Positions 1 through 39,136 of a stretch of 39,136 bases of DNA are shown here, one piece after another. Each line of letters opens with the position of its first letter. The first letter of the stretch is position 1. The notes under the pieces were generated by a model. It saw only the letters and a program-made list of their open reading frames with translations. It searched no databases and was not told the origin of the DNA. Source of the DNA: Octopus sinensis (Eukaryota); contig NW_021835717.1 in NCBI RefSeq assembly GCF_006345805.1, positions 1 to 39,136 on the forward strand, in the 5' to 3' direction. The translations under genes were made by a program, and so were the position numbers.

Positions 1-281
1 TACACACATATATATATAAATAAGTATCTATATACATATATCTATATGTATGTATGTACAAATATACATATATCTATATCTATATCAGGTATACTTGCCA
101 TCTCAATATGGCTAACCACTAAGGGTGGGTGTTACTGTACCTTGTAGCCCCAGGAGATCATCGTCTCCAGCTGGCTTTAGGCACACTTTCTGTTCTCTTA
201 TGGTATTTGCAAAGGGAGGTCATCCCTCCCTCGTCAACCTTACCTCGTTCAGAGATTTATTATTGCTTATATCTATATCTT

Positions 282-314
282 TATATATATATATATATAT
301 ATATTATATACTAT

Positions 315-410
<96 letters not shown>
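282..410. repeat. Compound (AT)n + (GT)n microsatellite
   Basis: Direct reading; explains the CV/YI-repeat ORFs at 125-676. Confidence 0.97.
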
Positions 411-412
<2 letters not shown>

Positions 413-551
413 TTGTGTATATATGTATATTATTTGTTCCACGTCCTCGTGTTGTGTTTTTTTGTGCTTTCTTGTTTGGATTTACTGTATATTTCTGTAG
501 ACAGGCAGGTAGAGACAGACAGACAGAAAGATATATATGCATGTATATCAT

Positions 552-576
552 CATTATCATCCTCATCATCATCAGT

Positions 577-610
<34 letters not shown>
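552..610. repeat. (ATC)n/(AGT)n trinucleotide array abutting a LINE 3' end
   Basis: atcatc...agtagtagt read directly. Confidence 0.95.
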
Positions 611-611
<1 letters not shown>

Positions 612-810
612 CCTTTGCACAGCTTCTAACGCTGAGGATGTTCTACAGTGTCAGCTGTTCACTACCAGTGAACTAAGGTAACACCCCTTATTTTTCGAGC
701 ACCTTCCGGGTATTCGAGCAGTTCCAAGCAGTGCTGTTTTCTGCAAGTGCTCCACCCTTATTGCAGCCCCAATTTGTTCCACGCACTTCTCGAGATTTTT
801 GCTCACAAGA
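611..810 (-). mobile_element. 5'-truncated R4/Dong-like (restriction-like endonuclease) non-LTR retrotransposon 3' end
   Basis: Minus translation VSKNLEKCVEQIGAAIRVEHLQKTALLGTARI; restoring a 1-bp deletion gives (L)RKVLEK-stop (TAA at 688-690). This matches the C-terminal LQK.ALLGTA.ILR.VL motif of R4/Dong proteins. The short 3'UTR ends in (TAC)n. Confidence 0.8.
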
Positions 811-1012
811 TGAGGACAAAAATCCATCAAATGTAAATAATGTAAATAATGTTCCAACCCTTTGCCGATTATCTCATCCATTTGCACAACTGTTGTTTCC
901 TGTAATGTTGGGAATTTTTTTCAGTCAGAACCATTGTAGCCCGTTCGGACCTGGACATTTCCAGTTTGGAACTACTGTTGTCTGCTCGGTCACCATTGCA
1001 GGAAAGAGTTCT

Positions 1013-1181
1013 AGGCGCAGACGCGGCTGTGTGGTAAGTAGCTTGCTTACCAACCACATGGTTCCGGGTTTAGTCCCACTGCGTGGCATCTTGGGCAAGT
1101 GTCTTCTGCTATAGCCCCGGGCTGACCAATGCCTTGTGAGTGGATTTGGTAGACGGAAACTGAAAGAAGCTGTCGTATATA

Positions 1182-1223
<42 letters not shown>

Positions 1224-1243
1224 TATATGTGTGTGGTGTGTGG

Positions 1244-1283
<40 letters not shown>

Positions 1284-1500
1284 TTGTGTGTATGTTTGTG
1301 TGTCTGTGTTTGTCACCCTAGCATGCTTGACAACCGATGCTGGTGTGTTTACGACGTCCCCGTCACTTAGCGGTTCGGCAAAAGAGACCGATAAAATAAG
1401 TACTGGGCTTACAAAGAATAAGTCCCGGGGTCGAGTTGCTCGACTAAAGGCGGTGCTCCAGCATGGCCGCAGTCAAAATGACTGAAACAAGTAAAAGAGA
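1013..1500 (+). mobile_element. tRNA-derived SINE, family C (CORE-like CCTTGGGCAAGT segment, internal AT/GT microsatellite, CAGTC-loop-GACTG tail)
   Basis: A-box/B-box-like head (GGCTGTGTGGTAAG...GGTTTAGTCCC); body shared with copies at 8029, 10706, 16169, 20933, 27944; tail GGCGGTGCTCCAGCATGGCCGCAGTCAAAATGACTGAAACAAGTAAAAGAG. Confidence 0.92.
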
Positions 1501-1598
1501 GTAACGAGAGAGTAAGTTTTGAATTGTGGAGGCACTTCAGTTTGTCCTGTATATGAAAGTGGAAGGTTTACGTGTTCGAAAAGTTAGAAAAATAAATT

Positions 1599-1971
1599 AA
1601 GAAATTATGTACTCACAGAAAGTCGCTTATTTTAAATTTGCTGAAGATAGATTAGCCGGAGGCGTTTAAGAGTGTTCTTATGATAAAACGCCCTGTTTGC
1701 ATATTCGAATAATCAGAAAAACAAAATTAAATACTCACAGAAAGATATAGATATTAAAGTTTTTAAACTTATATGAAAGAGGGATGATGGCGTGTTTGGA
1801 CAACTAGAAGAAATGAAGAAATTATATCCTCGCAGAAAGTCGCGTATTTCGAAGCTGCTGAAGCCAGATAGCCGGAGGCATTTAAGATTGTTCTTGCGAT
1901 AAAAGAGATGTTTACATATTCGAATAATCGGAGAAAAAATGCTCTCAGAAAACTGTAGATATTCAAGTTTT
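1599..1971. repeat. Diverged direct duplication, ~165-bp homologous block at ~217-bp spacing
   Basis: AAGAAATTAT-x-CAGAAAGTCGC...TAGCCGGAGGC...CATATTCGAATAATC...AGATATT(A/C)AAGTTTT occurs at 1599-1764 and 1816-1971. Confidence 0.85.
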
Positions 1972-2137
1972 CTTTTTAAATTATCCTGAAAGAGGATATC
2001 CGATGCACAGTTTGATTGTAATTGAATTTTTGCATCTTCAGCTGCTGACTGGTCAGATCTGCGAAGACGGCGTCCAGTCGATTTAATTATGGCTAATATT
2101 GCTGTTGTTGTTGTTGTTGCTGCAGTTGCTGTTATGA

Positions 2138-2356
2138 TGGCGAGCTGGTAGAAAGGTTAGCACGCCGGGCGAAATGCTGAGTGGCATTTCGTCTGCCACA
2201 ACGTTCTGAGTTCAAATTCCGCTGGGCTCGGTTTTGCATTTCATTCTTTCGGAGTCGATAAATTAAGTACCAGTGAGACACTGGGGGTCGATGTAATCAA
2301 CTATAACCCCTCCCCCAAAATTCCAGGTCATGTGCCTACAGTAGAAAAGATTATTA
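2138..2356 (+). mobile_element. tRNA-derived SINE, family B (GGCGAGCTGGCAGAA head; CCTTTCGGGGTCGATAAATTAAGTACCAG central block; GTAGAAAAGATTATT tail)
   Basis: Head, B-box GAGTTCAAATTCC and central block shared with many copies in the window. Confidence 0.85.
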
Positions 2357-2385
2357 CTACTATTACTATTATTATTGTTGTTGTT

Positions 2386-2620
2386 GTTAGCACGCCGGGC
2401 AAAATGCTTAGGGGCGTTTCGTCCGGCTTCACGTTCTGAGTTCAAATTCCACCGCGGTTTACTCTGCCGTTCATCTTTTCGGGGTCGTAAAATCTGTACC
2501 GGTAGAGAAATGAGGGTCGAGGTACTGATAATAATAACTAATAAGTTTTATTAAGGCGGCGATCTAATAGAGTCGTTGCAGGCCAGGCAAAAGGCCTAGC
2601 AGCATTTCGTCCAACTTCTG
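2386..2620 (+). mobile_element. Truncated/degraded family B SINE fragments
   Basis: GTTAGCACGCCGGGCAAAATGCTTAG...GAGTTCAAATTCC at 2386-2525; degraded head AAGGCGGCGA...CATTTCGTCC at 2553-2620. Confidence 0.7.
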
Positions 2621-2622
2621 GG

Positions 2623-2658
<36 letters not shown>

Positions 2659-2689
2659 TATATATACATATACATGTATGTATAAATCG

Positions 2690-2880
2690 GCGAAGGCGTG
2701 GCTGTGTGGATAGGTGCAGTAGTGGGTGTGTAGTAAGAAGCTTGCATCCCAACCATATAGTTCCGGGTTCAGTCCCACTGCGTGGCATCTTAGGCAAGTG
2801 CCCTCTAATCTAGCATCGGGCCGACCAAATCCTTGTGAGTGGATTTGGTTGACGGAAACTGAAAGAAGCCTGTCGTATAT
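2690..2880 (+). mobile_element. Family C SINE 5' half ending in (TA)n microsatellite
   Basis: GGTTCAGTCCCACTGCGTGGCATCTTAGGCAAGTG...GGAAACTGAAAGAAGCCTGTCG, then AT repeat to ~3020. Confidence 0.85.
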
Positions 2881-2905
2881 ATATATATATATACATACAC
2901 ACGCA

Positions 2906-2936
<31 letters not shown>

Positions 2937-2939
2937 CTA

Positions 2940-2972
<33 letters not shown>

Positions 2973-2976
2973 ATAC

Positions 2977-3021
<45 letters not shown>

Positions 3022-3236
3022 GGTCCCGGGTTGATTCGGGGTTAACCACTAAAATAAGGTACTCAATACTAGCAGAGTAATTTTATTATTATTCTTCCTG
3101 AAGATTTCTCTTGAGAAACGTTCTAGTCCTGTATCCTTCTATATAATAATATATATAATATATATATATATAATGGGTCTCGACGTTAAGGGTTCGGTCT
3201 TTCTTCCGAACAATCACACAGAGGATTAATTTATAT

Positions 3237-3373
3237 GACGAAATGATCGCAGAGCAACGTGAAATGAAGTGCTTTGCTCAAGAACACAACGCAACACCCT
3301 GTCTGGGAATCGAACCCACGACCTCGCAATCGTGAGAGCAACTCCCTAACCATTGAGCTATGCGCTTTCATGC
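3237..3373 (-). mobile_element. tRNA+CORE-like SINE head (family D), truncated
   Basis: Reverse complement gives TGGTTAGGGAG...GGTTCGATTCCC...TGTTGTGTTCTTGAGCAAAGCACTTCATTTCACGTTGCTC. Confidence 0.8.
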
Positions 3374-4093
3374 ACTTTGTGAGTTTTTGTGTGTGTGTGC
3401 ATAGGAGCTTTGCTACAGCAGCCATAGTGAGACACTAGTAAACCGGGGAGTCTATTGACCATTGCATTTATCATCCCTGCTGCGGCCGTTGAAGATATGC
3501 CTCGCCACAGGCGGCCATTTACGGTGGTTAAGTTTCACCATTATTGTCTCTTTTCGTCTTGTTGTTGTTGCTGTTGTTATTGATGTATTGTCCAGCAAGC
3601 TGACCAGCATCTAGTAACAGGATCCCTTCTACACACATACACAAATACATTATAGTCAGACATACAGAACACCCGCAAAACACACACACACGCGCGCACA
3701 GTCAAACACACACAGGTACACTGATATATGCACTTTTACAGGCTTCTGCGTATTTGCGCACGCGCGTGTGTGTGTGTGTGCACATAGATGAAAATGTGTG
3801 CAGCTATAAATGCACATGTATGCACGTACAGGTATATGCGTTTATGCAAATGCATGTGTATGTACACTCGTATCTAGTCTAGTGGCGGTCTACTCTCGGG
3901 CAGGTCCTGCGCACGTGAGCTTTCTCTAGCGCTCTCTAAACGACCTGGGAGGTTTCCATATCCTCCCCAGCCGACGTTAAGTAGATTACTGGCACTTCGG
4001 CCATCCATGACTGGAACTTGGAAAAAATACTGGGGTGGTGTCCCGTAGCTTTCTCCAGACAAATGGGATTTGATCTCAGAATATAGACAGCCA

Positions 4094-4104
4094 GAAGATA
4101 TACC
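4094..4104. other. Target-site duplication copy (GAAGATATACC), downstream side of the 5.8S-SINE chimera
   Basis: Identical 11-mer at 4468-4478; 10/11 copy at 4483-4493. Confidence 0.8.
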
Positions 4105-4338
4105 TATTTCTTTACTACCCACAAGGGTCTAAACACAGAGGGGACAAACAAGGACAGACAAATCGATTAAGTCGATTACATCGACCCAAGTGTGTAACTG
4201 GTACTTAATTTATCGACCCCGAAAGGATGAAAGGCAAAGTCGACCTCGGCGGAATTTGAACTTAGAACGTAGCGGCAGACGAAATACCGCTAAGCATTTC
4301 GCCCGGCGTGCTAACGTTTCTGCCAGATCGCCGCCTTT
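4105..4338 (-). mobile_element. Full-length family A SINE (A/B-type head, tail ...TGTGGGTAGTAAAGAAATA)
   Basis: Near-identical to copies at 12493-12725 and 20560-20790. Confidence 0.93.
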
Positions 4339-4467
4339 GACCGGACGGGGCCCCGGGACGATAGAATCCCGGGGCCGCAATGTGCGTTCGAGGTGTCGAT
4401 GTTCACTGAGTCCTGCAATTCGCATCAGTTCACGACGGACGAGCCGAGTGATCCCCCGTCCAGGTCG
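4339..4467 (-). pseudogene. 5.8S rRNA retrocopy (~22-nt internal deletion, ~10-nt 3' truncation) fused to the 5' end of SINE A
   Basis: Minus strand: CGACCTGGACGGGGGATCACTCGGCTCGTCCGTCG|TGAACTGATGCGAATTGCAGGACTCAGTGAACATCGACACCTCGAACGCACATTGCGGCCCCGGGATTCTATCGTCCCGGGGCCCCGTCCGGTC. It contains the 5.8S signatures GGATCACTCGGCTCG, GAATTGCAGGAC and GAACGCACATTGCGGCC, plus the GC-rich CCCCGGGA/TCCCGGGG hairpin. Confidence 0.93.
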
Positions 4468-4482
4468 GAAGATATACCGTCG

Positions 4483-4543
4483 GAAGATATACTGCAAAGC
4501 ATTTCTACCGACGCGCCAACGATTCTGGTATACTCTCACCCGC
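4483..4543 (-). mobile_element. Old degraded A/B-type SINE head; its continuation lies at ~4064-4104 (host of the chimera insertion)
   Basis: Minus CAGAATCGTTGGCGCGTCGGTAGAAATGCTTTGCAGTATATCTTC aligns to CAGAATCGTTAGCACGCCGGGCGAAATGCTTAGCGGTATTTCGTC. Minus 4104-4064 GGTATATCTTCTGGCTGTCTATATTCTGAGATCAAATCCC aligns to GGTATTTCGTCTG...GTTCTGAGTTCAAATTCC. Confidence 0.72.
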
Positions 4544-4545
4544 AG

Positions 4546-4663
4546 GACAACGTGAAATGAAGTGTTTTACTCAAGAACACACATGCCACCTGGTCCCCAA
4601 ATCGATCTTACGATCTAGCAATCGTTAGTGTATCACTTTACCAATTAAGCCACGAGCCTTCAC
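4546..4663 (-). mobile_element. Degraded family D SINE head
   Basis: CAACGTGAAATGAAGTGTTTTACTCAAGAACACA shared with the 3237 and 7492 copies. Confidence 0.7.
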
Positions 4664-4758
4664 GTGGCGTTGTGGTTACTGTGTTGCTACTTTCATATAT
4701 TCAAATGCTAATAATCATACATAAACCACATACGTAGTCTGTGTGTGTGTGTGTGTGT

Positions 4759-4796
<38 letters not shown>

Positions 4797-4845
4797 CGTG
4801 CGCATAGATAATATCTATATACGTCTATATGTGAATATCTATTTC

Positions 4846-5152
4846 TATGCGCCCTTTTCAAGCCTATTCAGGCTCATGGGCCCGGTTACCCGGTTTCTAT
4901 GGCGTATGTGTTCCCCCCAGCTGGACGGGTCGCCAGTCCATCACAGCGTTACTCAAGAAACAGGAAGAATGAGTGAGAGAAAGTTGGGGCGAAAGAGTAC
5001 AATAGAGGTCGCCACCACCCCCTGCAGGAGCCTCGTGGAGCTTTTAGGTGTTTTCGCTCAATAAACACACACAGCACCCGGTCTGGGAATCGAAACCGCG
5101 ATCCTCCGACCGTGAGTCCGCTGCCCCAACCACTGGGCCATTGCGCCTCCAC
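4846..5152 (-). mobile_element. tRNA-derived SINE family E, tail type 1 (…CATAGAAACCGGGTAACCGGGCCCATGAGCCTG…AAAAGGGCGCAT)
   Basis: Head TGGAGGCGCAATGGCCCAGTGGTTGGGGCAGCGGACTC...GGTTTCGATTCCC on minus; body shared with the 9417 and 25541 copies. Confidence 0.9.
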
Positions 5153-5606
5153 ATATGAATATCTAATCACCATATAAACACATACAAGCATACACACACG
5201 ACGTGTGTGTGTGTGTATGTGTGTGTGCATGTGTTTTCGTACAAGCGTATGTTTGTATGCGCGTGTCTACATGTATATGTGCTTATACGTCTGTATGCAA
5301 GAGTATATGAATACATTACAAATTTATAGATCCGTGTGTGTGTCTGTCTGTTCGTGTGCCAGCGCACGAATGTGTATGTTTCCATGTGTGTGTGTGAATG
5401 TATATACACACACACACATATACAGCACATAAACAGCCAGTCACATGTGCAGTCATGCACCTGAACCAGCCGTACACCTTTCCAGTTGGTAATTAAATAC
5501 CTAAGAGCTGATGGCCTAATAGCACGGTTTTCTTTCGTTACGTTTTGTCTATTTATCCTATTAATTTTGTGCATACTTTTTCTCTCGCTCTGCGTTTGTC
5601 TCTGCG

Positions 5607-5700
5607 TTTATATAGACATATAAGCATAGTTGTGTGTGTATGTATTTATATAGATATATAAGCATAGTTGTGTATGTATTTATATAGATATATCAGCATA
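5607..5700. repeat. ~34-38-bp minisatellite, ~2.7 copies (TTTATATAGATATATAAGCATAGTTGTGTATGTA)
   Basis: Direct reading. Confidence 0.8.
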
Positions 5701-6302
5701 TATACATGTGTGTATGTGTGTTGTTCTCTGTAGTCTGTCCGCTTCGTGTTGTCCTCAATTGTCCTCCTGTTTCTGTCTGACTCCAATGGTGATTCATCGA
5801 TACGTCCTGTTTGTTACCGTCATTAACGACAGACTACCCCAGCCTCCTGACACAGCCATTTATACCGAATAAAGTCGACTGCCTCTAATAATGCGTAGCC
5901 ATTAGTTATTTGGCAATATATCACATTACAGAAAGAGCAGATAAATGCCCGATTCAGAGTAAATTGGTGAATCGCAGCTTGGTGCGGTTTCGTAATGGTC
6001 TGATCTATGAGTGGCGGCGGCGGTGGGGTTGCTGTTCCGATCGATTGCACGGTTATAGGTTGTGCAGTGATGGTGAGGGATAATGGTATCGTTGAGCTTT
6101 ATTATGCCAAACTACCATCTTATCATGTTACCATTCCATGCTGTAATACTGTAATACCACGATCAGATTACACCAGCAGCTAAGGTACCACCATAGCCTT
6201 GAACTTTAGATTGTAATTACATAACAATTGATTCTACAACAAAACAAAAACAGCTTCTACATCAGCGAAAACCTAACACTGCCCTCTGCCGGCGAATTTA
6301 CT

Positions 6303-6522
6303 TAATATTGGTTTCAAATTTTGACACAGGGCCTGCAAGGTCGAGGGAGGGGGTGAGTCGATTATATTGACCCTAGTGCTCAGCTAGTATTCATTTTATC
6401 GGTCCTGAAAGGATAAAAGGCAAAGTCGACCTCTGCGGAATTTGAACTCAGAACGCAAAGGCGGACGAAGTGCCGCTAATCACTTTGTCCGGCGTGCTAA
6501 CGATTCTGCCAGCTTGCTGGCT
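6303..6522 (-). mobile_element. Family B SINE
   Basis: Reverse complement of the head (GGCAGAATCGTTAGCACGCCGGAC), B-box and central block. Confidence 0.85.
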
Positions 6523-6605
6523 TTGGATTTATTTAACATCAAGAGTAGCCGACCAGGACTGTCCAAATATAAATAGTTCTTAATATTATGCAAGGTCTGC
6601 TAAGG

Positions 6606-6644
<39 letters not shown>

Positions 6645-6743
6645 TCACACACACACAAACACACATTCTATGCATAAAGAAAATCAGTTTCTATTCTTTC
6701 TTCACCCACAACTGGACCCTGTAATATCTCAATTTATTTATTT

Positions 6744-6948
6744 CACGCCGGGCGAAATGCGTAGCGGTATTTCGTCTGCGTTACGTTGTGAGTTCAAATT
6801 CCGCCGAGGTCGACTTTGCCTTTCATCCTTTTGGGGTCGATAAATTAAGTACCAGTTACGCACTGGAGTCGATGTAATCGACTTAATACCTATGTCTGTC
6901 CTTGTTTGTCTCCTCTATGTTTAGTCCCTTGTGGGTAATAAAGAAATA
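6744..6948 (+). mobile_element. Family A SINE (5'-truncated), followed by a family B body starting at GGTATTTCGTC
   Basis: Ends GTGGGTAATAAAGAAATA at 6948; 6949-7118 is a B body ending GCCTTGTGCCTAGGGTAGAAAATAATAT. Confidence 0.9.
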
Positions 6949-7118
6949 GGTATTTCGTCCGTCTTTACGTTCTGAGTTCAAATTCCGCCGAGGTCGACTT
7001 TACCTTTCATCCTTTCGTGATCGATAAATTAAGTACGACTTGCGTACTGGAGTCTATCTAATTGATTGGTCCCCCCTTAAAAATTCCGTGCCTTGTGCCT
7101 AGGGTAGAAAATAATATC
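6949..7118 (+). mobile_element. Family B SINE body lacking its first ~45 nt
   Basis: GGTATTTCGTCCGTCTTTACGTTCTGAGTTCAAATTCC...GTAGAAAATAATAT. Confidence 0.88.
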
Positions 7119-7491
7119 TAAATTTATTTCACTTCAAATTGTCGCTGGTTGTGCATAAAATAATTATGGTTTAATTAATGACAGAAATATGCAAATTAGG
7201 CTACCCACTTATATGACTCTCTGATTCGTAACTGTTTCATACCAAAGTTTGTTTTCTTCTATACAAAGTGTAGATAGATATTTAGCTGACGTCGCGTGGC
7301 GCGATGCCGTTATTATTAGACTTGAAGGTCAACATCTCTCAGACACAACACGGCAGTCTCAATCATACTACCCCAGATATTTCGTGCAAAGCTTTAAAAG
7401 ATCCAGTTTTGAAGAGACTTCTTCATGCTAAGGAAATCCGCATTTTCTGGGTGTCTGCGCTAAATACTTAATTAATGTATAAAATTTAAAA

Positions 7492-7742
7492 AATGCGCCC
7501 TTTTAAAGCCTAGCCAGGCTCATGGGCCCGGTTTCCCGGTTTCTATGGCGTATGTGTTCCTCGGCTGGACGGGACGCCAGTCCATCGCAGCGTTACTCAT
7601 TTTTGCCAGCTGAGTGGATTGGAGTAACGTGAAACGAAGTGTTTTGCTCAAGAACACAACCCGTCGCCCGGTCCAGGAATCAAAACCACAATCTCACGAT
7701 CATGATGCTGACACCCTAACCACTAAGCCATGAGACTCCACC
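7492..7742 (-). mobile_element. Full-length family D SINE (tRNA head + CORE-like block + tail type 1)
   Basis: Head GTGGAGTCTCATGGCTTAGTGGTTAGGGTG; CORE-like TTCTTGAGCAAAACACTTCGTTTCACGTTACTCCAATCCACTCAGCTGGCAAAAATGAGT; same tail as the 4846 copy; possible TSD ATTAATGTA (7471-7479 / 7746-7754). Confidence 0.88.
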
Positions 7743-8028
7743 TTTATTAATGTAATATGCCTTTATTTTATTTTATAACTGGTTGTTTAAGATTAATCCA
7801 ATATTCCTAATACTATCGAGATCCACACATTTTAAAATAAACAAATAAAAACCACCAAATTGAATGAAAATGAACGGAAACGGTAGACTTCCTTCATATT
7901 TTGTCCGAGAACCAATAAAATGGCTGACGAGTGTATTTCTCCTGTTTCAGTGTATTGAATTCGTCATGCAATAATGATGTTTTATAGATGTTTTCCTCGT
8001 AAATATGAATCATATTATTGCTAATAAT

Positions 8029-8451
8029 TTTATTACTCTTTACTCTTTTACTTGTTTCAGTCATTTTGACTGCGGCCATGCTGGAGCACCGCCTTTAGTC
8101 GAGCAAATCGACCCCGGGACTTATTCTTTTGTAAGCCCCCAGTACTTATTCTATCGGTCTCTTTTGCCGAACCGCTAAGTGACGGGGACGTAAACACACC
8201 AGCATCGGTTGTCAAGCAATGCTAGAGGGACACACACAGACACACAAACATATACACACACACACTTATATATATATACACATATATACGACAGGCTTCT
8301 TTCAGTTTCCGTCTACCAAATCCACTCACAAGGCATTGGTCGGCCCGGGGCTATAACAGAAGACACTTGCCCAAGATGCCACGCAGTGGGACTGAACCCG
8401 GAACCATGTGGCTGGTTAGCAAGCTACTTACCACACAGCCACTCCTGCGCC
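8029..8451 (-). mobile_element. Full-length family C SINE with 13-bp TSD
   Basis: TSD TATTGCTAATAAT at 8016-8028 and 8452-8464. Confidence 0.95.
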
Positions 8452-8613
8452 TATTGCTAATAATATTTCATATATTAACGCAGTTATTCATTCTCAATCC
8501 GTTCTCAGATTCGATTGTGAACATACTGACGTATTTCTGTCGTCTGAGAATGTCTTCTTTCTTTAGACAATATATGTTTATAATATATATATATGATTCA
8601 TTGATGTGGGGGA

Positions 8614-8664
8614 CTTTGAAACATCGCAACGTTTCGACCTTATTGTGTGTCTCGTCAGTCAAAG
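8614..8664 (-). ncRNA. Type I hammerhead ribozyme motif
   Basis: Minus 5'-CTTTGA CTGACGA GAC acacaataag GTC GAA ACGT tgcg ATGT T TCAAAG-3': full CUGANGA/GAAA core, G10.1-C11.1 pair, perfect 6-bp stem I, 3-bp stem II, 4-bp stem III (one G.U), GUU cleavage triplet. Confidence 0.85.
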
Positions 8665-9416
8665 CTACTATCCGGGTCGATGAATCTAACAAGAGCACGA
8701 GCTCTTGTTTATAGAAGCCAGCAAACAAATTATCTGCAGATGAATGTTGTCTGCCAAACATACAACAATTCATAAGGTGCACAACAAGAATCTAAACGGT
8801 AACGTATTTATTCAGTCTCAAAACCTTCAGACAGATTCCAACGTGAATATGCTGATTACCAGAATAGACTAGGAATTCAATAATACGTTATTGTTTGAAT
8901 TCTCGCTGTTCTGTGCCCACATCATGAATTTGTATCAACCCAGTTTCTATTTTGACCTTATCGTGGCGAATGAGGAAGTATCTCTCAGGGAGAGTGACTG
9001 ACTGGGATTGCTACTCGGAGTGTTTCCCCAAACGACCCGAGCAAATAACAACAAACGGTGAATGCAACGGGGCATTACCCAACACCTGATCTCACCTGAC
9101 AGGTTCTCTTCTAACATCATTCTGTTAAGCAAAACTGCAGCACGAATAGCAAATTTAATTTAATTTTAGTCTCAATTTCAGGGTTAGACAACATTATCAA
9201 ATTTATATTATTTTAGGGTTACGCATGAAGAAAAGTATTTGGTTTGACTCATATTTAAGTAAGAGTGCCATAATTGGATTCACGTACGTTGTAGCATTCG
9301 TCCTGTTTAGGTTTGGTTCAAAACTAAATGAAGAGGAAGAATAACATTCATTCTAATCCGTCAAGCAATTTACTGCGTCTTAGCCGTCGTCCCTAAATAC
9401 CTCAAATTTGTCTTGT

Positions 9417-9727
9417 CGTTTCTCTCTCTTGTTTCTTCTCGAGCCATCCCTGACTCATAAGGGCCGGTTTCCCGGTTTTATTGGCGTATAGGTTCCCCAC
9501 CTGGATGGGACGCCGGTCCGTCTCAGGTGAGCTGCTAGATGCAGGAGGAAAGAGTGAGAAAAAGTTGTGGCGAAAGAGTCAGCAGAGTTTCGCCATTACC
9601 TTCTGCTGGAGCCGCGTGGAGCTTAAGTGTTTCACTCATAAACACACACATCCCCCGATCTGAGATTCGAACCTGCGACTCCTCGGCTGCGAGTCCGCTA
9701 CTCTAACCACTAGGCCATGTGCCTCCA
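9417..9727 (-). mobile_element. Family E-related SINE, tail type 2, with 14-bp TSD
   Basis: TSD CAAATTTGTCTTGT at 9403-9416 and 9728-9741; tRNA head TGGAGGCACATGGCCTAGTGGTTAGAGTAGCGGACTC. Confidence 0.93.
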
Positions 9728-10705
9728 CAAATTTGTCTTGTAGCAGGTAAATATTAAGCATTGATTAAATAATTAACACCTGTCAGAACCTTTGTATTCT
9801 TTTCGATTAACCCTCATCCAACCGTGTTAAGGGATCTATACCAGCGGTTTTCTTCGTATATTGTTGTTATTTCCAAAGAAATAATTATAATTCGATAAAC
9901 TAAATTTTTAATTCAAGGCTCTTTGTTTTTACAATATATGCTACAAGCTTCAGACATTTTTAGTAATTTGCTGGGTTTGCAGAAAAGGGCTGTGTCCAAG
10001 GCCTTCACAGTTCCTCCAAGACTTATGGGAGTGATTCCATTAATGTTGCTCATGATTCTTTGTAAATCAATAAGAAAGACTTTTAGCACGGTGGGAATTC
10101 CAGAGGATTGAAGTTCTTGCAAGAAAGGACTGGTTTTAGCAATGCCGGGCCCCTGGACCTTGAAATTACGAATAGAAATTCATTTAACGAGATTCCATAC
10201 AATACGCTTTTCCCCAATTTCACTCTCAAGGTTTGGGTCAAACCGAGGCTACTAAAAACAAATACTTGCCTCAATGGCAACATAGCGATATCGAATCTGG
10301 GGCCCGAACCATTCGACCCTGCTACATCTGCTAAGTTCCCGGTAACTGTGTCGTATTAAATAAATATTCTAGTCTGAGTGTCGTTTTAAATAAATATTCC
10401 TGTAACAGAATGAAACACTTATAACAAATGGAAAACACTTTGAAGGACAACTGCTGTTTTCCATTATCTGAGTGTTCTGTTTTTTTTTATTCTAAAGCTT
10501 TCTGTTGTGGCTGTCAGCCATTTGCAGTGATTCAGATCCGAATGGCGTGCTACAAACTCACTGCGCTTGTTTTGAAAAACAAAACCAGATTTTAACCAAA
10601 CAGAAGTTAGCTTTGTTTCATTATTTATTACTCATTTGCATTTATACCATCCTGACAGGGGTGTATCTCATTTTTAAATATTTACATGAGCTACAGTACG
10701 CTATG

Positions 10706-11094
10706 TTTTACTTGTCTCAGTCATTTGACTGTGGCCATGCTGGAGCACCGACTTTAGTCGAGCAAATCGACCCCGGGACTTATTCTTTTGTAAGCCCAGT
10801 ACTTATTCTATCGGTCTCTTTTGCCGAACCGCTAAGTGACGGGGACGTAAACACACCAGCATCGGTTGTCAAGCAATGCTAGGGGGACAAACACAGACAC
10901 ACAAACACACACACACATACATATATATACATATACACATATACGACAGGCTTCTTTCAGTTTCTGTCTACCAAATCCACTCACAAGGCATTGGTCGGCC
11001 CGGGGCTATAGCAGAAGATGCCACGCAGTGGGACTGAACCCGGGACCATGTGGTTGGTTAGCAAGCTACTTACCACACAGCCACTCCTGCGCCT
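10706..11094 (-). mobile_element. Family C SINE (small internal deletion)
   Basis: Near-identical to the 8029-8451 copy. Confidence 0.93.
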
Positions 11095-11289
11095 ATATAA
11101 TTTTTATGTTTAATTTTTATGTGAATTACTAAAGCAGGCGAGAACTTAAATACAATGAACTTACATTCCACCTTGACATATCATGAGACGTGTTGTCTGC
11201 TCACTGGTAACACAATGTCCTCTTCTAATTCTAAGTTCGACAAAGATTATTTTGAGAAGGTGCTTAAAATGTTATTTCTAATTTAGAAA

Positions 11290-11550
11290 CAAGGGCATTT
11301 TTTTAATGTGGTGGTGGGCGGGGGAAGGTTAATCGAGATTATTGGCCTCAATGTTTGAGCAGTACTTTATTTTATCGAGCCAACAAAGACGAAAAGCAAA
11401 GTTTATCATAGTGCGGTTCGATCTCAGAAGGTAAAGTGCCTAAGCAAATGCTGCGAGATAATTTCTTCGTTGCTCTAATGCAGTGATCCTCAACCTCGTC
11501 CAGGAATCGAAACCACAATCTTATGATTATGGGTCCAATACTCTAATCGC
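11290..11550 (-). mobile_element. Degraded B-type SINE plus D-type head fragment
   Basis: Residual TTTATCGAG...AAAGCAAAGTT...TCGATCTCAGAA; CCAGGAATCGAAACCACAATCTT...CTAAGCCACGCACCTCCAC. Confidence 0.6.
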
Positions 11551-11664
11551 TAAGCCACGCACCTCCACTGCAACAAGATGAACTTATCAGAATATATCTA
11601 AAGACCAGGTGGTGATTTAAAACTGGTTAATGAGTTTATCGGCCAACAACAGGAATGGTCTCTC

Positions 11665-11826
11665 TAATTGGTTCCTATTGTTTCTGTCAGCTAAATTTCA
11701 CTTGCAAAGCGTGGCTCGACATGAGCTTACGATAAATGATAAGTCGGAAGTGCTGCGCCAGAGAATCGAACACAAAACCCAAGTAGTTTTGAAGTAAACC
11801 TCTTAACCACACAGCTATACCTGCAT
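11665..11826 (-). mobile_element. Highly degraded family C SINE head
   Basis: GTTTCTGTCAGCTAAATTTCACTTGCAAAGC...TTAACCACACAGCTATACCTGCAT resembles the reverse complement of the C head. Confidence 0.55.
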
Positions 11827-12013
11827 TTGAAGGTGAAGGTATAGGGAAATGAAACTGAAATTAGACCATTCAGAATTAGGATTTATAGAAGTAACAAGTG
11901 TAAGACAATGGTAACAAACTCTTGCCGAGGGTGTTAACAAAGGGATCGAGCCCAACGTATTTCTGAGACGAACTTCTGAACTACAGGGCCATGCTGGTGC
12001 CACTTATACACTT

Positions 12014-12134
12014 ATACACGGCCATATCACGTTGAAAGCACCGGTTCTCGTCCGATCACCGAAGTTAAGCAACATCGAGCCTAGTTTGTACTTAGATGGG
12101 TGACCGCTTGGGAAACCTAAGTGCTGTAAGCATT
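12014..12134 (+). pseudogene. 5S rRNA-derived sequence (full length, ~10-15 substitutions) without a TTTT terminator
   Basis: ACGGCCATATCACGTTGAAAGCACCGGTTCTCGTCCGATCACCGAAGTTAAGCAACATCGAGCCTAGTTTGTACTTAGATGGGTGACCGCTTGGGAAACCTAAGTGCTGTAAGCATT matches metazoan 5S; box A (AGTTAAGC) and box C (TACTTAGATGGGTGACCG) are recognisable. Confidence 0.95.
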
Positions 12135-12140
12135 CCATTC

Positions 12141-12198
12141 AAATGGCGGTGCCCCAGCATGGCCACAGCTCGTGAGCTGAAACTAGATAAAATAAAAT
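12141..12198 (+). mobile_element. Family C-type retroposon 3' tail fused to the 5S copy
   Basis: AAATGGCGGTGCCCCAGCATGGCCACAGCTCGTGAGCTGAAACTAGATAAAATAAAAT versus C tail AAAGGCGGTGCTCCAGCATGGCCGCAGTCAAATGACTGAAACAAGTAAAAG. Confidence 0.88.
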
Positions 12199-12492
12199 AT
12201 TATAGGAGGGTAAAGACGTGAACCGAAATATTGACACACAACTCTGGTTTTCAGGGAATTGAAATACAAGCTGGAGCACCTGAATATATTCACAGTTAGG
12301 ATATAAAGAGAAAAGGGAGCTGATGCCGTAGTAAAAGACACTGTGGGTGTTACGTAAAGGGATCGAACTCCGACGTAATTCTGAAGGGTTTTGAAACGAC
12401 CTTCTTAACCACGCGGCCCCTGACGAAGACAATTCGAAAAGAAACGTTTCACTCGCAACGTTTTAGTTTTCATGGAATTGAAAGTTAAAATA

Positions 12493-12725
12493 TATTTCTT
12501 TACTACCCACAAGGGGCTAAACACAGAGGGGACAAACAAGGACAGACAAATGGATTAAGTCGATTATATCGACTCCAGTGCGTAACTGGTACTTAATTTA
12601 TCGACCCCAAAAGGATGAAAGACAAAGTCGACTTCGGAGGAATTTGAGCTCAGAACGTAACGGCAGACGAAATACGGCTACGCATTTCGCCCGGCGTGCT
12701 AACGTTTCTGCCAGCTCGCCGCCTT
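12493..12725 (-). mobile_element. Full-length family A SINE with 16-bp TSD
   Basis: TSD ATTGAAAGTT(A/G)AAATA at 12477-12492 and 12726-12741. Confidence 0.95.
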
Positions 12726-12944
12726 ATTGAAAGTTGAAATAAGACCACAAGAGGTTATTCAGTGCTAGGATTTCTAAAGAAAATTGGCAGCAATCTTCAA
12801 TTGGAATTGGTTTTGTTCAGCATCTTACCTTTAAGATAATTATATAATGAGATATGATATAGTTGTCACAATCACATCGTTGCCCTTTACTAAAAGAGTT
12901 CTCTTGGTGCAAGTGTACTATACAACTATTACTACAAATACTAC

Positions 12945-12952
12945 TACTACAA

Positions 12953-13021
<69 letters not shown>

Positions 13022-13084
13022 TCTACTACTACTACTACTACTAATAATAATAATAATAATAATGATAGTAATACAACTACTACA

Positions 13085-13136
<52 letters not shown>
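12945..13136. repeat. Compound (TAC)n-(AAT)n-(TAC)n microsatellite
   Basis: Direct reading; source of the poly-T/poly-Y ORFs. Confidence 0.97.
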
Positions 13137-13309
13137 GCTCCAGATGTTATGGCGTGGCCACAGTTAATGAAGGAAGCGCAAGTAATTTAAAAGAAGCTGA
13201 GAAAGTCAGGTGGTATCTATTATTCAGCTTTCACACCGGAGAAGGTGGAGTGAAGGTGGGACAAACGAATGAATGGTGGCTGTTTCTTATCTTAACATTC
13301 TTGCGACAC

Positions 13310-13620
13310 AAGGCGGCGAGCTGGCAGAATCGTTAGCACACCGGGCGAAATGCGTGGGTAGTAGCCCCTTGTGGGTAGTAAAGAAATAGGTATTTCGTCT
13401 GTCTTTACGTTCTGAGTTCAAATTCCGCCGAGGCCGACTTTGCCTTTCATCCTTTCGGGGGTCGATGAATTAAGTACCAATTGCGTGCTGGGGTCGAACT
13501 TTGACTTTTATTCTCCAGCACGGCCGTGGCCTTCGGGCTGAAACATTTTAAAGGATTTTAAGGATTTAAGTCGATAAAATAAATACCAGTTGAACATAGG
13601 ATTCGATGTGATCGAATAGG
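13310..13620 (+). mobile_element. Family B SINE interrupted by a 34-nt family A tail (13355-13388) and a C-type tail fragment (~13510-13567)
   Basis: Head to AAATGCG, then TGGGTAGTAGCCCCTTGTGGGTAGTAAAGAAATA, then GGTATTTCGTCTG...; later CTCCAGCACGGCCGTGGCCTTCGGGCTGAAAC. Confidence 0.85.
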
Positions 13621-13794
13621 ATCGCGGGACTGGCCCAGTTTCGAGCCTTCGCTCCCCCTGCTAGCGATGTATAAAGGGTGCAGAGCGTTGCACAGAAAAC
13701 CAGCTGGTGGAGAATCTGCCTGGGGTTAAACCAGTGCTAACATTCAACTGCCACTTTGAGGTGGCTACTCGCTTTATTGTTTATATATATATAT

Positions 13795-14001
13795 CTTTTA
13801 TCTTTTACGTGTTTCTGTCATTAGACTGCGGCCAAGATGGGGCACCGCTTTGAAGAACAGTTTGTCGAGTGAATAGACATGGCTTTGGTCGGCCCGAGGC
13901 TATAGTAGAAGACACGTGCCCAAGGTGCCACGCAGTGGGACTGAACCTGGAACCATGTGGTTGGGAAGCAAGCTTTTTACTACACAACCACGTCTGTGCC
14001 T
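13795..14001 (-). mobile_element. Internally deleted, older family C SINE
   Basis: Tail (13795-13880) joined directly to the head/CORE part. Confidence 0.85.
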
Positions 14002-14009
14002 ATATATAA

Positions 14010-14065
14010 ATGTGTGTGTGTGTGTGTGTGGTGTGAGTGTGTGTGTGTGTGTGAGTGTGTGTGTG

Positions 14066-14128
<63 letters not shown>

Positions 14129-14370
14129 TGTGTGTGTGTGTGTGTGGTGTGAGTGTGTGTGTGTGAGTGTGTGTGTGGTGTGAGTGTGTGGTGTGAGTGT
14201 GTGTGTGTATGTGTGAGTGTGTGGTGTGAGTGTGTATGTGTGGTTGTGTGTGTGTGTGTGGTGTTAGTGTGTATGTGTGTGTGTGAGTGTGAGTGTGTGT
14301 GTGTATGAGTGTGTGTGTGTGTGTATGGTGTGAGTGTGTGTGTGTAATGGCGTAAGGATATAAAGAGGTA

Positions 14371-14433
<63 letters not shown>
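14010..14433. repeat. Interrupted (GT)n array followed by (AAAG)n
   Basis: Direct reading. Confidence 0.96.
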
Positions 14434-14435
<2 letters not shown>

Positions 14436-14764
14436 ACGAGACAGAAAGGAAATGTAAGATCATTAATGGAAAGAAAAGCACCATGGGAACAAACAGCTTT
14501 TATGGTATCATACAGTTTTCTTCTCTCTGCTATTTCTGTTTTCCGTATCTTTATTAATTCTGTTTTCCATATCATCTGAAACGCCAGATGACATGCTTCT
14601 TCCTTCAGCGGATTAAACACCATTGTACAATTCCGTGTGCCCCCTTTCTCTCAACTCTATAGGGGGTGCCTCCCTCTCCAGCCATTTTGTATGTCATTCA
14701 GCCACCATCTTCATTACACCGGCCGGAAAATGCAATCGAAAATAGTTAACTTGGGAGAGAGAGT

Positions 14765-14813
<49 letters not shown>

Positions 14814-16168
14814 GTGGAAAGAGATAGACAATTTGAGAGATTAGAAAACAAAAAGATAAAAAGATAGAAAGAAAATGAGAGAGAGAGAGAGAGAGATGGG
14901 AAGAGAGAGGTAGACAGTGAAAGAGATGAAATAGGTAGATAGAAGGGGAGAGAGAGTGAGAAAACCAGAGATTGACAGAGACACAGAAAAGTAATTTATG
15001 GATTTAGGATCCTGAATATCACTGGGTAAATCTGTTCCTGTGAAGAAATGTTTCACACCAAATCATGTGATTCTTACCCTCTTACCTTCCCCAACCTTCA
15101 TATCCTTCATGTCCGCATCCTCCAACATTCTTTTGTCCCGGAATTGACCTCACCTGCTTTCTTTATTGCTAAGTGTACGTGTTTTTAAGGGAATTAAGAA
15201 ATTTTAGGTATGTTATTTATGCTGTCCCCCAATTATAAAACTCTGGACGATCGCAAACTTTACCTAGTATGTAGCACTGGTCCTGAATGCTCTATAATGT
15301 TAGAAAGACGAGACCGACTCAATTTTCCTTAACCTATGGTATCAATGATAATGTTTTTGGGAGAGCGTTGGAAAAACGGTAGGAAGTGAAAGCACTAAAC
15401 AGAGGCTTGATCATTAGGCATTAATATGAAAGTTAATACTTTGGAAGCAAAAACTTTCTAAGCTATATCAGTAAGTTGATATGCGAGGTTGTTTAGCGGA
15501 GACAAAAACCGCTGCAAAGAACGAAGCAATTCGCTCGGTTTTTTAAAAAATGTCAAATAATTTCATGTTAAAATCTGATGCAGAAAAAATATATTTAGCT
15601 TGCTTAAACTTGTTCCTCTAGGACCACGGTGAAGTTCACAAAATTAAACCAGATGAACAAACAATTGAACAGAAAAAATGTGGTGTTGTGTTCGTCAATT
15701 TCCGGTGACAAAATATTACTGTGAGAAATCTAAGAACATTGCAAGAATTTGGTGATAGCTTGACATAATTAGAAAGAAAGCAGCATATTTTATCCCTACA
15801 CATGGGTCACAGAAGTACCAAGCCTTACTAAAATGCCAAAAAATTATTTATTATAAAGGACAACATGAGAGAGGGCGACCGCAATATATTACCATATTAA
15901 AAGTGAGAAGAGGGAAAAACAAAGGTTACGGCTGCCGTAATGGAATTCAGTAAGTCAAAAGTACTCGTATATATTTCAAATATTTTTTTTTACAATATTA
16001 CTATTTATACTGACATTTAAAGTCCTTAAGACATTTATGTTGAGGAAGGAAGCCAGCTGGATGAATGAGGGGTGCTGTTGGGAAACAGTGACCGAAATCC
16101 AAGGCGCAGCCTCTTCGTTAATACACTGGAAGTATAAGTTAGAAGAAACATTATATGAAAAAAATCAT

Positions 16169-16587
16169 AGGCGCAGGAGTGGCTGTGTGGTAAGTAGCTT
16201 GCTAACCAACCACATGGTTCCGGGTTCAGTCCCACTGCGTGGCACCTTGGACAAGTGTCTTCTGCTATAGCCCCGGGCCGACCAATGCCTTGTGAGTGGA
16301 TTTGGAAGACGGAAACTGAAAGAAGCCTGTCGGATATATGTATATATATATGTATGCGTGTGAGTGTTTGTGTGTCTGTGTTTGTCCCCCCTAGCATTGC
16401 TTGACAACCGATGCTGGTGTGTTTACGTCCCCGTCACTTAGCGTTTCGGCAAAAGAGACCGATAGAATAAGTTCTGGGCTTCCAAAGAATAAGTCCCGGG
16501 GTCGATTTGCTCGACTAAAGGCGGTGCTCCAGCATGGCCGCAGTCAAATGACTGAAACAAGTAAAAGAGTAAAGAGAGAGTAAAGAG
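16169..16587 (+). mobile_element. Full-length family C SINE
   Basis: AGGCGCAGGAGTGGCTGTGTGG...GACTGAAACAAGTAAAAGAGTAAAGAG. Confidence 0.95.
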
Positions 16588-16943
16588 TATATTGACCTGG
16601 TTATCAGGTGTATCAATGTGTAACTAGTATTTGTAAAGAATCACACGGCTTCACCGTAAAACCGCCCAACGGTTTTATAACGGAAGATGATTGTTGAGGG
16701 CAGAAAGCGTGGGTTGAAGAGATTATGCAGTAAAGTTGCGAATTTATGAAGGAGGGCTTCCCCAGAGAATATTGCACCAGAACGAGATTAATCTATTCAA
16801 ACGGAGCTCCCCCCGTACACAACAACAACAACAACAAAATCAATATCACACAATACGTTTGCTGTACGAGTGTTAATATTCGATATTGGAAACAAGATGA
16901 GATCCGAGCCATTGATGTATGAACGCGAGCGCCCCCCCCACAA

Positions 16944-16944
<1 letters not shown>

Positions 16945-16980
<36 letters not shown>

Positions 16981-17032
16981 AAGAGAAAGGCAGAGACAAT
17001 TTTGTATATGTGCGTATATATGTATATATAAA

Positions 17033-17068
<36 letters not shown>

Positions 17069-17978
17069 GTATGTATGTGTGTGATGTGTGTGTGTGTGTG
17101 TGTGCGTATATCTGTACAAAGATATATATATATATATATATATAGCATGTATGTATGTATGCATGTATGTATGTAAGTATGCATTTCTATTTAACTAGCT
17201 GGCTGTCTATGTATGTATATATATGTATATATATTATATATATATATATATATAATATATAATATATATATATATAATATATATATATATATAATATATA
17301 TAAATATATATATATTAATATATATATATATATGCATATATATATTATATATATTATGTTGGTCTGGGGGGATTCATTCTCTTTTAGTGCCTTATAATTT
17401 AACACACTCACCGGTAAAATTTCCACTCATTTACTTATTTAATATATACATACATTATTTTTATATGTGTGTGTATGTATGTATGTATGTATGTATATAT
17501 ATATGTATATATGTATATATATATATATGTATGTAAGTGTGTGTGTATGTATGTATGTATGTATGTATGTATGCATGTATGTATGTATGTATGTATGCAT
17601 GTATGTATGTATGTATGTATGTATGTATGTATGTATGTATGTATGTATGTGTGTATGTACGTACGTACTGGCTACTACAACCATGAGCTTTCACATCAGT
17701 AACGGTATTGACCAGTTGACCACCAGCGGCTGTTCAAAAGAAGACAAAGCAGAGAGAGAGAGAGAGAGAGAGAGAGTCCTGACATAAAAAAAAGCCAGCA
17801 TTACTGAAATGTCGCATTGCATCCATTGGACGTCACAGGCGAGGAGAGACGAACAGCAGTGCAGAAGGATGGAAGGAAGCGAGAAGGAAGCGTGAAGGTT
17901 GGGAAAGACCTTGGTCAGTCGATAGCCAAGCGTTGATCGCCAGAAACATGTTTTATTGGACACTCAACAGAAACAATT

Positions 17979-18033
<55 letters not shown>

Positions 18034-18251
18034 GGAGTTCATTCCCATTCAGGAAAGACGTTTCGCACTAACGCCTGAATGTGCATGCATCTATGTATGT
18101 ATACATGTATGTATGTATGTATGTATGTGTGTATGTGTGTATGTGTGTATGTATGAATGTATGTATGTATGTATGTATGTATGTATGCATGTATGTATGT
18201 ATGTGTGTATGTATGTATGTATGTATGTATGTATGTATGTTTGTATGTATG

Positions 18252-18306
<55 letters not shown>

Positions 18307-18320
18307 ATACATACATACAA
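16945..18320. repeat. Cluster of (AT)n, (GA)n, (GT)n and (ATGT)n microsatellites with short unique spacers
   Basis: Direct reading. Confidence 0.9.
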
Positions 18321-19133
18321 AAGTGCATGCCACTCAACACATACAGGTGTACGAAACAACACATTCTTTGCAAGTGATACGTAAATATTAATTGCTGGAC
18401 ACAGTATTTCATTTCGCGTTAGTGCTGAAGAAAGAGCAATAGGTCTTCGATCGCATTCGTTATATAGATATATTCGTTTGCGAAACGTCAGTACTTTGCA
18501 AAAGTCGCTCTGAATTTTATCGAAAACCTATAGAGATTAACTTAATAATGCAAATACACAGGCTCTGTTAGAATTATCTGATGGTTAATTAGAGTATTCT
18601 TTCTACCTTTAGGCTTCTTGTTGTTGACTAATACCAGGTGTATTCCTCGGTGCGTCTGACTACTTCCTTATTATTACTCCCAGTTTCCCGTTGTCGATTC
18701 GATCTCCGGATAATAGGGGTCTGAAGATGGACGACGAGAAACCTCGGAGGGACTATAACCGAATTGCTAATATTCAACTTCAATACATATTCAATATGTA
18801 TGTATATATATATATATATATATATAAATATGATATATATACATATAAATAAATAAGTGGAGTTTAACGCAGGTATAAATCAAATACTTTTACTTTCGAC
18901 ACTTGTTTCGAAGATTTCACTGATATTATTCAAAAGAATAAATGGTATAAAATAATGCAATCTTCTCTTCAGGGAAGTGAAAAAACGAAACTCGTCAATA
19001 AGACATTTTAGCAAAAATATATATTGCAACGGGGGAAACCTGAAGCAGAAAAAGCTATAAATTATAGCGTATAAACATTAAGTCAAAACCTTTTTGATAA
19101 AAATTACGAAGACTACCGAAACCAATACATATT

Positions 19134-19147
19134 TGTGTGTGTGTGTG

Positions 19148-19205
<58 letters not shown>

Positions 19206-19245
19206 GTGTGTGTGTGTGTGTATTTATGTATCTATCTATCTACAT

Positions 19246-19285
<40 letters not shown>

Positions 19286-19300
19286 GTACGTATGTGTATA
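19134..19300. repeat. (GT)n/(CA)n/(AT)n compound microsatellite
   Basis: Direct reading. Confidence 0.95.
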
Positions 19301-19904
19301 TGCATACACATACAGACAGACTGGCAGACTGGCAGACCGACAGACATATCTGTGTGTACGTAGGTATGTGTACATATGTACTTGTGTGTACGAGTGTTTG
19401 TTTATTCTGCATTAATAAAATATACGAAGGTATGTATATATATATATGTGTGTGTGCGCGTAGATATGTATATGCGTGTGTGTGTGTGTATGTGTGGTGT
19501 GTGTGTATGTGTGTGTATTCGTGAATATGGATGTATAGACATGCACCTGTGCGGGCGAGCGTGAGAGAGTTTGTGCTATTCGCCATTAATAAGATATGAA
19601 GCCAGAAGCGAGTGACGACCAACATCCCCCATCCCGTTAATTATCATGAATGTTGAACGATCTTTGATTATTCGATGTGGATACCATGAAAAGAAGTGAT
19701 CAATTTTCTCACCTGTCTGACTCTATTCAAAGGTGTATCAATCAGCCAAAATAAATAAATAGATGAAAATAAAACATACTTTCCACTGTCTCTCAGACAT
19801 GTTCTTACTTGAAAGGAACTCCCGACAAACGTAATACTATCGTTCTAGTTTTAAGTCCGTTTTAGTCAGTCGGTTTCGTGCTGCATTCAAACGCTTTTAT
19901 TACT

Positions 19905-20465
19905 TGCGGCAGATAAGAACCACCGCATATTTCAGGAGGCATCCCTCGGGTCTTTTTTCATATTGCTAGTTTAATAATCTTCTGGATTTTTAAGATTATA
20001 TATGTGTAAAATATCAAGATTTAAAATTGTTGATATGCATAAAAAGTAACGTTTTAAATTACCGTTGCTTGGCAGATGAAAACCACCATATTTTTTAATT
20101 TGGAATCCCCGGGGCTTAATTCTTGATATTAGTTTGTTTATTTGTCTTTTACATTTATAAATGTTAAATGGCTGCTTGTAAAACATCGAAAGTTAAAATG
20201 GCTGGCACCTATGAAAAGAAGCTCTTTGAGTTATCCTAACTCGATAGATAAAATCCTTCGCATATTTCATGAGGATCTGTTAGGGTTTATTTCTTAATTT
20301 TAAGCTTGCAAGTCTATGGATTTTTTCTGAATATATATTTTTGAAACAGCGAAATTTGAGATGACTGGCAACTATGAAAATTAGCGCTTTAGATTGTTAC
20401 TCGACCGATAAAAACCACCATATTTTTCGTAAGATTCCCTTAGGATCTATTTCTTAATATTAAAC
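19905..20465. repeat. Degenerate tandem array, ~160-172-bp unit x4
   Basis: GAT(A/G)A-x-AACCACC / CATATTT motif recurs at ~19910, 20073, 20245 and 20405. Confidence 0.7.
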
Positions 20466-20475
20466 TCGGAAAGGG

Positions 20476-20915
20476 CGGCTAGCCGGCATTGTTGTCAGCA
20501 TGCCGGGGAAACATGCTTCACTACATTTCGTCCGTCTTTACGTTCTAAGTTCAAATACCTATTTCTTTATTACCCACAAGGGGCTAAACACAGAGGGGAT
20601 AAACAAGGATAGACAAACGGATTAAGTTGATTGCATCGACCCCAGTGCGTGACTGGTACTTAATTTATCGACCCGAAAAGAATGAAAGGCAAAGTTGACC
20701 TCGGCGGAATTTGAACTCAAAACGTAGCGGCAGACGAAGTACCGTTAAGCATTTCGACCGGCGTGCTAACGTTTCTGCCAGCTCACCACCGAGGTTGACT
20801 ATGCCGTTCATCCTTTCAAGGTCGATAGAATTAAAAGCAGTTGAATACTGGGGTCGATGAAATCGACTGGGCCCCTCCCCTCAAATTTCAGGCCTTGTGC
20901 CAAAATTTTAACTCA
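20476..20915 (+). mobile_element. Family B SINE split by an inverted family A insertion
   Basis: Head to GTTCAAATACC (20559); the body resumes at ACCGAGGTTGAC (~20788). Confidence 0.82.
20560..20790 (-). mobile_element. Full-length family A SINE nested in B (opposite orientation)
   Basis: TATTTCTTTATTACCCACAAG...CAGCTCACCACC. Confidence 0.93.
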
Positions 20916-20932
20916 GTATTAAGCTTGAAGGT

Positions 20933-21335
20933 TACTCTTTACTCTCTTTTACTTCTTTTACTTGTTTCAGTCATTTGACTGCGGCCATGCTGGAGCACCG
21001 CCTTTAGTCGAGCAAATCGACCCCGGGACTAATTCTTTGGAAGCCCAGTACTTATTCTATCGGTCTCTTTTGCCGAACCTTGCGGTTCGGGGACGTAAAC
21101 ACACCAGCATCGGTTGTCAAGCAATGCTAGGGGGACAAACACAGACACACAAACATATACACACATACATATATACGACAGGCTTCTTTCAGTTTCCGTC
21201 TACCAAATCCACTCACAAGGCATTGGTCGGCCCGGGGCTATAGCAGAAGACACTTGCCCAAGATGCCACGCAGTGGGACTGAACCCGGAACCATGTGGTT
21301 GGTTAGCAAGCTACTTACCACACAGCCACTCCTGC
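20933..21335 (-). mobile_element. Family C SINE
   Basis: Near-identical to the other C copies. Confidence 0.94.
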
Positions 21336-21611
21336 GTTGTGTGTTGTTTTTTTTTTAACGATGCATGTGAAACAATCGAATTCAAGGTATCTAATATCTA
21401 CGTAAAAAGCATTTTTGTTGTGATGCCATAAATAGCACGCGACACTTCAGAAATTCGATTTGCATTTTCTTTTCTTTTTTTTTTTTTTTTTTTTACTCTT
21501 CAATAAATGTTTCTGACCTGATTCACCGTTTGTGCGATATTGAATTTTTCATTTTTTATTTCTATGCTTGTCCTATTCATCCCTACACAAACATACACGC
21601 ACATGCTCATA

Positions 21612-22124
21612 TCTATGTATATAAAACTGTAGTTGTGTGAGTGTCTGTCCCCTTCGATTTAGATTCCTAACTACTCCCACATTTTGCGGTGCAGTTTAAC
21701 CAAATTCGGGTATCTTATAGTCGTGATTCATATCGAGCCCGTCTGGCTATTAGCGCGCGTCTACGATGAGTCTACGATTTTAAAAATAATTTAACATCAT
21801 TTTTTATTCCATTTTAATGCATAATTTTTCGTGTGTCGATGGCGGCAGAGTTGGCGTCCATGGTCACACCTGCACCTGTTTGCTTCTCCCCCTTCTTCCC
21901 TCCCTCGTGAAGCTGTGGGGAAGGGAGTGTAAGGAAATCAACGTCGTAATGCGTTGTCAAGGAGACCAGCGTTCTTTTAGAACAACGACTTCATGGCTTG
22001 AAGACACCAAAACAGAAATGGCTAAGAAAGCCCGAATTGGCATCTATAAGGGAAGTAACTCTCTAAAAATGCTTATATAGTTATTTCCCTTACAAACCCG
22101 AGCAACGCCGGGCGATACTGCTAG
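21612..22124 (+). mobile_element. Non-autonomous Helitron (~513 bp)
   Basis: Begins TCTATGTATATAAAA after an A (21611); ends with subterminal hairpin CCCG-AGCAACGC-CGGG, then CGATACTG-CTAG followed by T (22125). These are the canonical A|TC...CTRR|T termini. Confidence 0.85.
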
Positions 22125-22136
22125 TATATATATATA

Positions 22137-22321
22137 TGAAGGGATACTGAAAAACTCCTGGATCAGTTTATTACGATTTTATTCGACATATTCCTCTCTC
22201 TGTTTCACACACTTGTTGCAGGGGTCCTTCAGTTTTCCTTAACCCTGTAAAAGAACTCGGAAGGTTGAGCCTCCAGCCAGGCCTTTCGCAACACCCATAA
22301 AGCCAGAAACCTTTCAGCACT
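22137..22321 (-). mobile_element. mariner 3' fragment with TIR
   Basis: TA + TGAAGGGATACTGAAAAACTCC terminal repeat; minus translation with a frameshift gives [27 protein letters not shown]-stop, a mariner C-terminus. Confidence 0.78.
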
Positions 22322-22324
<3 letters not shown>

Positions 22325-22362
<38 letters not shown>

Positions 22363-22590
22363 TGTATGTATGTGCGTGTGTATGTGTTGTGTGTGTGTGT
22401 GTGTGTGTTTGTGTGTGTGTGTTTGTGTGTGTGTGTATGTGCGCGTGTGTGTGTGTGTGTGCGTGCGTGTGTGAGGTGTGTGTGTGGGGGGGTATGTGTG
22501 TGTATGTGTGTGTATGTGTGTGCGTATGTGTGTTTGTGTGTGTGTGTGTTTGTGCGTGTGTTTGTGTTTTTATGTGTGTGTGTGTGTGTG
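22325..22590. repeat. Interrupted (GT)n array
   Basis: Direct reading. Confidence 0.96.
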
Positions 22591-23300
22591 TTCGCGCCCA
22601 CGAAGTTTTTGAACGAGCTCAAGCATCCCCTCCAACCGAACATGTTTTGGTTTTTCTCAGACAAGGAATTTTTCTGCCAGGATCAGATGGTGAACACACG
22701 GAACAACCATTGGCTTGCCTTGTCCCCAAAACATGGAGTAATCACTAGTGATGGCGACGTTATACCTCTTTTCATCTTCCCACACGGCCTCACACTCAAC
22801 ACGGGAGTCTACATGAAGTGCCTGGAGGACGCAGTGCTGCCCTGGGTCAAGAGGGTGGCTGCTAGAAGACCCTATGTCTGGCAACAGCACTCTGCACCAT
22901 GCCGCACAAGCAGGAGAACCCAGTCATGGCAGTCAGACAATTTCTGCAACCACATCACCCCTAACATCTGGCCACCTAACTCCCCAGACTGTAACCCCTA
23001 AATTATTATGTGTGGGGCGCAGTTGAGCAAGGAACTAACAAAATTCCTTGTCACACCAAAGATGAACTGAAGGCGAGGATTATGACAGCATTCACCAGTT
23101 TAATTAAGGAGACCGTCCAGAAGACTTGCAAGTGATTCCAAAGTTGTCTGGAGGCTGTGTTTGAAGCCAATGGCGATATTATTGAATAAATTTACTCTTT
23201 AGTATTCCAAGATATTTTTATGTAATTTTGGTAAATATATCTGTTAAAATGAGATGTCAGTGTTGCGTAACTTAGATGACAATTTATTCATCGCACCCTG
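22591..23300 (+). mobile_element. Tc1/mariner DD37D (maT/Bmmar1-type) transposase fossil, 3' half with right TIR
   Basis: WFFSD..FCQDQ.VN.RN..WL...; YVWQQ(H)SAP...[10 protein letters not shown](L)(N)YYVWGAVE with 37 residues between the second and third catalytic positions (both mutated). Frameshift at ~22999, in-frame TGA, end GDIIE-TAA (23187-23189); TIR ends CGCACCCTG then TA (23301-23302). Confidence 0.9.
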
Positions 23301-23344
23301 TATATGTTTGTATATGAACATACATACATACATACATACATACA

Positions 23345-23375
<31 letters not shown>

Positions 23376-23821
23376 TTCTACAAGTGGCTCATTTGAATTG
23401 GCGAGTCCTATTCACATGGGTTATAAACAAATTTCTTGTATATGGAAGTTTTGAATGAAATTACACCACTGTTCTTCGCCTTGGAACATGTGCAGTAGTG
23501 CTGCTTCTACACTTCAAAGAGAACAAGTCCTTGGCAGCGTTTGAAGGTGTCCTTCGTGACATTTTTCGAAGATATCTGAATATTGGGACTATGCAGAGGC
23601 AGCTCTCACTAACGAGCAGACTATAACATGGAAACATGTATCATGCCTTCGCAATGTGGTCGTGAGCAGAAACAGAGACTCACAGGACAACCTCGGCTTT
23701 GGGCCAAATGAACCTTCAAGATGTGACATCTAGAGTGAGAGAAGGAAAGAGAGATAAGAACAGAGGGACAGAGAGATGGAGAGAGAGAGAAGGGGTTGTG
23801 CCAGTACTGATATTTGATAGT

Positions 23822-24045
23822 CATTAGAGCTGGGAAGACCAGTGGTACTTGTCCACCTGACCATTCATTAGAGCTGGGAAGACCAGTGGTACTTGTCCAC
23901 CTGACCATTCATTAGAGCTGGGAAGACCAGTGGTACTTGTCCACCTGACCATTCATTAGAGCTGGGAAGACCAGTGGTACTTGTCCACCTGACCATTCAT
24001 TAGAGCTGGGAAGACCAGATAATTGATATTCATTAGAGCTGGGAA
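23822..24045. repeat. 44-bp minisatellite: 4 perfect copies plus 2 partial
   Basis: CATTAGAGCTGGGAAGACCAGTGGTACTTGTCCACCTGACCATT starts at 23822, 23866, 23910 and 23954; partial copies at 23998 and 24031. Confidence 0.97.
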
Positions 24046-24145
24046 TGAAGTGCCTTGCTAGAGAATACAACACACCGCCCATTTCAAGAATTGAACCGGC
24101 GACCATATGATCATGAAACCAGCACTCTGACCACTAGGCCACTCG
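24046..24145 (-). mobile_element. Degraded family D SINE head running into the minisatellite
   Basis: Minus GTGGCCTAGTGGTCAGAGTGCTGG...GGTTCAATTC...TGTTGTATTCTCTAGCAAGGCACTTCATTCCC. Confidence 0.75.
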
Positions 24146-25405
24146 TTTTACTTGATATTGGGCGGGGGGGGGGAACCGTAATATCTTTGTTTAGTATATA
24201 CGGGGGTTTCGGATTCAATTCACGTTGATATTGTACTGTTAAAGTACAGAACAACAATTGTAAATAACGAAATAAAAATATTTTTTTCCTTTTTCTCTTA
24301 GAAAAACATGTAATAAAAAATGCGATTAAAAATGATAAATTCGTAAAAAATTAATAAAATAAATTTCTAAAAATATTTTTAAAATTTAAGGAAATTTATA
24401 TAATATTACAAAAGTGCAGCATTTTATTCATGTTTTGACTCTTTTTTTTGCATAAGGATACATTCTAAATCTTCCTCTCTCTCTCTCTGTCGCCTGCGTA
24501 TATACACACGCACGCGCACTCGCACACAGCATTCCTTCCAGTGTACTTGTGCTCAATGAATATCTCCTGCCCGTTCAAGTGTGAGACGCACTACAGTGGA
24601 ATATTAAAGCTACAGAAGAATGATATACGTTACATTTCGGCGATGTAGCAACAAAGAGAGAAGGAAGCGTCGTAAAAGTTCTTGATATACCAAATTACAC
24701 ATATACCAAATTACACATACAAGAAGCACAAGAAATGCGTTTCCTAGTCATAAGTGCTTTGGATTCACGATAAGGCTGTTGCCTTTCTGGGCTACAAGAT
24801 GTGTTCTACCCTTGAGCAAAAAACCTCATTCGACCCGTCTACTCCATTTCTCTTCACTGCAGTCTAGCTGGATGGAAATTATTACCAGATGAGCGTTGGT
24901 GTCGGCCTCTCTGACTCCAGCTCTCACCCACGCGATGTGCCGCCCTCTCTGCCCCCAGCTGTCACACATTGGATGTGCCGCTGAACTGATCCAAGTGTTC
25001 GAGGGCGAGATGATGTCTACGTTTGCTCGCAGCTACATAGGCATTTAAAACAATTAGCGTAAGCATGGTACATGCCATCGAGTTATATTTATAGCTTTAT
25101 GTGCTTCGAGATCCAATGTTCCAAAAAAAGAATTCTTTCTCGTTCTCTCGAAAGTTTATAAATTTTTACGACGTCAACAACTGTTAGTAAGAATACAATT
25201 TCTAAAATGGCTAGAGACTCTGGAAAGATTGTTTTGGAACAATCGTTGAACGTCTGCCGTGTCTACAGGAGATGTGGGTTCGTGTCCCATGGGCAGCCCT
25301 GAACTTTTTCTATCCAAAAGAGTTCTTCAACCCAATTTTCATATGCAATTCTTTGTAGCTGTTTGGGCTTCAAGATCTATTGTTCCATAAAAGAATATAA
25401 CACCA

Positions 25406-25448
25406 GTGCCCCAGCATGACCGCAGCTTTCAAGCTGAAAGTAGTTAAG
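25406..25448 (+). mobile_element. Isolated C-type retroposon 3' tail
   Basis: GTGCCCCAGCATGACCGCAGCTTTCAAGCTGAAAGTAG. Confidence 0.7.
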
Positions 25449-25481
25449 GGAGTATATCTTTAAACATACACACACAGATAA

Positions 25482-25540
<59 letters not shown>

Positions 25541-25543
<3 letters not shown>

Positions 25544-25850
25544 AGGCGCAATGGCCCAGTGGTTAGGGCAGCGGACTCGCGGTCGTAGGATCGCGGTTTC
25601 GATTCCCAGACCGGGCGTTGTAAGTGTTTATTAAGCGAAAACACCTAAAGGTCCACGAGGCTCCGGCAGGGGGTGGCGATCCCTGCTGTACTCTTTCACC
25701 ACAACTTTCTCTCACTCTTTCTTCTGTTGGCCTGCTCGCTTAGCCAGCGGGGTGGGGTCATTTGGAGACTAAAACAATGCAAAGCGCATTGTGACCAGCG
25801 ATGTGTAGCAACATCTGATAGCCTGGTCGGTCACGGTGATCACGGTGATA
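25541..25850 (+). mobile_element. Family E SINE, tail type 3 (…GCGCATTGTGACCAGCGATGTGTAGCAACATCTGATAGCCTGGTCGGTCACGGTGAT)
   Basis: Head and body ~90% like the 4846-5152 copy; 3' part unrelated. Confidence 0.88.
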
Positions 25851-25872
25851 TATATATACAGGCATATATATA

Positions 25873-26785
25873 TGAGGGGATACCCAAAAGAGACCGGAAT
25901 TTCGTAATATTATTTTATTCTCTTAGTTTTGCATGTTTACACTTTTATCGCCTTCAAAGTATTCTCCATTTAAAGCAATGCATCAGTCCAGACGCGTTCT
26001 CCACTGTTCGAAGCAGTGCTGGGGCTCTTGCGAAGTGATGCCGTTTAACGCCGCCGTCCTCTTTTTTTTCACTTTTTCCACATCAGCAAATTCCATGGTA
26101 TCAGCTTTCCTCACATTTAATGACATTCGAGAAAAAAGGTCCGGATCAACTTCCATCTGTTCTTTCAGTTCACGACACGCATTCAGTCGTGACTGCTTTT
26201 CATCTTCCGTGAGCAAGTGGGGTCACATCTTTTGCTGGAACTCTTTTCATTCGCAATTCCTCGCCCAGAATTCGTTCGGAGGAGCACCAAGACACACCAG
26301 TCATATCAACAAGTTCGTCAATTGTTCGGTGACGGTCATCCAAGATTAATTTATGAATTTTCGTGATGTTTTCATTCCTTTGGGAGTTCGACGGTCGTTC
26401 TGAACGATGTTTGGTCTTCAAGCGACAAGTGACCATTCCTAAAGCGTGAAAATCACTCATAAACTTGTGTTTGGCTCATGGCACAGTGTTCTTGTAAGGT
26501 GTTTGAAGCACTAGAATTGTTTTGGCTGCCGTTTTGGCTCCTGCAGAAAACAGAACTTCACTGAAGCACGCTGTTCCTTCGTTTCAACCATCGCAAAAAT
26601 CGACCAACAGGGGAGAAGCTCTGGAAAACAAAGACGCACCACGTAGCAGTGCGACCTTAGTAGACGACGCCGGTTGGCAGACTGATGCCTGAGTGTCGCA
26701 TCAAGTGGCTTCTATCGGCGAAGCCTGAACGACAACGGGCTTGTCTCACAGAGAACTTTCCCGGTTACTTTTGGGTACCCTCTCT
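25873..26785 (-). mobile_element. mariner element with both TIRs and an internal deletion of the catalytic core (non-autonomous)
   Basis: TIRs GAGGGGATACCCAAAAGAGACCGGAA (25874) and reverse complement GAGAGGGTACCCAAAAGTAACCGGGAA (~26784). Decayed transposase from ATG 26591 (MVETKEQRASVKFCFL...RSERPS...MKRVPAK) to GEYFEGDK...TAA 25923; jumps from DPDLFS directly to the C-terminal FADVEKVKKK...CFEQW region. Confidence 0.9.
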
Positions 26786-26804
26786 TGTGTGTGTAAAAAG
26801 ACAG

Positions 26805-26927
<123 letters not shown>

Positions 26928-27943
26928 TGTTTCTTTATTAGCCACACAGGACTGCACACAGACAGGACAAATTACAAAAAAAGGGGGAATAAAATTAAAA
27001 AAAATTTTTTTTTAAAGTTGGGGAGGGAGAGGAAAAAAAATTGATCAATAGGGATCGTTATCACAGAAATGTCAATATGAAGTGTAAAGGGGAGGACAGG
27101 TGAGGTTTACCCGTGGAAAGAAAAGCCTACGGAAAAGACCACGGTAACCTCGGTCAATGAAGTCACATGTTATATTTCTTTTTTTTTTTTTTGCAAATAA
27201 GCAACTCTCTGTATTAATTTTTACGGTTCATAGAATCATAGTCAAGGTGGCTTCGTCATTCATACGTGCCATCCTTGCTACATTCACCCATCTTTTTTTT
27301 AAACATTCACTAGACAGATAGGCAGACAGATAGATAAGTATACATACAACTGTGAGCGGACATGCAATTGTTAACATATTCTTGTTTGTGTAATACGTTT
27401 ATAAGCAAACATGAAAACACATTGAAGAATTCAACACATGGCATACACCCACAGAGGTCACACACACACACACACACCAAACCCCACCAAAGTGACTTCC
27501 CTCTCAACAATTCCATTTCGAAATCTTAACGCAACCATCTTGAACACTTTAATGGCGTTTCTTAATCTGCGACACAATGACTCATGTTTTCCCGTTCTTT
27601 TATTCTTTTCTATTTTTTTTTTTTTTGCTTTTGTCGTCCATTCATCCTTCCCTCCATAATTTCTTTCTTTCCTTCTTTCCTTTTTTCCTTTTATTCTTTC
27701 TTACTTTCCTTCTTTCCTTTTCTTTCTTTTCCCACCTACTCCCCCTCCCCCTCCCCATTCAGTTATTGACTTATTTATGTTTTTGTATTTGTTTGTTTCA
27801 TTTGTTTTTTTTTTCTTATTCTGTTTTGTTTATTCTCTCGAATCTGGGATAAATACACACACACACGCACACACACACACACACGCACACACACGCACAC
27901 ACACACGCACACGCACACACACACACACATTTATATTCTCTCC

Positions 27944-28344
27944 CTTTAACTCTTTTACTTGTTTCAGTCATTTGACCGCGGCCATGCTGGAGCATCGCCT
28001 TTAGTCGAGGAAATCGACCCCGGGACTTATACTTTGTAAGCCCAGTAATTATTCCATCGATCTCTTTTGCCGAACCGCTAAGTGACGGGGACGTAAACAC
28101 ACCAGCATCGGTTGTCAAGCAATGCTAGGGGGACAAACACACACACACACAAACACACACACACATATATATATACATATATACGACGGGCTTCTTTCAG
28201 TTTCCGTCTACCAAATCCACTCACAAGGCATTGGTCGGCCCGGGGCTATAGCGGAAGACACTTGCCCAAGATGCCACGCAGTGGTACTGAACCCGGAACC
28301 ATGTGGTTGGTTAGCAAGCTACTTACCACACAGCCACTCCTGCG
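27944..28344 (-). mobile_element. Family C SINE
   Basis: Near-identical to the other C copies. Confidence 0.94.
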
Positions 28345-28375
28345 TGTGTATGTATGTATGTATGTATGTATGTAT

Positions 28376-28810
28376 TGGGGTCGATCTAATCGACTGGCCC
28401 TCTCCCCAAAATTTGGGGCCTTGCGCCTAGTGTAGAAAAGATTATTATAGCAGTATTCCGTCTGTCTTTACGTTCTGAGTTCAAATTCCACCGAGGTCGA
28501 CTTTGACTTTCATCCTTCCGGGGCCGATAAATTAAGTACCAGTTGCATACTGGGATCGATCTAATCGATTGGTCCCTTCCTTAAAAATTGCAGGCCTTGT
28601 ACCTAGAATAGAAAAGGATATATTCCATAGTTTTCGTCTGTCTTTACGTTCTGAGTTCAAATTCCACCGAAGTTGACTTTGCTTTCATCCTTTCGGGATT
28701 GATAAATTATGTACCAGTTGCGTACTGGGGTCGATCTAATCGACTGGACCCCCCAAAAAAGAAATTTCGGGCCTTGTACCTAGAGTAGAAAAGGATATAC
28801 TCCATAGTTC
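28376..28810 (+). mobile_element. Head-to-tail array of family B SINE bodies (1 partial + 2 near-complete)
   Basis: Units restart at (T/C)CGTCTGTCTTTACGTTCTGAGTTCAAATTCCACCG at ~28458 and ~28636. Confidence 0.9.
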
Positions 28811-29119
28811 AGAGAATTAATGTCGCCCAAGGGGTTTCTGAGTTCAAACGTTCGAAAAATAGCAGAAGGATTCATAGAATTCATGACGTAAGTGGGCTCA
28901 GCAACCCTTGAAGTGTAGGGAACTAAAGGGGCGAAATACTCTTTGAACTTTGACTGCATTTTCCAAACTTCCAGAAGCAGTTTGGGATGAATGTGCTTGG
29001 TGCTAAGTTTGGTCTGGTTCCTTTCATTAAGTCTGGAGAATGAAATTTAATAGGAAATGGAAACTGAGAATTCTGCTGTTTAAGTGTATATACATTTTGG
29101 GGTGGGACACTCTGGGAGT

Positions 29120-29170
<51 letters not shown>

Positions 29171-29364
29171 AAGACAGCAGCAATTACATCGTCCAAGAGG
29201 CATTTTATGCTGTAAAAAACGTACAAATGCTATTAAATTCACTTTAAATTTATATATATTCGTGAAATACCAAACTTTTTGTCACGCATCTGTAACCTGC
29301 ATATCCACGTATATATTTGCATGCATACATACATACATACATACATACATACATACATAAATAC

Positions 29365-29421
<57 letters not shown>

Positions 29422-29524
29422 CCTATGTACATACATATATACAAATATGTGTGTGTATGTGTGTACGTGTGTGTATATACTATTATTGAGTGAAATAGTA
29501 ACGCATGCCATATGTATGTATGAA

Positions 29525-29713
<189 letters not shown>

Positions 29714-29822
29714 GATTAAGATTCAGTTGAATTAGATACTTAAATTGAGGCAACAAGCCTGTTCGGTAAAGTGCGCGCAGCTCGAAAGGCCGTAATACAT
29801 TGATATTTAGACATCCTTGCTA

Positions 29823-29873
<51 letters not shown>

Positions 29874-29986
29874 CGCTCGAAACGTTAAACCCTCCTTCTT
29901 TCCTTCTTTCCTGAGCGTCTAATAATAATATATTGTTCCAAGTCCTCGCGTAGTTCTGTGTTTTTGTGCTTTCTTGTTTGGATTAA

Positions 29987-29989
<3 letters not shown>

Positions 29990-30080
<91 letters not shown>

Positions 30081-30175
30081 TTGTATACATACGTGTGTTC
30101 ACGCACGTGTGTATGTATGTATGTATATATATATGTATGTATGTATATATGTATGTATGTATGTATGTACGTATG

Positions 30176-30209
<34 letters not shown>

Positions 30210-31066
30210 TGTATTTGTGTATGTATGTATGCATGTATGTATGTATGTATGTATGTATGTATGTATGTATGTATGTATGTATGTATGCATGCATGCATGT
30301 ATCTATGTATGTATGTATGTATGTATGTATGTATGTATGTATGTACACATAGTAGAAGAGTTATTCATCTTTATCCGAGCACAGACTTTCCTGCAGATGG
30401 CGTAACATTTCATGGTAGGAAGTAGTACGGCGATGACATTTTTGGCCAGCTGCTGTGGATACGTCCACCACAGAATGTACGCCTGTGTGTTTGTGTCTCT
30501 GAATGTATGGTCGTATGTACTATATATTATGTACATATGTATGCAGGTATTTATGTGTGTATGTAAGTATATATGTATGTGTGTGTGTGCTTATGTATAT
30601 ACAAGTGGATTTCTGTGTGTGTATATGTATGTATGTATGTACGTATGCATGCATGCATGTATGTGTATGTACGTACGTGCGTATGTATGTATGCACGTAT
30701 GTATGCATGTGTATATATATGTGTGTTTATGTTATTATGTGAGAGTGTTTATGTGCGTCTGTGTATGTATATATGTACGCACGTATGTATGTACGTATCT
30801 ATGTATGTATGTGTGTATGTATGTATGCATGTATGTATGTATGTATGCATGTATGTATGTATGTACGTATGTATGTATGTGTGTATGTATGTATGTATGT
30901 ATGTGTGTGTATGTATGTATGTATGTATGTATGTATGTATGTATGTTTGTATGTATGTATGTATGTATGTATGTATGTGTGTATGTATGTATGTATGTAT
31001 GTATGTACGTACGTACGTACGTATGTATGTATGTATGTATGTATGTATGCATGTATGTATGTATAT
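29990..31066. repeat. Large degenerate (ATGT)n/(AT)n array
   Basis: Direct reading; source of the MYVC-repeat ORFs. Confidence 0.96.
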
Positions 31067-31883
31067 GCGTAGAATTAAAATTAATGTCTGTTAAAGATAT
31101 AAATTTGACTGCAATGTTAAGTTAGGGTATCGAATGTACGCCATTGTCATGTAGAGTCGTCTGACCTCTCTCAACTGACAGCCAGAGCAGCTGCCCCACT
31201 TTTCTATTGTACGATGTCGTTTAATTTGTTATCTAACTTAACCTTTTCACTAACAGCTATTTAACTAAAGTTACAGGAATTTAAGTGGTCGTAGTACCTC
31301 AGTTCTCTTCAATTTTACATCTATCACCTGCAGGCATTGTTTGAAAATGTAGGTCATTATTCAGTTGCGTAAGTTCCCTGGGTAGAACGGGTACACTAAA
31401 ATATCTAGAGTGAATTTGAACCTGTAACCCCTAAGGTTATAATTCAGTAAATTATTTATACAGTCACATGAGCGCTTCTATTAAGGTTATGGCTAAAACT
31501 AACTGTAGGCCCATCTGGGCGACAGAGCCCACTGTAGCGCCCGCTTTTGTCACAAGACCTGAGTGAATGGATTGTTTATCTGGGACAACTGATTGAAACA
31601 ATGTCATTTGAAACAGAGGAATAAACTATAGGGAAGGGTCATCTTAGAAGGCAAAACTGAGTTTAAATGAGTATGTCACGTGCTCTGAGAAGGACAATTG
31701 AACTGATGAATGTGCAACGCATTATTGTAACGACTATTCTGTGACCAACCTAATCTCGATAACTAATTATATAGCGATGTATTTTCCAAATATGTTTGCT
31801 TATGTATTGTCACGCCACTCCCTATTTCAATCGCTCGTATAATTGGTATCGTGAAACCCTGAGTCTCGATCCAAGAAACCATA

Positions 31884-31976
31884 GTTTCTAACATAACAAT
31901 ATTTTTATTATTATTATTTTATTATTTATTATTATTATTATTATTATTATATTATCATTATTCTTATATATTATTA

Positions 31977-32025
<49 letters not shown>

Positions 32026-32068
32026 GTTGTGTTGTTATTATTATTATTATTATTATTATCATTATCAT

Positions 32069-32099
<31 letters not shown>

Positions 32100-32192
32100 T
32101 ATTATTATTATTATATTATTATTATTATTATTATATTATTATTATCATTATTATTATTATTATTATTATTATCATCATTATTATTATTATTA

Positions 32193-32237
<45 letters not shown>

Positions 32238-32280
32238 TAACATTATTATTATCATCATTATTATTATTGTTGTTGTTATT
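31884..32280. repeat. Long interrupted (ATT)n [(TAA)n on minus] array
   Basis: Direct reading. Confidence 0.97.
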
Positions 32281-32345
32281 TGAAAAACTCAACGCCTATT
32301 TTGCTGGGTATGATGGATAGTGTCAGCTGTCCACGGCCAGCAGAC
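32281..32345 (-). mobile_element. Short 3'UTR tip related to the 611-690 R4/Dong-like element
   Basis: Shares GTG(A/G)ACAGCTGACACT with the 611-690 3'UTR; followed on minus by (CAA)/(TAA)n. Confidence 0.5.
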
Positions 32346-32867
32346 ATTATTACTATTTTATGTTTGACTTTTGCTTTACATTTGTACAAGTTGTCTCCAA
32401 GTCTCACCCAGAGACCTCAAGAGACAACAAGCTAGAAGTTCATGTGGGTGTTATGCCTAGGGTATCATACATTTGGTTTTGCACATAGTATTGTTCTAGA
32501 GAATGTTTAAGAAACCATAAGAAAATTATGTTTGTTTTAAAACTTGAGATTACATTGAAAGTATTTTGCGTAGGATATGGGCAGTTCCCATGAGCACTAT
32601 CTTTTGAATTTCTGCCATTTTGGAGTTCCTTAGTATCTGAGCTAGGTAGCAATCAGCCCCTTTTACTATCATTCCTAGGGCACCTATGTCAACAGGTATT
32701 GTTTTAGTCTTCAGGTTCCACATTTTGCTGATTTCTATTTCAAGATCTTTATACTTGCTCAGTTTTTGGTAGGTCTTGACAGATACATTTATGTCGATTG
32801 GGACAGTCATATCAATGAGGAGGCATGATTTTTGTCTGAAGTATTTCAATATAATGTCTGGTCTATT
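32346..32867 (-). mobile_element. 5'-truncated R4/Dong-like LINE: restriction-like endonuclease domain + 3'UTR
   Basis: Open frame NRPDIILKYFRQKSCLLIDMTVPIDINVSVKTYQKLSKYKDLEIEISKMWNLKTKTIPVDIGALG...IQKIVLMGTAHILRKILSM-TAA (32550), carrying the PD..D..K REL signature. Confidence 0.93.
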
Positions 32868-32877
32868 ATTATCATTA

Positions 32878-32958
<81 letters not shown>

Positions 32959-32970
32959 TATCAATTATTA

Positions 32971-33007
<37 letters not shown>

Positions 33008-33062
33008 CATCATCATTATTATTATTACAGAGAGAGGGAGAGAGAGGGGGAGAGAGAGAGAG
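32868..33062. repeat. (ATT)n array followed by (GA)n
   Basis: Direct reading. Confidence 0.97.
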
Positions 33063-33249
33063 ATGGGGGGTGCTGCAAATAAACTGTATCGAAACATAAT
33101 TCGAGGCCTATGAATTAAAATAATACACTAATTTCTATATTTAAAAAACTTATGCTGCCGGTGCCAATTCTCAAGCGACATAACTTCCGGTTTATATACG
33201 CGTGCATAAATAATCTAGAAGTAGTCTCTTTTTTATATTCATATGCACA

Positions 33250-33527
33250 CACACACGTATATATGCATGTATGTATGTATGTATGTATGTATGTGTGTGT
33301 GTATGTATGTATGTATGTATGTATGTATGTATGTTTGTATGTATGTATGTATGTATGTATGTATGTATGTACGTATGTATGTATGTATGTGTGAATGTGT
33401 GAATGTATGTATGTATTATGTATGTATGTATGTATGTATTTATGTATTTATGTATTTATGTATGTATATATGTATGTATGTATTATGTATGTATGTATGT
33501 ATGTATGTGTGTATTATGTATGTATGC

Positions 33528-33558
<31 letters not shown>

Positions 33559-33561
33559 TGC

Positions 33562-33592
<31 letters not shown>

Positions 33593-33651
33593 TTATGTAT
33601 GTATATGTATGTGTGTATGTATGTATGTATGTGTGTATTATGTATGTATGC

Positions 33652-33682
<31 letters not shown>

Positions 33683-33797
33683 TGTATGTATGCATATGTA
33701 TGTATGTATGTATGCATATGTATGTATGTATTATGTATGTATTTATTTATGTATGTATTTATATATGTATGTATGTATGTATGTATGCATGTATGTA
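33250..33797. repeat. Degenerate (ATGT)n array with recurring TATT/GCAT interruptions
   Basis: Direct reading. Confidence 0.96.
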
Positions 33798-33888
33798 TCA
33801 GCAGCTGGTGACGGCCGGAAGCCTTTGATGTTATGCCCATTCATTTAGGGTTGATTTGAGGGGGTAGATAATATATATATATTTATAC

Positions 33889-33933
<45 letters not shown>

Positions 33934-34633
33934 GTTTCCACTCTATTTAGAGAGGAAAATAACAACACCGAAAGCTTGTCATTCAGTCAGAAGTGGTTCA
34001 GGCAGTAAATGGGGCGGGTCGTCAGGGAGTTGGAGAGAAAAATCCCTAATATTAATTCTCGACCTTGAGTTCAAATCCAACTGAGATTAACTTTGCCTTT
34101 TCCCCCCTTCAAGGGGGGGCGAGAAAAAAAAGCATCAATTCAAGATAGTAGATTGGTAAAATTGTAATAAAGACGAACAGCATTCTTTACGGTACTTGTT
34201 ATGTCCCTCTGCGTTCTGGGTTCAAATCCCGACATGGGAATGGGAGGAGTCTATGGGGTTGGGGTAGACTTCATCCATCATTCGGATTACGTCTACGTCG
34301 CTAAATGACACTTTGGTCTCTCTTTAGTAGAGTCTATTCTGTTGCAAATATTTGGGGGCGAGTCTCCCTTCCACCAGCCCAGGGAAAGGGATCCTGTAAA
34401 GATGGAGAAGGAAAAAAATTGGTAAGTGAAGTTATGCACTCTCCCTTTTAACTGTAAATACGCGCGCACGCGCACGCATGCACACACACACATACACACA
34501 CATTCACACACACACTCGATTATACATATACAAATAATGTTATAAACTGTCATACACACAAAGATAAGTATATACACAATACATATGTGTATGTATACAT
34601 ACATATATATATATATATACGTATAAATATACA

Positions 34634-34685
<52 letters not shown>

Positions 34686-35312
34686 TATATCAGTGTGCGT
34701 GTGTAATCCAAAGAGCTAGCGGCAAATATTTACATATTTGACAAGTGTGTACGGAATGTCGTGCACGATAAATCCTTAATTCATTTTAATTTCTTTAATG
34801 GAGAGAGAAGATAACTAAAAGCCCAGCAGCAACACATGACATTAACATTAATTTCGCAGTCAAAGTGAGAAGAATCTACTCTTTACAGATTCATCCATTA
34901 GCGTTTCTTATATCCACAAGATTCCCCATTTTCTACATTCGTTATTACCTTAATCAAAATTCCCACTGTATAATTAGTTATTTTTGTCTCTCTGGCCCCG
35001 GTTCGATTTGTCTGAGTTATAAGCTAATTATAATCTGTAACTTTTATTGTTAAATCTATAAGCTTAGATATACAATAATTTTTGTTTTTCTTCTTTATTT
35101 TCGTATGCATCTCATTATCTTGTATCCTACATCTCACGGTTTCATTTATTCCGTATCGTCTTCTAAACACTTCAATATAATGATACTGTTCTTAATATCT
35201 GTTATTGTATTTAGGAATGGTCATTTTGCCAGTTAAGCCAGTAGGAATACAAAATACAAAATGGCTGACCGTTAGTAATGAGAGACACACAAATAAAAAA
35301 GAAGAAAGCAAA

Positions 35313-35357
35313 GGACCACTGATGAGGTCACAGGAGTGTGACGAAAGAACTCTGTCC
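35313..35357 (+). ncRNA. Type I hammerhead ribozyme motif (minimal stem III variant)
   Basis: GGACCA CTGATGA G GTCACA ggag TGTGAC GAA AG aa CT C TGTCC: core CUGAUGA/GAAA, perfect 6-bp stem II, 2-bp stem III, CUC triplet, stem I GGAC(C)A/TGTCC with one bulge, one extra G after A9. Confidence 0.7.
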
Positions 35358-36054
35358 GAAATAAGATTAAGATTAATGTAAAAAATAAATAACGCTGAAG
35401 CAGAGTAACACCAAAATGACCGTTCTGAAATACAACAACATCTGTTTCAACACACGATTTCACATCAAGAATCTTGCAAAACAAATATATAAACGTTCTT
35501 AATATCATTATATTATAAATCTCCTGGCACTCTGAAGCGAGCAATTATGTTGTATACAAAACTTGCTCGAAGTATTTTTGTTCTATGAGTTGCTTATATA
35601 TTAATACAAATACTATCCTTCTTTCCTTATAGATAAATTTGCAATCCGAGTCGTAGACACGATATGGTTAGATGGTTAAGAAGTCCGCTTTGTAAACTCG
35701 CGGACGCGGGTTTGGTCCCACTGCGCGTCGTTTTTTGACGACCAAATGAAACTTTTGTCAGACTTGGATCGACCTATTGAAGGATGCTGTCAGGCTGTAA
35801 AAAACACGTAGGACATGTCATTGCGAAAACTCTATCTTGAGGATAGCCTGTTAGCACTTGTATTCTTGTATTTTAAATATATATATATATATTGGAGCAT
35901 GTTTATAAATAGGCATGTCAGTGTATATATGTGGCTGGGTTCCGAAAAAGAAAGTGCGCATTTACACATACACACATGCGCACTCACACACACACAGACA
36001 CATCAAATACACAAGACACACACACTTATATGTACATATGCATATATATAGATT

Positions 36055-36486
36055 CGTGTGTATAAGTATGTATGTATATGTATGGATGTACGTATATGTA
36101 TATATGTCAATAACTGTGAGTGTATGTGTGCGCTTATGTGTGTGTGTTTGTGTGAGTGTAGGAGTGTATCTGTGTGTGTGTGTATTTATGTGTTTGTTTG
36201 CGTCTATGTGTGTGTGTGTTTGTGGGACGGGGGGGTGAAATATTATATATCAGCTGTTAATCTATCTGTGGTTATATGCATATCATTGTGTTGTGTGTGT
36301 GCGTCTGAAGGCGTATGTGTGCGCGTGTGTAAATATGCGTGCACGGCACGTGTGTGTGTGTGTATATGTGAGTATGTGTGTGTGTGCGTGTGTGTGTGTG
36401 TGAGTGTGTATGTGTGTGTGTGTGAGTGTATGTGTCTGACGTTGAATTTAGTACGTGTTTATGTTTACATATGTGAGTTTCGTAAT

Positions 36487-36528
<42 letters not shown>

Positions 36529-36585
36529 ACACACACACACTCACACACATATGTATGTATTTATGTATGAATTTTATGTATGTAT

Positions 36586-36624
<39 letters not shown>

Positions 36625-36690
36625 TTGTGTGTGTGTGTGTGTCTGTGTGTGTCTGTGTGTGTGTGTGTGTGTCAGTGTGTGTGTGTGAGT
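36055..36690. repeat. Degenerate (GT)n/(CA)n/(AT)n complex
   Basis: Direct reading. Confidence 0.93.
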
Positions 36691-36959
36691 GTACGCTGAA
36701 GAGAAAGGGAGTTACAAAGAAACCGAGGCTGTCAGGGAATGTGAGGGTGAGTGGTGAGTGTGAGGTGTGAGTGACGTCTATATATAAAGGGATGTTATAT
36801 GGAGTGTAACTGGAGTGTTAACATCATTCTGCCTTTGTAGCTTTTCCCCACAAGATGTCTCCACTTGTTTATCTTGTTCTTGTCACTGTCTTCGGTAAGT
36901 CGGACATTCTTCACAACACATTTTTCTTCTTTTCTTTTTTGTGTTTTCCAAAACATTCT

Positions 36960-37900
36960 TCGTCACCGCCGTCTTCCTCGTCTTCGTAATCTTTGTCATC
37001 TTTTTTCTTCTTTCTTTTCTTTTTCTTTCATTTTTTCTTTCTTTCTTTCTGTCTTTATTTCTTTCATTCTTCTTCTTCTTCTTCTTCGTCTTCTTCTTCT
37101 TCTTCTTCTTCTCTTCTTCTTCTTCTTCTTCTTCTTCTTCTTCTTCTTCTTCTTCGTCTTCTTCTTCACCATCATCATCATCAACATCATCATCATTATC
37201 ATCATTTTCTTCTTCTTCTACATCATCATCATCATCACCATCATCTTCTTCTTCTTCTACATCATCATCATCATCACCATCATCTTCTTCTTCTTCTACA
37301 TCATCATCATCATCACCATCATCTTCTTCTTCTTCCTCTTCTTCCTCTTCTTCTTCATTATCATCATCATCATTAGCAGCAGCAGCATTATCATCCTCTT
37401 CTTCTTCTTCTCTCTCTCCTTCATCTTCATCATCATCTTATTCTTCTTCATCTCCTCCTCCTCCACCTTCCTCTTCTTTCTCTCTTTCGTTTCCTTCCTT
37501 TATGTCTTCCTTCTTTACTTTTACTTTTGCTCCTTCTCCTTCCCGTTCTTTCTTCTTTTCTTCTTTTATTTTCCTTCATCCTATCTTTTTTTCCTCTTAT
37601 TCTCTTTCTTCTTTTATTTTGCTATTATTCTCCTCTCCCGCCTTTCTTTGTCAAATTTCTTTCCATCCATTCTCTTTCTTTCTCATTCATTTCATTCCAT
37701 TTCTTTCAAATAACTTCTTCATTTGCCATTGCTTTGTTCTTTCAATGTTTCGTTGCTTTTACCGCTTCTCTCTTTCCTTCCTTCTTCCTTCCCTTCATTT
37801 CTATTTTTTCCTTCTTATTTTTTATTTCATTCATTCCTCTTTTCCCCAAATCTCTTTCACTGTATCTTTCTTCGTTGTATTCTTTTGTTGCTTTCATTCA
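36960..37900. repeat. ~1-kb pyrimidine-rich tract with (TTC)n/(ATC)n core
   Basis: Direct reading; stop-poor, hence the spurious 445-aa and 282-aa ORFs. Confidence 0.95.
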
Positions 37901-38018
37901 ACTTTCTTCGCTCTACTTCTCTATCTCTCTCCATATTTTTCGTGTGTGTCTGTGTGTGAGTGTTGTGCTTGTGTGTGTGGTTATGTATTGTATATATATA
38001 TATATATGCATACAAATA

Positions 38019-38097
<79 letters not shown>

Positions 38098-38559
38098 TAG
38101 ATTTTCAAATAACTCATTCGTTTTTGTAAGAGACATGTGGGATAAAGGTAGATTTATGTTTTATGTACATGTATATTTACATACACTAACGCATGTAGTC
38201 ATTGCATGGCTCCATCCATGTCCTCCATGTCTCCCCTCTCCATCTTCAACTACATTCAACAAAAGTGTAATTCCGTAACCTGTTGAGTTAATGTAATTAA
38301 ATGTTCTTAAGGATTCCAAGTGCATTTTCAACAATATTTCGTAATACGTCACCTTTATATATTTTTGTATGCGCATATCTGTGTGCACGTGTACGTGTAT
38401 ATGTTTGTGTGTACGATCGGTTTTTGGAGTTCCGGTGTCCACCTTGGATTGAGTGAAAATGTAACAGGTGGATGTTTGTTTTTCGGTGGAATGTGAAGTT
38501 TTCCAAAGCAAAATTGTTGCAGTGGACGAAACTGGAAAAACTCCATATTTATATAAAAC

Positions 38560-39010
38560 AACCTTCACAATGTGTACATACGTATTTTCATCGGCTTCAA
38601 GTGTTTCCCGTAAAACAGATCCTATTTCGACTGTCTTCACCTTTAAGTCGGTTGTTCTCTACTGAGGTACTTAATTGCACACACTTTCCAATATCCAAAA
38701 TCTTCCATCTCTGCAATACATTCTGTTCAGAGCGAAACTGTGCAGCAAGTTCACCGCTTGTGAGTCGTCAGTCGACGCCAACCAATTCGCTCTCCCCCAC
38801 CGGCTAACGTTTCGTGTCAGAGGTCACAGTTGATGGTCTTCCACTACATGATTTGCCTTCAAAGCTAATTTCCTCTTTTTCAAACTTCATCAGCCTCTAC
38901 AAGTCATCTCTGCAAACAGACTGCGACATTTTATGGATGTCCGATAACCAGCACCCTTCCTTCTTTACGAACTCAATGACAGCATATTGCTTCTAACTGG
39001 AACCATTTAT
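38560..39010 (-). mobile_element. Decayed mariner transposase N-terminal half
   Basis: Minus translation with stops and frameshifts: KQYAVIEFVKKEG...DIHK...S(C)SGRPST...D*RLTSGELA...GYWKVCA...LKVKTVEIGSVLRETLEADENTYVHIV, matching the mariner QRAVIEF / RSGRP / DRRLT..ELA / GYRKVCARW / HIVTGDE series. Confidence 0.78.
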
Positions 39011-39136
39011 TTGCCAACAATGTAGAAGTACAAGAAGAACGGTTACAAAAGAGCGAAAATTACTCTATCAACAGATGCAATTAGAGCGACCAGTGTCAGT
39101 TAATACACTGCAATCGGTAAAACTCTGTATGGTTCA

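What the first reader, a model, noticed from the sequence alone, without database searches (positions are those of the whole stretch)
4064..4543. 5.8S rRNA-SINE chimeric retrocopy inserted as one TSD-bounded unit inside an older SINE
Seen: on the minus strand the order is old SINE head (4543-4483) | GTATATCTTC | CGAC-GGTATATCTTC | near-full 5.8S rRNA (4467-4339) | full-length SINE A (4338-4105) | GGTATATCTTC | rest of the old SINE. The 5.8S starts at about its natural 5' end, carries no ITS sequence and joins the SINE head directly. The duplicated target flanks the 5.8S+SINE pair, not the SINE alone. A 15-nt unit (GTCGGAAGATATAC(C/T), 4464-4478 / 4479-4493) duplicates the target plus the first four 5.8S bases. 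Established: LINE reverse transcriptases make bipartite chimeras by template switching (e.g. U6/L1). Inference: RT copied the SINE RNA, jumped onto mature 5.8S rRNA and stuttered at the 5' junction. 5.8S is an unusual partner. If multi-copy, it is a 5.8S-headed composite retroposon.
Basis: partly seen in the sequence, partly recalled or inferred. Interest (0 to 1): 0.85.

Follow-up and report, generated by a model that had tools for sequence, protein, structure and literature searches.

The report
5.8S rRNA–SINE chimeric retrocopy in octopus
A reverse-transcribed copy of 5.8S ribosomal RNA is fused head-to-tail to a complete short interspersed element (SINE) and was inserted as one unit into an older SINE; this is a clean example of a known copying accident with an unusual RNA partner, and nothing suggests it has a function or belongs to a family.

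Summary
On the minus strand, 4464-4339 is a 5.8S rRNA copy (Rfam 48.8 bits). It matches octopod rDNA almost base for base, apart from one 22-nt internal deletion, and carries no ITS1, ITS2, 18S or 28S sequence. It runs straight into a full-length SINE (4338-4105). The pair is bracketed by GGTATATCTTC. Removing the pair and one repeat copy restores the head of an older SINE. The SINE alone has no flanking repeat.

The best explanation is one target-primed reverse transcription event. The enzyme copied the SINE RNA to its 5' end and then continued on 5.8S rRNA. The join lies in a stretch (AGGCGG) shared by the SINE 5' end and the 5.8S 3' end. That overlap is suggestive only: 7.7% of shuffles do as well.

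The 15-nt tandem duplication at the 5' junction is real. Later replication slippage followed by one CpG transition explains it as well as enzyme "stuttering" does.

No second copy turned up, but no octopus genome could be searched, so copy number is untested. A 5.8S-headed family is unlikely because 5.8S has no Pol III promoter.

This is a new member of a known kind (LINE-mediated chimeric retrocopies). Interest is modest.

The parts
4493..4545 (-). 5' part of the older, diverged SINE head that served as the target
   Evidence: It aligns to positions about 17-60 of the young SINE consensus once the insert is removed.
4483..4492 (-). Target-site duplication, copy 1 (GTATATCTTC). The preceding base A4493 was probably G (CpG to CpA), which would make an 11-nt repeat.
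   Evidence: The SINE consensus has GCGG at this position.
4464..4493 (-). Two tandem 15-nt units (CGGTATATCTTCCGA twice, with one A/G difference), made of the target copy plus the filler CGA(C)
   Evidence: Tandem Repeats Finder: period 15, 1.9 copies, 100% match over 4464-4492. Coordinates checked.
4339..4464 (-). 5.8S rRNA retrocopy with a 22-nt internal deletion between 4434 and 4433 and no ITS on either side
   Evidence: Rfam RF00002, 48.8 bits. Alignment to octopod rDNA L001:3093-3251 and L002:765-923. BLAST with ITS1, ITS2, 18S and 28S finds nothing near the locus.
4331..4338 (-). Junction overlap AAAGGCGG. It fits both the SINE 5' end (AAGGCGGCG) and the 5.8S 3' end (GAGAGGCGG).
   Evidence: AGGCGG is the longest shared string, and 7.7% of composition-matched shuffles reach 6 nt.
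4105..4338 (-). Full-length young SINE ('SINE A'), 7 differences in 234 nt from a five-copy consensus
   Evidence: Copies at 12493-12725(-), 20560-20790(-), 6744-6948(+) and L003:10142-10375. The SINE ends are defined by the target-site duplications of copy B and the L003 copy.
4094..4104 (-). Target-site duplication, copy 3 (GGTATATCTTC), immediately after the SINE 3' end ...AAAGAAATA
4060..4093 (-). Continuation of the older SINE head, including the B-box-like GAGATCAAATCCC
   Evidence: Colinear with consensus positions about 61-88.

Best explanation
This is a bipartite chimeric retrocopy made in a single target-primed reverse transcription event.

Inferred sequence of events:
1. A LINE-encoded endonuclease and reverse transcriptase nicked an older SINE at GGTATATCTTC. 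The partner LINE was not identified; RTE and Dong elements are the reported active octopus LINEs.
2. It primed on the 3' end of a young SINE RNA and copied that RNA to its very 5' end.
3. Instead of finishing, it carried on with a 5.8S rRNA molecule as template. It entered within about 2-11 nt of the 3' end, where the new cDNA end (the complement of AAAGGCGG) can pair with the 5.8S sequence AGAGGCGG.
4. It copied the 5.8S to about its mature 5' end and skipped a GC-rich hairpin on the way, which gives the 22-nt deletion between short CG repeats.
5. The product was joined to the upstream target with a few filler bases (CGA/CGAC), leaving an 11-nt target-site duplication.

Shown here: the anatomy, the duplication, the absence of ITS, and the full-length SINE. 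Inferred: the order of templates, pairing at the join, the hairpin skip, and the identity of the enzyme.

The unit is a dead-on-arrival insertion with no evident function.
For: -: Rfam 5.8S match.
- near-identity to octopod rDNA from CCTGGACGG to GGTC, and an exact 22-nt deletion.
- no ITS1, ITS2, 18S or 28S similarity at the locus.
- the SINE 5' end (AAGGCGGCG) and 3' end (AAAGAAATA) are fixed by independent copies with their own target-site duplications, so SINE A is complete.
- GGTATATCTTC flanks the pair and not the SINE alone. Removing the pair with one repeat copy restores the older SINE head.
- the deleted segment covers most of a predicted 6-bp GC hairpin (GCGCGG-CUAU-CCGCGU).
- Divergence is similar in the two halves: 7 of 234 nt for the SINE and 2 substitutions in about 115 nt for the 5.8S.
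- Literature: the template-switch model and TSD-flanked ncRNA-SINE chimeras (PMC2104539); SINE-to-5S rRNA switching proposed as the origin of composite SINE heads (PMC4824008).
Against: - This is a single locus, with no orthologous empty site and no genome-wide view.
- The rDNA used for comparison comes from related octopods, not from the window's own species.
- The shared AGGCGG is not statistically compelling (7.7% of shuffles).
- One G of the 5.8S (GTCGAGAGG against GTC-AAAGG) is unaccounted for under simple pairing.
- A tandem 15-nt duplication at the 5' junction is not a standard outcome of target-primed reverse transcription.
Confidence: 0.75

Rival explanations
1. The chimeric RNA was already fused before reverse transcription. 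The 5.8S and the SINE RNA could have been joined by RNA ligation, or co-transcribed from an rDNA unit with a SINE inserted at the 5.8S/ITS2 boundary. The fused RNA was then retrotransposed through the SINE tail. This is still one TSD-bounded event.
For: It predicts the same anatomy: one duplication around both parts and no ITS. Both RNA ligation and template switching are discussed as routes to sense-oriented RNA/LINE-1 chimeras (10.1101/2025.02.02.635956).
Against: The join falls in a 6-8-nt stretch common to both RNAs. Pairing-guided switching predicts this; end-to-end ligation does not. From general knowledge: mature 5.8S has a trimmed 3'-OH end and Pol III SINE transcripts have a 5'-triphosphate, which are not the ends an RtcB-type ligase uses. 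Nothing was found here pointing to an rDNA unit carrying this SINE.
Confidence: 0.1
2. There were two separate events. Either a SINE landed exactly beside an existing 5.8S retrocopy, or a 5.8S cDNA was captured later at a break at the 5' edge of an existing SINE insertion. The 15-nt duplication would then be a repair scar.
For: The young SINE favours (A/G)GTAT(A/T)T targets and repeatedly hits this motif inside older SINEs, so repeated hits at one site are conceivable. Three copies of the target motif and a tandem duplication at the 5' junction are unusual for a simple insertion. The SINE head DNA could pair with the 5.8S 3' end and prime a tailless-type insertion (integration-site complementarity, PMC5322556).
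Against: Neither half has its own flanking repeat. The sequence 5' of the SINE (…CCGGTC) does not recur 3' of it, and the sequence 5' of the 5.8S does not recur 3' of the 5.8S. Both extra target copies lie upstream of the 5.8S, not between the two parts. The second event would also have to fall exactly at the first base of the SINE.
Confidence: 0.08
3. The locus is one copy of a multi-copy, 5.8S-headed composite SINE family that spreads as a unit.
For: Nothing direct. Composite SINE heads built by switching onto 5S rRNA are described (PMC4824008). The same window also holds a 5S rRNA copy followed by a SINE-type tail.
Against: There is only one 5.8S match in 39 kb against about 14 SINE A matches. 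None of the SINE-bearing ORFs in two protein databases spans a 5.8S junction, though that sample is tiny. From general knowledge: 5.8S is a Pol I product with no internal Pol III promoter, and the SINE's own promoter would start transcription at the SINE 5' end, so daughter copies would lose the 5.8S.
Confidence: 0.06
4. A fragment of rDNA moved here at the DNA level (an rDNA orphon) and was later hit by a SINE.
For: None found.
Against: There is no ITS1, ITS2, 18S or 28S sequence. The boundaries coincide with the ends of the mature RNA. The target-site duplication encloses both parts.
Confidence: 0.01

Closest known systems
LINE-mediated bipartite chimeric retrogenes (U6/L1, U3/L1, 5S/L1, 28S/L1 and others in mammals)
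   Same: Two unrelated RNA copies are fused in the same orientation. The element recognised by the reverse transcriptase is at the 3' side and a cellular non-coding RNA at the 5' side. One target-site duplication encloses the pair (PMC2104539; 10.1101/2025.02.02.635956).
   Different: The 3' partner here is a SINE rather than a LINE. It is complete rather than 5'-truncated, so the switch happened at the end of the template. There is no poly(A), because this SINE ends in AAAGAAATA. The 5' partner is 5.8S rRNA, which is not in the partner lists of those papers. The host is a cephalopod.
WEIRD-MgSINE chimera of Magnaporthe grisea
   Same: A non-coding cellular RNA is fused to a SINE and flanked by 12-bp direct repeats, attributed to a template switch by the SINE's partner LINE (PMC2104539).
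   Different: There the SINE is 5'-truncated, switching occurs at GCC(A/U) hot spots, and the partner RNA recurs in 33 chimeras. Here there is one locus with a switch at the SINE 5' terminus.
Composite SINE heads thought to arise by a SINE-to-5S rRNA template switch
   Same: The proposed first step is the same: the enzyme copies a SINE and then continues onto a small ribosomal RNA, which puts that rRNA at the 5' end (Nishihara et al. 2006, as cited in PMC4824008).
   Different: From general knowledge, 5S rRNA brings its own internal Pol III promoter, so the product can become a new SINE family. 5.8S is cut from a Pol I precursor and brings no promoter, so this product should not propagate.
Tailless retropseudogenes of small RNAs
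   Same: These are retrocopies of abundant structured RNAs, with short complementarity at the priming or joining site and breakpoints linked to RNA structure (PMC5322556).
   Different: Those are solitary copies primed directly on the target. In the human survey, nucleolar Pol I RNAs were under-represented: only two 18S and ten 28S copies were found, although 5.8S was among the queries. Here the 5.8S rides on a SINE.

Membership tests
LINE-mediated chimeric retrocopy (template-switch chimera) | Copies of two unrelated RNAs fused directly in the same orientation | tested here: met
   5.8S at 4464-4339 and SINE at 4338-4105, both on the minus strand, with no intervening sequence.
LINE-mediated chimeric retrocopy (template-switch chimera) | The 3' component is a retroelement with its intact 3' end, the enzyme's entry point | tested here: met
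   SINE A ends in ...GTAGTAAAGAAATA, like copies B, C, D and the L003 copy.
LINE-mediated chimeric retrocopy (template-switch chimera) | The 5' component is a copy of a processed RNA, without the genomic flanks of its gene | tested here: met
   No ITS1, ITS2, 18S or 28S similarity. Caveat: the rDNA used comes from related octopods, not the source species.
LINE-mediated chimeric retrocopy (template-switch chimera) | One target-site duplication around the whole chimera and none around either part | tested here: met
   GGTATATCTTC at 4468-4478, 4483-4493 and 4094-4104. Excision restores the older SINE head. There are no repeats around the SINE alone or the 5.8S alone.
LINE-mediated chimeric retrocopy (template-switch chimera) | Made by a LINE reverse transcriptase switching RNA templates during cDNA synthesis | not testable with these tools
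   Inferred from the anatomy and the shared AGGCGG at the join. No partner LINE was identified in the window. Pfam found no family above its cut-off in the six ORFs scanned, five of them among the longest in the window; the one weak match (DOCK_N) lies in a low-complexity ORF.
Composite SINE family with an rRNA-derived head | Many copies share the same junction at different genomic sites | not testable with these tools
   No octopus genome could be searched. There is one copy in the window and none among the SINE-bearing ORFs in the protein databases. The JGI metagenome collection contains no copy of this SINE at all.
Composite SINE family with an rRNA-derived head | The head supplies an internal Pol III promoter so that the whole unit is transcribed | not tested
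   From established knowledge, 5.8S is processed from the Pol I precursor and has no A/B or C box. The only B-box-like motif in the unit (GAGTTCAAATTCC) lies inside the SINE part.
rDNA orphon (DNA-level rDNA fragment) | Spacer or neighbouring rRNA gene sequence contiguous with the 5.8S | tested here: not met

The most novel reading that the evidence does not exclude
The 5' end of this abundant octopus SINE (AAGGCGGCG) matches the 3' end of octopod 5.8S rRNA (…AGGCGG). The enzyme may therefore slip from SINE RNA onto 5.8S repeatedly. If so, octopus genomes would hold many independent 5.8S-SINE chimeras with near-identical junctions but without the shared 22-nt deletion, or even a sub-family that spreads from an upstream promoter. 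The 5S rRNA copy followed by a SINE-type tail at 12014-12200 would then be a second sign that small ribosomal RNAs are frequent secondary templates in this lineage, unlike in mammals.
Probability: 0.15. Interest if true: 0.55.

Novelty: new member of a known kind. Interest (0 to 1): 0.3.

Why it matters
It adds 5.8S rRNA, a nucleolar Pol I product that is scarce or absent among mammalian retrocopies, to the RNAs that a LINE reverse transcriptase can pick up after finishing a SINE template. The example is unusually clear, because the older SINE acts as a built-in empty site.

The sequence shared by the SINE 5' end and the 5.8S 3' end suggests a simple rule for partner choice: pairing of the finished cDNA end. 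That rule can be tested genome-wide.

Beyond that it is a single inert insertion, with no sign of function or amplification.

Tried and rejected
- Second copy in the window. BLAST of the 5.8S part and of the whole unit against the window found SINE copies only. A permissive Rfam scan returned only the one 5.8S, one 5S, and low-complexity miRNA noise.
- Junction copies through protein space. The 109-aa ORF spanning old SINE, 5.8S and SINE (4210-4539, minus strand) was searched in the 5.8-billion-protein index and exhaustively in 1.84 billion representatives. All hits cover either the SINE part or the 5.8S part. P0012 seemed to span the junction, but its upstream part is encoded by a simple repeat. 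Only about ten SINE-bearing ORFs exist in these databases, so this negative result carries little weight. I ran no further search on the plus-strand ORF for the same reason.
- JGI metagenome scan for the junction pattern: no hits. A control with the SINE head alone also found nothing, so that collection holds no octopus SINE and the negative is uninformative.
- A gene anchor to reach an orthologous locus. The weak DOCK_N match of ORF 12863-13336 is a poly-threonine low-complexity ORF. The 445-aa ORF at 36941-38278 is also low complexity.
- tRNA origin of the SINE. ARAGORN found no tRNA and Rfam gave no tRNA match at E<0.1. 'tRNA-derived' therefore rests only on a B-box-like motif and the literature on octopus SINEs.
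- Species of L001. A literature search for the assembly accession found nothing.
- Buzdin et al. 2003 (PMC169886) is not held in the library.

Full report

Yes. Rfam places a 5.8S rRNA match at 4466-4331 on the minus strand (48.8 bits, gathering score 42, E 1.8e-9). It is the only 5.8S match in the 39-kb window, even at a permissive threshold.

It also finds about ten partial or older copies. One more copy lies in an Octopus vulgaris chromosome segment fetched later (L003:10142-10375).

The motif GTATATCTTC occurs three times on the minus strand, at 4492-4483, 4477-4468 and 4103-4094. With one mismatch allowed, GGTATATCTTC has 4 matches in the window against 1.03 expected. Tandem Repeats Finder reports the 15-nt duplication at 4464-4492.

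**2. Anatomy on the minus strand**

| Segment | Coordinates |
|---|---|
| Older SINE head | 4545-4493 |
| GTATATCTTC, copy 1 | 4492-4483 |
| CGAC | 4482-4479 |
| G | 4478 |
| GTATATCTTC, copy 2 | 4477-4468 |
| CGA | 4467-4465 |
| 5.8S homology | 4464-4339 |
| AAAGGCGG (shared stretch) | 4338-4331 |
| Rest of SINE A | 4330-4105 |
| G | 4104 |
| GTATATCTTC, copy 3 | 4103-4094 |
| Rest of the older SINE head | 4093-4060 |

When the insert is removed and one repeat copy kept, the flanks form one colinear alignment to positions 17-88 of the young SINE consensus. The score is 74, against 64 with two repeat copies and 56 with none. BLAST of this reconstructed empty site also crosses the junction in a single hit. 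The older SINE therefore acts as a built-in empty site and confirms that the duplication encloses the 5.8S and the SINE together.

**3. The 5.8S part is a copy of the RNA, not of rDNA**

Two protein-database hits to the ORF across the region led to octopod rDNA contigs. L001 is from NCBI assembly GCA_024449705.1 and carries 18S-ITS1-5.8S-ITS2-28S. L002 is an ENA metagenome scaffold. Their 5.8S genes are identical to each other, while their spacers differ.

The window matches them from CCTGGACGG to CCGGTC with two C-to-T differences and one clean 22-nt deletion (ATGAAGAGCGCGGCTATCCGCG). BLAST with ITS1, ITS2, 18S and 28S finds nothing at or near the locus.

By homology with the Rfam model, and with human 5.8S (recalled from memory rather than fetched here), the mature octopod RNA should run from about AAACCCTGG to about GAGAGGCGGTT. 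On that basis the copy starts within about 4 nt of the mature 5' end. It stops 2-11 nt short of the 3' end, depending on how the shared stretch is assigned.

The deleted segment lies between short CG/TCCG repeats. It covers most of a predicted 6-bp GC hairpin, GCGCGG-CUAU-CCGCGU. This is what a reverse transcriptase skipping a stable stem would produce, although later replication slippage is not excluded.

The bases CGA(C) upstream of the homology do not match the three octopod rDNAs, which read GAAACCCTGG (L001, L002, and P0014 by back-translation). They could be filler, a shortened 5' end, or a species difference.

**4. The SINE part is complete, and the join lies in a shared stretch**

Two independent copies have clear target-site duplications of their own. 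Copy B has TATTT(C/T)AACTTTCAAT. The L003 copy has AGTATAT(T/G)TTCAAT(G/A)TTTTC. These fix the SINE ends at AAGGCGGCG… and …AAAGAAATA. Five of eight heads, plus two ORF-derived heads, show AA or AAA before GGCGGCG.

The 5.8S continues …GGTCGAGAGGCGGTT, while the window reads …GGTC-AAAGGCGGCGATCTGG. The string AGGCGG is common to both sources. The two apparent "mutations" at the 5.8S 3' end are simply the SINE 5' end.

Composition-matched shuffles reach a 6-nt shared string in 7.7% of trials, so this is suggestive and not proof.

SINE A differs from a five-copy consensus at 7 of 234 positions. The 5.8S part differs from rDNA at 2 of about 115 positions. This is compatible with both halves being the same age.

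**5. Mechanism**

In the sense orientation the order is 5'-5.8S-SINE-3', and target-primed reverse transcription starts at the 3' end of its template. The SINE RNA was therefore the first template and the 5.8S the second. This follows the established model for chimeric retrogenes (PMC2104539).

The most likely course is as follows. The older SINE was nicked at GGTATATCTTC. The SINE RNA was copied in full. The cDNA end then paired with the AGAGGCGG near the 5.8S 3' end, and the 5.8S was copied to about its 5' end with one hairpin skipped. Finally the product was joined to the upstream target with a few extra bases. I put this at about 0.75.

The rivals, in order of weight:
- **Fusion already present at the RNA level** (ligation or co-transcription), about 0.10. 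It is disfavoured by the shared stretch at the join and by the end chemistry of the two RNAs.
- **Two separate events or break-repair capture**, about 0.08. It is disfavoured because neither half has its own repeat, and because the second event would have to fall exactly on the first base of the SINE.
- **A multi-copy 5.8S-headed family**, about 0.06.
- **A DNA-level rDNA fragment**, about 0.01, already contradicted by the absence of spacer sequence.

**6. The 15-nt duplication**

The two units are CAGTATATCTTCCGA and CGGTATATCTTCCGA. The SINE consensus has CGG at this position. The A is therefore what CpG decay would give, and at birth the two units were probably identical.

A later 15-bp slippage duplication explains this as well as "stuttering" by the enzyme does. 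I could not separate the two explanations. This reading also makes the original target-site duplication 11 nt long (GGTATATCTTC).

**7. Why a family is unlikely**

From established knowledge, 5.8S is cut from the Pol I precursor and has no internal Pol III promoter. The SINE's own promoter would start transcription at the SINE 5' end, so daughter RNAs would lack the 5.8S. The older SINE's A-box and B-box regions are now about 400 nt apart, so it cannot supply a promoter either.

If many 5.8S-SINE junctions exist in the genome, recurrent pairing-guided switching is the more likely cause. The 22-nt deletion distinguishes the two cases. A shared deletion points to amplification. Deletions that are absent or differ between copies point to independent events.

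**8. Comparison with what is known**

Chimeric retrocopies made by LINE enzymes have been described in the literature since the early 2000s. A 2025 comparative survey lists U6, U3, U5, 5S, 28S, tRNA, 7SL, 7SK and Y RNAs as LINE-1 partners and does not mention 5.8S.

In a human survey of tailless retropseudogenes, 5.8S was among the queries. Nucleolar Pol I RNAs were nevertheless under-represented, with only two 18S and ten 28S copies found (PMC5322556).

A non-coding RNA fused to a SINE and flanked by 12-bp repeats is known in Magnaporthe (PMC2104539). A SINE-to-5S rRNA switch has been proposed as the origin of composite SINE heads (PMC4824008). Searches combining octopus, 5.8S and SINE found nothing relevant.

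This is therefore a new member of a known kind, with an unusual partner, a cephalopod host, and a switch at the very end of a complete SINE template.

**9. Limits**

No octopus genome could be searched by DNA. Copy number and the orthologous site are untested. The protein-space and metagenome searches that were possible have almost no power. The reference rDNA comes from related octopods and not from the source species.

**10. Verdict**

The core interpretation is supported; the "stutter" and the "family" are not. Novelty: new member of a known kind. Interest: 0.3.

Noticed in passing
window 12014-12200 (+): A full-length 5S rRNA copy (Rfam 92.9 bits, 12014-12132) has no T-run terminator. Nine nt downstream lies the last 55-60 nt of a different octopus SINE family, in the same orientation (full copies end at e.g. 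16586, 1472 and L003:11628). It is either a 5S-headed SINE or a second small-rRNA/SINE chimera in the same window. An 8-nt tandem duplication (CTTATACA twice, about 11997-12012) sits at its 5' edge. No convincing target-site duplication was found.
   Followed up: partly
window 11986-11999 and 12150-12163: A 14-nt inverted repeat (GGCCATGCTGGTGC / GGCCATGCTGGGGC, 13 of 14 matching) flanks the 5S copy. Its alignment score of 23 exceeds the maximum of 19 in 500 shuffles. It may reflect two SINE pieces in opposite orientation. The meaning is unknown.
   Followed up: partly
window 4094-4104, 6949-6959, 20549-20559, 12484-12492; L003:10376-10386: The young SINE is followed by (A/G)GTAT(A/T)T in 4 of 5 copies: GGTATATCTTC, GGTATTTCGTC, GGTATTTGAAC and AGTATATGTTC. 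The fifth has TATTTTAAC. Where an upstream repeat copy exists, these bases come from the target, so this looks like a target-site or priming preference. Two of the five hits fall on the same internal motif of older SINEs (consensus positions about 51-61).
   Followed up: partly
window 20471-20868: Another nested pair: a minus-strand young SINE (20560-20790) interrupts an older plus-strand SINE (20471-20559 and 20786-20868).
   Followed up: no
window 6744-7065 (+): A 5'-truncated young SINE (from consensus position 29) is followed directly by an older SINE that starts at position 51. The expected upstream half of the older SINE is missing. This could be a deletion at insertion or a different kind of join.
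   Followed up: no
window 11928-11966 and 12344-12384: Two copies of a ~40-nt tRNA-3'-half-like segment (GGGTGTTA..AAAGGGATCGA.C.C.ACGTA.TTCTGA) lie about 420 nt apart. They belong to yet another repeat family. ARAGORN calls no tRNA in the window.
   Followed up: no
window 12863-13336, 29300-31100, 33200-34700, 36000-38300: Long simple-sequence tracts give long low-complexity ORFs (poly-Thr, poly-Ser) and dozens of spurious sub-threshold miRNA matches in the permissive Rfam scan.
   Followed up: yes

What the first reader, a model, noticed from the sequence alone, without database searches (positions are those of the whole stretch)
12014..12198. 5S rRNA head fused to the retroposon 3' tail: candidate SINE3-type element
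Seen: a complete 5S sequence with recognisable box A and box C lacks the oligo-T terminator and is joined through only CCATTC to the same 3' tail as the tRNA-headed family C SINE, ending in AATAAAAT. Its tail hairpin is a distinct variant (CAGCTC-GT-GAGCTG), so the tail was not simply taken from the local C copies. Established: 5S-derived SINEs (SINE3) use the 5S internal promoter and a LINE-derived tail, and are much rarer than tRNA SINEs. Inference: this is either a copy of a ~185-bp minimal 5S SINE or a one-off 5S/LINE-tail template-switch chimera. No clear TSD was found.
Basis: partly seen in the sequence, partly recalled or inferred. Interest (0 to 1): 0.8.

Follow-up and report, generated by a model that had tools for sequence, protein, structure and literature searches.

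The report
5S rRNA fused to SINE tail
A complete 5S ribosomal-RNA sequence that has lost its terminator is joined to the short stem-loop tail shared by this genome's mobile SINE elements, so it is either a copy of a rare 5S-headed SINE or a one-off reverse-transcription chimera; the copy count that would decide could not be obtained here.

Summary
Rfam finds a full-length 5S rRNA at 12014-12132 (92.9 bits). There is no T4 run until 12248. An 8-nt linker follows the 5S, then a 52-nt module (12141-12192) occurs nine more times in the window, each time as the 3' end of a SINE that is intact from its tRNA-like or unclassified 5' part. The module's 6-bp stem-loop covaries between lineages, so it is a selected structure of the LINE-recognition type. 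The 5S copy carries its own paired variant, closest to the single element at 25398-25449 and not to the abundant family C. Chance adjacency is very unlikely. The structure is that of a minimal SINE3-type retroposon, made by reverse-transcriptase template switching. I could not test whether it is one copy of a family or a unique chimera: none of the searchable collections holds DNA of this organism, and the papers I could search report no cephalopod 5S SINE. I put a family member at about 0.5 and a one-off chimera at about 0.4. The missing TSD says little, because five of six family C copies also lack one. A 5.8S-SINE chimera with a clear TSD lies at 4090-4478, so template switching onto rRNA does occur in this genome. 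Interest is moderate.

The parts
11987..12003 (+). GGCCATGCTGGTGCCAC: an inverted near-copy (14/17, 11 nt exact) of the element's own tail box, at the 5' junction. It may be filler made at integration, or it may be chance.
   Evidence: 6.8 bits, E 1.3. The 13 nt after GGCC have no counterpart in the paralogous empty junction 12419-12435.
12002..12017 (+). 8-nt tandem duplication ACTTATAC x2 that overlaps the 5' end of the 5S. It disrupts the outer part of helix I.
   Evidence: Sequence. Three of the four outermost helix I pairs are broken.
12014..12132 (+). 5S rRNA-derived head, full length.
   Evidence: Rfam RF00001, 92.9 bits, model 1-120; 29/34 pairs kept.
12063..12077 (+). Box A of the 5S internal control region (AGTTAAGCAACATCG).
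   Evidence: Mapped by alignment to recalled human and Drosophila 5S. Sequence level only.
12080..12085 (+). Intermediate element (CCTAGT).
12093..12110 (+). Box C (TAGATGGGTGACCGCTTG).
   Evidence: 17/18 identical to the recalled Drosophila box C.
12133..12140 (+). Linker TTCCATTC where the oligo-T terminator would be. With the preceding CA it reads CATTC CATTC.
   Evidence: The similarity to TTCCAT upstream of the 'g' tail is not significant (260/500 shuffles).
12141..12192 (+). Retroposon 3' module: AAAT, then the conserved box GGCGGTGCCCCAGCATGGCCA (12145-12165), then the stem-loop, then AAAC-TAGA-TAAAA.
   Evidence: Alignment A2; model R1, 64.9 bits; BLAST to C and g tails.
12166..12179 (+). 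Stem-loop CAGCTC-GT-GAGCTG (6 bp, or 5 bp with a 4-nt loop).
   Evidence: Covariation across 10 tails: 95.8% of cells paired, 3 of 6 pairs changed on both sides, slid controls at most 35%. Also predicted in the MFE fold.
12188..12198 (+). Terminal short repeats (TAAAA)2T, the 3' end of the element.
   Evidence: Other lineages end in different short repeats: (GTAAAGA)n, (TAAAAGA)n, (TTTTAAGGA)n.
12248..12251 (+). First TTTT downstream, the likely Pol III stop for a transcript of this copy (about 235 nt).

Best explanation
This is a retroposed fusion of a full-length 5S rRNA sequence to the roughly 60-nt 3' module carried by this genome's LINE-dependent SINEs. The module is a conserved box, a stem-loop and short terminal repeats. 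The result has the architecture of a minimal 5S-headed (SINE3-type) SINE with no body. Origin (inferred): a reverse transcriptase that was copying a tail-bearing RNA of the 'g'-like tail lineage switched template onto the 3' end of 5S rRNA. Propagation (inferred): TFIIIA, TFIIIC and Pol III use box A, IE and box C inside the 5S head. Because the T-run is gone, transcription continues through the tail to the first T4 in the flank. The partner LINE's reverse transcriptase recognises the stem-loop and terminal repeats and integrates the copy by target-primed reverse transcription. I commit, weakly, to this copy being a member of such a 5S-headed family rather than its only instance. What is shown: the fusion, the loss of the terminator, the sharing of the module between lineages with different 5' parts, and selection on the stem. 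What is inferred: transcription, recognition by a LINE, and the existence of a family.
For: The 5S is full length and its internal promoter boxes are recognisable. There is no T4 before 12248. The tail module occurs 10 times in 39 kb on four kinds of 5' part, three classed by eye only: family C with a CORE-like motif, a B-like body at 13310-13553, 'g' at about 25210-25449, and the 5S. The stem covaries across lineages and the 5S copy keeps perfect pairing with its own variant; every invariant column of the module is intact in it. All nine other tail modules sit on SINEs intact from their 5' parts, and there is no bare 5'-truncated tail in the window. An early template switch after only about 60 nt is therefore the unusual product for a one-off event, but it is exactly the compact structure that would amplify. 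Pairs of families that share a LINE-derived tail, one headed by 5S and one by tRNA, are documented elsewhere: HaSE3/HaSE1 and CoeSINE5/CoeSINE4 (PMC5786205).
Against: Only one copy is seen, and no second 5S or second copy of this tail variant is in the window. Copy number could not be measured. There is no TSD. The 5' end is irregular, with an 8-nt duplication and about 13 nt of filler. A 5.8S-SINE B chimera with a TSD in the same window shows that one-off rRNA chimeras do arise in this genome. No paper I could search reports a 5S-derived SINE in cephalopods or other molluscs. The partner LINE was not identified. Promoter function is judged from sequence only, and one conserved loop E position is changed (AGUA to UGUA).
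Confidence: 0.5

Rival explanations
1. It is a one-off chimeric retrocopy. During a single retroposition event the LINE reverse transcriptase copied about 60-70 nt of a tail-bearing LINE or SINE RNA, jumped to mature 5S rRNA, copied it to its 5' end, and the product was integrated. It never served as a source gene and has no relatives that share its junction.
For: The same window holds a 5.8S-like sequence fused to the exact 5' end of a full-length SINE B copy and flanked by an 11-15-nt direct repeat (0/300 shuffles). 5.8S has no Pol III promoter, so this can only be a template-switch chimera. The 5S is full length, as in known small-RNA chimeric retrogenes (Buzdin et al. 2003, cited in PMC4758252). 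The TT at the junction could be the 3' U's of the 5S rRNA. The irregular 5' junction with filler fits an untidy single event. No cephalopod 5S SINE appears in the papers I could search.
Against: The switch would have happened after only about 60 nt, yet all nine other tail-bearing elements in the window were copied through to their heads, and the 5.8S chimera switched at the very 5' end of its SINE template. Finding a unique event in one 39-kb window needs many such events genome-wide. Neither point is decisive.
Confidence: 0.4
2. Independent adjacent insertions. A 5S gene fragment or pseudogene and a 5'-truncated retroposon tail landed next to each other by chance, in the same orientation.
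For: The region is repeat-dense, with a tail module about every 4 kb, and the element sits inside a tandem pair of older SINE units. No TSD brackets the composite.
Against: The 5S ends and the tail module begins within 8 nt of each other, exactly where the terminator should be. The two are in the same orientation and the tail starts at the module boundary seen in the other lineages. No bare tail fragment exists elsewhere in the window. A rough estimate of such a juxtaposition for a given 5S copy is of the order of 1e-5 to 1e-4 (my inference from the densities).
Confidence: 0.05
3. It is a functional or recently functional variant 5S rRNA gene (an orphon) whose downstream sequence merely resembles the SINE tail.
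For: The Rfam score is high and most helices are intact.
Against: There is no terminator for 116 nt after the Rfam 3' end (12132). The outer part of helix I is broken by a duplication, there are C-A mismatches in helices II and V, and the conserved loop E AGUA reads UGUA. The downstream sequence is a full-length, high-scoring instance of the tail module.
Confidence: 0.02

Closest known systems
HaSE3 / HaSE1 of Helicoverpa armigera (a 5S-headed and a tRNA-headed SINE that share an RTE-derived 3' end)
   Same: A 5S rRNA head replaces the tRNA head on a 3' region that the same genome's tRNA-headed SINE also uses (PMC5786205; PMC3272025, listed).
   Different: HaSE3 is a demonstrated multi-copy family with a known RTE partner. 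Here one copy is seen, the partner LINE is unidentified, and the element has no body between head and tail.
CoeSINE5 / CoeSINE4 (coelacanth) and SINE-1_Pmo (python), 5S-headed SINEs with LINE-derived tails
   Same: A 5S head with a LINE-derived tail, paired with a tRNA-headed sibling.
   Different: These carry longer bipartite RTE-derived regions from both the 5' and 3' UTRs. Here only a module of about 60 nt is present.
Zebrafish SINE3 (Kapitonov and Jurka 2003)
   Same: It is the founding example of the class: a 5S internal promoter plus a LINE-type tail (cited; details from my own knowledge).
   Different: SINE3 is several hundred bp long with a body, and has thousands of copies. This element is about 185-197 nt long and its copy number is unknown.
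Chimeric retrogenes made by template switching (U6-L1, 5S-L1 and similar; Buzdin et al. 2003)
   Same: A full-length small RNA lies 5' of a 5'-truncated retroelement 3' end in the same orientation. Template switching to small RNAs is the proposed route to new SINEs.
   Different: Those chimeras are normally flanked by TSDs and end in poly(A). Here there is no TSD, and the 3' part is a stem-loop tail of the stringent type.
UnaSINE1 / UnaL2 of eel (Kajikawa and Okada 2002), 3' stem-loop plus terminal repeats recognised by the LINE
   Same: The tail anatomy matches: a conserved stem-loop followed by short tandem repeats at the very 3' end. The stem is kept by compensatory changes (the eel system is cited, with details from my own knowledge).
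   Different: No LINE with this tail is present in the window, so the LINE origin of the module is inferred and not shown.

Membership tests
SINE3 (5S rRNA-derived SINE; SINEBase criteria, PMC3531059) | The head is at least 60% identical to 5S rRNA over at least 60 nt. | tested here: met
   Rfam 5S_rRNA, 92.9 bits, full length; 75-77% identity over 120 nt to recalled human and Drosophila 5S.
SINE3 (5S rRNA-derived SINE; SINEBase criteria, PMC3531059) | Short (under 1 kb), non-coding, interspersed rather than tandem. | tested here: met
   The element is about 185-197 nt. Only short chance ORFs cross it. It is the single 5S in the window and not part of a 5S array.
SINE3 (5S rRNA-derived SINE; SINEBase criteria, PMC3531059) | It carries extra non-5S sequence (body or tail) that sets it apart from a 5S pseudogene, shared with a partner LINE or with other SINEs. 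| tested here: met
   The tail module is shared with nine SINE copies of at least three other lineages. Sharing with a LINE could not be tested, because no LINE is in the window.
SINE3 (5S rRNA-derived SINE; SINEBase criteria, PMC3531059) | [quoted passage not shown] | not testable with these tools
   The metagenome, viral and prokaryote-genome scans hold no DNA of this organism: even the 8-copy family C motif finds nothing in the viral and prokaryote-genome collections. Protein-ORF look-ups found nothing.
SINE3 (5S rRNA-derived SINE; SINEBase criteria, PMC3531059) | A working internal type-1 Pol III promoter (box A, IE, box C) and read-through into the tail. | tested here: inconclusive
   The boxes are recognisable and no T4 occurs before 12248. 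Function needs transcription data.
Template-switch chimeric retrogene (one-off) | A full-length small RNA lies 5' of a 5'-truncated retroelement 3' end, in the same orientation, joined directly. | tested here: met
Template-switch chimeric retrogene (one-off) | The whole chimera is flanked by a target-site duplication. | tested here: not met
   No repeat was found. However, only one of six family C copies shows one with the same test, so the test has low power for this tail type.
Template-switch chimeric retrogene (one-off) | The junction is unique in the genome. | not testable with these tools
   Same limitation as for copy number.
Functional 5S rRNA gene | An oligo-T terminator directly after position about 120, and an intact helix I and loop E. 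| tested here: not met
   No T4 until 12248. Three of the four outer helix I pairs are broken and loop E AGUA reads UGUA.

The most novel reading that the evidence does not exclude
This is a copy of a so far undescribed 5S rRNA-headed SINE family of a cephalopod. It would be the first SINE3-type family reported in Mollusca. It would have been born by head replacement on a stem-loop tail that at least three other SINE lineages of the same genome share. The neighbouring 5.8S-SINE chimera would then show the template-switching process that creates such families still at work.
Probability: 0.4. Interest if true: 0.5.

Novelty: new member of a known kind. Interest (0 to 1): 0.38.

Why it matters
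5S-headed SINEs are rare and have arisen independently in only a few lineages. Each new case shows how a Pol III promoter module and a LINE-recognition module are joined to make a new mobile element. A cephalopod family would extend SINE3 to molluscs and would add a type-1 Pol III promoter to the SINE repertoire of genomes known for massive SINE expansion. If it is instead a single chimera, then together with the 5.8S-SINE chimera it documents frequent template switching by the resident reverse transcriptase, which is the raw material for SINE birth. Either way the element is an ordinary product of known mechanisms and not a new kind of system.

Tried and rejected
(1) I scanned public DNA collections for 5S-tail joins with GATGGGTGACCGC-N15-45-CCAGCATGGCC. 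The metagenome scan gave four chance hits in GC-rich bacterial contigs; the viral and prokaryote-genome scans gave none. (2) I tried to reach the organism's DNA through ORFs. The junction-spanning ORF (41 aa), the antisense 5S ORF (44 aa) and a family C ORF all found no candidates. The exhaustive representative search returned two unrelated repeat proteins. Four exact look-ups of window ORFs found nothing on record. Because even family C finds nothing, these negatives say nothing about copy number. (3) Literature: I found no cephalopod or mollusc 5S SINE, no printed match to the sequences, and no usable octopus 5S reference sequence. I therefore could not separate 'diagnostic' substitutions from native ones. 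(4) A permissive Rfam scan was swamped by microsatellite matches to miRNA models and showed no second 5S. (5) I considered that the tail extends to 12219 (GGGTAAAGACG resembles the C terminal repeats) and rejected it, because that stretch aligns with the paralogous empty junction (GACGAAGAC, 12422-12430). (6) I considered that the linker TTCCATTC is part of the g-type tail; the match is not significant (260/500 shuffles). (7) I considered a second stem, GCGG...CCGC, in the conserved box and rejected it by eye because it does not hold across variants. (8) An ORF at 22327-23001 looked transposase-like by eye, but Pfam finds nothing.

Full report
What is there. The window is repeat-dense eukaryotic DNA, about 40% G+C, full of microsatellites and SINE copies. 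I could not verify the taxon with the tools. Family C carries a CTTGGGCAAGT motif that resembles the CORE domain, and the octopus SINE OR2 is listed as a CORE-SINE in PMC4758252. At the reported coordinates cmscan finds a full-length 5S rRNA at 12014-12132 on the + strand. It scores 92.9 bits against a gathering score of 38 and covers model positions 1-120. Of the 34 consensus base pairs, 29 are kept. The losses are three of the four outermost helix I pairs and one C-A mismatch each in helices II and V, and the conserved loop E AGUA reads UGUA. I aligned the element to human and Drosophila 5S sequences recalled from memory, which makes this a lead rather than a test. That places box A at 12063-12077, IE at 12080-12085 and box C at 12093-12110. 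Box C is 17/18 identical to the Drosophila sequence. It is the only 5S in the window.

Terminator and junction. No run of four T's occurs anywhere between 12003 and 12247. The first TTTT is at 12248. Where the terminator should be, the sequence reads TTCCATTC (12133-12140), followed by AAAT and then the retroposon tail.

The tail. The stretch 12141-12192 is homologous to the 3' ends of nine other elements in the window. Six are full-length copies of the roughly 420-bp family C, which has a tRNA-like head with box A- and box B-like motifs seen by eye (ARAGORN calls no tRNA), a CORE-like motif, an internal (TA)n(TG)n tract and pairwise identity of 92-93%. One is a family C variant with an internal deletion (13794-14003, minus strand). 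One is a B-like body with this tail (13310-13553). One is a different element, 'g', whose head looks tRNA-like by eye (about 25210-25449). A covariance model built from the ten tails finds exactly these ten and nothing else above noise. This means no bare, 5'-truncated tail fragment exists in the window.

The module consists of a conserved box (GGCGGTGCYCCAGCATGGCCRC), a 6-bp stem-loop, CTGAAAC, and short terminal repeats that differ between lineages. The stem is CAGTCA/TGACTG in C, CAGCTC/GAGCTG in the 5S element, CAGCTT/AAGCTG in g and a GGCC/GGCT type at 13515. Across the alignment 95.8% of cells pair and three of the six pairs change on both sides. When the 3' partners are slid by one to three columns, pairing drops to 8-35%. 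The stem is therefore a selected structure, as expected for the site recognised by the reverse transcriptase of a stringent-type LINE. This is an inference by analogy with eel UnaL2/UnaSINE1, because no LINE is present in the window. The 5S element's tail matches every invariant column of the module and is closest to g (12146-12190 against 25403-25447).

Boundaries and insertion site. The 5S element lies between two tandem units of an older minus-strand element with a tRNA-like head. Unit U (11884-11990) aligns with unit U2 (12302-12418). The right flank of the 5S element (12220-12264) is homologous to the right flank of U2 (12436-12483), with 0 of 300 shuffles reaching the score. The U2 junction (12419-12435, 17 nt) thus serves as a paralogous empty site. 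This places the insert between about 11991-12003 on the left and about 12199-12208 on the right. It also indicates that GGGTAAAGACG at 12209-12219 is target DNA and not tail.

Two oddities sit at the 5' junction. One is an 8-nt tandem duplication, ACTTATAC x2 (12002-12017), which overlaps the first 5S bases. The other is 13 nt, ATGCTGGTGCCAC, which together with the GGCC of the U head form an inverted near-copy (14/17) of the element's own tail box. This could be filler from a twin-priming-like event on the palindromic GGCC. The model scores it at only E 1.3, so chance is not excluded. No TSD flanks the element. The same test finds a clear TSD in only one of the six full-length family C copies, so its absence here carries little weight.

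Is it more than chance? Yes. The end of a complete 5S and the start of a complete tail module lie 8 nt apart, in the same orientation, exactly where the terminator is missing. Tail modules occur about once per 4 kb and are otherwise always attached to SINE bodies. Given that, independent adjacency is of the order of 1e-5 to 1e-4 per 5S copy, by my estimate.

How it most likely works. The structure is a minimal 5S-headed SINE. A type-1 internal Pol III promoter sits in the head, the terminator is lost so that the tail is included in the transcript, and the first T4 is 50 nt beyond the element, giving an RNA of about 235 nt from this copy. The 3' stem-loop and repeat module would recruit the partner LINE's reverse transcriptase for target-primed reverse transcription. 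The fusion itself is best explained by reverse-transcriptase template switching from a tail-bearing RNA to the 3' end of 5S rRNA, which is the accepted route to new SINE heads (PMC5786205, PMC4758252). Only the anatomy and the selection on the stem are shown. Transcription, LINE recognition and amplification are inferred.

Family or one-off? This is the open point. For a family, all nine other tail-bearing elements were copied through to their heads. A switch after only about 60 nt is therefore an unusual single event, but it is exactly the compact product that would amplify. Pairs of 5S-headed and tRNA-headed families on one LINE tail are also known, namely HaSE3/HaSE1 and CoeSINE5/CoeSINE4. 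For a one-off, the same window contains a second rRNA chimera. A 5.8S-like sequence (4466 to 4331, minus strand, 48.8 bits, with an internal deletion) abuts the exact 5' end of a full-length SINE B copy. The composite is flanked by a direct repeat, GAAGATATACC within 15 nt, with 0 of 300 shuffles reaching the score. 5.8S has no Pol III promoter, so this is a dead-end template-switch product, and it shows that such events are not rare in this genome. I put a family member at about 0.5, a one-off chimera at about 0.4, chance adjacency at about 0.05 and a variant 5S gene at about 0.02.

Why copy number could not be tested. The metagenome, viral and prokaryote-genome collections returned only four chance bacterial hits for the junction pattern, and the viral and prokaryote-genome collections returned nothing for an invariant 23-mer of the 8-copy family C. 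Protein-based routes to public assemblies also found nothing. These used the junction ORF, the antisense 5S ORF, a family C ORF and exact look-ups of window ORFs. Since family C itself is invisible to them, these negatives are uninformative about the 5S element.

Comparison with what is known. The element meets three SINEBase criteria: a 5S-derived head, short length with interspersed placement, and extra sequence shared with other SINEs. The criterion of at least 100 copies is untested (criteria from PMC3531059). It works like HaSE3 or CoeSINE5, but it has no body and its partner LINE is unknown. It also meets the structural definition of a template-switch chimeric retrogene, except for the TSD. 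It is not a functional 5S gene. The papers I could search report 5S-derived SINEs in fishes, some mammals, Lepidoptera and Aspergillus, but none in cephalopods or other molluscs. Repbase and Dfam could not be consulted.

Verdict. If a family exists, it is a new member of a known kind. If not, it is an ordinary chimeric retrocopy. Interest is moderate at 0.38. One genome-wide BLASTN with the junction would settle the question.

Noticed in passing
window 4090-4478 (minus-strand element: 5.8S 4466->4331, SINE B 4337->4105): A 5.8S rRNA-like sequence (Rfam 48.8 bits, internal deletion of about 25 nt) is joined directly to the exact 5' end of a full-length SINE 'B' copy whose head looks tRNA-like by eye. 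The composite is flanked by a direct repeat (GAAGATATACC; 15 nt with 2 mismatches; 0/300 shuffles). It looks like a template-switch chimeric retrocopy, SINE RNA then 5.8S rRNA.
   Followed up: partly
window 11987-12003: An inverted near-copy (14/17) of the 5S element's own tail box lies at its 5' junction. It is absent from the paralogous empty junction. It may be twin-priming-like filler on the palindromic GGCC, or it may be chance (model E 1.3).
   Followed up: partly
window 11700-12490: Old minus-strand SINE units whose heads look tRNA-like by eye (H1 about 11740-11830, U 11884-11990, U2 12220-12418, plus part of a further unit at 12436-12483) lie head-to-tail in tandem. The U2 3' region contains a decayed copy of the same tail box (GGTGCTCCAGCTTG...CTGAAAAC). 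This is either a tandemly duplicated SINE or a SINE-derived short array.
   Followed up: partly
window 1012-1515, 2710-2893, 8036-8454, 10706-11096, 13794-14003, 16167-16589, 20933-21336, 27938-28344: Family C has eight copies in 39 kb, about 420 bp each and 92-93% identical. Each has a head that looks tRNA-like by eye, a CORE-like CTTGGGCAAGT motif, an internal (TA)n(TG)n microsatellite of variable length and the stem-loop tail. Only one of the six full-length copies has a clear TSD.
   Followed up: partly
window 13310-13567: A B-like SINE body carries the stem-loop tail module (variant GGCC-TTCG-GGCT) followed by (TTTTAAGGA)n. Canonical B copies (for example 4105-4337 and 12482-12725) end differently (CCCCTTGTGGGTAGTAAAGAAATAGGTA). 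This is evidence that tails are exchanged between SINE lineages.
   Followed up: no
window 17300-18400, 29300-31100, 33200-33800, 36900-37500: Long compound microsatellite and low-complexity tracts, (TATG)n, (TG)n, (TA)n, (ATT)n and T- or C-rich runs, generate many spurious long ORFs and spurious matches to Rfam miRNA models.
   Followed up: no
window 22700-23001: The C-terminal part of an ORF looked transposase-like by eye, but Pfam finds no family, so no call is made.
   Followed up: yes
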